Source of the DNA: Candidatus Doudnabacteria bacterium
GTDB taxonomy: Bacteria > Patescibacteriota > Doudnabacteria > UBA920 > VMFF01
Direction: 5' to 3'
DNA length: 49,580 bases
Assembly: GCA_963840645.1 (NCBI GenBank)
Contig: CAWIZL010000003.1
Coordinates: 1-49,580 of the forward strand
This document shows positions 1-49,580 of this stretch, one piece after another (positions within the stretch are counted from its first letter, which is position 1; each line of letters opens with the position of its first letter). Both the position numbers and the translations under genes were made by a program. The notes under the pieces are model-generated. The model saw only the letters and a program-made list of their open reading frames with translations, did no database searches and was not told where the DNA came from.

Positions 1-382
1 CTGATGACCCAGCTCCAGAGTTCACCACATACCGAGCTGGGCAGCCAAAGTTAACATCAAACCCATCTGGGTGAATTTTTCTGTCAGCACGCGCGCCGCA
101 ACTTTAAAGTGCTCTGGGTCATTGCCGAAGAGCTGGATAATGTACGGACGCTCCTCTGGCAGGAAGCGGGCGAGCATAAAGCTTTTTTCGTTTTCTCTTT
201 GTAGAAAATGCTCGCAGCAGAAATGAACTCTGAGAACAGCAGGTCAGAGCCAAAACGCTTTGCCATGACGCGCATGGCAATGTCGCTGACGCCAGACATT
301 GGCGCGAGAGCTACGACAGGCGGCTTGATGGCGTCGAGGAAAAAGGTTCGCTCTCGGTATATTTTTCTACGCTCGGCATCAT
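1..382 (-). CDS. dusB: tRNA-dihydrouridine synthase (Dus family), N-terminal part; runs off window start
   Basis: ORF 84..299 reads (ALAP)MSGVSDIAMRVMAKRFGSDLLFSEFISA, matching the Dus N-terminal LAPMxGxxD..SE motif; start ATG at 382/379 reachable by one extra T in the run at ~338-345; further indels downstream. Confidence 0.8.
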
Positions 383-395
383 TCGTCTTTCGCTG

Positions 396-1770
396 TCACC
401 TTTGGCCGTTCTTTGTATCGAGGAGCGTGTACCCGAGCCCTTCAATTTGCGCACGCAGTGCGTCTGATTCAGCGTAGTTTTTTTCGGCTCTTCTAGCACT
501 TCGCGCTGTTCGACTAGCCCTCCACGTCAGCTGGAATGTTCGTCTTGCGCGCGTACGCGTCTTCAAGGCCAAGCCCGAGCAGCTCATCGATCTTGAAAAT
601 AGTTGCGAGCTTCTGGCCGCCGTCCAAGTCTACCTAGAACCGGGTACAGCAGCCCGAAGACTTCTGCTGTGTTCAGGTCGTTGTTCACGCTCTCTGTTGC
701 CTGTGAAATAAATGACTGGTCTGCGGCAGCATCGGGAGTTAGATAAATTGCAAGCAAATCTGTAAATGCATCAAGGCCGCTCTTTGCGGCTAGTCGCCCA
801 TCGATGGTGACGTTGATTTTTGTCCTGTAGTGGGACTGTATAACTTGGCTGCGAGGTATTCCCCGCGGTTAATGCCATGTTGTGTTGCCAGGTCTTCGAG
901 CGTGTAAAAGTTTCCAGCGCTCTTTGCCATTTTCTTGCCCTCAACGACAATATGGTCAGAGTGTATCCAGTGGTGCACGAACGGCCTGTAGTACGCCTGA
1001 GCCTGTGCAATCTCGTTCGTGTGGTGGGGAAATATTAAATCAATGCCGCCAGCGTGGATGTCAGTTCCATCCGGAAACTTTATGTAGTTGATCGCTGTGC
1101 ACTCAATGTGCCAGCCAGGCCTGCCTTTACCCAAGTTGGGTGACCCAGAAAATTTGGCCGTCATCTTCGTGGTGCGCTTTCCACAGCGCAAAGTCAGAGA
1201 GGTTTTCTTTCTCGTACTCGTCAACGTTCACCCGCGCGCCAACCTTCTTGCCCTCTAATACTTTTCGCCAACCAGTGCGCCGTAGTCGCCAAAGTCTTTC
1301 TGGTACTTTTCAATGCTAAAGTACGTCGAGCCATCGTCAGCTCTGTACGCGTAGCCTTTTTCAATGAGGGCGAGAACGAAGAGCTGGATGTCAGCAATTT
1401 TTTCAGTGACCTTCACGAAGCTGATGCGCTCAGGGTTTATGTTAACTCTTTCCAGGTCTGACAAGAATATCTGGAAGTACCTATCAGTGTACTCCTCGAG
1501 CTGTTCCTGACTTGCACGAGACTCTTTGATGGTGTTCGCAATGGTCTTGTCGTCAACGTCTGTGATGTTCATGACCCAGTCAACGTCGTGGCCGTTCCAT
1601 TCGAGCGCGCGTGCCAAGAGGTCTGCGTTGATGTACGCGCGGAGGTTGCCAATGTGGGCAGTGTTGTAGACTGTTGGGCCGCAGGTGTAGAGGTTTACTT
1701 TGGTGTGGCCAATGGGTACCTCAAAAGCCTCAAGGCACTTTGTGAGGGTGTTGAAAAGTGTTAATGGCAT
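396..1770 (-). CDS. cysS: cysteine--tRNA ligase (several apparent indels)
   Basis: YTCGPTVYN..HIGN (HIGH motif), GRPGWHIEC, DIHAGGIDLIFPHH, KMAKS (KMSKS motif) and C-terminal YAESDALRAQIEGLGYTLLD spread over ORFs 1255..1770, 790..1224, 396..587. Confidence 0.95.
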
Positions 1771-1776
1771 TGTTCT

Positions 1777-1782
1777 ATTATA
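1777..1782 (-). promoter_or_regulatory. -10 box TATAAT 6 nt before cysS ATG (leaderless-type promoter)
   Basis: minus strand reads TATAAT-agaaca-ATG. Confidence 0.6.
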
Positions 1783-1806
1783 TGCGATTTTAAGGGCTTT
1801 AGATAC

Positions 1807-1835
1807 TTGACATAAGTATTATATTGTGCTATTAT
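1807..1835 (+). promoter_or_regulatory. sigma70-type promoter
   Basis: TTGACA (1807-1812), 17-nt spacer, TATTAT (1830-1835). Confidence 0.75.
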
Positions 1836-1841
1836 GTTACT

Positions 1842-2089
1842 TCAAAGTCAAAAGGCTTTGAGAAGCACTTTAACAACTGAATAGCCTAATTCCTGTTGTG
1901 GAAAGCAACTTGGCGGTTTGTAGGTTATCCTATATGTCGCCAGATTACTTTCCATGAACGTGGAGAGGCGGTAAATAGGCAGCAGCGTAGGTGAGAGATA
2001 GCCGCGCTGCCGAGAAAATATATCTACCAGTTTGATGCTACTGGTTAAATAAGATCCCGCGATACATCCAAGGATGTAGCAGCTTTTTC
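1842..2089 (+). ncRNA. putative structured leader RNA with boxA-like antitermination site; family not recognised
   Basis: hairpin 1842-1861, GCACTTTAACAA at 1865-1876, stems 1899-1954, 1978-2011, 2026-2045, 2063-2078 followed by a T tract, then AGGAG and ATG 2102. Confidence 0.5.
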
Positions 2090-2101
2090 AGGAGAACAGA
2101 A

Positions 2102-2422
2102 ATGTACCATACAGATGTATCTGTTGAGGTCAGCAGGGGAGCTGCTTGTGAGCTTTCCCTAAACGAAGTTAAGAATCAGATCGTTGTCCTCCTCCGGGCT
2201 TTTGGGGAGTACATTCCAAACTCCGAGTTGATCGAGAGTGTGGATGACGGGTACGTGCTCGTCCGGTCGCAATCCAAGTCCGGCATTGACGCGGACGGGG
2301 TGACAGCTGCACTGAAAGAGTTTTCCAGGCCGACCTCGGTCTTTCTCTACGTAAGTTTTGGAGGCGCAGACGTGGAGTGCAATCACAGCAGCCTCTGCAT
2401 TGAACGAGGACAGGCTTGGTAG
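2102..2422 (+). CDS. hypothetical protein (106 aa)
   Basis: ATG preceded by AGGAG at 2090-2094; no recognisable motif. Confidence 0.55.
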   Translation: MYHTDVSVEVSRGAACELSLNEVKNQIVVLLRAFGEYIPNSELIESVDDGYVLVRSQSKSGIDADGVTAALKEFSRPTSVFLYVSFGGADVECNHSSLCIERGQAW

Positions 2423-2442
2423 TTCATCAAAAAGAGGAAAAA

Positions 2443-2973
2443 ATGAAAAAAGAATTCACCGAGAAGCTGTACCTCCCCGATGGTTGGGAGGCGATTCAGT
2501 ACGCGACATCCCTGGTTCTCGCAGAGTCTGGATTCACGATGACAGACGTCCACGCAGTAGGACGCTTTGCCGTTGCCCTGGCTCAGCGGAGGTTGGAAGG
2601 GAGGGGGTATACAGAGATACGTTCGTGGATACCCATCATCCACCGGTTGCAGAAGGAGTTTCGCAACAAGGCTAAACGAGATGAGGATTCCCTTGGAAGG
2701 GAGGTGTACCACTGCATGATTAAAATTCTCGATCTGCTGGCGCTACCCCCAAATCGAGGGGGTGTTGTCCACACCGGCGTAATACGCCACGGGATCCTCT
2801 CAAAGCTCTGGGCGTGGAGGTTTGGCAAGGAGTTCCGGAATGATTCCAGATCCGATGCTCTTCCGATTCTTCCGCTCAGAAGCGGCGATCACTACATGGA
2901 TGTCTATGCTCTTCCTACGCCAGAAGAGCGGAGTGCTATCCTGGCTCAGTACAAGTATCGATACTCGAGCTAG
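2443..2973 (+). CDS. hypothetical protein (176 aa)
   Basis: in-frame ATG 2443 after GAGGA within ORF 2416..2973; followed by a terminator. Confidence 0.65.
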   Translation: MKKEFTEKLYLPDGWEAIQYATSLVLAESGFTMTDVHAVGRFAVALAQRRLEGRGYTEIRSWIPIIHRLQKEFRNKAKRDEDSLGREVYHCMIKILDLLALPPNRGGVVHTGVIRHGILSKLWAWRFGKEFRNDSRSDALPILPLRSGDHYMDVYALPTPEERSAILAQYKYRYSS

Positions 2974-2998
2974 GCTGCCTCTAACGGCGACATCTCAC

Positions 2999-3037
2999 AC
3001 GGGAACACTACACCACGTAGTGTTCCCGTTCTTTTTA
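2999..3037 (+). terminator. intrinsic terminator (likely bidirectional with corA)
   Basis: 13-bp perfect stem ACGGGAACACTAC/GTAGTGTTCCCGT, 5-nt loop, then TCTTTTT. Confidence 0.8.
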
Positions 3038-3040
3038 TAC

Positions 3041-3965
3041 CTAGAAGTACCTTCTCTTCTTGAAAATCGCAAACAGAATACCAGAGCACGCAGCTGCAAT
3101 TGCCAGAACAATCCAGAACGCGTACGGGTTGCCAGCTAAGGGCAGGTGCTCAACGCTCAGGCTGAATGCCAGCACAACGAACGTTGCTGGCAAGAATACC
3201 GCAGACGCAATGGTAAAAATTTCTGTAATCTTGTTGAGGCGGTTTGCTGCCAGTGCTTGGTTTGCATCCTGCAGTGCGTCAGCGGTTTCTTTTTGAATTG
3301 CCAAAATGTCCCAAATGTTCTCAGCGTGGTCGAGCAGGCTTGCGTAGTAGTCGCGGCTGTCTGGAAACATCACGTACAGCTCCTTTGACTGCATGAGCTT
3401 CTTTAAAATAAGGTGGTGCGTCTTCATGATGCGCCTGAAGTCTATGATGTTGCGCTTCATCAGCGAGATTGCCTCGAGCGTCTTCACGGACAGGTCTTTG
3501 AAGATCACGTGCTCGATTTCGTCAACGTCGAACGACATGTGCCTGCCGAAGATTGGGAAGCTGCGCTTGAACAGCCGCTCGAGAATTTGGTACAGCAGCC
3601 ACCCAGCATTCCCTGACATGAGCTCCGCGGCGCAGCTCCTCGTGCTCAATGGTGCCGGCAACCATGTCTGTCATGGTGAACATTGACCCATCGTGGATGG
3701 TGATGAGGTAGCCTTTGCCAATGAAGATGTCAACTTCTGCTGGTTTGATCTCGCGCGCCTTGCGGTCAAAGATGGGAAACAGCATGACAATGAACTGGTA
3801 CGTGTCGCGCGCTTCAACCTTTGTGTGCTGCGAGGTGGCCGCAACATCTTGCAGGTCGAGCGGGTGGAAGCTGTAGTTTTTTTTGAGAAAATCAATTTCA
3901 GCAGCACCAGGGCTGACAATGTCTATCCACTTCAGATTTTTGGTGTGAATGGCACGAACGTTCAT
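3041..3965 (-). CDS. corA: CorA-family magnesium transporter (one frameshift)
   Basis: WIDIVSPGAAEIDFLKKNYSFHPLDLQDV N-terminus, LLDHAE..D, RLNKITEIFTIASAVFLPATFV and two C-terminal TM helices; ORFs 3522..3965 and 3041..3661. The canonical GMN motif appears altered (FSLSV). Confidence 0.85.
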
Positions 3966-4068
3966 GTGTAGCTTTTGTTTGGGTTTCCTAGAACCTTTAC
4001 ACTTCTCTGTAAAAATAGTATACTATCGAGTTCCCATTAACGCAAATTCTTGGTATAATTTAAGCACT

Positions 4069-4389
4069 ATGGCAGACTTAATAGAGCGTACACCAGACTT
4101 AAACAGCGAAAAGAAACTCGAGCAGCAGGCTGAGCGGACTGTTGGCCAAGAGCTAGCAGAGCCAGCCTCTGGCGATAACCTAAGGCTCGTCAAGCCAATG
4201 GTTGAAGAGATCAGGCACGGCGGAGAGCCTCTTGCCGTTGAGGCATCAGTTGAGCCTGCGCCACAGCAAGACCTTGGTGCAGTGTTGGAAGACGGCCAAA
4301 CTGTAGCTGCGAAGGCAGAGTCAGCAAAGGAAGAAATTCACAAGGAAAAATTTAGCGCCTTCATGGAAGGTAAGCTTGGACACTGGTGA
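4069..4389 (+). CDS. hypothetical acidic protein
   Basis: ATG 4069 shortly after TATAAT (4053-4058) inside ORF 3949..4389. Confidence 0.55.
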   Translation: MADLIERTPDLNSEKKLEQQAERTVGQELAEPASGDNLRLVKPMVEEIRHGGEPLAVEASVEPAPQQDLGAVLEDGQTVAAKAESAKEEIHKEKFSAFMEGKLGHW

Positions 4390-4466
4390 TCTGCAAATGG
4401 ATGTGCGCCAGGACAGCGACCCCGCAGAGTAGCGCTTCCTTCACTCCAAAAAACAAAAACTAAAAA

Positions 4467-7006
4467 ATGCCCGTACTCTCAACTCTAACACTGCTCTACC
4501 TGCTCCTCGCCGTTCTGGTGGTTGGCTTGGCGGCGGTGTTTTTTTACTTTTACGCAAAGCACAGGAAGCTCATGGGCTTCACCGTGCCGCGCTTCAAAGA
4601 GTCGGTGTTCCTCGAAATCCAAGTGCCAAAAGACATTGGCGATGCTGACATGGGCAAGTCATCAGGCAGCAGCGCCGGCGCGGGTGGGAGCGATGACCAC
4701 ACCAAGCAGCTCATCTCAGTTGCAGAGCAGCTGTACACCGCGCTGTCAGAACTCACCAATGGTAAGTCTGGCAAGCGCGGCGTAGAGTACCTTTCATTTG
4801 AGATCGCAGCCGTGAACCAGAAAATTGGGTTCTACGTGAACTGCTCGCCAGCTGTGCGTGGCCTCGTAGAAAAGCAAATCCACGCGCAGTACCCGTACGC
4901 GCACGTTGAAGAGGTTCGCCCGTACAACCCGTTCCCAAAAAATTCTGTTCAGGCCAGCGCAAAGCTCACCACCAAGAAGGGCTACTTCTACCCGTTCCGC
5001 ACGTACAAGGAAACAGAGACAGATCCGCTGAACGCCATCACCAACGCAATGTCAAAGCTCGGGGCGGGTGAGAGCGCCGTGCTCCAGCTCGTCATTAGCT
5101 CTGCCGGCAGTTCGTGGCAGTCAAAGCCCCGTAAAATGGCGCTCGAAATTCAGCAGGGTAAAACGCCAGAGCACGTTGACCGCGGCGACTTCCAGAAGTT
5201 TGCAGGGGAGCTGGTGAGTGCCGCAAAGGGAAAAAGTGACAGGCAGGCAGACCACAGCAAAGACTTAACAGGCTTGCACGCGCCAATAAACCTCACGCCG
5301 CAGCAGCAAGAGGTGGTGAAGCGGCTGGAGCAGAAGGCGAGCAGGCCTGGGTTCCGCACGAACATCCGCCTCATCACGTCAGCGGGTACGCAGGCAGAGG
5401 CAGACAGCAAAATGCGCGACGTTGTGTCATCGTTCGTGCAGTACGCACTGCCGCCGTTCAACAGCTTCAAGGTGGCAAAGCAGAACGACCGCCACGTGCT
5501 GCTCGACTTCATCGTGCGCGGTTTCAACGACATTGGCATGATCCTGAACACAGAAGAACTCGCCAGCATCTGGCACGTGCCAACGCCAATGATTGAGACG
5601 CCGAACGTGAAGTGGCTCACGTTCAAGAAGCTGCCACCACCAATCAACATGCCAAAGGACGGCGTGAGCCTGGGCGTGAACAGCTACCGCGGCGTGAACA
5701 CTGAGGTGAACATTTCGCGCGACGACCGCCGCCGCCACATGTACCTCATTGGCCGCACTGGCACTGGCAAGTCAAACTTGATTGCATCTATGGCAGGCCA
5801 AGACATCTTGAACGGGGATGGCGTGTGCGTAGTTGACCCGCACGGCGATTTAATAGAAAACATCCTCGAGCGCATTCCAAAAGAGCGCGCTGATGACGTC
5901 ATTTTGTTTGAGCCGTTCGATGTGGAGCGGCCAATGGGGCTGAATATTTTAGAAGTTCACGGCGAAGAAGAGAAAGACACTGTCGTGCAGGAAATGATAT
6001 CCATTTTCTACAAGCTCGTCACAGACCCTGCAATGCTCGCCCAATGTTTGAGCACAACATGCGCAACGCAATGCTCACGCTCATGGCAGACGGCGAATTT
6101 CCAGGTACCATCACAGACATCCCGCGCATCTTCACTGACACAGAGTTCCAGAAGTACAAAGTAGCAAAGCTGCAAGACTACGTTGTGCGCGCGTTCTGGG
6201 AAAAAGAAATGGCAAAGACCTCAGACTTCCACAAGTCTGAAATGCTCGGCTACCTCATCTCTAAAGTCGGGCGCTTTACAGAAAATTCTATGATTCGTAA
6301 CATTGTTGGGCAGGCAAAGTCCTCGTTCAACTTTCGCGAGGCAATGGACTCTGGAAAAATTCTTCTGTTGAACCTTGCAAAGGGCAAGACAGGGGAGATA
6401 AATGCAAAACTTTTGGGGTTAATCATTGTGTCAAAGCTGCAGATGGCAGCCTTAGGTCGTGCGAACGTGCCTGAAGACGAGCGCCGCGACTTTTTCTTGT
6501 ACGTTGACGAGTTCCAGAACTTCATCACAGATTCGTTCGCTACCATTCTGTCTGAGGCGCGCAAGTACCGCCTGAACTTAATCATTGCGCACCAGTACTT
6601 AGGCCAGCTTGAATCTGCTGCGGGGTCGCAGGGTGCTGCAACCAATTCACTGCGCGACGCCGTATTCGGCAACGTGGGCACAGAGGTGTGTTTCAGAATT
6701 GGCGTTGAGGATGCAGAGACAATGGCAAAAGAGTTCTCGCCAACTGTGAGCGCGTACGACCTGGTAAACATTGATCGCTTCAACGCGTACTCAAAGTTGA
6801 TGATACAGGGCACAGCTTCAAAAGCGTTCAACATGGCAGTGCGCCGCTTGCCAGACACAGCGTCAAAAGAGCGCGCAGCTGCCATTCGACAGCTGTCACG
6901 CTTGAAGTACGGCAGGCCGCGCGCAGAAGTTGAAGCAGAGCTGTCGGCAAGTGCACACGCGGCCGAGCGCACCCAGGCCATTGATTTGCCAGCAGATGGG
7001 CGGTAG
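4467..7006 (+). CDS. membrane-anchored VirD4/TraG/HerA-like (DUF87/TrwB-type) ATPase; frameshift near 6045
   Basis: N-terminal TM helix, Walker A GRTGTGKS, VVDPHGDL, Walker B FFLYVDEFQNF, LSEARKYRLNLIIAHQYLGQL, FGNVGT. Confidence 0.85.
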
Positions 7007-7122
7007 CTTGTCTAGTAGTTTATCCCCTTGATATCCCCAGTTTAGCTCTGCTAGACTTCTGTTATTCAGTTTCTCGTTCCTCTCGTGTGGCCCGAAACCA
7101 AAATAAAAAGTAAAGGAATTCT

Positions 7123-7745
7123 ATGGATAAGCTATCGAACCTAGCTTTAATTGCGCAGATGATTGATTCTGCGGAGAAGAACCTTCAGTCCGCAAAGCAC
7201 CTGCTGCGCGAGATGGTGGGTGGCGCAGCCATGCCAATGTCTTCTGGCTACAGCAGCACAAACTTTGCAGAGCGCGCCCAGGTACTGAACATCTCTGATG
7301 GCGGCAAGGTTGTCGAGGGCGTGTTCGATGGCCAGAACATGGTTGGCCTGACGGCAAGCAGTACCCAGTGCCCGCAAACTACGCATCAAAGAGCAAGCTC
7401 ATTGAGGGCGATGTGCTCAAGCTCACCATTGCCGATGACGGGTCTTTCATCTACAAGCAGATTGGCCCAATTGACCGCATCAAGGTGGTGGGCATTCTCA
7501 CCAAAGATGAGCGCGGCGACTTCCGCGTCGTGGCGAGTGGCAAGACGTACCGCGTGCTACTGGCATCCGTGACGTACTTCAAGGCAGAGCTCGGCGATGA
7601 GGTGACGCTCGTGGTGCCAAAAGATGGCAGCTCAACGTGGGCAGCTGTCGAGAACGTCATCAAGCCGGGAATGTCTGGCGTAGGTGTAGGTGGCACGGCG
7701 CAGATCCACTCTGGCCGCGACGAAGAAGAAATGAATGAAACCTAG
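7123..7745 (+). CDS. conserved hypothetical protein (CPR-type, OB-fold-like C-terminus); one frameshift
   Basis: VVEGVFDGQNMVG..YPVPANYASKSKLIEGDVLKLTIADDGSFIYKQIGP across ORFs 7123..7572 and 7368..7745. Confidence 0.7.
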
Positions 7746-8172
7746 CACCGTCCACCAAGTTTGGCGGTTCATTGCCGTTGGCATCGTAAACACAGCCATT
7801 GACCTGGCTGTTTTGAATGTCCTCATTGCGGCAACTGACAGGGGACGCAGCGGCTTGGTCTTCCTATTGTTCAAGGCAGTGTCATTCACGTGCGCAACCA
7901 CGAACAGCTACTTCATGAATCGCTACTGGACGTTTGCCGGCGCGAACGCTGGCAAGGCTGTTGAGCGACAGGCAGTAGAGTTTGCCGTTGTCAGCGTGCT
8001 CGGCCTCATCGTGAACGTCACGGCAGCAACATCGTTCATCGCGGTCGTGCCAGTGCTCGTGGTGTCTGCAAAGCTGTGGCCATCTGTTGGCGCGCTCTTC
8101 GGGACTGCCTGTTCTCTGGTGACAAACTTCTTTGGGTACAAGTTTTTTGTGTTCAAGCGGAGCGGTGTATAA
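7735..8172 (+). CDS. GtrA family membrane protein
   Basis: RFIAVGIVNTAIDLAVL, SYFMNRYWTF, NFFGYKFFVF; four TM helices. Confidence 0.9.
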   Translation: MKPSTVHQVWRFIAVGIVNTAIDLAVLNVLIAATDRGRSGLVFLLFKAVSFTCATTNSYFMNRYWTFAGANAGKAVERQAVEFAVVSVLGLIVNVTAATSFIAVVPVLVVSAKLWPSVGALFGTACSLVTNFFGYKFFVFKRSGV

Positions 8173-8213
8173 TAGAGACGGTCAACAGTAGGCAGTAAAC
8201 AGGACATAAAAAA

Positions 8214-9019
8214 ATGGACGAAGAGCAAGGCGAGCACGTGGTACACCACCGCAGCCAGAAATTTTTAGGAATTTCAACGAGCGGTTGGGTGGGCATTGTC
8301 ATTGGACTGGTGCTCATTGCCATTGTTGGGTACACAGCTGACATGGTTGTGAAGAAAATTGATTCCATTGGGAACACCGTTGCAGCCCAGGGCAGCCAAA
8401 TTCAACAGGTGAGCAACAGCGTGCAGGCCATCACAGCTGCAGAGCCGACAGCAGCGCCTACGCCAGATCCGAACAAGGTCTACACCCTGACCATTGCGCC
8501 AAACACGCCGTTCTTGGGGAGCGCCAATGCGCCAGTCACCGTTGTCGAGTACGCAGACTACCACTGCCCATTCTGTGAAGAGTTCTACGCTAATGATTTT
8601 CCAGACATCCAGACAAAGTACATTGCCACTGGGAAGGTAAAATTTATCTACCAAGACTTCCCGTTCTTGGCGCCAGACTCAGAAACAGCCGCAGAGGCTA
8701 CGCAGTGTGCAAATGACCAGGGCAAGTTCTGGCAGTTCCACGACTACCTGTTCAACAACCAAGGCCCAGAGGGCAGTGACGACCTCGCGCTGCCAGACGA
8801 AGAGACTATTGCCAAAAAGCTTGGCTCAGTATGTCGAAGTTCGACAGCTGCATGACGAGTGGCAAGTACACAGCGTTCGTTGCGCAGGAAAAAACAAATG
8901 CGACGAACGTTGGCGTGCAGTCTACTCCGACAGTGTTCGTCAACGGCAAAATGATTCTGGGCGCACTGCCAGCAACCACGTTTGATGCTGCTATAAATGC
9001 AGCTCTCGGGCAGCAGTAG
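8214..9019 (+). CDS. membrane-anchored DsbA/thioredoxin-fold oxidoreductase; frameshift near 8815
   Basis: TM helix, LGSANAPVTVVEYADYHCPFC (CxxC), GVQSTPTVFVNG. Confidence 0.9.
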
Positions 9020-9070
9020 CACTTGGCTTGCGTAGTGGCATCTGTCACCCTCAGGTGATATAATGGCTGC

Positions 9071-10567
9071 ATGCCAGCACTTTACCGTACGTACAGACCA
9101 CAAAAATTTTCAGAAGTTGTAAACCAGGAGCACGTTAAGGTAACCCTGCGCAATGCAGTTGTTGCTGGTTCCTTTACGCACGCGTACCTTTTCACGGGAA
9201 TGCGCGGCACGGGCAAGACAACCGTGGCGCGCATATTCGCGCGCGCCATAAACTGTCTGCACCCGAAAGACGGCGAGCCGTGCAACGAGTGCGCAACCTG
9301 CCGCCAGTTCCTAGACGGCACGAGCTTAGACTTAAACGAGGTTGATGCTGCGTCAAACACCGGCGTTGAGAACGTGCGCGAGATCATTGAGAACCTAAAG
9401 TTTTCTCCGGCGAGCGCAAAGTACCGCGTGTTCATCGTGGACGAGGTGCACATGCTGTCAAAGGGTGCATTCAATGCGCTGCTCAAGACCTTAGAAGAGC
9501 CGCCAGCCCACGCAGTTTTTATCTTGGCGACAACTGGTGTCACAAGGTTCCAGCTACCGTAGTTTCGCGCAGCCAGCGCTTTGATTTCAAGAAAGTGGAG
9601 AATGGATTGCTCGCCGCGCACTTAGTAGACATTGCCCACCGTGAGAAAATAAAAATTGATAGCGCGAGCGTTGATTTGATAGTTGGCGCAGCAGAGGGGA
9701 GCGTGCGCGACGCGCTCTCAATTTTGGATAAGCTGAGCGCGTACGGCGACGTGAGCGTTCAGGTCACAGAGCAGCTCCTTGGAACCACGAACACTGAGAC
9801 AGTGCAGGCGTTTCTGGGTCTGCTCGCGAGCCGCGATGCAGTTGCCTCGCTTGAGTTTTTGGAGCAGCTCTTTGGTTCTGGCGTTGACCCCGTGCAGTTC
9901 AACAAAGATTTTTTAGAGTACTGCCGAAAGCTCTTGGTTGCCATGAACGGGGGACAGGTTGGTTTTTCATTCAGCGAGTCGCAGCAAGTGGTTCTGGGCC
10001 AGCAGGCGAGCGCAATTTCTGTGAACCAGCTCCTGCACATCATCAGGCTGTTCCTGCGCGCCAACAAAGATTTCCAGACGAGCCGAGCGCTGATCTGCCA
10101 ATGGAGGTTTCAGCAGCAGAGGCGTGCCTGCAGCCAGCTGCTCCAACAGCTGGAGCTACTGCTGCACCGATTCAAGCTCCTGCCCCAGCTCAAAAAAAAA
10201 CTGAAGCCGCGACTGAGCAAAAGATCTCAGGGCAAGCTCCTTCCTCTTCAGTAAAAAATACCACCACGCTCGAGCAGCTCATGCTCTCGTGGCCTGCAAT
10301 TTTAGACGAGCCCGCAGCCAGGCGAGCACGCTTTTGACTGTCCTCAAGACAGTGTTCGTGAAGTCTGTCCAAGGTGGCCAGGTAGAGATTGTGTGCGCGT
10401 ACGATTTTCACCGCGACACGCTCGCAAACGCAAAGAACAGGGCAATTCTAGTGTCGCTCTTTGACCAGTACTGTGGCCCAGGGTTGTTCCCAACGTTCAC
10501 CGTTGAGAAGCAAGGGCAATCAGCGCTCGTGGATGCTTCCGCCGCCGCAGCAGAGCTGTTTGGCTAG
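9071..10567 (+). CDS. dnaX: DNA polymerase III subunits gamma/tau (several indels)
   Basis: [37 protein letters not shown] zinc cluster, [33 protein letters not shown]; TATAAT 9059-9064 six nt before ATG. Confidence 0.95.
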
Positions 10568-11676
10568 GCGAAGGTAACAACAACCACCTCTGAGCTCGTC
10601 CCAATTCGCTGTGGAGGTCCCCACGTGCCAACGCCGCTCGTCGTGTAGACCTGCGTGCCATTCAGCGTGTGCAGCCCGTAGTAGTACTTCTTGTACAGCG
10701 CGTAGGCAACGTACCCGAGCGGCCACATTTGGCCTAGGTGCGTGTGGCCCGATAACTGGAGGCTCACGCCTGCTTGCTCTGCAACCGCAATATTTTTTGG
10801 CTCGTGCTTCATGAGGATGTTCACGGCACTGCGATCTAGGTTCAGACCTTGCAAAATTCGTGCCTCGTCTTCTGGTTTTGATGTGTCAGCGTAGTTAATG
10901 CCAATGACGTTGATGCCATCTACATTTTTGGCCTCATCAACTAAAACTTTCATGCCAGCTCCACCCAGGGCTGCAAGGTAAGCTTTCGTGTTGCCGTACT
11001 CTTCGTGGTTGCCAGCTGCAAAGAACGTGCCGAACTTTGATTTGATAGCGCTGAACGGCTGGGCAACTGCTGCGTAGTCCATCGGCGTGCCATCGTAGAA
11101 GTCTCCGCTGAAGAACACAATGTCAGGTTCAAGTGAGCTAACGAGGCTGGCAACCTTTTTTGCGTTGGCAGTTGTCCTCACTGCACCAAAGTGCGTGTCA
11201 GCAACGAGCACTGCGCGTCTTCCGACCCACTGCTCTGGCAGGTTGGCTAACTTTACAGACACGTTTCGAACTTTGGTGTTGTACGAGTTCCACACCCCGT
11301 ACGCGCTCAGCAGCAGTGCAAGCACGAACAGCACAATGCCCGCTGGCGCAGGGTTTGCGTACGGCGATGCCAGGAGTGCCACAGCGTACGCGAGCCACGC
11401 GATTACAGTTGAGGCAAGCAGGCAGTACAGCGTGCCGATCCAGATTGCCGATGCTGTGTAGAGCGTGCGCACTAGCCATCCATAGTGCTTTGATGCGGCA
11501 ATAGACATCAGGATGAAGCTGAGCGAGAGCACGAAGAAAACGATGCGGGTAGCTAAAAGTTCACCGTACCCCACCACGCCAAAGAACTCCACAAAGCTTT
11601 TGTACACTGCGTAGTGGAGCGCGAACAGCAGCACCTGAATAACTGTCAGGGCAATGGCTATGGCTCGTGTTTTCAT
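10564..11676 (-). CDS. membrane-anchored metallophosphoesterase (YkuE/YaeI-like)
   Basis: DTHFG, GDFYDG, GNHEEY, LSGHTHLGQ, GVGTWGPPQR motifs after four TM segments. Confidence 0.9.
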   Translation of the reverse strand: MKTRAIAIALTVIQVLLFALHYAVYKSFVEFFGVVGYGELLATRIVFFVLSLSFILMSIAASKHYGWLVRTLYTASAIWIGTLYCLLASTVIAWLAYAVALLASPYANPAPAGIVLFVLALLLSAYGVWNSYNTKVRNVSVKLANLPEQWVGRRAVLVADTHFGAVRTTANAKKVASLVSSLEPDIVFFSGDFYDGTPMDYAAVAQPFSAIKSKFGTFFAAGNHEEYGNTKAYLAALGGAGMKVLVDEAKNVDGINVIGINYADTSKPEDEARILQGLNLDRSAVNILMKHEPKNIAVAEQAGVSLQLSGHTHLGQMWPLGYVAYALYKKYYYGLHTLNGTQVYTTSGVGTWGPPQRIGTSSEVVVVTFA

Positions 11677-11699
11677 GTTGGCTACAGGCTAACCACTGG

Positions 11700-12284
11700 C
11701 TAAGCTGCCAGGTACTTGTACACGTGCATTCCCACGACTGAACCTACAATTGGCGCGAGCGCGTACACGAGGTTGAATGATCCAATGCCAAATGCAACAG
11801 CTGGGTTCAGCACCCCGTTTGAGCCAATGAGGGCTGCAACACTGATGCCGAGCACGAGCGAGCCGCCAACCACAATGCCAGATGCGTCACTTGGGCTCTT
11901 GCCGTATACAACAGAGGCAACCCCAAATGCAAAGAGGGCAGTCCCGAGTGCCTCAGCGCAGGCCACGAGCCAGCTGCTCGATACCGTGAGCAGGGGCATT
12001 CCAGTCGTGTTTGCAGTAACCAGCAGGGCAACTGCTGCGCCAATGAACTGGAACAAGAGGTAGAACAGCGCGTCCTTGCTGCTTATTTTTCTAATTGACC
12101 ACGCACCGAGCGTGATGGCTGGGTTAAAGTGTCCGCCCGAAACGTGCCCGAGCGAGCACACGAACAGCCCGAGCGTCAGGCCTGCGATGGCGACAGTTGG
12201 AATCGGAAGCTTGCCGGCGAGCGATAGCCCCACTGCTAGCGCGAGGGCAAACGTGCCAATTGATTCTGCAATGTATTTTTTCAT
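11700..12284 (-). CDS. aquaporin / MIP channel
   Basis: AESIGTF, SGGHFNPAITL and second NPA (GVLNPA); likely start MKKYIAE at 12284. Confidence 0.9.
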   Translation of the reverse strand: MKKYIAESIGTFALALAVGLSLAGKLPIPTVAIAGLTLGLFVCSLGHVSGGHFNPAITLGAWSIRKISSKDALFYLLFQFIGAAVALLVTANTTGMPLLTVSSSWLVACAEALGTALFAFGVASVVYGKSPSDASGIVVGGSLVLGISVAALIGSNGVLNPAVAFGIGSFNLVYALAPIVGSVVGMHVYKYLAA

Positions 12285-12297
12285 TGGTCTCACACGT

Positions 12298-12453
12298 TTA
12301 CCTGAACGCAAAAGCCATCAGCACGATGGTTAGGGCATTGAGAACCACCAGTGCTACCACCATTTCCGGTTTCTTTGGAAAGGGGTGAGCCAGTATGTAC
12401 ACAGTGTAGATTACCGCAACTATTGCAGCACCCAGAAAATTTCCCTTCACCAT
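12298..12453 (-). CDS. small two-helix membrane protein (51 aa), absent from the ORF track
   Basis: manual translation MVKGNFLGAAIVAVIYTVYILAHPFPKKPEMVVALVVLNALTIVLMAFAFR; ends 13 nt before the aquaporin start. Confidence 0.5.
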   Translation of the reverse strand: MVKGNFLGAAIVAVIYTVYILAHPFPKKPEMVVALVVLNALTIVLMAFAFR

Positions 12454-12869
12454 ACTTTTGTAGTTAGGTTGATTAAGTACCCAAGAACCTTTACTTGAAG
12501 TATACCATGTTCTCCTCTACCATATTGGCATGAGTCCTTCTAAGAGAGCAGAAAGAATAATGGTTGCTTCAAGGCTTCTCCCGTCGTTTTGCAAAAGAGT
12601 ACACCTCAAAAATAGTTTATTAATATTTTTCGATCTGTTGGGATTATATGTTTCAGACATATTTTAAGGGATTTCTATATATCCATAATTTTCTAAATGC
12701 CTGCAAATATGGGACGGGGTTCGGGATCTAGGGTCCGAACAAGAATCTTGCTTGTAAAAATTGACGCTGCTCGGTCTCCAGGTCCTAAAAGTAGGTGGCT
12801 GAAGCTGTTTTACCAAGTTGGAACGGAAATAACGAAGACGAGCTGTATACAAAGCTAAGGTTCATCGAA

Positions 12870-13883
12870 CTAATTTTTTTCCAGGTACTGCTGCATTCTT
12901 TGAATTTGCTCCACCCTCTTAACTTTGTGCCAGTAAGGATATTTCATGTAGGTGTTGAGTAGGACTGCCGCACGTAGTGCCTCCTCGTCATAGTCAACTC
13001 CATCAAAGTATCCCTCAAGGAGCTGTGCTGGATTGATACCTTCTGAAAGAAGCTTGACCACACTGCGCCCTAAATCTATGTACCCGTTGTTGAATCGGGG
13101 GTTAGGGTCAAAAACCGTTATCGGGGTGGTGGCAAATATGTTGGCTGCGCCAAAGTCATCGTGGCAGTAGCTACTGTTTGGCTGACCGTTAATGTACGCC
13201 CGGAGTACCTCAAAAGCGGCTGATATGGAGCCGTGCTCGTCGCCCAGCAGTGCATGTTCTTTCACGTAGGCAATTCTTGTTGCAATATCTTCACTCAATA
13301 GCCAATCGCTGAATTGGGCGTATTCTGGCTTACCATCAACAACACGACCGTAGCCTTCTGCTGTAGGTCTGTGCATGAGACATAAAGTCTTTCCCATTTC
13401 ACGGTACAAGCCCTTCTCTGCCAGTTGCTCTGGGCTGTACAGGGACGTTAGGATTGGTGCGTCCACAAACTCCATCAAGATGAAAGAGTGACCATCTAAA
13501 ATGCCCTCTTCGAATACGTGCGGCACTTTGACCCCAGCCTGTTCCCATGCTTTTAAGAACAGTGCTTCGCCTTCTGCGTACGTGGTGCTCAAGGGGAGCT
13601 TGAGCACCAGCTTTCCACCTACCGTCTCAATGACTGCTATAAGGGATGAGACACCTTTCTGCGCAAACGTGATGGCAACTTCTTTACCCTGAAACCGGCT
13701 ATGCGCACTGATAAAGCCCTCTAACTGTCCAGCAAGGGCTACTCGGCGCTCATTGAAGTGTTTGTCAGCTTCGTGTCCTGAGAGCTTGGCTGTTCCGAAA
13801 GATAACTTTTGATGCCATATTTTTGGGGCAATGGGACTGGCTAAAATTGCGGTTCTATTTATCAATGATCCTCGTGCTAGCAT
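12870..13883 (-). CDS. aminoglycoside phosphotransferase / kinase-fold protein
   Basis: GKLVLK, ILMEFV hinge, CHDDFGAANI (HGDxxxxN-like), TVFDP; start uncertain because the ORF-track start lies inside tRNA-Gln. Confidence 0.7.
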   Translation of the reverse strand: MLARGSLINRTAILASPIAPKIWHQKLSFGTAKLSGHEADKHFNERRVALAGQLEGFISAHSRFQGKEVAITFAQKGVSSLIAVIETVGGKLVLKLPLSTTYAEGEALFLKAWEQAGVKVPHVFEEGILDGHSFILMEFVDAPILTSLYSPEQLAEKGLYREMGKTLCLMHRPTAEGYGRVVDGKPEYAQFSDWLLSEDIATRIAYVKEHALLGDEHGSISAAFEVLRAYINGQPNSSYCHDDFGAANIFATTPITVFDPNPRFNNGYIDLGRSVVKLLSEGINPAQLLEGYFDGVDYDEEALRAAVLLNTYMKYPYWHKVKRVEQIQRMQQYLEKN

Positions 13884-13887
13884 GAGT

Positions 13888-13962
13888 TGGCTGGGGTGGT
13901 AGGATTCGAACCTACGGATGGAGGCTTCAAAGGCCTCTGCCTTACCACTTGGCGACACCCCA
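13888..13962 (-). tRNA. tRNA-Gln (anticodon TTG)
   Basis: TGGGGTGTCGCCAAGTGGTAAGGCAGAGGCCTTTGAAGCCTCCATCCGTAGGTTCGAATCCTACCACCCCAGCCA: cloverleaf, T loop GGTTCGAATCC, encoded CCA. Confidence 0.95.
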
Positions 13963-14054
13963 ATGAATTTTGTGCGCTGCCACTGCGCTAGCTATGTACT
14001 CCATAAAATTATATAATAGATGCACGTCTCAATCAATTGGCAGCACTACACCAC

Positions 14055-14789
14055 ATGGAAGCAGTTAAGCACATTCCTCAAACCTCAAAGCTGGCAGTGG
14101 CAGTCCATGCAACTGTCACCGGCAAAACGTTGTTGGCAAATAAAATGTACGAGGTCACCGTAGCACCAGCGGCTGGTGAGAAATTTCCGACCTTTCTCCC
14201 AGGCCAGTTTGCAATGGTAGAGGTTGCGCCAAACGTTAAGCGGGCCTACTCAATTGCGTCTCTGCCAGAAGACTTAAGCAGCCTGACGTTTGTTGTTGGC
14301 ACAGCACCTGGCGGCATTGGCTCAAAGTTTTTCGAGAGCTTGGCAGTGGGGGACAGTATCAACCTAGAACTGCCGTACGGTGTATTCAACGTGAAGTCAG
14401 CTGAGAAACCGCTGCTCTTTGTTGCGACGGGTTCTGGCATTGCGCCGTTCAAGGCAATGGTGCCGGACTTGCTCGCAAATCGCTTTGACAGGCCTGTAGA
14501 CTTGCTGTTCGGCGTGCGGTCTGAGGCAGACCTGTTCTACGCAGCGTACTTTGCAGAGCTTGCCACGCGCTACGGCAACTTTCGATTCTTGGCAACTCTC
14601 TCCCAGCCAAGTGAAAAGTGGACAGGCTCGCGCGGTCGCGTAACGTCAGTGCTCGAAGCATGTGGGGATGAGTACGTGAACTCGCACGTGTACATTTGCG
14701 GCAGCAAAGAAATGATCGTAGACGTTCGTAAAGTTCTCATGGCAAAAGGTTTGTCAGCGCTCTCAATGAAGTTTGAAATTTTTAACTAG
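14055..14789 (+). CDS. FAD/NAD(P)-binding oxidoreductase (ferredoxin-NADP reductase family)
   Basis: FLPGQF, RAYSIAS, VATGSGIAPF, LFGVR, VYICGSKEMI. Confidence 0.9.
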   Translation: MEAVKHIPQTSKLAVAVHATVTGKTLLANKMYEVTVAPAAGEKFPTFLPGQFAMVEVAPNVKRAYSIASLPEDLSSLTFVVGTAPGGIGSKFFESLAVGDSINLELPYGVFNVKSAEKPLLFVATGSGIAPFKAMVPDLLANRFDRPVDLLFGVRSEADLFYAAYFAELATRYGNFRFLATLSQPSEKWTGSRGRVTSVLEACGDEYVNSHVYICGSKEMIVDVRKVLMAKGLSALSMKFEIFN

Positions 14790-14807
14790 ATACGCACAAT
14801 TAATAAA

Positions 14808-15969
14808 ATGAAAAACATGAAAGCGGCGTACGGAAAATTTTTACTAGTTGACGTGGCAGTAGTTGTCGCAGTGGCCGTTCTCGGCACCGCACGTGCAACC
14901 TCAGCTGCTGACCTGCGTAGCATGGGCAGTGGGCAGTACCAAGACAGCACGCTCATTGTCCCAGCATCAGAGTCTGTGCACAACCTGTACGCAGTTGCCC
15001 CTCAAGTTGTGGTTGATGCGAGCTCGTCAAAAGATACTGTTGCTGCTGGTGGAAGCGTTCAGATTGACGGCGCAACAGCAGATGATTTGATTGTAGCAGG
15101 CGGCACAGTTGAGGTTCGCGGCAACGTTGGCGGCAGTGCCCGAATTGCAGGTGGCAACGTGACCATTGATGGAAAAGTTACTGAAGACTTGGTTGTAGCT
15201 GGCGGAACTGTGATAGTGTCTCCGGCAGCATCTGTTGGCGGTGACTTAATAGTGGCTGGTGGTTCTGTTGTTGTTGAGGGGCCAGTGAGTGGCAACGTGG
15301 CAATGGCTGGCGGTAGCCTCGTGTTGAACGCAAAGATTGGCGGCAGCATCAGCGCAAAGCTCACCAAAGATCTGCAGCTTGGACCATCAGCTGATGTTGC
15401 TGGAGGCATTGCGTACACGGCACCTGAGCAGGCAAACGTAGATTCAGGAGCACACGTGGCAGCCTGTGACGTTCACGCAGCATCCATCGGTGAGTGGTGG
15501 AAAGTGGCTCGGGTTATTCTTGCTCGCACTTGCCCTAAAAGTTTTGGCAGAGATCTTGGCTGCGTACGTGCTGTACTTCATGTTTAGGCAGAAGTTTGAC
15601 CAGCTCGTATCAGCAGTCACAGCTGGCTTCTGGAAGAACTTTGGGTACGGCTTCTTGTTCGCCATTGCAGTTCCTGTGGCAGCTGTCATCCTGCTGTTCA
15701 CGGTGGTAGGGTACTACGTTGCAGTGCTTGCGGCCATTGGCTACGCGTTTGCGCTGCTGGCTGGCTGGCTGGTTGCCGGCGCGTGGTTTGGAGTGTGGCT
15801 CGCGTCAAAGGCAAAGCGCCACGTTGTTGAGGTTGGCTACGGGACCATTGCGCTGGGCATTGCAGTTGCAACCCTGCTCACGGCAGTGCCGTTCATTGGC
15901 TGGCTCTTTGGAGCCATCGTATTCTTGGCAGGCTTTGGTGCTGTTGCCAGGAACCTGCGCAGCGCTTAG
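14808..15969 (+). CDS. polymer-forming (bactofilin-like) beta-helix repeat protein with multi-TM C-terminus; frameshift near 15460
   Basis: signal/TM N-terminus, repeated DLIVAGGTVxVxGNVGG units, hydrophobic C-terminal half ending VPFIGWL..GFGA. Confidence 0.8.
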
Positions 15970-16017
15970 AATACTACTCGGCACGTTTTACTCACACGAT
16001 AAACAAAGGACAAAGAC

Positions 16018-16299
16018 ATGGGACTCATTGACCAGATGAAGGACATTAACTCAATGCGCCAACAGGCCAAGCAGATGCAGCTGGTGCTCGGCCAAGAGCA
16101 GATCATGGGGCAGTCAAAGGATGCCATGATCCGCATTGTGATGGACGGCAACCAGGAAATTAAGAGCGTAGAGGTCATGGACGACGTTGTGGGAGACCGC
16201 AAGCGCATTGCAACAGACATCCGTGAGGCGCTCGTTGACTTAAACAACGGATACAAGAAAGTGCTCTCATCGAAGTTTGGCAGCATGATGGGGAGCTAG
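16018..16299 (+). CDS. ybaB: YbaB/EbfC nucleoid-associated protein
   Basis: QQAKQMQLVL..GQSKDAMIRIVMDGNQEIKSVEV pattern, 93 aa. Confidence 0.8.
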   Translation: MGLIDQMKDINSMRQQAKQMQLVLGQEQIMGQSKDAMIRIVMDGNQEIKSVEVMDDVVGDRKRIATDIREALVDLNNGYKKVLSSKFGSMMGS

Positions 16300-16324
16300 T
16301 ACAAAAAACTGTGTACAAAAAATT

Positions 16325-16359
16325 GGGTAGCGCCGCGGATTGCCTCCGCGGCGCTACCC
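16325..16359 (-). terminator. intrinsic terminator downstream of tonB
   Basis: 15-bp perfect stem GGGTAGCGCCGCGGA/TCCGCGGCGCTACCC with T tracts following on the minus strand. Confidence 0.8.
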
Positions 16360-16367
16360 TTGCTTCA

Positions 16368-17099
16368 CTACTGCAAGGTGAAATTGACGTCAATCGTCGT
16401 GATCACCTCGACACGTTCTCCGTTGAGGAGCGTTGGGCTGTACTGCCACTGCTCGACTGCCTGCATTGCTGACTGCACCAAGAGTGGAGGCCCACCCAAG
16501 AGCTGCAGGTTTTGAATGGTCCGATCCTTGGCGATGGTGGCCTGGAACCTCACCGTACCCTGCACCCGAGCTGCTTTTGCCATTGCTGGGTAAAGCGGCT
16601 TTGGCTGTTTGATGAGGTTGGCCATCTGAACGTTGCCACCTACGCGAAGAGGTTTTTGAACTTCGGCAACCTTAACCTTTGGAGCGGGTGGGGTTGGCGG
16701 AGACACTGCGAAGTTTCCGCTCAATTTCCCGATATCTTCATTGGAGGACGGCAGACCATTTGAGACTGTGTTGATTGGTGCTTGGGGTTCATCTTCGAAC
16801 ACAATCTTGATCTCCTTTGGAACCTTGGTAGGCTCAACGAAGTAGTTGGTCGGGATGCGCGGAGCCTTCACCACATTTTTTTTTACCGTAACTACTTTTG
16901 GCGGCGGCGGAGGCGGCGGTGGTGGAACGTTCAAGAACGTCGGCGTCTGCACTTGCGGCAGAGCGTCAAAGTAAACCAGCGGCAGGACTACCAGAACAAC
17001 GATCGCTGCGAGCTGGCCGAGAAGTGAGAACAGGATAGTGTAGGTGCGCTTCGTTTGCCCCACACCGTCAACCAGAGAACCTTCGAAGAGTTCGTTCAT
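16368..17099 (-). CDS. tonB: energy transducer TonB family protein
   Basis: single N-terminal TM, poly-Pro linker, TonB C-domain PKPLYPAMAKAARVQGTVRFQATI..AVEQWQYSPTLLNG..VNFTL; AAGGAGG SD upstream. Confidence 0.9.
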   Translation of the reverse strand: MNELFEGSLVDGVGQTKRTYTILFSLLGQLAAIVVLVVLPLVYFDALPQVQTPTFLNVPPPPPPPPPKVVTVKKNVVKAPRIPTNYFVEPTKVPKEIKIVFEDEPQAPINTVSNGLPSSNEDIGKLSGNFAVSPPTPPAPKVKVAEVQKPLRVGGNVQMANLIKQPKPLYPAMAKAARVQGTVRFQATIAKDRTIQNLQLLGGPPLLVQSAMQAVEQWQYSPTLLNGERVEVITTIDVNFTLQ

Positions 17100-17275
17100 G
17101 TCTTTGCAACCCCTCCTTTAGAGGCTACCTCATGTCAAAGGTGCTCACTGTGAACCGCGTTTGCAAGCTGCCATGACGGTCAGGGCAAGCGCGTCGCGAA
17201 CGAAAAGGGTTTTTCCACCCAATCTGACCTAGGTATACATCTGCCAAAAAATTCGGTCAAATAAGTTATGCACCT

Positions 17276-17747
17276 CTACCGCTGGCCGTCGTGCCGTCTT
17301 GCAATGAGCATGATGCCAAAAACGATGACCAGTATTCCAAGAACCTGTTCAAAGCTCACCTGTGGGTAGAAGCCGTTCAGCAAAAGAAATGCACCGAAGA
17401 TAATAATGATCAAGCCGAGGAAGCTGTGCGCGTGGTTGTGGTTGGACTGCATTCTGCTGCGCAGATCATTGAGGTGGTCGTTGAGGTTTTCTGACCTGTG
17501 CGCTCCGTGGTACGCGCTGCTGCTCATTGGCTGCGCAGCTGAGGCAGGTTCCAGCAGCGTGCTCTTCGGGCAGCACAATCCACAGCACCAGGTAGAGCAG
17601 GATGCCACTGCCGCCTGCAAATCCGAGCAACAGGAACAGGACGCGCACGAGCACTGGGTCTGTCTCAAAGTGTTCTGCAATACCGCCGCACACGCCCCCA
17701 AGAATGCGGTTCGTCGATGACCTGTAGATTCTCTTGTGTAGCGCCAT
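17276..17747 (-). CDS. pspC: PspC-domain membrane protein; frameshift near 17570
   Basis: RIYRSSTNRILGGVCGGIAEHFETDPVLVR..YLVLWIVLPEE, then C-terminal TM pair. Confidence 0.85.
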
Positions 17748-17761
17748 GCGGTTTTTTGGCT

Positions 17762-18083
17762 TTAGCTCAGGTGCGGCGTGAGCGCTGCCAGAATCATTTG
17801 CTTTGGCGCAGCTCCAACAATCTCACCAACTATGGTGCCGCCCTTGAAGAACTTCAAGGTTGGAATGCTCATGATGCTGTAGCGCATAGCAATTTCATTG
17901 TTGTCGTCAACGTTCACCTTGCCGACCTTCAGCTTGCCGGCGTACTCTTTTGCGATTTCATCGACGATTGGCTCCACTGCCTTGCACAGTTCCGCACCAC
18001 GGTGCCCAGAAGTCGAGCATGACCGGAATGTCAGACTTCATGACTTCTTTCTCAAAGTTTGCGCTCGTAATTTCAATTTCCAT
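17762..18083 (-). CDS. trxA: thioredoxin; indel at the active site
   Basis: [32 protein letters not shown].., [15 protein letters not shown]. Confidence 0.9.
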
Positions 18084-18182
18084 TGTACTTTGTATCGTTA
18101 AAGCTCTGGTTTTACAGCTCTTGCATTTTATCCACAACGGAGAGCGTTGTCAACGTTCCACTGAGCAGCTATGCTTTAGCAA

Positions 18183-19148
18183 ATGGATGGTTCAGAAAAA
18201 GAAACAAAAATAAAAAGTTTGTGGCGCGCGGCAACGTGCACGGCAGTTTTACTGGCTGCGCTGTTCCCAAACCCCGCGGGCTTCAAGGCAGCAGAGCAGC
18301 CATCCGAAAAGCCAGGTGTCGTGCTCGGCGCGTACACAAGTGTTCCAGAAATTAGCGCACCTGCCGCTCGCTCTGTTGAGATTGTTCCGCAGGGTGGCAG
18401 CACGGTAACGCTCAAGACCACGGCAAGAGAAGTTTTGGTGTACGACCTTGCCAGTGGCCAGCTGCTGGTCTCGCAGAATGCAGACCAGCAGGTTCCCATT
18501 GCATCGCTCACCAAGCTCATGACAGCCCTGGTTGTCTACCAGAGCCCAAATTTTGATGTGCCCATTACCGTGGCAAAGCAAGACCAGGTTGACGTTGAGC
18601 CAACGCTCCACCTGAAGGTGGGGGATAGGGTAATGCCAGAGCAGCTCGTTGAGGCAATGCTCCTCGGCTCTGCGAACGATGCCGCAAACACACTGGCAAA
18701 CCACTTTCCAAACCAGGCAACGTTCTTGGGCGAGATGAACGCAACGGCCGCAGCTCTCGGCATGGACAGCACGCACTACACGACGCCAATTGGCTTTGAC
18801 ATTGCTGGCAACTACTCCACTGCCAGCGACCTGGCAAAGCTGGTGAACGCTGCGCTGAAAGTTTTGCCGTACGACCAGGTGTGGCAGAAGCAGAGCTACT
18901 CGTTCACGAGCCTGAACGGGAACGCCTACTCTGTCGAGAACAGCAATGCGCTCGTTCGTGCAAACCCAAACATCTTCTCCATAAAGACAGGCCAAACGCC
19001 CGATGCGCTCGGCAACATGATTGTTGAGGCAAAGGGCAGCGCAGGCCAGAGCATCATTTCAATAGTGCTCGGCAGCACTGACCGCGACGCAGACACACTT
19101 GCGGCAGTTGACTACACGTTCAAGGTGTTTACCTGGCAGCAGGTTTGA
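18183..19148 (+). CDS. D-alanyl-D-alanine carboxypeptidase (peptidase S11)
   Basis: SxxK (IASLTK), SxN (GSAND), KTG motifs; N-terminal signal/TM. Confidence 0.9.
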   Translation: MDGSEKETKIKSLWRAATCTAVLLAALFPNPAGFKAAEQPSEKPGVVLGAYTSVPEISAPAARSVEIVPQGGSTVTLKTTAREVLVYDLASGQLLVSQNADQQVPIASLTKLMTALVVYQSPNFDVPITVAKQDQVDVEPTLHLKVGDRVMPEQLVEAMLLGSANDAANTLANHFPNQATFLGEMNATAAALGMDSTHYTTPIGFDIAGNYSTASDLAKLVNAALKVLPYDQVWQKQSYSFTSLNGNAYSVENSNALVRANPNIFSIKTGQTPDALGNMIVEAKGSAGQSIISIVLGSTDRDADTLAAVDYTFKVFTWQQV

Positions 19149-19179
19149 GCGTGAACGTGGTATAATGTGAGCACGACAC

Positions 19180-20215
19180 ATGAGCTACCAACTCCTAAAA
19201 ATACTGCTGCTGACAGCGTTTTCTTTCGTATTCAGCTTCGGCATCACGCCGATCTTCACGCAGCTCCTCTATAAATACAAAGCAGGCAAGAAGGTGCGCG
19301 ATGACGGCACAACGCCAATCTTCAGCGCGCTCCACGCGTCAAAGAACGGCACGCCGAACATGGCGGGCATACTCATCTGGTTCACGACCGGCTTGCTCAC
19401 CACAGTGTTCTGGTTCTTGGACACGCGTTGCGCACGTCAGCGCGTTCCACTTCCTCAACTTCCTCGACCGCCGCGAGACCCTCTTGCCGCTCGGCGCGTT
19501 CCTCGGCGCATCGCTCATTGGCCTTGCCGATGATGCGCTCGACTCGCGCAACCTCGGCCACAAGGGTCGCGGCATCCGCATGCGGCACAAGATTATCCTG
19601 TACGCAATCGTCGCGGCCATCGGCGCCTACTGGTTCTACTTCAAGCTCGGCTTCAGCGCGCTGTACGTTCCGTTCTACGGCAACGTGAACCTGGGGTGGC
19701 TCTACATCCCGTTCTTCATCTTCGTCGTCATTGCCACCAGCTTCTCAGTGAACGAGACAGACGGCCTCGACGGTTTAGCTGGCGGCGTGCTGCTCGTCTC
19801 GTTCTTCGCGTACACGCTCATTGCGTACGTTGGCGGGTACTACGACCTCGCGGCGTTCCTGTGCGTGGTCATCGGCAGCCTGCTCGCGTTCCTGTGGTTC
19901 AACATTCACCCGGCAAAGTTCTTCATGGGTGACACTGGGTCAATGGGGCTCGGCGTGCTGCTCGCCGTCGTCGCGTTCTACCTCAATGCGGTCGTGGTGC
20001 TCGTGGTAATTGGCGGCGTGTTCGTTGTCGAGGCTCTGTCGTTCCTGCTGCAGATCTTCTACAGGAAGGTCTTCAAGAAAAAATTGCTCCTCTCAGCCCC
20101 GCTGCACAACCACCTCCAGGCAATTGGCTGGGCAGAGTCACAGGTTGTCATGAGGCTCTGGATCATTTCCATGGTGTGCGCGATCCTCGGCGTGGTCATT
20201 CACTTTGCAGGCTGA
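19180..20215 (+). CDS. mraY: phospho-N-acetylmuramoyl-pentapeptide transferase; frameshift near 19430
   Basis: KNGTPNMAG, GLADD, NETDGLDGLA, FNIHPAKFFMGDTGS, APLHNH. Confidence 0.95.
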
Positions 20216-20328
20216 ACGCGAGTATAACAGTATACAGTATTCACTAGCTAAATTAGGTCTATGCTACCAATCAAAATAAAAACTATCTCAAGTCGTCTAC
20301 TGTATACTTACACTAACTACTTGCCCCC

Positions 20329-21910
20329 ATGTTCTCAAAAATAATTCGCAACGCAACAGTGGTAGACGGCACGGGCGCAGCCCCGCGCACTGCAGACGTG
20401 GCAATTGACGGCGATAAGATAGCGCAGGTCGGCAACCTGGCAGGCGCGTCTGCACAGCAGGAAATTGATGGCACAGGCAAGTACCTTGCCCCAGGCTTCA
20501 TAGACATCCAGAACCACTCTGACGTGTACTGGCTGCTGTTCGACAATCCAACAGCAGAGAGCATGGTAGCACAGGGCATCACCTCTGTCGTAGTCGGCAA
20601 CTGCGGCGCATCGCTCGCGCCAATACTTGGACCTGACGCGCTGCTGTCAATTCAGAAGTGGCACGACCTCAGCGGCATCAACGTGAACTGGGCAACGGTG
20701 GACGAGTACCTCAGCGCGCTCTCAAAGCTGGGGCTCGGCGTGAACGTTGGCACCCTCGTCGGCTACTCAACCCTCCGCCGCGCAATTGTCGGCGACGAGT
20801 CCAGGCAGCTGGACGCTGGCGAGCTCGCCTCTGTGCACCAGGCAATCCGCACGGGCATTCAGTCTGGGGCGTTCGGCGTGTCGTCTGGGCTTTCGTACAC
20901 CCACGAGTCGAGCATCACCACAGAGGAGCTCGCAGCCCTCGCAAACGTGGTGAAGGGCAGCGGCGCGTTCCTCTCGGCTCACGTGCGGTCTGAGGGTGAG
21001 CGGCTCGTCGAGGCAGTCGGAGAGGCGCTCGGCATTGCGGTGCAGTCTGGCGTGAGCCTAAAAATTTCACACCTCAAGGCTTCAGGCCGTGAGAACTGGC
21101 CAAAGCTGCCAGCTGCAGTTGCCATGCTGGAGCTGCGCGGCAAAGGCTCACGGCAACGTGGCGTTCGACGTGTACCCGTACAACTTTGTCTGGCAGGTGC
21201 TCTACATATACCTGCCAAAGTGGGCGTACCAAGGCGGGCGGTCATCGATGATTGCAAACTTAAAAGATCCCGCCACGCGCACAAAAATTTTAGACTACCT
21301 CGCGGGCGCACGGCAGGGCTACGCAGACCTCATCGTGACGAACACGTCAATGCCCATGAACGTGAATGGCAAGACGCTCGGCGACGTTGCCGGAAGGCTG
21401 GGCACAACCACAGAGGAAGCGCTGCTGACGCTGCTCGAGAACGGGGGCACCGAGGTGATGGTGTTCGATGAGTCAATGGACATGCACCAGGTGCAGCAGC
21501 TGGTGTGCCACCCGCTTTCGATGGTGGTCACAGACGGCGCAGGTTTCCCGCTGAACTGGAAGCACGGCTTGGTACACCCGCGCTCTTTCGGCGCAATGCC
21601 TAAGCTGCTGGAAATGGCGCTGTCTGAAAATTTGCTACCCATTGAGCAAGCCGTGCACAAAGTTACCGGCGCGCCAGCAGAGCTCTTCGGCCTTGCGGGT
21701 CGTGGCAAAATTGCACCTGGGTACGCAGCAGACCTGGTGCTCTTTGGCCAAGACGTGCACGCAACTGCCACAGCGCAGAACCCGTACCGTTTCCCAACTG
21801 GCATTCAGCTGGTGCTGGTGAACGGCACCGCAGCTGTTGAAGGTGGGCAGCTCATTGCTGGTGCATCGCCGCGCGGGCGTGGCAAGGTGCTGCGGAAAGG
21901 TGCAAGCTAG
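20329..21910 (+). CDS. N-acyl-D-amino-acid deacylase (D-aminoacylase, amidohydrolase); frameshift near 21135
   Basis: VVDGTG..ADVAI, PGFIDIQNHSD, GITSVVVGNCG, SAHVRSEG, ISHLK, HPRSFG, GRGKIAPGYAADLVLF. Confidence 0.9.
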
Positions 21911-23326
21911 TGAGCCATTCAATTTTTACAAGGCAGGCGAGTTGGCATTGTTGGCTTTGGCGTTGAGGGGCAGGCTGTTCTATCGTACCTCTCGAGCCAC
22001 GGCATTGCAGACGTCAAAATTTTTGATAGAAACCCAGAGCTGGCAAATGTCCCAGGCTACCTTGAGCACGTGGGCGAGTGCGACGTGCTCTTCAGGTCGC
22101 CCGGCGTTAGGCTCGACACGCCGGAGATTCAGGCAGCTGCAGCTGCTGGCACAGTGGTCACGTCGCAGGTGAAATTTTTCCTGCAGAACTGCAGCTCTAT
22201 GGTTGTTGGCGTGACCGGCACAAAGGGCAAGGGCACAACGTCCAGCCTCATCCACGCAATGCTCCAGGCATCTGGCAAGACGTCGCACCTCGCCGGCAAC
22301 TTTGGCGTTGGCGTGCTGCCGCTGCTCGATGTGCTGGCGCCAGAAGACTACGTTGTGCTCGAGCTGTCCAGCTTCCAGCTCATGGACGTTGACCGGAGTC
22401 CGCACGTTGCAGTGGTGCTCATGGTGACGAGCGCGCACCTCGACTACCACGAGACTGGCGAGGCGTACGTTTCAGCCAAGGAGAACATTACAAAGTTTCA
22501 GTCCTCGAAAGATTTCTCAGTGGTGAACGTGGATTTCCCGAGCTCTGTGAAGATTGGCTCGCTTGGCCATGCCCAGCGCTACTACGTGCAGACGGTTGAT
22601 AGAGAGCAGGCTGCCAGTGGCGCATCGTTTGCGGTGTACCAGCCAGAGAATTTTTTGAAAATAAAAGAAGGGGTGTACGCAGAGCAGGTGAACGGCGGGA
22701 TTTACAATGTCGAGAATGGCACCAGCGTGCGCATTGCTGCCGTGGGCGATTTCCAGCTGCGGGGCTTCCACAACGTTCAGAACATTGCAGCAGCGCTCGC
22801 GGTGTCAGATGTTTTAGAACTAGATCTGCAAAAATCTTTGGCAGCAGCAAAGGCGTTCAGAGGTTTGCCACACCGCTTAGAGCTGGTTGGCGAAGCTGGT
22901 GGCGTGCAGTTCTACAACGATTCAATTGGCACGACACCAGACAGCGCGCTCGCAGCTGTGCGTGCGTTTGCAGAGCCAGTGGTGGCCATTGTTGGAGGAC
23001 ACGACAGCGGCAGCAGCTACGTTGACATGGCGAACCACCTCAGCCGCCAGAAAAATTTAAAGGCTGTCGTGCTCATTGGCGAACTCGCACCCGCGATTCA
23101 GCAAGAGCTGGAGGGTCACGGCTTGCCAAAAACTGTGCACGTGGCAACTGGTGCAGCTTCCATGGATGAAGCTGTTGAGCAGGCGGCAAACTTTGCATCG
23201 AGCGGAGACGTTGTGGTGCTCGCACCTGGAGCCAGAGCTTTGGCATGTTCAAGCACTACAGAGACCGCGGCGAGCAGTTTCGAGCTGCTGTGGCAAGGAG
23301 GGGCGCTTAAGTGGTATCCGCTGTAA
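21910..23326 (+). CDS. murD: UDP-N-acetylmuramoyl-L-alanine--D-glutamate ligase; indels at both ends
   Basis: VGIVGFGVEG, FRSPGV, VTGTKGKGTT, VLELSSFQL, AHLDYH, GLPHRLE, FYNDSIGT; GTG 21910 overlaps the upstream TAG. Confidence 0.95.
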
Positions 23327-24458
23327 AAAAACATATTGCACGGGCGCACGGGCGCCTCGCCCACGTTGACTACTGGATGGTGGGCACTGTTACAGTCCTG
23401 CTCTTGTTCGGCCTCGCGGGTCCTGTACTCTGCGTCGACGGTCCAATCGTACACGGTGACAGGCCACTCGAACGCCTACTACTTCTTGCACCAGTTGGTG
23501 TACGGGGGCTTGGTTGGCGTCGTCCTCGCGTACGTGTGCAGCCGCATTGACTACCACTTCTGGCAGAAGGTGGCGCCGTGGGCAATCCTCGTTGCTGTTG
23601 CACTGCTCGTGGCTGTGCTCGTGCCGCACGTAGGCATCAAGGTTGGCGGCTCGCGCAGGTGGCTGAGCATCGGGCCGCTCGGCGTGATCCAGCCAGCAGA
23701 GCGTGAAGCTCGCGCTCGTGTTCTACATTGCATCGTGGGTTGACAGGCGCTCGGCTCAAATAGACAACTTCGTGTACGGCGTGCTGCCGTCGCTGGCCAT
23801 TGCAGGGCTCTGCAGCCTGCTCATACTCATAGAGCCAGACGTCGGCACAATGCTCGTGGTTTCCATTACCGCGCTCGTGATGCTGTTCGTCGGGGGCACG
23901 CAGGTCAAGCACCTGGGGGCAATTCTCGGCATTGCCGTTGTCGCGTTCTTGGTGCTCGTGGCTGTTGCGCCGTACCGCGTGGCCCGCTTCACCTCGTTCA
24001 TGAACCCAACTGCCGACACGCAGGGGATTGGCTACCAGGTGACGCAGGCAAAGGTTGCCATTGGCTCTGGCGGCCTGTGGGGCTACGGCTACGGCAACTC
24101 TCAGGCAAAAGACAACTACCTGCCAGAGGTCATGGGCGATTCCATTTTTGCCGTCACGGTTGAAGAGCTCGGCGCCATCGGCGGCAGCCTCGTGGTGCTC
24201 GCGTTCGTGTTCTTTGCGCTGCGCGGGTTGCTCATTGCACGCGGGGCGCCAGATACGTTTGGCAGGATGCTGGCCACTGGCATTGTGACGTGGGTCACCG
24301 TGGAGGCGCTCATCAACATCGGTGCTATAATAGGTCTGCTGCCGCTCACGGGCATTCCGCTGCCGTTCATTTCGTACGGGTCTTCAGCGCTGACCGTGAC
24401 GCTCGCCGCAGTGGGAATTCTGCTAAACGTCTCAAAGCACAGTGACAGCACCTACTGA
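23311..24458 (+). CDS. ftsW: SEDS peptidoglycan glycosyltransferase FtsW; indels near 23420 and 23700
   Basis: GGSRRWL, QPAE, EPDVGT, GYQVTQAKVAIGSGG, YLPEVMGDSIF, GIPLPFISYGSS. Confidence 0.9.
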
Positions 24459-26680
24459 GAAACAAAAATTTTTTGACATGGGGGGCATGGCGCTCCGGCA
24501 GCCGCCGCAGCGGCAGCTTTCTGCTGCTGAAATTATGGCGAAGCTGGATCCAGCAGAACTGTCGCACGAGGAGCTGGCAGAAGAGCCACGTAGTGAAGCT
24601 GAACCAGATGATAGGAACTTTGGCCTGTACGTAGAGCACACTGTATTTCGCACGGTGAATACTGCTACACCCCGCCGCAGCCTGCAGTGGCGCAGCCTCT
24701 TGCCCCAGCTGGCAACGTTCGCCGTTGTTGCCATTGTGGTGCTCGGTTCAATTCAGGGCGCAAAGATTTTTGCCTCAACGCTGCAGGCGCGCTCAGTGGT
24801 GCTCGGCGCTGCGACGAACGCCATTGCGCACTTAGAGTCAGCGCAGTCGCTCATTGGGCAGAGCAACATTGCGGGTTCACAGCAGCAGCTCACGCTCGCG
24901 CAGCAGGGCTTCAGCCAGGCCCAGCAAAACTTGCAGAGCCTAGGTGGCCTGCTCAACGGCGTTGTGCTCGCGAGCGTTCAAGGCCGCAGCGCATCGAGCC
25001 TCATTGACGCTGGCAGCGCAATCACCGCTGCTGGCCAGCAGCTTGCCTCTTTCTACTCGCTCAGCTCAGAGCTGACAGTGAACGTTTCCGGCGTCTCTGC
25101 CCAGGCAACGCAGGGGAAGCCCCAAAGTTTTTCTTCAACTGCAGCGTCTGCTGCTGGCTACCTGAGCGCAGCGCACGATGATGTCCAGCGTGCGAGCCAA
25201 GACATCCAGCAGGTTGACCAGCGCAGCCTGCAGCTCCAGTACCGAGCTGCGTTCGCGCAGTACAGCGCAGAGCTGCCCGCGCTGGCCGCCACGCTCGGCG
25301 ATGCATCAGGCGCGGTGAGCATGTTCTCGAGCCTCGTCGGGCCTGGCCAAAGTCAGTCCTTGTGCTCTTTGAGAACAACAACGAGCTGCGGCCTGATGGC
25401 GGCTTCATTGGCACGTACGGGTTCTTCAAGTTCAACAGTGGACAGATTCAGAGCCAGCAAATTTCCAGCGTCTACGACCTCGATGGGCAGCTCGCTGCCG
25501 GTGCGGCAAAGGTTGCGCCGCCCGGCCCGTTCTACGCTGCAACAGATTCTTGGGGGCTGCGCGACTCAAACTGGTTCGCAGACTTCAGCCAGTCCGCGAG
25601 GGCGGCATCGAGCTTCTACGAGGAGACTGGGCACGAGACACCTGATGCAGTGGTTGCCATCACGCCAGACGTTTTCGTTGACCTCTTAAAAATTACAGGT
25701 CCAATCAATTTTCCAAAGTACAACGTGACGCTCACCTCTGGTAATTTCCGCGACCTCGTGCAGGAGAACACATCTGACCAGGCGTCTGCTGCGCCAAAGC
25801 AAATGCTGTCAGATTTTGCGCCGCTCCTCATGCAGCACGTGGCCTCGCTGCCCGGCTCTGACTCTGGAGCAGTCCTCGGAGTGCTCGTTCAAAACTTGGC
25901 GGATAAAAACATTCTGCTGTACTCGTCAGACCCTGCTGTCGAGGCACGGCTCGTGCAGTACAACTGGGCAGGTACCATTGCGAACACGCCGCAGAACGGC
26001 GGCGACTACCTCGACATTGTGAACGCCAACATTGGGGGCGAGAAGACAGACCTGAGCGTGGCGCAGGCAGCGTCGCTCGGGAGCACCGTGCAGCAAGACG
26101 GCTCTGTGGTGGACACACTCACGTACACGCGGAGCAGGCCTCAAGGTTCGGCGGCAGGCGGCACGGACACAGACAGCACGGTCAACACAGACTACGTGCG
26201 CGTCCTTGTGCCAAACGGCAGCGTGCTCGTGAGCGCAACAGGCTTCACGCAGGAGCCGTACCATAAATCTGACGGGAGCGCGTACACGTGGGAGAGCCCG
26301 GCTCCTTCACCATTGACCCAGACCTCGCAGCCATTGATGCGACAGCGAGCGTTGACCCTGTCACTGGCACTGTCACAGAGCAGGAGGCTGGCAAGACAGA
26401 GTTTGCCAACTGGGTTGACGTTGCACCTGGCCAGTCTGCCACGGTGACACTCGTGTACAAGCTGCCGTTCAAGGTGGGGGATGCAGGCACGTACAGCCTC
26501 ACGCTGCAGAAGCAGCCTGGCAATAACCCAATTGATTTTTCGTACACGTTCACGCCCGGCCGCCAAATTATCTGGTACACGCCGAGCACGCTAGACAGCA
26601 CAGCTGTGCAAGCTGGCACGGTTCAGTACAGCGCGCCGCTGACCTCAGACACTTTTATAGGCGAGCTGTTCCATGACTAG
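24442..26680 (+). CDS. DUF4012-domain membrane-anchored protein; several indels
   Basis: TM helix, coiled-coil region, LFENNNELRPDGGFIGTYG, LRDSNWFADF, NIGGEKTD, YSLTLQKQPG across ORFs 24442..25689, 25362..26447, 26288..26680. Confidence 0.8.
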
Positions 26681-28256
26681 CATGACCAAGGGCAGCATTG
26701 CGAAGTCCGCCGCAACCATTGGCGTGTTCACGCTGCTCTCGCGCTTCGTGGGTTTGTGGCGCGACATCACCCTCGCGTCGCACATTGGGCCAGGCGATTT
26801 GCTCGACGCGTACAACGCCGCATTCCGCATCCCAGACTTCATGTTCAACCTGCTCGTGCTCGGTACGCTGTCGGTGGCGTTCATCCCGGTGTTCACAGAG
26901 TACTTCTTGAAGGACAAGGCAGAGGCAGAGAAAATTGCAAACACGGTGCTGAACGTCTCGTCCATTGCAATGGCTGTGCTCATGGGACTGCTGTTTATTC
27001 TTCTGCGACAGGTCACGGCAATCATTGTGCCTGGATTCACGGGCGCAAAGCTAGCAACAATGGAGTCGCTCACGCGGCTGTTCTTGCTGTCGCCAATTAT
27101 CTTTACCATCTCCAACGTGTTCGGCAGCATGCTGAACTCGTGGAAGCGATTCCTCATTACGTCCATTGCGCCGGTGCTCTACAACCTGGGGATTATTTTC
27201 GGCATCTACTTCCTGTACCCGCACTTTGGCGCAGCTGGCCTTGCGTACGGCGTGCTCATTGGCGCAGCGTGCCACTTGCTGCTACAGGCTGGGGCAGTGT
27301 TCAAGCTCGGCTGGCGCTACAGTCTAGACTTCGCCTGGCGCGACAGAGGAGTTGTGAAAATTTTTAAGCTCTTCGTGCCGCTCATCGTGAGCCTTGACCC
27401 AGGGCAGGTCAGCTTACTGATTGCAACCATCATTGGTTCCACGCTCGCGTCTGGCAGCATTTCCATTTTTAACTTGGCCAGCAACTTGGGTGCCGTGCCG
27501 CTGGGCATCTTCGCGTTCTCAGTTGCTGTTGCCGCGTTTCCAAATTTGTCTGAGGCGTACGCAAAGCGCGATGAGGTTGAGTTCGGCAACATCTTTCGCA
27601 GGTCAGCCATGAACATCCTGTTCTTCATTGTGCCAATATCGCTCTTGATGTTCGTGCTGCGCAACCAGGTTATCCAGGTTGCATTCGAGCGCGGGCTCTT
27701 CACGCAGCAGGATGCGGCTCTCACGGCAGCCTCATTTGGATTTTTCGCAGCCAGCATCTGGGCGCAGGCACTCGCATCGCTTTTGTCGCGCGTATTTTAT
27801 GCCAGGCAAAATACCATTGTGCCAGTGCTCACCGGCTTGGTTTCAATTGCCATTAACGCTGTTGGCGCTTACTTCTTAGGTCGAGCGTACGGCGTTGTAG
27901 GTTTGGTTGCAGGCTTCACGCTATCATCGTTCTTTGATGTTGGCCTGTTGGCAGTGTTCTTGCTGCCACGGTTGCCTAGCTTTGAGTTCAAGCCGTTGCT
28001 CACGCCAGTGCTGAAGTTGCTTGCGGCAAGTGCCGTGATGGCAGTTGCCACGTACGTTGCTCTGTTCCCAATCGCAGCTGCTATCCACCCAACAGGAACA
28101 ATCACCACATTCATTCAAGGCTTTGCAGCTGGCGTAGTTGGCATTGCGGTGTTCGCTGCGGCGGCAGCAATTTTAAAAATTGACCAGGCCAGGTACGCGT
28201 GGCGCATGCTTAAGGCAAAGCTTTTGCCCAGCAGGGGAACAATAGAGCCTCTGTAA
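26673..28256 (+). CDS. murJ: lipid II flippase MurJ (MviN)
   Basis: SRFVGLWRD, DAYNAAFRIPD, VAFIP, VPLGIF, RVFYARQNT; intact 527-aa ORF. Confidence 0.95.
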   Translation: MTSMTKGSIAKSAATIGVFTLLSRFVGLWRDITLASHIGPGDLLDAYNAAFRIPDFMFNLLVLGTLSVAFIPVFTEYFLKDKAEAEKIANTVLNVSSIAMAVLMGLLFILLRQVTAIIVPGFTGAKLATMESLTRLFLLSPIIFTISNVFGSMLNSWKRFLITSIAPVLYNLGIIFGIYFLYPHFGAAGLAYGVLIGAACHLLLQAGAVFKLGWRYSLDFAWRDRGVVKIFKLFVPLIVSLDPGQVSLLIATIIGSTLASGSISIFNLASNLGAVPLGIFAFSVAVAAFPNLSEAYAKRDEVEFGNIFRRSAMNILFFIVPISLLMFVLRNQVIQVAFERGLFTQQDAALTAASFGFFAASIWAQALASLLSRVFYARQNTIVPVLTGLVSIAINAVGAYFLGRAYGVVGLVAGFTLSSFFDVGLLAVFLLPRLPSFEFKPLLTPVLKLLAASAVMAVATYVALFPIAAAIHPTGTITTFIQGFAAGVVGIAVFAAAAAILKIDQARYAWRMLKAKLLPSRGTIEPL

Positions 28257-28276
28257 AAAAGTGTAAATATAAAAAA

Positions 28277-28297
28277 GGCACGCGAGCGGCGCGTGCC
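28277..28297 (-). terminator. intrinsic terminator for the 28305..28640 gene
   Basis: GGCACGCG/CGCGTGCC stem followed by TTTTTT on the minus strand. Confidence 0.65.
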
Positions 28298-28304
28298 ACG
28301 AGGT

Positions 28305-28640
28305 TCAGCGAGCCAAGGCAGCCAACAGTTCATCCTGGTGCTTTTCCCAGTCACGGTGCTTCAGGCACTCGTAGCACTTTAGGTGAACCCACGGTATCTT
28401 CTTCACCTGTGTCATGAAGACCTTCACCTGTTCTCGGTGAATGCGGTTTGTTACTGCGCCGTGTATTCTCAGGTGAACGCAGCTCAAGTTCAGAGCTGAT
28501 TTTTTGGAAAGAGACCAGTATCGCCTGTGCGTGTAGTTCTGGTCGAAGCTACAACCCAAGCCATCCATGAGCAACGTTATTTTCTTGACCGTACTTTTAA
28601 TGGCCGGCGTTGTCCCTATAATGGCCAGCTCAAAATTCAT
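28305..28640 (-). CDS. hypothetical basic protein (111 aa)
   Basis: AGGAGGA SD 6 nt before ATG, TGCTATACT upstream, terminator downstream; CYEC near C-terminus. Confidence 0.6.
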   Translation of the reverse strand: MNFELAIIGTTPAIKSTVKKITLLMDGLGCSFDQNYTHRRYWSLSKKSALNLSCVHLRIHGAVTNRIHREQVKVFMTQVKKIPWVHLKCYECLKHRDWEKHQDELLAALAR

Positions 28641-28732
28641 TCAGTATCCTCCTGGTTGGTTTTAGTACATCAGTAGTATAGCAGAAAGAAAACATGTACC
28701 GAAACTTGATGCCTGCTGGATGGCTGAACGTT

Positions 28733-29875
28733 CTACTCACTGAAAATATCTACGTACCTTTTGTATATGTAGGATTGCCCATATTTTTTATCCCCATCCT
28801 TTTTTGTAAGGATGCCCATTTTGACGAAACGGTTTATGACTGTCTGAGCGCCGACCCTTGAGAAGCCCGTCCACGCCTGAAGTAGCCCAACGTTTACAAT
28901 TGGTTGAGCGTAAAGCTTTGGTAAGACCAGAGCCGCACTCTCGGATGAACGTTTGCCGAGCATTTGAATCTTCATTAGATTTTTTTCACGCAGCGCGGTG
29001 ATTTTGCTTACCGTTACAATTGCCTCTTGCGCAATTTCAATAACACCGTCTAAGAAGAAGCCTAGCCACTCAGACACATTGCCAAAATGGTAACCAAACA
29101 GCTTCTCGTAGTAAAGCTTTTGGTTTCTCTTAAAGTAAGAAGATAGGAACAGCACAGGTTTCTCGAGGTAGCCTTCTTTCCAAAGGTAAAAAGTTATGAG
29201 CATTCGACCTGTTCTCCCATTGCCATCGAGGAAGGGGTGGATTGTTTCGAATTGCGCGTGGATCAATGCGGCTTTAACAGGTACGAGCGCTTGGTCATCC
29301 ACATGCATGAATTTTTCAAGATCACCAAGCGCGCCTCGCATTTCTTCAACTGGAGGTGGAACAAACCTTGCGTTGTCTGGGCGGGTTCCGCCAATCCAAT
29401 TTTGAGTTTTCCTAAACTCACCAGGGTCAGAGAAGTGGGTGGCACGTGCTTTGTGCATGAGCTGTTCGTGCAGTTCTCGTATGAAACGAAGAGAGATAGG
29501 GAAATCGTCTTGGGTTACCCTCCTCATACCGTAGTTGAGAGCTTGTATGTAGTGCAAAATGTCATCAACGTCTTCTGGTACATCTGCGTTTGCATGTGCC
29601 CCTGCCTCAATTGCATTGATCATTGTGGCCATAGTCCCTTCAATTTGACTCGAAGAAGCGGCATCTTTTCTGAGGTACATGAGCAAGAAAAAATCGGCAT
29701 CCGGTAAAAGTTTGGTGATGCCATCAAGTTTTCCAAGTAGCCGTGCTGCCTCTGTATTTTTCTTTAGAATTACTGGGTCAAGTTTAAGAGCCTCCACTGG
29801 AGGGAAAACTCCTGGAATAAAAGCCTTAAAACCTTCTTTTTGTTGCCTCAGATCCCCAATCTTTACCAGTTTCAT
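28733..29875 (-). CDS. Fic family protein (class II-like, with C-terminal HTH-like region)
   Basis: catalytic HPFLDGNGRTGR, N-terminal inhibitory-type SSQIEG. Confidence 0.93.
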   Translation of the reverse strand: MKLVKIGDLRQQKEGFKAFIPGVFPPVEALKLDPVILKKNTEAARLLGKLDGITKLLPDADFFLLMYLRKDAASSSQIEGTMATMINAIEAGAHANADVPEDVDDILHYIQALNYGMRRVTQDDFPISLRFIRELHEQLMHKARATHFSDPGEFRKTQNWIGGTRPDNARFVPPPVEEMRGALGDLEKFMHVDDQALVPVKAALIHAQFETIHPFLDGNGRTGRMLITFYLWKEGYLEKPVLFLSSYFKRNQKLYYEKLFGYHFGNVSEWLGFFLDGVIEIAQEAIVTVSKITALREKNLMKIQMLGKRSSESAALVLPKLYAQPIVNVGLLQAWTGFSRVGAQTVINRFVKMGILTKKDGDKKYGQSYIYKRYVDIFSE

Positions 29876-29876
29876 G

Positions 29877-29950
29877 TTTGCTTACATCTTTTTATGAATG
29901 TAAACAAAGTATATAGGTTTGTTTACATTTAGTCAAGCAATGTAAACAAA
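29877..29950 (-). promoter_or_regulatory. fic promoter overlaid by repeated operator-like boxes
   Basis: TTGACT (29936-29931), 17 nt, TATACT (29913-29908); AATGTAAACAAA at 29897-29908 and 29939-29950, inverted copy at 29918-29929, degenerate copy at 29877-29887. Confidence 0.7.
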
Positions 29951-30032
29951 CCACGTGGGGATAACTAAGAACAATCTAAAGTAATCATAAAATGCAATGA
30001 ATTTATAGATTCTTTTCTGCTATACTACCCCC

Positions 30033-31820
30033 ATGGCTAACATCCGAAACTTCTGCATTATTGCCCACATTGACCACGGGAAATCGACGCTGGCTGACCG
30101 TCTTTTAGAGCACACGCACACTGTTTCAAAGCGCGAGATGAAGGCGCAGCTGCTGGACACAATGGACCTCGAGCGCGAGCGCGGCATTACCATCAAGCTG
30201 CAGCCTGTGCGCATGAACTACACCATTGACGGCGTTGAGTACATTTTGAACTTGATAGATACTCCAGGTCACGTTGACTTCACGTACGAAGTATCGCGCT
30301 CGCTCGCGTGCTGCGAGGGCGCTATTTTGGTTGTCGACTCAACGCAGGGGATTGAGGCGCAGACTTTGGCGAACGTGTACCTTGCACTGGAGAACAACCT
30401 GAAGCTCATTCCTGTTGTGAACAAGATTGACCTGCCAAACTCTGACAGAGTTGCAACAGCAGAAGAAATGAAAGCAGCCTTTGGCTTTACAGACAATGAG
30501 ATTGTGTATGCATCGGGAAAAACTGGTGAAGGTGTTGAAGAAATTCTGCGCGCAGTGGTGAGCAAAGTTCCAGCGCCACAGGGAAATGCAGATTCGCCGT
30601 TCCGTGGCCTCATCTTTGATTCCATGTACGACACGCACCGCGGCGTGGTCGCGTTCGTGCGCTGCTTCGATGGCGCGCTCAAGAAGAACCAGTCAATCCG
30701 CATGATTGGCACGAACACAGAAGCGCAGGCGCTCGAGGTTGGCTACTTCCGTCCAAAGTTTGACCCACAGCCAGACATCAAGCACAACGAGATTGGCTAC
30801 ATTGTCACAGGCCTGCGCGACGTGAGCAAGGCGCGCGTTGGCGACACTGTCACTGTGAAAGAAGCCACTGCATCTATAGAGCAGCTGCCTGGGTACAAGA
30901 CAGTCAAGCCAATGGTGTACGCGACTATTTTTCCAACCTCAGCAGAAGACTACCCAAAATTGCGCGATGCAATGGAGAAGCTCAAGCTCAATGACGCAGC
31001 ACTCTCGTTTGAGCCAGAGAACATTCCGTCAATTGGGTTTGGCTTCCGCACAGGTTTTCTCGGCTTGCTGCACATGGACATTGTGCAGGAGCGCCTCTCG
31101 CGCGAGTACGACCTAGACTTGGTGCTCACGGCGCCGAGCGTTGCGTACGTCATCAACTTCACAGACGGCGAGCAGCGCACCATCCATACCCCAGCAGACT
31201 GGCCAGACCCGTCTATAATTGCCAGCGTTGAAGAGCCGTGGATGACGGTTGACATCCTGTGCAGCCAGCAGTACATTGGACCTGTAATGGAGATAGTCAC
31301 GCAGCGGCGCGGGGCGAGCCGCGACATCCAGTACATGGGCAAAGACCGCGTGCACATGATCTTTGAAATGCCTCTGGCAAACATCATCACCGACTTCTAC
31401 GACAAGCTCAAGAGCGTGTCGTCAGGCTACGCATCGCTCAACTACGAGTACTTGGATACGCGCGTTGGCGATCTCGCCAAAGTAGACGTGCTCGTTGGCG
31501 GTGAAAAAGTTGAGGCCCTGGCAATCATTGCGCACCGCTCTACAGCTGAAGGCGATGGCCGCTCGCTCATCACCAAGCTGAAAGAGCTCATTCCGCGCCA
31601 GCAGTTTGACATTGCGCTCCAGGCAGCCATTGGCGGAAAAATTATTGCCCGCGAGAGCATCAAGCCGTTTCGCAAAGACGTGACAGGCTACCTGTACGGC
31701 GGCGACGTGACGCGCAAGATGAAGCTGCTCAACAAGCAGAAAAAGGGCAAGGCGCGGATGAAGAAAGTTGGCAAGGTTGAGATTCCACAGGAAGCGTTCC
31801 TGGCAGTATTAAAAAAATAA
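30033..31820 (+). CDS. lepA: elongation factor 4 (LepA)
   Basis: IRNFCIIAHIDHGKSTLADR, ERERGITIK, DTPGHVDF, GFLGLLH, C-terminal RKDVT..GGDVTRK; intact 595 aa. Confidence 0.98.
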   Translation: MANIRNFCIIAHIDHGKSTLADRLLEHTHTVSKREMKAQLLDTMDLERERGITIKLQPVRMNYTIDGVEYILNLIDTPGHVDFTYEVSRSLACCEGAILVVDSTQGIEAQTLANVYLALENNLKLIPVVNKIDLPNSDRVATAEEMKAAFGFTDNEIVYASGKTGEGVEEILRAVVSKVPAPQGNADSPFRGLIFDSMYDTHRGVVAFVRCFDGALKKNQSIRMIGTNTEAQALEVGYFRPKFDPQPDIKHNEIGYIVTGLRDVSKARVGDTVTVKEATASIEQLPGYKTVKPMVYATIFPTSAEDYPKLRDAMEKLKLNDAALSFEPENIPSIGFGFRTGFLGLLHMDIVQERLSREYDLDLVLTAPSVAYVINFTDGEQRTIHTPADWPDPSIIASVEEPWMTVDILCSQQYIGPVMEIVTQRRGASRDIQYMGKDRVHMIFEMPLANIITDFYDKLKSVSSGYASLNYEYLDTRVGDLAKVDVLVGGEKVEALAIIAHRSTAEGDGRSLITKLKELIPRQQFDIALQAAIGGKIIARESIKPFRKDVTGYLYGGDVTRKMKLLNKQKKGKARMKKVGKVEIPQEAFLAVLKK

Positions 31821-31822
31821 AC

Positions 31823-32389
31823 ATGTACAAGAGGCTACTCCGAAAAGATGAAGAGGTGCTAGAGATTTACCGCAGCCACGAGCTCACGCTCGTGTGGCCA
31901 ATTGCCAAAACGTTTTTACTCCTGTTCGTGCCGTGGTTCTTTGCAGTTGGGTACGGCGTTGCAGGCGAGTACCGCGGTATCTTTATTTTGTACACGGTCA
32001 TCGTGTGCCTGTACCTTGTGTGGAAGTTCGTGGTCTGGTACCTGAACGTGTACATTGTCACAGACAGTCGCCTCATTGAAATTAGGCGTGGCGGCGTGTT
32101 CAGCAAAGAGGTTCTAGAGACGCCCATTGAGCGCATCCTCAACGTGAGCTTCCGCACCACAGGTTTCCTGTCTACGATTTTTGGCTACGGCGACGTGATG
32201 GTGCAGGTGGTTGGCCTAGAGCAGCCAATTGACCTGGAAGATGTGCCGTACCCGAGCGCAGTCAAAGACTTCTTGTGGGAGCTGCACCAGAAGAGCGGCG
32301 GACTTGATTTGGTACCAGCAGCGCCAGACGTTGCGAGCGTTGGCGCTCTGCGCATCCCGCACGCCAAGAAGGATAACTGGACGCTATGA
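31823..32389 (+). CDS. bacterial PH-domain membrane protein
   Basis: two TM helices, then YIVTDSRLI..ETPIERILNVS..GYGDV. Confidence 0.75.
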   Translation: MYKRLLRKDEEVLEIYRSHELTLVWPIAKTFLLLFVPWFFAVGYGVAGEYRGIFILYTVIVCLYLVWKFVVWYLNVYIVTDSRLIEIRRGGVFSKEVLETPIERILNVSFRTTGFLSTIFGYGDVMVQVVGLEQPIDLEDVPYPSAVKDFLWELHQKSGGLDLVPAAPDVASVGALRIPHAKKDNWTL

Positions 32390-32787
32390 AAAAATTCTTA
32401 AATTTTCTGAAGAGCCCGTGGTTCGTCGTGCCGGGCGTTCTGGTTCTCGGCGCGCTGCTGTACGTGAACTGGCAGCAGGTCAAGCAGTCGCGCGGCATCC
32501 AGGCGCAGATCAACAGCCTGAATGAACAGGCCGATGCCCTGCAGCAGAAGAACACAGATCTGCTGAGCACCATTAACTCGCTGAAGCAGGTAGGTGCCAC
32601 GCAGAAGCTCGCGCGCGAGCAGCTGAACCTCAAGCAGCCTGGTGAGTTCGTGTACTCGTTTGCGCCGCAGGAAGCGGGGAGTGGGGATGGGTCTGGTGTT
32701 GGCTCTGGTGGCACGAGCTCTGGCGGTGGCGACACAACGCCAAACCCAGAGAAGTGGTACAATTACTTTTTTAGGCCGGGGTCTTAG
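32386..32787 (+). CDS. septum formation initiator (FtsB/DivIC-like)
   Basis: TM helix, coiled coil, KLAREQLNLKQPGE motif, Gly/Ser-rich tail. Confidence 0.75.
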   Translation: MKKFLNFLKSPWFVVPGVLVLGALLYVNWQQVKQSRGIQAQINSLNEQADALQQKNTDLLSTINSLKQVGATQKLAREQLNLKQPGEFVYSFAPQEAGSGDGSGVGSGGTSSGGGDTTPNPEKWYNYFFRPGS

Positions 32788-32804
32788 GGTATTTTTGTAA
32801 CCTT

Positions 32805-32878
32805 GCGGGTGTAGTTCAATGGTAGAATGCGGCCTTCCCAAGGCTGAGACGCGGGTCCGATTCCCGCTACCCGCTCCA
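32805..32878 (+). tRNA. tRNA-Gly (anticodon CCC)
   Basis: GCGGGTGTAGTTCAATGGTAGAATGCGGCCTTCCCAAGGCTGAGACGCGGGTCCGATTCCCGCTACCCGCTCCA; cloverleaf, encoded CCA. Confidence 0.95.
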
Positions 32879-32970
32879 ATATTTTCTAATTTAAAAAATG
32901 GGTGTCTCAGGCATTGCTGCTCAAGACACCCTGGTTGAAGTAGTTTTATGTTTTGTTTGCGTGAATCTCT

Positions 32971-34400
32971 TCAGAACGTGAAGTCCGCTGAGATCGAGCC
33001 GTAGTTGCACCCATCGTACCCATCGCAGACCGCGACTGAGTTAAGAGGGTAGTAGAAGCCAGCCGTTGATATGCTGGTTGGCGTGCCGCCGTTCAAACTG
33101 GCGGACAGCAGCTGGTTCTGGTAATCGTAGCTGACCGCTACCGTGTAGGTGCCCTCGCCCGCTGAAAGGTTGAAGCCACCGTAGAGGTTGCCGCCAGCGC
33201 ACCCCGAGGCGAACGTGTCCACCTGGAATGTCATGTAGCCCGTGTTGCCCCCGTCATTGGTGATGGTGCCCGTGAAGGTGAGTGTTGGGAGACCATTGAC
33301 CATGCTCAGCGTAGGCGGGGTGGCCATCGAGGTCACGATGCCTTAGGTGTTCCAGTTCGTGGCGGTACTGCACGATCCCTGCGTTGGTGTACTTGGCGCA
33401 ACCCCGATCCCCGCACCCTGTATCCAGTTGTCTGGGGTGTTGGATGAATCGTTGATGTACGCAATCGGATTTGTCTGGTCATAGTAGGTTCCCAGTGTTT
33501 GGTCACCCGTTGGCGCAACGTAGTCGCCGGTCGGAGTGTACTCGCCAGATGGCCAGTTAGTCGCGGTGTAGCCAGCTCTTCCCAAAGGAGAGTTTACGTA
33601 CGCGTACGGAGCGACACTGAAGTGCAGGTGTCGGCCGTTGAGCCAATTGCCGGTGTAGCCGAGCAGCTCACCAGCGAGCACAATGTCGCAGGTGTGGAAG
33701 GGACGTTTTGGGTCGAGCGCAACCAGGTCAGCGGTTTCAACCCCAGTCGTGCTGGTTGTCAGGTAGTCTCCAGAGCCGCAGGTAATGGGGTCTGTGTAGT
33801 CCGATGAGAACGTTGCACCTGGCATGCTCCTCGGGGTTTGGCTGAGGTCGAGGAGGTGTCCGTAAATGACGTAGTACGGGTTGCTGTCGGGCCCTATGTG
33901 CTTAATCACGAGACCAACGTTTGCCGTACACGGTGCGCCAGTATACCCCATGGGGCAAGTGCCGCAAGTTGCCATCGTATAGTAGGCATCTGGGCGTCTA
34001 TTTCAGCACACGAAGTGGCTCCCCAATCGCCGTAAGAGATGTGCATGATCTGCCCATCAGCAACGGCGTAAACGGGGTGGTGGAGCCGTTCTGACAGGTT
34101 CATAATATCGAACCCCAGGTGGTAATCATTTTTCATGTACTTGCCAACCTCGGTTGCGCTACTCGGATCTTGTATGCTCCTGTAATCGGTACACGAGCTG
34201 CCAGAGAAAATACACCCTGGCTCAAGCCAGTTGCCAGCAAAGACCGCCGGAGCAGTAACATAGTCGGTCTGGTCTGAGAAAATCTGTGAGGTGTGCGTGG
34301 AGCTGCCGGTAGGCCAGTACATGCCGCTCGGAGCTGTGGTCTGCGCGAGCAGACCAACCGTTGACAATGCGAAGAAGACTGCCGTTTTGCACAGTTTCAT
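32971..34400 (-). CDS. secreted M23-family metallopeptidase with beta-rich C-terminal domain; frameshift near 33970 and in-frame TAA at 33343
   Basis: signal peptide MKLCKTAVFFALSTVGLLA, YHLGFD (HxxxD), YVIYGHL, GELLGYTG..HLHFSV (HxH); ORFs 33906..34400, 33343..33975, 32971..33336. Confidence 0.75.
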
Positions 34401-34513
34401 TTCTCTTTCTCTTCCTTTTGGTTGTGAGGTACTAGCTAAGTTGCCCTAGTCAGTGCGTATATTTTAACAGGGTACTCAGAAAAATCAATACTCGAGAGAA
34501 TAGGTGCCTCTTA

Positions 34514-35247
34514 CTATTTCAGGCTTGAGATTATTGACTTAACCGCAGTTTGAAGGTTGCCATCCCTAGAGTCTGTGGTGATATCGAAGCTAAGACCTTT
34601 ATAAGGGAACAGGTAATCTACGGTGAGATCGCCGTAATCATCCATGTCGTTGAACACCTCAGCGCTGTGGCCACCGAGCGTCACATCCGAAGGCTTGGCT
34701 GGTACAGTTGAACCGTTCATGGCTATCACGAGCTGAGAGTTTGCCTCTAGGGTGTCCATCAGCGTACTCATCGACTCACGGTAAACACCAATATTTATTG
34801 ATCCGGCTCACCAAAAGTTTCGCTGAAGTGAAAATTCATAAAATTACCATTGTCTTCACTGAGGCCGTATAAGAGCGTATCGGGGTACTCAAATAAAAAC
34901 CCGTACTCTGAATCCGTGTACTTTGCCAATCCATTGGTGGCAAGCGTTATGCACGCGGTATCTGAGACAGCTTTGCCAGCTGAAAGGCAATTGGGGTTTG
35001 CTATAAGCGTTGGTGTTGGGCTTGGCTTTGGCGTTGGGTTGGGAAGGTAGCTAGGCAACTGGGTAGTGCAGGCTGGGGTGAGGCGGTACTTCGCTAAGCT
35101 GCAGTGGTTGATGCCCTGTGCCACCTGTTGATCGCTGACACCAGACGTTGCGTAGATGTAGACGATCAGCCCACCAATAACTACCACAGCAACGGCGATG
35201 GCCAAGATGAACCAGATTTTTTCCTTAGCGATTTTTGACGCTTCCAC
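34514..35247 (-). CDS. membrane-anchored extracellular hypothetical protein (PsbP-like fold possible); frameshift near 34800
   Basis: N-terminal TM, Pro/Thr linker, YTDSEYGFLFEYP pattern; ORFs 34795..35247 and 34514..34771 join by one base. Confidence 0.6.
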
Positions 35248-35478
35248 TTTTGTTTCTTTTATGATTGAGTTCTCTCAAGAGAATTGTAAGCAGGACACGT
35301 ATGGTGTAAACAGTGGATAATTCATGCTCCGTAGCTTAGCTATTTCCCTCCTCACGTCATCCCACAGCCCGCTCCAGACGGATGTGCGCCACGCAGTGGC
35401 GTCGGCCGTCTGGATTGGAATCAGCAAACATGCTACAATAGTTTTACAAGCAACAGTAAACACAGCGACCAGCAACTT

Positions 35479-36937
35479 ATGAACATACACAAAAAGTCTT
35501 ACGTTCTAGTTTTGGGGGCCATGCTGCTCGCGGCGGGCTGCAACCACAATGCCGCGTCTAACTCAGACGGTACGCCAAGTTCCTTCGCAACTCCACAGCC
35601 AGTGCAATCTTCCCCGAGCAATTCCAGCGGAGGGTTTCCAAAAATCAGCTTGAGCTACCTCAACCCCAGTACCGTAAATCCCCTGGCTTTCTCTTACCAA
35701 ATGGCGGACTATGATGCCAAACGTAACCAGGTACTATTCTACCCGTACGGCGGCGTACTCGCCTTTGCGAGTAACTCTGGATTACTGTTAACGTACAATG
35801 TTGGCAGCAACAATTTCACCAGCCCGAGCAGTTGGACAACCGTTCGACTTAAGTAAAGTTGTAACTCCCGATGCGGTTAATTTTGGGGGAGGGTTTTTGG
35901 ATACTGACGATAACTTTGCTTACATAGGTGAGGGGTAAAATCCGAAAGGTCAACAGCGGCAGAAAAGGCATTGGCCAAGAGCGCCGTGGCTGTGCAGGTT
36001 AATTTAGCCAAAGAGTACGCAAACCCTAACGACCCCTCTGCCTACTCATACATTGATCTAAGGAACCTTCCTGGTATTCCTGACGTGGGTTCATTCTCCG
36101 GAATTTTTGCAGATGGCTACGCGTACTTTTGCCCGACGCTCGACACATTAAACGGAGAAGAGCACGGCGTTCTGGTTAGGTACAACAGTTCCCAACCTTT
36201 TTCCAGCGCTTCATCCTGGCAGTGGTATAACTTAAACGACATTGCAAGTCCGCCCGACCCCGACCTCGGCGGCATGCAGTCCATGGCTTACGTTGCGCCC
36301 TACGTTTACTTAATCCCGTTTTCCAATGGCAGTCTAGCCCCAGGAGGCCAAACAACAGAGGCCAGTAAAATTGTCCGCTACGACACAACCAAGAACTTTG
36401 AATCTGCCTCGTCTTACCAAACATTCGACCTTGCCACCTTACCTTTCCCCGCCAGTATCCAAACGCAGCTAAAAGGATTCACCGGAGGAATAGTGGTAGG
36501 CAACAGCCTAGTTCTGGTTCCCTGGCGAGGACACCTCGCAGACCAATTCAGTTGCCTTAATGTTTGACACCACCAAACAGTTGAAGGATCCGAGCGCTTG
36601 GCAGTACATTGACTTAACCACGGTCAACCCAAAAGCCGGGGGCTACCAGTTCGGCTGGCTGGATAAAAACGGCTACATGTGGTTTGTCCCTACCCACAAT
36701 TACAACTTACAGACAAAGCCCTTGGTGCCTCCATTCATTGCCTGGAATACCAAGCTGCCCTTTAGCTCAGCTTCTTCCTGGAGTTCGTACCCTAACAGCG
36801 CTCCAATATGGTCTACCGGCGCTGCCTACGATCCCAGTACCAATACGGCTTGGCTTTCGCCTTATGGAACAGCTAATGGAACAGCTAGCGGAGCATCTCC
36901 AACCGCTATCATCACACAGTTACAGGAAAACTACTAA
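35479..36937 (+). CDS. lipoprotein with seven beta-propeller-like repeats; several indels
   Basis: lipobox LAAGC, Ser/Pro linker, repeats of G..(D)g..yf.P...l.Y.t...F.s.SsW...DL across ORFs 35479..35856, 35971..36567, 36560..36937. Confidence 0.7.
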
Positions 36938-37083
36938 AGGTTCGAGTATAAAAGTTTTCGAATTAGTCCAAACCAATGGCTAAATTCATTAAGCTCACCA
37001 AGGACATCCGTGTTCCAATCTTAAAAACAGCAATCTAAAACCCGCTGTTCGCGTTTCGCTACTGGGTGGGTATCGTTTGGTTT

Positions 37084-37478
37084 TCAGTCTGTCTTCAGGT
37101 GGCCGAGGAATCCTACGATGTGCTTGAGGGAGTAGATTTCACAAACCAGGTGATTGACGAGTTCGTCGCGGACGAACGTTCTGTCGCCGCAGTCTGCCTG
37201 TCCGTAGCGGTAGCCCAGCAGCCTTACGTTTGCGTTTGGCGGTTTGACGTCCCTTCGCTCTCTCAACTTCTTTTCCATTGAGCCGTCCACTGATACCACG
37301 AGCACAGAGATCAAATCAACGTCCTCACTGTGCTCGTAGGCTTCTGTGCTCCCGACACAGAAATACTGGTCGTCGTATGGGAGGTCTCGCACCTTTGGGG
37401 TATACTCAACGTCTTGCTGGCTGGGCTAAGTATGCCGAGCGAGCAGAGAAATGCAAAAGCAAGCGTGCGTTTGACCAT
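37084..37478 (-). CDS. small secreted hypothetical protein; probable frameshift after signal peptide
   Basis: AGGAGG SD before ATG 37478 (MVKRTLAFAFLCSLGILSPA), continuing into ORF 37084..37392. Confidence 0.45.
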
Positions 37479-37578
37479 GCGTAGCCTCCTGCTGTAATTT
37501 CGAACATTCTACTGCATATTTTAACCTTGCGCAATGTAGTACAATTAACCTAATTAACAAACGGCACCCGCACCCCCC

Positions 37579-38641
37579 AATCCGAACACTCGGATTTTTT
37601 CTTTTCAGCCTTTCTTTGCAGCGCTCCGGCGCTGTTTCCGTTCGCGGTACTCGTCCAGCCTCTCTCGCGGCGTCGCGTAGTTCAGAACCTCCATGAATTT
37701 GCCCGCCATTTTTTTCTCGATGGCCGCGACCCGACGCACCGAGAGCCTGGAGATATCTCAGCCCTTCGGCACGTAGACCCTGACCCTGCCGTTCAGGTTC
37801 TCCACCTGCGGCTTCTCCCACATGTGGCCCGGGTAGCAGAAGTACACGCGGATGCCGAGCTCGCGGGCGAGCTGCTCGTGGTGCACCCAGAGCAGGTCGT
37901 TGTCCGTGGTCATGCTCGACCACTCGGGGTAGCGCGCCTTGATCCGCTTGGCTGCGGCGAGGACGGCGCCTGCTGACAGCGCCAGGGTGCGCTCGAGGAA
38001 CGGCGCCCGGGTCGGCATGTCCTCGACGACGAGCAGGGTGCCGCGACCCGACCTGCCCGAGACGATGAAGTCGCCCTCGGCGTCGCCGACGCGGGGCTGC
38101 TGCCCAATGGATTTGGGTCGTTTGTCTATGAACGTGCGGCCGTCAGCGAGTTTCTTCCGCGCCCCGTTCCTGCGCCGCTTCCTCTTCTTCAGCCTGCTCC
38201 GGTGGTGCTCAATCTTCCTGCCGTGCGGCGAGGCGACGTACCGGTACACGCTGTTCTTGGACACGTCTGGCAGGTTCGGCTCGTGGGTCCTCATCCTGCC
38301 AGACACGGCCTCGGGCGACTGGTCGTCGAGCAGCTCCCGCTCGACGAACTCGCGGACGCCGAAGTTCTCGACGAGCTTCTTGCCCTGGTACCTGGCGTTG
38401 TGCCGCCGCACGTACGCCCTGTGGTGCGCCTTGGCCGGGTCGTACGCGCCGCGCACGCTGTTCCGACCCACCTCGTCGCTGACCGTGGACACCGACCGGT
38501 GCATAGCGCGGGCGACCGCGCGCATGGAGTACCCCTTCCCCAACAAAATTTTTAGCTCGCCGCGCTCGGCCTTCGTGAGGTGCGAGCGCTGTTTTTTCAT
38601 GCCTACATTGTAGCAGCTTTTTCTGGCCGAGTGTTCGGATT
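37579..38641 (-). mobile_element. IS30-family insertion sequence
   Basis: 15-bp perfect terminal inverted repeats AATCCGAACACTCGG (37579-37593 and 38627-38641), markedly higher GC than flanks, single transposase. Confidence 0.85.
37605..38600 (-). CDS. IS30-family transposase; frameshift near 37770
   Basis: HTH HLTKAERGEL..SMRAVARAMHRSVSTVSDEVGRN, SKNSVYRY, DDE residues in EGDFIV, TTDND, PQVENLNGRVR. Confidence 0.9.
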
Positions 38642-38665
38642 CAAAAAGGGAACCCGCCCACAGCC

Positions 38666-39400
38666 ATGCCAGAAAAACATGAAAATTTTGGTGAGCGAGT
38701 TGAAGAGGGCAGCAGTGGCAAAGAGCTCTTGCTCGAAGGCCAGCGCTTGCGCGAGGCAGGCGAAACCCTTGAGGCGCTCGATAGCATCAACCGTGCAATG
38801 GTGGCTTTTGCAAAAGAGGGGAATCGCCAGCGGTTTGCCCACGCTAATCTTAGATAGGGCAATTTGCTACCAGCACCTGTACCAATTTTACGAGAACCAT
38901 AGAGGCTTTGCCGTGCTCTACAAAAAAGATGCAGAGGCAATGCTTGAGATTGTTGAGGCAGAAAAACTGGATGAGCTCGACCAGGCGTACTTCATCAACG
39001 CAAAGGCGCGCGTGCTCTTCAGAGAGTACGAAGGGCGGTGGAATTTTTCAAGAAGGCGATCGAACAAATGCCTGTAGAACCGCGCCGCACAAAAAGGCGA
39101 CTGGCGCACGAACTTAGGCAAGGCGCTGTACCTGAATGGTGAAAAAGATTTGGGCGTTCAAGAAATTCTTAGCGGGATTGAGCAGGTGCAGGAATTTTCT
39201 GATGAGATAGACGAGTACACCTTCAACGTCTGGGTTTCAGGCGGCTACCTGCGGTTGGCAGAGGTACTGTGTTCAGACGATCCCGAGAAGAGCGCTGAAT
39301 ACTTTGCAGAAGCAAAAAAATTGTGGATGCAGATCCAACGCAGGTTATTCGAAGAAAGCAAATTGAAAATTTTGAAAAGACGGGCGAAACAGGACTCTAG
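38666..39400 (+). CDS. alpha-helical TPR-like hypothetical protein; several indels
   Basis: continuous acidic helical sequence recoverable by joining frames of ORFs 38666..38857, 38580..39077, 39150..39404. Confidence 0.55.
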
Positions 39401-39412
39401 GTAGGCGACTCT

Positions 39413-40344
39413 TTAGTAGCTCAAAGTGTTCGCTGCCACAACGCTGCCATTGCCAGCGTTTGGGCTGTTCAAGCTCTCAGCCAATTGAGCCAGGCTTGCA
39501 ACTCTGACGTTTCATTGAACGCGGTGTACAGGTGAGGCTCGCCCAGCAGGACAACCGATAGCTCTGGGCCATTGTTGTACTTCAGCACAGATGCAAAGTT
39601 GTACGTCACGCCAAGGTAGCCAGTCTTCGCACCAATCATCTGCACGTCGTTTGAAGCCAGCAGCTTGTCAGTGTTCTTGATTGTCTGGTTGTACTTTGAG
39701 TTATTGGTTGATTGAGCACGTAGCTCTGCAGGCTAGCCACCTGCTGCAGGTACGGGTTTGCGAAAGCAGCAGCAACAATTTTTGAGTAGTCTGCAGCAGT
39801 GATTACGTTCGTTGGATCCATGCCTGTTGGCTCGTTGAAGTGTGAGCCGTGGCGCCCAGGGCTTTTGCCTTTGCATTCATCTTTGCAACGAACTGGTCTT
39901 GCGTTAAGCCCGTGCTGCGCGCGAGCGCGATGCCGCGTTGTTGGCAGATGGCAAGAGCGCAGCATGGAACAGCCCGTCAACGGTGAACTTCACGCCTGGG
40001 ACTGTGCGGATGCACTCGCCGCCATCGCTGCACGCGCCGAGCGTCTGGTCGTAGCTGGTCATGGCAACCTGCTTTGAGAGGTTTGGCTTTGTATCGAGCA
40101 CAACGAGCGCGGTGACCAGCTTGGTGAGCGACGCGGGCGCCCACGTCTGGTTTGCGTTTTGGCTCATGAGCACCTGGCCAGTTGCCACGTTTGTGACAAC
40201 GTACGAGGGCGCGCTAATCCCAACCATGCTTGCGAGCTGGCTGCCGTTCGATGGCATTTGGAGCGCAGAAGCTGGGTGTGGCAGTAATGTGAACAGCGTA
40301 GCTGCGAGCAAAGGTAAAGTTGCGAGTGTGTATTTTTGTTTCAT
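39413..40344 (-). CDS. second D-alanyl-D-alanine carboxypeptidase (peptidase S11); indels
   Basis: signal peptide, PASLTK, PSANN, GSHFNEPTG, GAKTGY. Confidence 0.85.
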
Positions 40345-40439
40345 TTGCGCGTGCGTTACTTTTTCATAGTACATTGAAACGTTGCTAAAATCAATAGGCT
40401 CTGCTGGCAAAACCAGCGGGTTTTCTGTATAATACGTCA

Positions 40440-41914
40440 ATGGCAAACGACAGTGTAATTTTACGGTTCTCAGGGGCAACGTTTGAGTTTGGGCAGCACG
40501 GGCACGGCAAGAGCATTCTAGAGGATGCCAGTTTTTCGGTGCGCACTGGCAGCCGCATTACTTTGATGGGACAGAACGGCGCTGGCAAGAGCACGCTCTT
40601 CAAGCTCATTACGGGTGAAGAGCACCTCGACGAGGGTGATATTTTTCTCACGCCAAAAGAGGCAACAGTGGCAGTTGGCCGCCAGGTCATGCAGCCTGAA
40701 ATGTCGCAGCTTACCGTGCGCGACTACTTTGCAACAGCATTCACGGAAAAGCGCTACAACCTCGACAAGCTCATCAAAGATGTTTTTGAAATTGTGAATG
40801 CAGACTTTCCGCTAGGTAAAATTGTGGGAGAGTTTTCTGGTGGCCAGCAGGCGCGACTGCTGCTCGCCCACGCCTTGATTCAAAATCCAGATTTGCTGCT
40901 CCTCGATGAGCCAACGAACAACTTAGATAAGCCGGGGATTGACCACCTCACAGGCTTCCTCATGACGTATGAAAAAACGTGCATTGTCATTTCACACGAT
41001 GCGGATTTTCTGAACGCGTTCTCAGATGGCGTGCTCTACCTCGACGTGCACACGCACAAGGTGGAGCAGTACAGCGGCAACTACTTTGACGTCGTTGAGG
41101 AGATCAGCAAGCGCATTGAGCGCGAGAATGCCTTGAACGCGCGCATGCAGTCGCAGATAAAAGAGAAGCGGACGCAGGCAGAGGTGTTTGCGCACAAGGG
41201 CGGCAAGCTCCGCGGCGTTGCAAAGCGAATGCGCGAGGCAGCTGATGAAGCTGAGGAGAACGTGGTCACTGTTCGCCAGGAAGACAAAACTATCAGGCCG
41301 TTCACCATTCCGCGCAAGAGTTCGACGTGTACTTTGATGGAAAGATTTTGGAGTTTCAGAAGATTGGCGCAGTGAAGGGGAACAAGCTCGTGTATAAAGA
41401 TTTCGAGCTTGTTGTGCGAAAGAACACGCACGTGCTTGTATCTGGGCCAAACGGCATTGGCAAGTCTACGCTGCTCGAACGCTTGGTTGCGCGCAAGGGC
41501 GCAGGTTTTGTAATTCCAAAAGATATAGTCATCGGCTACTACAAGCAAGACTTTGGCAACTTTGACTTTGAGCAGAAAGCGTACGATGCGCTCTACGAGG
41601 CAATGAAAGAACCTGACGAGCCAACCCTGCGCTCGACCGCTGCTGGCTTCTTGCTCGATGGCAAGCTGCTCGGTGCACAGATAAAAACTCTGTCAGAAGG
41701 ACAGAAAGGTTTGCTCTCGTTCTGCCGCTTGGCCTTAATGCGCCCAGGCTTGCTCGTGCTAGACGAACCAACAAACCACATTAACTTCCGCCATTTGCCA
41801 GTAATAGCAAAGGCGCTCGATGCCTACGACGGCGCAATGGTGATTGTATCCCATATCCCAGACTTTATCTCGCAGATTCGAATTGACGAGACGGTGGATT
41901 TGAGTGCTGTTTAG
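40440..41914 (+). CDS. ABC-F family ATP-binding protein; frameshift near 41325
   Basis: two NBDs: GQNGAGKST, FSGGQQAR, LLLDEPTNNLD; GPNGIGKST, LSEGQK, LVLDEPTNH; no TM domain. Confidence 0.93.
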
Positions 41915-41938
41915 AATCTCTCTTAAACCTTGACTTGA

Positions 41939-42109
41939 ATGATCCCTGATCCTGAAAATTATTCACCTAATCAATTTGGGAGTTTTTTAAACGTAGGGCA
42001 GGACTCTACGGGATTAGTCCGTGGGAAGTTTCGCAGGCAGAGTATGATTCTTATAAGGACTTGGTCTATTCAATATTATACAAACTTCTTAAAAATAGCT
42101 GAGATTTAA
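41939..42109 (+). CDS. possible small protein or gene fragment (~55 aa)
   Basis: open frame from ATG 41939 to TAA 42109; adding one G at the run near 41978 gives a more protein-like MIPDPENYSPNQFGEFFKRRAGLYGISPWEVSQAEYDSYKDLVYSILYKLLKNS. Confidence 0.3.
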   Translation: MIPDPENYSPNQFGSFLNVGQDSTGLVRGKFRRQSMILIRTWSIQYYTNFLKIAEI

Positions 42110-42125
42110 ACATGGTGGCGATTTA

Positions 42126-42155
42126 AAACCACCCAACTACAACGTTGGGTGGTTT
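42126..42155 (-). terminator. intrinsic terminator after DEAD-box helicase
   Basis: 12-bp stem AAACCACCCAAC/GTTGGGTGGTTT. Confidence 0.7.
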
Positions 42156-42167
42156 GCGTTTTTGTAT

Positions 42168-43778
42168 TTAGTACGCTGTGCTCGGAGCCCTGCGTGCAGG
42201 GTTGTGAGATGGCTTTGGGGCAAACCTGCGAGGCCTCAGTGCACGCTGGCCTGGAACGCCAGCTGCTGGTGCTGAACGGTGAGGAGCAGGTGCTGAGCGC
42301 CTGTCGCTGCCTGGGGCAGTGAACCTGTCAGGAGCTGGGCGAGCTGTGTCGCCAGGCCTGCTGTGGTTTGGGCGTGAGGAGTACCCGCCGCGCGAGTTGC
42401 CGCCAGTAGAACCAGCAAAGCTTCTGCCTGTGCTCTCGCTGCCAAAGCCGCTACGAGCTGGTCGCTGCGAAGAGCGCTCTGGCCTGCCGCCACGATCACC
42501 GCCGCGGCTTCCGCCGCGGCCGTTGCCAAAGCGTCCGCCGCCGCGTCCGTTACCAAAGCGGCCGCCGCCGCTGAAGCGGTCGTCAGGCAAATTATCAGCA
42601 AACTTTGCGCGGTCTTCGGCACTCTGCGCTGGCAATGAAACTTTAGACACGTTCAAAGGTTTCTTGATCAAGCGCTCAATGTTGCGCACGTCGCCGCGCT
42701 GGTCTGGCGTTGCCAGAGAAATGGCGTGGCCTTCGTGGCCTGCTCGACCTGTTCGCCCAATGCGATGCACGTAGTCTTCTGCGTTGTCTGGCAGGTCAAA
42801 GTTCACCACGAGCTCAATGCCGGTCACGTCAATGCCGCGTGCAGCAATGTCAGTTGCAACGAGAATTCGGTACTTGCCGAGTTTGAATCCGTTCAGAGCT
42901 TCGATGCGCTGGTTCAGGGAGCGGTTTGAATGAATCTCGCTCGATGTGTGTCCCATGTTGCGCACAGACTGCGCGATTTTCTTTGCGCCGTGCTTCGTGC
43001 GGCTGAACACGAGCACGCTGCCTGCGTACTCGCCGAGGATCTTGTTCAGCATCTGGATCTTGTCCATTTTTGAAACAAAGATGAGCTCTTGCACAATCTT
43101 GGCTGCTGTCGTACCCTGTGGCGCAACCTCAATGCGGATTGGCAGCTTCATGTACGTTGTCGCAATGCGCGTAATTTCAGGAGGCATGGTAGCAGAGAAG
43201 AGCATTGTCTGGCGCTCTGCTGGAACCTGCTGCATAATCTTCTTCAGCTGTGGCGCAAAGCCCATGTCCAGCATTCTATCGGCTTCATCGAGCACCAAGA
43301 TGCCAACGTTGGTCAGCTTCACGCTGCCTTGCTCCATGTGGTCTATCAAACGACCTGGGGTAACTATTAAAATGTGTGGGTCGCGGCGAACGAGACCCAT
43401 TTGCTTGCCTATTGATTCGCCGCCAATGAGCACCGCGGTCTTCAGCCCAATTGGGCCGCCAATTTTGCGGAGGGCTTCATCAACCTGCAGCGCCAGCTCG
43501 CGCGTAGGCAAAACAATGAGACCTTTCTTCTTTGTGAGAACAAGGTTCTGCAGCATTGGAATGCCGAATGCCAGGGTCTTGCCTGTGCCTGTCTGGGCAA
43601 TGCCCATGACGTCTTTGCCCTGAATAGCCAGGGGAATTGACTGTTGCTGGATTGGCGTAGGTGTCTTGTAGCCAAGCTTGTCCAGGATCTCGAGCAGGCG
43701 CGGCGCAATGCCAAGCCCATCGAACGTACCCGAAGGCACGCTTGCTACCGCTGAGGCAGCTGTGTGTTCTGTGTCCAT
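42168..43778 (-). CDS. DEAD-box RNA helicase (RhlE/CshA-like) with RGG-rich tail
   Basis: Q motif PTPIQ, AQTGTGKT, PTRELA, TPGR, DEAD, SAT, ARGID, HRIGRTGR. Confidence 0.97.
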   Translation of the reverse strand: MDTEHTAASAVASVPSGTFDGLGIAPRLLEILDKLGYKTPTPIQQQSIPLAIQGKDVMGIAQTGTGKTLAFGIPMLQNLVLTKKKGLIVLPTRELALQVDEALRKIGGPIGLKTAVLIGGESIGKQMGLVRRDPHILIVTPGRLIDHMEQGSVKLTNVGILVLDEADRMLDMGFAPQLKKIMQQVPAERQTMLFSATMPPEITRIATTYMKLPIRIEVAPQGTTAAKIVQELIFVSKMDKIQMLNKILGEYAGSVLVFSRTKHGAKKIAQSVRNMGHTSSEIHSNRSLNQRIEALNGFKLGKYRILVATDIAARGIDVTGIELVVNFDLPDNAEDYVHRIGRTGRAGHEGHAISLATPDQRGDVRNIERLIKKPLNVSKVSLPAQSAEDRAKFADNLPDDRFSGGGRFGNGRGGGRFGNGRGGSRGGDRGGRPERSSQRPARSGFGSESTGRSFAGSTGGNSRGGYSSRPNHSRPGDTARPAPDRFTAPGSDRRSAPAPHRSAPAAGVPGQRALRPRRFAPKPSHNPARRAPSTAY

Positions 43779-43864
43779 GTTGTGGAAACTGTATTTCTGA
43801 CCCGCACCTCGTCAGAAATAAGTTCTGATACAGAAGATCCAAGTCAATTAGTAATATTGCATAG

Positions 43865-43893
43865 AGTATAACACAGGCAAGTATTTTTGTCAA
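43865..43893 (-). promoter_or_regulatory. sigma70-type promoter of the helicase
   Basis: TTGACA (43893-43888), 17 nt, TATACT (43870-43865). Confidence 0.7.
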
Positions 43894-43970
43894 AAAATTG
43901 AGGTACACCGTTAAATGTGGTGTATACTTTCTAGGTACTATTAACAGTTCAACAAAGGATACATAAATAC

Positions 43971-44624
43971 ATGCAGGTTCGCACAAAGAAGTTCCTCTCA
44001 GTGTTCTTGGTAACAGCGGCAATTGTCACGGTGCAGGCAGCGCTCGTTGAGGTTGCGGTTCAGCAGAACTACAGGCAATCAGCAAACGATCCACAGGTTG
44101 CAGATGCTGGAGATGTCGTAGCAGCGCTCCAGCAGGGCGCACCAGTAGACGCAATTTCACAGCAGACTGTAGACATCAGCACGAGCCTAGACGTGTTCCC
44201 AATGGCGTTTGATGGCACGGGCAAAGTGGTGGCATCTGGGGCAACACTGCCAGGGGTAACGACGCTCACAGTGCCGAGCGGCGTGTTCACGTACGCAAAG
44301 AAGCACGGAGAAGACAACTTCACGTGGGAGCCAGCAAAGGGTGTCCGAATTGCAGCGGTGGTGGTTCCGTACACGGCGAACAACGTAGCTGGCTACGTGC
44401 TCATGGGCAGGAACATTGAGCTCATTGAGCAGCGCGAGAGAGCGCTCGCCCTCATAGTTCTCGTTGCCTGGGTCATCGAGCTGCTCTTGGCACTGCTGCT
44501 CACAGAAATTGTGGTAGGTGGCATGACGCGATGGACGCGCACGACCAGCGGCACCGTGGTTGACAGCGGCAAAGTAGTCGGCGAGTACACCGTTGAGGAG
44601 CACGTCACCGTGGAGAAGATGTAG
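43971..44624 (+). CDS. two-TM protein with an extracytoplasmic Cache/PAS-like domain and no kinase
   Basis: TM, QQNYRQSANDPQV..VDISTSL..FTWEP..GVRIAAVV..GRNI, second TM. Confidence 0.65.
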   Translation: MQVRTKKFLSVFLVTAAIVTVQAALVEVAVQQNYRQSANDPQVADAGDVVAALQQGAPVDAISQQTVDISTSLDVFPMAFDGTGKVVASGATLPGVTTLTVPSGVFTYAKKHGEDNFTWEPAKGVRIAAVVVPYTANNVAGYVLMGRNIELIEQRERALALIVLVAWVIELLLALLLTEIVVGGMTRWTRTTSGTVVDSGKVVGEYTVEEHVTVEKM

Positions 44625-44628
44625 CTCA

Positions 44629-46492
44629 GTGCAGAAGAAGGTTGAGCTTTTCCTAGTTCCAATAGCAGCGCTCTGCGGGCTAGTTCTCGCAGGAGCCTTT
44701 TACCTTGGCCACAGGGTTGGCGTTGCCAATGCGGTGCTGCTCGTCACCGTTGTGCTGGGCACTGCACCGCTGCTGTGGAGCATGCTCAAAGATTTGTGGC
44801 GCGGGGTGTACAGCGTTGACATCATCGCAGTCACCGCAATCATCGTGTCGTTCTTCACGCACGAGCTGCTGGCAGGGTGCGTCGTGGTCATCATGCTGTC
44901 GGGCGGCCAGGCGCTCGAGTTCTACGCCCAGGCGCGCGCACGCGAAGAGCTCACCTCGCTGCTCGCAAAGGTGCCTACAACTGCGCACGTCAAGAGCGGC
45001 GGTGCTGTCACAGATGTGCCCGCAGAGCAGGTGGCTGTCGGCGACCTGCTCGTGGTGAAGCCCGGAGAAATTTTTCCAGTCGATGGCGTTGTGGCCAGCG
45101 GCGAGTCTGACGTTGACGAGTCGAGCTTGACCGGCGAGAGCGTGCCAGTGCAGAAGGGCAGCGCGAGCCACGTGTTCTCCGGCACGCTCAACGGTGCTGG
45201 TGTGCTCGAGGTGCACGCGGCGAAGAGCAGCGCAGAGAGCCGCTACGCAGCAATCGTTAAAATGGTTGTGGCTGCACAGGAGAGCAAGGCTCCAGTGGTG
45301 CGCCTGGCAGACAGGTACGCAGTGTTTTTCACTGCGGTAACGTTCGTGCTCGCCCTCGGCGCATGGCTCGCATCTCACGACGCGGTGCGCCTGCTGGCAG
45401 TGCTCGTTGTTGCAACGCCGTGCCCACTCATTCTGGCAACGCCCATAGCGCTCATCTCTGGCATCAGCCGTGCGGCGAGCCGTGGCATCATCGTGAAGAG
45501 TGGCGGCAGCCTTGAGGTGCTGGCAGGTACCAGGTCGTTTATTTTTGATAAGACGGGCACGCTCACGTTCGGCAGCCCAAAGGTGACAGAGGTTGAGGTG
45601 CTCGGCAGCGGCAGCGCAGCGCGGGAAGTGGTCAGGCTCGGCGCGAGCATTGACCAGCTCTCAGCCACGTGCTCGCGGTGCACTGGTGGACACGCGAACC
45701 GCGACGCGGGTTGGAGCCTGACCTACCCAAAAGTTCAAAGAGTCCACGGGCGATGGCGTGACAGCGTGACGTCAACGGCACGCCGTACATTTTTGGCAAG
45801 CTCAGCTTCCTCGAGACCGCGGCGTGGCAATTCCCAGCGCGTTGAGCGAGGCCACGAGAGGCAACCAGGAAACTGGCGAAATAGCAGTGTACCTGGCATC
45901 TGGGGCCAGCTCAGTCGGCGCAGTGCACTTCTCAGACGAAATCAGGCCAGAGGCAGCTTCACTCTTCAAGTCGATTCGCGCTGCGGGTATTCAAAAGGTG
46001 GTGATGCTGACGGGGACAAGGAGAACGTTGCGGCAAAGGTGGCAAAGGCACTGGGCATCCACGAGTACCACGCTGACTGCAAGCCAGAGGATAAAGTTGC
46101 GTACGTGAAAGAGCTGCAGGGCGCGAAGCACGCCGAGCCTGGCACCTGTTGCCATGGTGGGGGATGGCATCAACGATGCGCCCGCGCTGGCAACTGCTGA
46201 CGTGGGCATTGCGCTGGGCATCCACGGCGAGAACGCATCGTCTGAGGCAGGTGACATCGTGATTACGGTGAACAACACCGAGCGCGTTGCCGAGGCTCTC
46301 GTTCTGGCGCGCGGCACGTTGCACATTGCCAAAGAGAGTATTTTCATTGGCATGGGCTTGAGCATCGTGCTCATGGTCATCGCGGCGTTCGGTGGCATAC
46401 AGCCAGTGGCTGGCGCGCTCATGCAGGAGGGCGTAGACGTGCTCGTCATCTTGAACGCGCTGCGCGTTCTCACCCTGCACGTTGGTGTATAG
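44629..46492 (+). CDS. heavy-metal translocating P1B-type ATPase (P1B-5-like motifs); indels after 45650
   Basis: TGES, TPCP, DKTGT, GDGINDAPAL, C-terminal QEGVD. Confidence 0.92.
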
Positions 46493-46502
46493 TACCAGCA
46501 AC

Positions 46503-47149
46503 ATGACGCGCCCGCTGAAAATTTTATGGACACGTTGTGGTGCTCGTCGTGCTCGCAGGGCTATGTCTACCTTGCCTCGCTCGCGTACGTCATCCACTTT
46601 TCGCTGCACGAGAACATTCCGCCGCACGCTGATGCCGCGCTCGTGCTGGGTGCAAAGGTGCTCCTCGATGACGAGCCGTCAGAGACCCTGTACAACCGCA
46701 CTGTTGAAGGTGCAGACTTGTACCAGCAGGGTCGTGTGACGTACCTGCTGACGACCGGCGGCCTTGGCCTCGGTCCAACAGCAGAGTCTGCAGTGGGCGA
46801 GCAGGTGGCTGAGCAGCACGGCGTGCCAGCTTCGCAAATTATCACTGAAGACGACTCGCACACAACTTTTGAAAATGTCCAAGACGTCCAGGCAGCAGCA
46901 GACAGCCACGGCATCCACTCTGTGATCGTGGTGACAGACCAATTCCACGTTGCGCGCGGCGTGCTGGTGGCAAAGTACTTTGGCTTTGCGCCCGTGTACT
47001 GGGCGTACCCGAGCATTGGCTACTACACAAAAACGCAGATAGCCGAAAACTACCTGCGTGAAGCTGCTGCGCTCATTTTCTACTTGCCCAAAGTGGTCGT
47101 GCCCAAAACACTGCCGACAAACTTCGCGTGGCCTTTCAAGAAGTCTTGA
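46503..47149 (+). CDS. YdcF/ElyC/SanA (DUF218) family protein; indel near start
   Basis: DAALVLGA, LLTTGG, ESAV, EDDSHTTFEN, VVTDQFHVARG, YLRE. Confidence 0.88.
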
Positions 47150-48091
47150 ATTGGAATTGGCTTGCCGCCCTCGACCTGGACTTCCAGAAGTTCGAGCCAT
47201 CCTTGGCCACAGCGCACGACGCATTTTTCTTCCCAGACCACGCCGTCAACGAGCGACACAGTGCCAACTGGCAGTTTTGGACCAGTGACAGCTGGTCCCA
47301 TTGCGCATTTCTTTATCTTCAAAATTTTCCCGTCCAGCTTTGTCCAAATGCCAGGCCACGTGACGTACGCGCGGTACTTGTTGTAAATAGATTGCGCTGG
47401 GTCTTCCCAGTCTACCTCGCCGTCTTGCTTGTCGATTACTTTCGTGAACGTAGCAGCCGCGTGGTCTTGCTCATTCGGTGGCAGTTCCCCGCAACGTACT
47501 TTGGAACTGCCTCAACCAGCAGCTCTTCTGCAAGGGTTGCGAGCCGAGCCTCGAGCTCTGGGAACGTCTCATCTTCGCCAATTGGGATTGCACGTTCAAG
47601 GAGAATTGGCCCGTGGTCCATGCCAGCATCCATGAGCATGATGGTGATGCCAGTTTCTTGTGCGCCGTCTAGAAGTGCCTGGTGAATTGGCGATGCGCCG
47701 CGGTACGCTGGCAACAGTGAGCCGTGCACGTTGAGTGCACCAGCTTTTGCCATTGCCAAAATTTCAGCTGGAATTATTTTGCCGTACGCGCACACAATGA
47801 ACATGTTTGGCTCGCTCTCAGCCAGTGCTGCGGCAAAGTCGTCATCGCGTAAATTCTCAGGCTTGAGCACTGCAATGCCTCGTCGCTCAGCGAGCTCTGT
47901 GACAGGCGTCTCTGCAATTGCGCGGCTGCGGCCAACTGGCTTGCCAGCTTGGCTCACCACAGCGCCAACGGTGAAGTGTGCAGGGTCTAGCTTGTCGAGG
48001 AGCGCCGCCAGCACCTTCGCGGAGAATGCAGAGCTGCCAAAGTAGGCGATGCGGATTGTTTTGTCGCGCTCTTGCGCGTTTTTTTTTTCAT
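47080..48091 (-). CDS. fmt: methionyl-tRNA formyltransferase; indels
   Basis: IAYFGSSAFS, VCAYGKII, LNVHGSLLPAYRGASPI, MDAGMDHGP, EVQVEGGK. Confidence 0.95.
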
Positions 48092-48624
48092 AGGTTTGCA
48101 GATAGTTTACGCAGCACGTCCGCAAAGAACCTCGAGCTCACGAGCGCATTGTTCTGGTTGTCGCGGGTGAACTTCAGGTACGGCGCGAGCGTGTCAGCCG
48201 TTGGAATTTTTTTAATGCCCTGCTTGCACAGGAGCCAGTAGCCGAGCGTCCAGAGGTCCAGCACGTGGCCATCGTACTCGTACTCTTTGCCCGTGCGCCT
48301 GAACGCGTCTTTCAAAAACTCGACGCTCTCGTAGTTGTGGCTCGCAATGGTCAAGCTGTAGGGGAACGTTTTGCGGAAGCTCTCAATCACCTCAGGCAGG
48401 CGCGGCGCGCGCAGCCAGTTTTCTTTCTGGATGCCCAGCGTCTGCACAATGCGGTCATTGGTTGCCTGCGAGAACGGGTGGCGCACGTAGCTGGAGAACC
48501 ACTTTTTTTCAATGAGGTTATCTTTGTCCAGCTGCACAGCCGCAATCTGGAGTGGGAAGTCTCGCTCTACGTTTGGCCCAGTTGCCTGCACTCCAACAAT
48601 TAAAATGTCGCGTACAAACTTCAT
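48088..48624 (-). CDS. DnaQ/DEDD 3'-5' exonuclease-fold protein with degenerate catalytic residues
   Basis: LIVGVQATG..LQIAAV, IASHN, VLDLWTL, NNALVS recall ExoI/II/III spacing. Confidence 0.6.
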   Translation of the reverse strand: MKFVRDILIVGVQATGPNVERDFPLQIAAVQLDKDNLIEKKWFSSYVRHPFSQATNDRIVQTLGIQKENWLRAPRLPEVIESFRKTFPYSLTIASHNYESVEFLKDAFRRTGKEYEYDGHVLDLWTLGYWLLCKQGIKKIPTADTLAPYLKFTRDNQNNALVSSRFFADVLRKLSANL

Positions 48625-49110
48625 GCCATGTGCTCGTGTGCACCTTTGCCGCCAGAGGTGTACTTAGAAATTTTGTCTGTGATGAGTATGCCGTTCGTGT
48701 GGTCAATCTCGTGCTGCAGCACCTTTGACAGCAGCCCAGATGCCTCAGCTGTAATGGTCTGGCCAGATAGCGAGCGACCCGTGAACACTATTTTTTCTGG
48801 CCGCTCGACAATGCCAAACACGCCAGGAATGGACAGGCAGCCTTCTTCCATTTTCGTCTTGTCCTTAGAAAAACTTTTCACCTCTGGATTGATGAGCGCG
48901 AATGCTTCGGCCCGTGTGCTCAAGGTTCACCACGATAACGCGCAGCGATTTGCCGACCTGCGGCGCTGCTAACCCAATGCCCTGCGCACGCTGAACAGTA
49001 TCAAACATGTCCCGCACGAGCTTCACAATGCCAGGCGCGAGAGGAAATTTTACGTCAACGCCCTTCGTGCGCAGTACTGGATCTGGGGCAGTCTTAATTG
49101 GCAGCACCAT
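48621..49110 (-). CDS. def: peptide deformylase; frameshift near 48915
   Basis: GIGLAAPQ, EGCLS, QHEIDH. Confidence 0.95.
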
Positions 49111-49114
49111 GCGA

Positions 49115-49375
49115 TTATTCTTTCTCTTTCTTAATGAGGAATGCGAACAGCGCGCCAGGGTTCTTTGCTTTGCTAGATTCTGCGACTTCACCTGCGATGC
49201 GGCGCAGCACGCTGTGGCTATGGGTGGTAGCCATTTTCAAGTAGAAGCCAAAGTGCGCCTGGTCGCCAAACTTTTTACTCAGCTCGTCGGCCAGCACGTG
49301 GTCAGCAGAGTGCAGGTGCATGTCTTTCTTCTGCTTTGCGCTCAGTTTCGCCTTGAGCTTCGGATCAATTTCCAT
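49115..49375 (-). CDS. small basic hypothetical protein (86 aa)
   Basis: intact ORF, TATACT 6 nt before ATG, 4 nt upstream of def. Confidence 0.65.
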   Translation of the reverse strand: MEIDPKLKAKLSAKQKKDMHLHSADHVLADELSKKFGDQAHFGFYLKMATTHSHSVLRRIAGEVAESSKAKNPGALFAFLIKKEKE

Positions 49376-49405
49376 AGGGGAAGTATACCATGTTAGAATC
49401 TAAGC

Positions 49406-49580
49406 ATGAAGGTTGACCTCATGGAGCTGCGAATCAACGCTGATTCGCGCTCTAAAATTTTATCTAGCATCCGGGCGCGCTTGGCTAGCCACAAGAAGAC
49501 GTTCATTGTCACGCCGTACTCCGAGTTTTTCTACTACTCCAGCCACAGCTTTGACTTTGAGACTGCGGTGAACAGCGCTG
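49406..49580 (+). CDS. WecB/TagA/CpsF family glycosyltransferase, N-terminus only
   Basis: MKVDLMELRIN..FIVTPYSEF..FETAVNSA resembles the VT.N.E..ADL N-terminal pattern; TAGAAT 6 nt before ATG; truncated by window end. Confidence 0.55.
   Translation, partial: MKVDLMELRINADSRSKILSSIRARLASHKKTFIVTPYSEFFYYSSHSFDFETAVNSA

Follow-up and report, generated by a model that had tools for sequence, protein, structure and literature searches.

An rRNA-type boxA and a covarying hairpin family in the predicted leader of an inserted gene cassette of a Doudnabacteria genome

Introduction

In an ultra-small CPR bacterium that is apparently without Rho, a perfect rRNA-type boxA was found to head the predicted mRNA of an inserted cassette of ORFan genes, coupled to a hairpin family (H1) with no Rfam entry and with covariation over about 30 species. 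The best reading of this arrangement is an rrn/nut-like, Nus-loading leader of an inserted accessory gene cassette, and we give that reading about an even chance of being right. If the coupling of boxA and H1 is functional, it shows how minimal-genome bacteria use the rRNA transcription machinery to drive newly acquired genes; the pair then provides a testable RNA motif with which a new RNA-binding partner could be sought, and it marks accessory gene cassettes in Patescibacteria. Without such a function, H1 is still a new structured RNA family that is well supported and deserves cataloguing.

Several known systems are relevant to the comparison. The leaders of rRNA operons carry antitermination signals, namely a boxB hairpin, boxA and boxC, on which a complex of NusB, S10, NusA, NusG, SuhB and S4 acts. 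The lambda nutL/N-gene leader combines boxA and a boxB hairpin with a structured leader of roughly 200 nt and an ORF of 107 aa. HK022 put and Bacillus EAR are cis-acting processive antitermination RNAs that act without boxA, and morons are autonomous promoter-gene-terminator cassettes. To our knowledge, control by Nus factors and boxA outside rRNA is known from few cases only, all in Proteobacteria.

Outside rRNA, the Nus complex has boxA targets in the suhB 5' UTR, in rpsJ and in a Citrobacter koseri gene for a ParE-like toxin (Baniulyte et al. 2017, PMC5725501); for suhB of E. coli, the boxA lowers expression instead of promoting it (PMC5725501). CRISPR arrays are named as further boxA targets of the complex in a passage of PMC7862264 that cites Stringer et al. 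2020.

Results

The inserted cassette and its genome

The window, that is, the whole stretch of 49,580 nt that was analysed, is contig C3 of a 985-kb genome in four contigs. Coordinates of the features discussed here are collected in table 1. The spacing from the corA stop to the cysS start, with both genes on one strand, was 30–54 nt in five of six same-family relatives; for the sixth, G003, a distance of −68 nt was computed because its cysS start is ambiguous. In the present genome the gap is 1270 nt, and it holds an insertion on the strand opposite to both genes, made up of promoter, leader, ORF1, ORF2 and terminator. No flanking repeats were found at the insertion, and the search for a phage or plasmid origin returned no PHROGs, PADLOC or phage-DNA matches. 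Like morons, the cassette is a self-contained insertion with ORFan cargo, having its own promoter and terminator and lying between conserved neighbours that adjoin in relatives; unlike morons, it carries a conserved regulatory leader and lies outside any recognisable prophage, prophage context being absent at the locus.

Table 1. Positions of the features discussed in the text. Coordinates are those of the window unless a contig (C2 or C4) is given.
Feature	Coordinates	Strand	Remarks
cysS ATG	1770	−	
Cassette	1771–3040		1.27-kb lineage-specific insertion, corA/cysS intergenic
Predicted sigma-70-type promoter TTGACA-17-TATTAT	1807–1835	+	11/12 matches, extended −10 TG
−35 TTGACA	1807–1812	+	
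−10 TATTAT	1830–1835	+	
Predicted divergent promoter TTGAAG-16-TATAAT	1818–1845	−	10/12 matches
H0, hairpin at predicted transcript 5' end	1841–1862	+	9 bp; −9.4 kcal/mol, z = −3.4
boxA core GCACTTTAACAA	1865–1876	+	once in the 985-kb genome
boxA with conserved 3' extension GCACTTTAACAACTGAATAG	1865–1884	+	
H1, conserved rod hairpin	1893–1960	+	family-defining module; model R2, 78.3 bits
H2, hairpin	1978–2011	+	14-nt loop GGUGAGAGAUAGCC
H3, hairpin ACCAGU...ACUGGU	2026–2045	+	
H4, ACAUCCAAGGAUGU	2059–2083	+	stem 2063–2078 plus outer G-C clamp
T5 tract	2084–2088	+	after H4
Shine-Dalgarno (SD) AGGAG	2090–2094	+	7 nt before ATG at 2102
ORF1	2102–2422	+	106 aa, ORFan; codon statistics fit a coding frame
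ORF2	2443–2973	+	176 aa, ORFan; own GAGG ribosome-binding site
Intrinsic terminator, end of unit	2999–3039	+	13-bp stem then T-rich tail; strong in terminator scan
corA stop	3041–3043	−	
16S gene	C2:155060–157474		spans 2.4 kb
23S gene	C2:216586–221236		spans 4.7 kb; group I intron inside, then 5S
nusG	C4:118224–118535		only NusG N-terminal domain in genome
nusB	C4:444918–445292		

Both ORFs have host-like coding statistics. Searches for their homologues among 5.8 billion and 1.8 billion proteins returned only the query itself and one weak repeat match, and neither ORF had a Pfam, PHROGs, PADLOC, NCBIfam or PDB match or an arginine-rich motif. Their single-sequence AlphaFold models were of low confidence (pLDDT 52–57).

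Several genes in the first 5 kb of the contig are disrupted, including cysS, corA and an ATPase gene, and this stretch therefore has either lower sequence quality or local decay. Stop-codon reassignment was ruled out as an account of the in-frame TAG in cysS, all three stop codons being in normal and about equal use in this genome. A T-box or other leader for the minus-strand cysS was likewise rejected, given that Rfam gave no match and that relatives have only 30–54 nt upstream of cysS; we infer that the divergent minus-strand promoter could now serve this gene.

The rRNA genes of this genome are unlinked and insertion-bearing. Genes for nusB and nusG were located, and inspection by eye showed the end of rpsJ near C4:317.7 kb. 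The closest named homologues of NusG come from Candidatus Doudnabacteria and the Patescibacteria group, which marks the organism as a Doudnabacteria-like CPR bacterium. A Rho RNA-binding domain was looked for without success in the genome, which is 88% complete. Control of the RfaH/ops or LoaP type was rejected, as the genome encodes a single NusG and no paralogue; the GGCGG in H1 resembles ops superficially only.

Promoter, boxA and leader

The first-pass annotation, made from the letters of the window, had listed a promoter, a 5' hairpin, boxA, four stems, a T tract and AGGAG, and all of these are in place. Promoter and H0 are predicted where an rrn-type leader would have them ahead of boxA, H0 having the position that boxB has there. 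Equivalents of H0 were also found upstream of a boxA-like element in G098a, G075, G019 and G119. A copy of the promoter, 88% identical over 34 nt, lies at C2:78771–78804 before a secreted-protein gene.

The same annotation had likened the boxA to that of E. coli, at one mismatch. The link proved to go beyond such a look-alike: on sequence comparison the element is a genuine boxA for this lineage, matching exactly the rRNA-leader boxA consensus of the order and of Chloroflexota. G011 has the identical 21-mer GAAGCACTTTAACAACTGAAT about 135 nt ahead of its 16S rRNA, in the same orientation. This G011 boxA was the single extra match when the leader was compared with 60 relatives by blastn, and blastn of the leader against other boxA leaders found no similarity. 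The 18-mer GCACTTTAACAACTGAAT, allowing up to two mismatches, had 60 matches in 50 genomes among 146 species of the order, compared with seven for a backwards control in the same 146 species. Of the 31 loci inspected (L005–L035, with the G011 site counted twice, as L005 and L012), 23 have the match 100–300 nt before a 16S or 23S gene. The exact 20-mer GCACTTTAACAACTGAATAG was present in 27 GTDB contigs, nearly all from Chloroflexota; a 16S or 23S match starts within about 110 nt downstream in 15 of the 27, several of the remaining contigs having too little downstream sequence to tell, and the distance to the rRNA genes in Chloroflexota is mostly 30–110 nt.

The 23S leader of the genome itself has a one-mismatch copy, GCACATTAACAATTCAATAG, and its 16S leader a degenerate one, GCCCTTTCCCAACTGAATA, so that the boxA of the cassette leader is the best in the genome; a genome-wide search for additional copies, as the annotation had proposed, returned GCACTTTAACAA once. 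An origin as a duplicate of the genome's own rRNA leader was rejected, since those boxAs are more diverged and no further similarity was seen.

The leader (1838–2101, 264 nt) has a minimum free energy (MFE) of −86.8 kcal/mol, compared with −64.9 ± 4.7 kcal/mol for dinucleotide shuffles (z = −4.63, 0/200 shuffles as good), and thus folds far better than such controls. The reverse complement folds about equally well (z = −5.3), and folding energy therefore cannot set the strand, which is fixed instead by the promoter, boxA, the conserved G.U pairs and the SD. In the MFE fold, CUGAA beside boxA pairs with UUCAG abutting the SD. The 6-bp stem of H4 contains two G-C pairs, and the terminator scan did not pick out H4 with T5.

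The H1 hairpin family

Searches of Rfam 15 with positions 1700–2500, both strands, gave no covariance-model match even at E ≤ 10; the whole window contained nothing at the gathering score except two tRNAs, and six loci homologous to H1 had no match at E ≤ 0.1. Homologues with covarying pairs were nevertheless obtained, and the undescribed structured RNA suspected in the first-pass annotation is thereby supported. On this comparative evidence H1 is an uncatalogued, well-supported structured RNA hairpin family.

H1 of the window has a three-helix stem (core 1899–1954, full helix 1891–1964) with a UUAU loop; the full helix has a folding energy of −33.5 kcal/mol (z = −5.1, 0/200 shuffles as good). 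True homologues, from another family of the order, were first recovered with a single-sequence covariance model of the window's H1 and H2, and appeared only with a covariance model, plain blastn having given only boxA. Twelve H1 hairpins were placed in a curated alignment with 23 pairs, from which model R2 was built. Standard pairs filled 91.7% of the cells in this alignment, compared with 32–51% when the 3' partners were slid by 1–3 columns; compensatory changes on both sides were present in 13 of the 23 pairs, and 0/500 column shuffles reached any of five alignment measures. The module (about 68 nt) has the core 5'-AA.UUGGCGG / UYGCCAG.UU-3', within which 5'-UGGCG...GCC-3' is invariant, together with conserved G.U wobbles and a variable apex. 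The wobbles (U.G at columns 20–53, G.U at columns 25–48 and 26–47) fix the strand of H1, because the opposite strand would have mismatches. Eighteen H1 sequences outside the R2 training set were paired in 93.9% of cells, compared with 34–51% when slid, in an alignment that is fitted to the model and so leans towards structure.

H1 was found by R2, for which E-values are rough, in 31 of the 146 species of the order. Besides the present genome (n = 30) these comprise 27 in family f2, two in f6 and f4, and none in f1, of which the present genome is thus the only member with H1; its copy has the second-highest R2 score of the H1 family. There are 1–4 copies per genome, with no repeat-like spread. 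At loci where the two strands both exceeded the threshold, the score of the annotated strand was always higher and usually far higher, the margin being small for the weakest matches (G076, 29.6 vs 27.1 bits). No true H1 was found in viral contigs. Mimicry of 5S rRNA helix I was rejected, as helix I of the genome's own 5S differs, and so was an integron attC-like site: H1 lies at gene 5' ends in 1–4 copies per genome, forms no arrays and has conserved G.U pairs.

The complete leader and the contexts of H1

Among the 146 species, the whole leader (H1–H4) recurs only in G119, of family f2, which was also the only match of an H2–H4 model search over the same species. From boxA to SD the two leaders are 72% identical. 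That of G119 has the promoter TTGACG-17-TATAAT, the boxA-like element GCTCCTTAAAAA and an H1 with a 66-nt apical insert. Its H2 has the identical 14-nt loop GGUGAGAGAUAGCC and one compensated stem pair (G-C to A-U), its H3 keeps the CCAGUUUG/ACUGG core, and its H4 has the identical 14-nt core ACAUCCAAGGAUGU, followed by an SD and ATG. The T tract after H4 reads CCCTTT in G119, the SD is paired differently in the two leaders, and ORF1 has no relationship to the 110-aa ORF that follows the leader in G119. The conservation of H2–H4 is thus a comparison of two sequences. Pattern scans for H2–H3 in metagenome and viral contigs gave chance matches only, the three from metagenomes lying in coding DNA. 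A long-range closing helix between boxA and the SD was rejected as a conserved switch, since the MFE fold of the window has it but G119 does not.

A leader-type context, with a promoter of at least 11/12 matches located 46–102 nt upstream of H1, was seen at 7 of 30 loci. At such loci a 5' hairpin and a boxA, of consensus or variant sequence, often come next. The boxA is 1–31 nt ahead of H1 in the window, G114 (GCTCTTTAACAA), G119, G075 (GTTTTTTAACAA), G082 (GTTCTTTGGCAA), G035 and G019 (both GTTCTTTAAAAC/T); the element before H1 in G119 and G098a is GCTCCTTAAAA. The boxA score was at least 8 bits at 5 of the 30 H1 loci, compared with 3% of control windows. Only 2 of 30 loci combine H1 with a strong boxA, and many copies are found in terminator-ended small RNAs with other 5' domains; H1 is therefore independent of boxA. 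The ORFs after H1 are mutually unrelated and different in all 30 loci, and include small membrane proteins, secreted proteins and ORFans.

Discussion

In the reading that we prefer, the near-consensus promoter would fire at about position 1842, and the nascent RNA would form the 5' hairpin and expose the perfect lineage-type boxA. NusB and S10, together with NusA and NusG, would bind boxA and stay on RNA polymerase. H1 would act jointly with boxA, either as the second half of the loading signal or as the site of a dedicated factor, and the modified polymerase would traverse the 220-nt hairpin-rich leader, the weak H4/U5 included, into ORF1–ORF2. H1 would then be a reusable RNA module working next to boxA. 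Loading of Nus factors is suggested by the identity of the boxA with the rrn boxA, the presence of nusB and nusG, the covariation of H1 and the recurring architecture, and further by a conserved leader with variable cargo, by SDs and a terminator of the unit's own, and by its being an insertion; it also agrees with the established boxA targets outside rRNA. The effect may be of either sign, because the suhB boxA represses in E. coli. As no Rho was found, a classical anti-Rho role would be moot, and the role may instead be anti-pausing, RNA folding or translational gating.

A conserved terminator-attenuator, which the first-pass annotation had offered as one possible role, is unsupported, because both the T tract after the last stem and the SD pairing differ in G119, the sole full-length homologue; H4 is weak, and the U run is CCCUUU there. 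The riboswitch named beside it gained no positive evidence. That the sole terminator-like element in the leader is weak and not kept in G119 also counts against the loading of Nus factors as its function, as do the rarity of a strong boxA beside H1, the apparent absence of Rho and the disrupted genes in the first 5 kb of the contig.

A more general proposal can be made, which we regard as doubtful: boxA and H1 would form a nut-like bipartite CPR signal that loads Nus factors, and possibly an H1-binding protein, at accessory genes, with H1 reused in stand-alone small RNAs, and that without Rho would be an RNA-folding or anti-pausing device or a translational gate. The genes under such a signal may often be horizontally moving and include ORFans, surface proteins and small membrane proteins.

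It is rather unlikely that the leader is instead a stand-alone or processed small RNA, of about 245 nt (1842 to about 2088) or consisting of the H1 rod alone, that acts in trans or as a protein sponge, the ORFs being reached by read-through only. This explanation draws on the small-RNA context of H1, in which the hairpin forms the 3' part of an RNA about 200–250 nt long that has a different, conserved 5' domain. Terminator-ended, ORF-less RNAs of this kind were found in G109, G125, G079, G100 and possibly G113, and in genus g6 H1 follows a conserved 5' domain of that genus's own. Moreover, H4 and T5 look like a weak terminator, and the conservation of H1 exceeds anything downstream. Against it, H4 is followed at once by a good SD and an ATG in the window and in G119; the T tract is unconserved, the terminator scan did not call H4/T5, and the coding statistics of ORF1 and ORF2 resemble those of the host, with a strong terminator only after ORF2.

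We consider it unlikely that H1–H4 are the sensor of a ligand- or protein-responsive translational switch gating the ribosome-binding site of ORF1, with boxA incidental or acting in suhB-like repression. The genes behind H1 leaders are unrelated and mostly ORFans, which is not the make-up of a riboswitch regulon; the two full-length leaders do not sequester the SD alike, the conservation of H2–H4 comes from these two sequences only, and no Rfam aptamer was matched. Compatible with a switch are the loops and single strands GGUGAGAGAUAGCC, AUAUCU and ACAUCCAAGGAUGU, which are common to the window and G119 and suggest tertiary contacts or a binding site, the pairing of CUGAA near boxA with the UUCAG abutting the SD, and the precedent of suhB, the translation of which is repressed by Nus factors through a 5'-UTR boxA (PMC5725501).

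That the leader is a hitch-hiking or decaying module without function here, be it a mobile piece of promoter and leader or the remnant of a foreign leader, from rRNA or accessory genes, that came in with the cassette, appears quite improbable: the patchy distribution (H1 in a single f1 genome, H2–H4 common only to G119 of another family), the promoter duplicated elsewhere in the genome, the disruption of both flanking genes and the next gene, and a boxA nearer to the order consensus than the genome's own rRNA boxAs would fit it, but all signals are intact and in canonical order, H1 retains the conserved wobbles and the second-highest family score, its 1–4 copies per genome are not a repeat-like spread, and neither flanking repeats nor phage- or plasmid-type matches were found.

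The preferred reading, a leader that would load Nus factors for the cassette, can be set beside the known systems. With rRNA operon leaders it shares the predicted order of strong promoter, hairpin and boxA, an identical boxA and structured RNA downstream; unlike in those leaders, H1 and two ORFan genes follow in place of rRNA, and the leader-trailer processing helix of rRNA operons was not found here. Lambda nutL is similar in having a conserved hairpin a few nucleotides after boxA, a long structured leader, a small first ORF and a strong promoter. It differs in that its boxB has 15 nt and a GNRA-like loop, whereas H1 is a 68-nt rod, and in that ORF1 is without an arginine-rich motif and without phage context. 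A lambda-type nut site proper was rejected on the 68-nt rod, the missing arginine-rich motif and the absence of a phage family match, the resemblance being functional only. As with HK022 put and Bacillus EAR, a conserved structured RNA stands just after the promoter and before variable cargo; unlike them, the present leader has a boxA, and it has no sequence or Rfam similarity to either.

The suhB, rpsJ, ParE and CRISPR targets likewise have boxA in the 5' untranslated stretch of a transcript other than rRNA, with cargo of an accessory or mobile type. In the known mRNA targets boxA is within about 50 nt of the start codon, whereas here the distance is about 225 nt, with a conserved multi-hairpin RNA between, and the host, unlike theirs, belongs to a CPR lineage without detectable Rho. 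In keeping with these targets, the same arrangement of hairpin and boxA was seen ahead of cas1-cas2-CRISPR in three Chloroflexota contigs.

Sequence around the insertion and promoters of the same genome

Three genes around the cysS–corA insertion are disrupted, and ORFs of at least 200 aa cover 23% of the first 5 kb of the window, compared with 66% of the genome as a whole. The genome uses each of the three stop codons normally, and the disruptions therefore reflect either low sequence quality at the end of the contig or decay of the genes near the insertion. As cysS has been severed from corA by the insertion, a predicted divergent promoter may now serve as a new promoter of cysS. A second copy of the plus-strand promoter was located on contig C2 where it drives a secreted-protein gene; the long identity reaches outside the hexamers, which suggests that a promoter module was copied.

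The 16S and 23S genes lie ~59 kb apart on C2 and each has a separate leader, with a tRNA ~600 nt upstream of the 16S gene and the 5S gene 3' of the 23S gene. On the same contig, GCACTTTAAAAAC, a boxA with one mismatch, is followed by a ~150-nt leader with hairpins and then a long membrane-protein ORF; boxA may thus control another mRNA of this genome besides that of the window.

Features of the window, its genome and other genomes
Feature	Location	Strand	Remarks
cysS	window 790-1770	minus	in-frame TAG at 1255-1257; at least 2 frameshifts
Predicted divergent promoter TTGAAG-16-TATAAT	window 1818-1845	minus	overlaps plus-strand promoter
corA	window 3041-3965	minus	frameshift near 3625-3672
Large ATPase gene	window 4467-7006		split
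Second promoter copy (GATACTTGACATAAGTATTAT...TATTAT)	C2:78771-78804 (L002)	minus	88% identity over 34 nt
16S gene	C2:155060-157474		2.4 kb, with insertions
TTGACA-17-TTCAAT promoter	C2:190697	minus	boxA-like GCACTTTAAAAAC at predicted transcript start
23S gene	C2:216586-221236		4.7 kb, with group I intron (L036 4878-5126)
Promoter and boxA, then conserved ~600-nt RNA	L023 1400-2200; L028 92-900; L031 1400-2200		genomes G038, G060, G024
16-bp hairpin and exact boxA 20-mer	L050 4180-5540; also L059, L073		Chloroflexota contigs
Conserved 5' domain	L080, L083, L088, L098		G109, G079, G100, G125; lies ~60-130 nt 5' of H1

boxA and H1 in other genomes

The ~600-nt boxA-linked RNA, which has no entry in Rfam, carries the motifs CTCGTCATAGC, CCACCGTAAGG and CAGACGCTA, lies directly 5' of a small DksA/TraR-like ORF, and is kept in three genera of family f2. 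Further non-rRNA boxA units were found in family f4 at L008 (G017:C4), L010 (G012:C1) and L007 (G030:C1). One of these is sRNA-like, with promoter, hairpin, boxA and ~150 nt up to a terminator, and the other two are hairpin and boxA leaders of 110-250 nt ahead of hypothetical or membrane ORFs.

In the Chloroflexota contigs, a Cas6e-like gene immediately precedes the hairpin-boxA, which lies 35 nt upstream of cas1-cas2 and a type I-E-like CRISPR array; boxA is thereby positioned upstream of the adaptation genes and array.

Among the small RNAs bearing the H1 hairpin, those with the tabulated 5' domain show the motif order GUGGGCCUAA..AGGAAGGC..AUGGAGGUCG..GACCUUUUGGCCUCAUC..UUUAGACCCACAAU and end in a terminator. 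A different conserved 5' domain precedes H1 in genus g6.

Follow-up and report, generated by a model that had tools for sequence, protein, structure and literature searches.

The analysed window, which is the whole of the 49,580-bp contig C3 of the source assembly, contains a solitary tonB gene that is flanked by a convergent ybaB gene and by an upstream trx-pspC gene pair; Table 1. The ORF encodes a protein of 243 amino acids with no internal stops, and was recognized above cut-off by both the TonB_C profile (PF03544, 63.2 bits versus a cut-off of 24.6, residues 166-242) and TIGR01352 (30.5 bits versus 27.1). These findings agree with the initial annotation, which had described a complete and intact tonB gene, equipped with its own Shine-Dalgarno sequence, candidate promoter, and terminator. 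The Shine-Dalgarno sequence and the terminator were both recovered, the latter as a hairpin followed by a T-run, located directly 3′ of the tonB stop codon. The promoter did not hold up equally well: a weak TTGACC-17-TATACC element can be seen by eye, whereas a strict sigma-70 scan of the region 5′ of tonB returned no promoter, and the element failed in it. Because the trx-pspC pair lies upstream on the same strand, tonB may be co-transcribed with these genes by read-through, which is as possible as transcription from a promoter of its own. No Rfam elements were found around the gene.

Table 1. Features of the tonB locus and of its flanks (positions are counted from the first nucleotide of the 49,580-bp window).
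Feature	Position	Strand	Evidence	Remarks
ybaB	16018-16299	+	flank	convergent with tonB; 92% identical to YbaB of the empty-site relative
Inserted segment	16300-17275		gene order, blastn	976 bp, versus an 88-bp ybaB/pspC spacer in the relative
13-nt imperfect direct repeat	16316-16328	+		CAAAAAATTGGGT; partner CAAAAAATTCGGT at 17245-17257; the two copies bracket the insert
Intrinsic terminator	16325-16359	-	hairpin scan, inverted repeat	15-bp stem with 12 GC pairs, then AATTTTTTGT on the tonB strand
tonB ORF	16368-17099	-	ORF call, TonB_C, alignment	243 aa, stop TAG
TonB CTD, residues 152-243	16371-16646	-	pLDDT ~90, Foldseek, hmmsearch
Poly-Pro run, P59-P67	16899-16925	-	sequence read	opens the disordered linker
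N-terminal TM helix, residues 19-45	16965-17045	-	AlphaFold2 helix, pLDDT ~90
Shine-Dalgarno sequence	17111-17119	-	sequence read	AAGGAGGGG (reverse complement of 17111-17119), ~10 nt 5′ of the ATG
Candidate promoter (weak)	17232-17260	-	by eye	TTGACC (17260-17255)-17 nt-TATACC (17237-17232)
trx-pspC	17276-18137	-	flank	upstream of tonB; both genes frame-split in the assembly

TonB is classically a protein of the diderm envelope, where it works with the ExbBD motor. An AlphaFold2 model of the window TonB, built on 35 homologs, revealed a tripartite protein consisting of a transmembrane (TM) helix, a disordered proline-rich linker, and a confidently predicted C-terminal domain (CTD). In an alignment of 35 Acidobacteria-type sequences, all 51 of the 51 family-invariant columns were kept by the window protein. 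The TM helix contains S25 and Q29, an S-x3-Q pair that is near-invariant in the 35-sequence alignment. The corresponding polar pair is S-x3-H in E. coli TonB and S-x3-Q or S-x3-E in the donor family, and Q29 of the window TonB would be the equivalent of E. coli H20. Farther along the linker, beyond the poly-Pro run, the Gly-rich GVPGGVPGG..GGIIG segment of the donor family was found in the alignment to have degenerated. The linker keeps 21 of 43 conserved columns, and is 36-38% identical to the linkers of the acidobacterial homologs P0002 and P0003, versus 68% between these two. The CTD keeps 55 of 62 conserved columns, with an identity of 73-76% to P0002 and P0003, which are themselves 77% identical in this domain.

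Foldseek searches with the CTD model gave 6i97_D as the top match (TMt 0.81, E = 1.5e-6), and also returned 1u07, 1xx3, and 2gsk; the top 16 matches were all TonB/FusB CTDs, and TonB CTDs were the sole return of an hmmsearch profile search of PDB sequences. The window protein resembles the TonB proteins of E. coli and P. aeruginosa (1u07, 1xx3, 2gsk, 6i97) in its tripartite organization, in its CTD fold (TMt 0.66-0.81), and in the retention of a YP motif that precedes the first CTD helix. It differs from them in CTD sequence (about 21-27% identity), in the polar residue of the TM helix, which is Q rather than H, and in its host, which has no ExbBD, no TBDT clients (TonB-dependent receptors), and no outer-membrane-bounded periplasm. 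Identification of the protein as TolA was rejected, in view of the weak matches of the CTD to TolA (Foldseek E = 0.25-3), the absence of TolQ/R from the genome, and the ybaB and trx-pspC neighbours.

The source assembly comprises 985 kb in four contigs, with an estimated completeness of 87.7% and contamination of 2.3%. LepA, which is encoded on the same contig as tonB, is approximately 80% identical to its best named matches, from Candidatus Doudnabacteria and a Patescibacteria group bacterium, and 91-93% identical to metagenome proteins without an organism name. Omp85 (PF01103) is absent from the 985-kb assembly, and the controls for this search responded in seven diderm genomes. The relationship of LepA, the size of the genome, and the absence of Omp85 confirmed the earlier impression of a CPR genome, and the contig with tonB is, judged from these sequence comparisons, genuinely CPR and Doudnabacteria-like. 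The absence of Omp85 likewise speaks against a diderm host.

Profile searches revealed that several members of a Ton system are missing from the host, namely the stator, the Ton-box receptors, and the Omp85/BamA machinery. The initial annotation had noted the lack of exbB, exbD, and TBDT genes in the 49,580-bp window; none was found there, and for ExbB and ExbD the absence extends across the genome. Neither MotA_ExbB (PF01618) nor ExbD (PF02472) was detected in the whole 985-kb, 87.7%-complete assembly at E ≤ 0.1, and no tblastn match to donor-type ExbB or ExbD was accepted across the same assembly. An ExbD-like tblastn match at C4:326177 (E = 0.044) proved to be a coiled-coil protein, and was rejected.

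It might be argued that a working Ton-like system exists nevertheless, with its stator and clients encoded in the 12% of the genome that is missing from the assembly, or with sequences that have diverged too far for the models used to recognize them. The completeness of the assembly would allow this, and the window TonB keeps both its S-x3-Q pair and a fairly conserved N-terminus. However, the two profiles and the tblastn searches were all negative, the one weak ExbD-like match is a coiled-coil protein, and no partner gene accompanies tonB. Furthermore, ExbB, Omp85, and TBDTs were absent from six relatives that are 94-99% complete and that carry similar TonB proteins. A working system with overlooked partners is therefore very unlikely.

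The only PF00593 TBDT beta-barrel match in the whole assembly was located in a frameshifted gene at C4:1860-5200. This gene belongs to a block (C4:1-91.5 kb) that has a GC content of 0.60-0.65, compared with 0.52 elsewhere in the assembly, and a tetranucleotide log-likelihood ratio of -0.13, compared with +0.12 elsewhere, with a sharp switch near 91 kb. The inositol-3-phosphate synthase of the block is 94-97% identical to that of Terracidiphilus sp. MAGs, and one ORF runs across the switch, joining in frame a TIGR03435 ("Solibacter-type") fragment to a WecG/TagA glycosyltransferase fragment. The block is an assembly chimera with a Terriglobales (Terracidiphilus-like) acidobacterium. The TBDT gene was rejected as a native receptor on the grounds of its foreign composition, the fused ORF, and the 94-97% identity to Terracidiphilus, and with the sole TBDT match confined to foreign DNA, no native ExbBD/TBDT set was found in the genome. 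A naive genome-wide search would read the 91.5-kb acidobacterial block as evidence of a TBDT.

The window TonB is collinear over its full length with proteins named "energy transducer TonB" of Bryobacterales and other Acidobacteriota, at 45-55% identity. A total of 558 homologs were retrieved, and among the best 120 of these, all that were named belonged to Acidobacteriota, Bryobacterales, or Bryobacteraceae. A scan of species genomes with the window TonB identified four loci, all of them in Bryobacterales MAGs. The primary TonB of Bryobacterales/Acidobacteriota is a protein of approximately 240-255 aa whose gene heads a tonB-exbB-exbD-exbD cluster, downstream of tgt-yajC-secD-secF, and the nearest homologs examined were indeed located in tgt-yajC-secD-secF-tonB-exbB-exbD-exbD-TPR-relA clusters, on diderm contigs of ~60% GC. 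The window protein has in common with the Bryobacterales TonB the MFEQxFVDG box, the S-x3-Q TM helix, the poly-Pro run, the VAPKxIPKE and RVGGNVQ motifs, and the VNFTLQ end. Unlike the Bryobacterales genes, the window gene stands alone, with no exbB or exbD downstream; its linker lacks an intact GVPGGVPGG/GGIIG segment, its composition is CPR-like, and its host has no outer-membrane machinery.

In a careful maximum-likelihood tree of 41 TonB sequences, the window TonB grouped with P0002, P0003, and P0096 with a support of 99/99, and the signatures YTIL, YFDALP, GPPL, and LVQSAMQAVxQWQY are common to these four proteins. The suggestion that an Acidobacteriota-like TonB had been transferred from a diderm was borne out by the similarity searches, the nesting of the window protein among Bryobacterales/Acidobacteriota sequences, the donor operons, and an empty site in a close relative (see below). 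The protein did not group with vertically inherited homologs: TonB_C was found in none of nine same-family genomes, and the window copy has been seen in one genome only (a cluster of one member). These findings support a horizontal capture of tonB, apparently by CPR from Acidobacteria of the Bryobacterales type. The direction of transfer is indicated by the distribution of the gene, since the operon is universal in the donors and tonB is patchy in CPR.

The site of insertion was mapped by comparison with an empty-site relative (LepA 91% identical), which was independently assembled from three samples (ENA scaffold_164 and two Logan assemblies; L023/L024/L025). The relative is collinear with the window through an FNR-like gene, DUF8173, ybaB, pspC, trx, dacA, mraY, an amidohydrolase gene, murD, ftsW, DUF4012, murJ, and lepA, and blastn homology between the two ends at position 16292 and resumes at position 17392. 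The inserted segment consists of the terminator, tonB, and 176 bp of upstream sequence. The 13-nt repeat that brackets it may represent microhomology or a target duplication; however, chance alone would yield an estimated 0.5 or so pairs of this kind in 1.3 kb, which makes the repeat not significant, and the claim of a target-site duplication was dropped.

The presence of a proven chimeric join in the same assembly, where the Terracidiphilus-like block of C4 is fused to a CPR wecG fragment, raises the question of whether the tonB segment might be acidobacterial DNA that was misassembled or misbinned into a CPR contig. The assembly is also indel-prone, with 7 of 13 genes frame-split compared with the relative, or roughly one frameshift per 1.4 kb. 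Nevertheless, tonB is native in composition. Its tetranucleotide log-likelihood ratio of +0.08 compares with a native mean of +0.12 (sd 0.06) and with a maximum of +0.027 in the foreign block, every 2-kb window of C3 scores native, and its GC3 of 0.619 matches the native mean of 0.620 (n = 529) rather than the 0.72-0.75 of donor-type tonB genes. In a comparison with 5.8 billion protein clusters, the window TonB reached at most 53% identity, versus the 94-97% seen for the contaminant, and the protein is of the Bryobacterales type, whereas the contaminant is of the Terriglobales type. An artefact would further require two exact joins, 976 bp apart, in an intergenic spacer with CPR synteny on both sides, and six assemblies from this order, independent of one another, have a similar solo tonB gene mid-contig. 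A misassembled or misbinned segment is thus a highly improbable explanation of the locus.

TonB_C is enriched in the CPR order of the host, where it was found in 9 of 61 genomes, versus 7 of 401 genomes sampled phylum-wide. Six solo tonB copies are robust (G035, G037, G044, G047, G049, and G056). All six are alike in architecture and sit in the interior of contigs, in DNA of 39-53% GC, with flanks that are syntenic with contigs C2 and C4 of the genome studied here. These copies occupy four further loci, one of which is common to G047 and G049 and another to G035 and G037, and no tonB is present at any of the four in the source genome. No conserved partner gene was found beside tonB in the six relatives, and the stator was absent from the eight TonB_C-bearing relatives examined. 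The copies of G055, which are Bacteroidota-like and lie on short contigs, and that of G031, which lies on a 2.6-kb contig, were set aside as likely contamination.

In the careful tree, the CPR copies were monophyletic in 0 of 200 bootstrap trees, and the window copy was separated from five other CPR copies by a branch with a support of 97/92. A single CPR clade was not rejected by the AU test (p = 0.13 and 0.19 with the careful tree, and 0.59 with a quick tree), so that the number of captures is derived mainly from synteny. The tree, the occurrence of tonB at five distinct loci, and the empty site favour multiple independent captures from Acidobacteria; an alternative for some of the copies is spread from CPR to CPR.

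The same data bear on the possibility that TonB is ancestral to the order, either as one ancient capture or as a diderm vestige, and was subsequently lost many times and relocated. The outcome of the AU test is compatible with such a history, as are the enrichment of TonB_C in the order and the common insertion loci of two pairs of genomes that belong to different genera or families. On the other hand, vertical inheritance is opposed by the 99/99 grouping of the window copy with the acidobacterial P0002, P0003, and P0096, the sub-clade signatures that it has in common with them, and the 97/92 branch that separates it from the five CPR copies. The other CPR copies have also diverged much further than the window copy, tonB occupies five different loci across the order, the site is empty in the closest relative, and TonB_C is missing from all nine same-family genomes. 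Descent from an ancestral CPR TonB is thus quite improbable, and independent captures remain the preferred reading.

Divergence was compared between domains as dN, since synonymous sites were saturated in all pairs and dN/dS ratios were dropped. Between the CPR copies of G035 and G037, which occupy the same locus, dN was 0.16 in the CTD (70 of 92 residues identical) and 0.92 in the N-terminal 45 residues (13 of 40 identical), and the corresponding values for G047 and G049, also at a common locus, were 0.31 and 1.22. The acidobacterial pair P0003-P0011 gave 0.21 for the CTD and 0.36 for the N-terminal 45 residues. In the motor-less CPR relatives, these values show a CTD that is held by purifying selection, while the end that contacts the motor drifts. 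For the window copy, selection would be read from its comparison with acidobacterial homologs rather than with CPR siblings, the dN to P0003 being 0.156 in the CTD and 0.32 in the N-terminal 45 residues, versus 0.9-1.2 in the N-terminal region of the older same-locus CPR pairs. Since the window copy retains a donor-like N-terminal motor-contact region and S-x3-Q pair, and has decayed in its linker alone, it appears to have been captured more recently than the older CPR copies.

Incomplete Ton systems have been described in monoderm Actinobacteria, Bacilli, Caldiserica, and Dormibacteria, where it is unclear whether they result from HGT or are vestiges, and a 2025 phylogenomic study of TonB/TolA, in which CPR/Patescibacteria are unmentioned, judged such systems likely non-functional (PMC12204202). 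The window case resembles these in that a Ton component is found in an organism without an outer membrane. It differs from them in that a donor clade, an insertion site, and an empty site were identified, and in that CPR copies related to the window copy show domain-specific purifying selection. The verdict on monoderm systems is nonetheless relevant to a further explanation, in which tonB was truly transferred but is a neutral passenger or a decaying gene, functionless in CPR and heading for loss. The host has no motor, receptor, or outer membrane, the degenerate linker would fit early gene loss as well, and the window copy is carried by one known genome while being absent from 9 of 9 genomes of the same family. 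Arguing against a passenger, the ORF has stayed open even though frameshifts are frequent in the assembly, the family-invariant residues are all kept, and the CTD has a low dN to the nearest homolog (with dS saturated). The gene has a strong terminator and a Shine-Dalgarno sequence of its own, and its full amelioration implies long residence. In addition, related orphan copies have been kept, with conserved CTDs, as CPR genera and families diverged. On balance, a functionless passenger appears rather unlikely, although it has the precedent of the monoderm systems in its favour.

We infer that the window TonB would be incapable of canonical energy transduction, because no ExbB/TolQ/MotA stator, no Omp85/BamA, and no native TBDT were found in the genome or in the six relatives. 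The account as a whole, in which a solo tonB was captured and now acts without a motor as a membrane-anchored binding module, is considered probable, with some reserve. In this account, a Bryobacterales-type tonB, which is the first gene of tonB-exbB-exbD-exbD in the donors, was captured as a solo gene by a Doudnabacteria-like CPR host, and came to lie within the 88 bp that had separated ybaB from the convergent trx-pspC. The capture postdates the split from the closest sampled relative, and the composition of tonB has since ameliorated to that of the host. In the encoded protein, the N-terminal helix is predicted to anchor TonB in the cytoplasmic membrane, and the Pro-rich spacer may carry the CTD across the wall. 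The CTD would be the selected part, probably serving as a static module for binding a partner through beta-strand augmentation. This partner might belong to the envelope of the CPR cell itself, as peptidoglycan or one of its surface proteins would, or might come from an acidobacterial neighbour or host.

Contact of the window TonB with outer-membrane receptors of a host is pure speculation. The Ton box of an outer-membrane receptor faces the periplasm, which makes contact from the host surface problematic. In a more far-reaching proposal, soil Doudnabacteria-like CPR would live as episymbionts or parasites of Acidobacteria (Bryobacterales), repeatedly capture the primary tonB of their hosts without the motor genes, and display its CTD, which is still host-like, as a docking or "plug" module. 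The CTD would then recognize beta-strands of the Ton-box type in envelope proteins of the host, as might happen in envelope breaching or nutrient piracy. We regard this proposal as unlikely, and the more general reading of TonB as a membrane-anchored binding module is preferred.

TonB has been listed among the features that are generally missing from Patescibacteria (PMC7137472), and no description of an orphan TonB in CPR was found in the searchable literature. The capture of tonB without its motor, the recurrence of similar captures in the CPR order, and the combination of a CTD under purifying selection with a drifting motor-contact end together suggest that the TonB CTD is put to a use independent of ExbBD. 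Such a use would contradict the default view that Ton remnants of monoderms are non-functional (PMC12204202). The consistent acidobacterial donor provides a testable lead to the hosts or partners of soil Doudnabacteria, and if the CTD does serve in docking to the host, the phylogeny of orphan TonB proteins would read out the identity of the CPR host.

Seven of the 13 genes in the frame-split interval of the window (see the table) were found to be interrupted relative to the intact orthologs of the syntenic relative, a frameshift density of about 9 per 13 kb. Comparison of these reading frames suggests an indel-prone assembly, probably a long-read one, rather than mass pseudogenisation. The VirD4/TraG-type coupling-protein gene, whose first ORF matches TrwB_AAD_bind/DUF87 and whose second matches TraG-D_C/T4SS-DNA_transf, probably carries a further assembly frameshift.

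Outside the window, the first 91.5 kb of contig C4 of the same assembly (C4:1-91500) form a foreign block misjoined to CPR sequence. Its GC content is 60-65%, and it is Terracidiphilus-like (Terriglobales, Acidobacteriota), with proteins 94-97% identical to database MAGs. The contamination estimate of the MAG, 2.3%, is too low, because this block alone makes up about 9% of the assembly.

Features of the window and of contig C4
Feature	Position	Strand	Remarks
VirD4/TraG-type coupling-protein gene	window 4467-7006		split into two overlapping ORFs
Frame-split genes	window 14800-26700		DUF8173, pspC, trx, mraY, amidohydrolase, ftsW, DUF4012
Fic/DOC gene	window 28733-29875	minus	between murJ and lepA
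TonB-dependent receptor gene	C4:1860-5200		frameshifted; within foreign block
Sigma-54 regulator			within C4 foreign block
Foreign block/CPR join	inside ORF C4:90747-92243		ORF is a TIGR03435+WecG fusion

TonB_C matches of other kinds were observed in three same-order genomes. Two such proteins of G055 (1.6 Mb, 160 contigs), both Bacteroidota-like and of the lipoprotein type, are encoded on short contigs (L005, L010), and G031 encodes one on a 2.6-kb contig (L009); the copies in both genomes are likely contaminants. G037 encodes a secreted, stand-alone TonB_C protein of 127 aa (L011), whose gene lies at the beginning of a contig of 247 kb. The tonB genes of G047 and G056 (L013, L015) have a GC3 of 0.62-0.68, far higher than the surrounding locus GC of 0.41-0.47, and are therefore less ameliorated than the window tonB or the copies of the G035/G037 pair.

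The tonB insert is flanked by a 13-nt direct repeat, the second copy of which lies at 17245-17257, and tandem 14-nt repeats, GTACAAAAAACTGT and GTACAAAAAATTGG, are located directly 3' of the ybaB stop codon (window 16299-16328). Both sets of repeats may have been left behind by the insertion event, or may be what remains of the ancestral bidirectional terminator. The Fic/DOC gene is carried by a 1.8-kb low-GC (0.43-0.49) segment (window 28257-30032), and murJ and lepA are spaced by only 77 bp in the relative. On the window contig, this segment is the second insertion, besides tonB, that is specific to the lineage.
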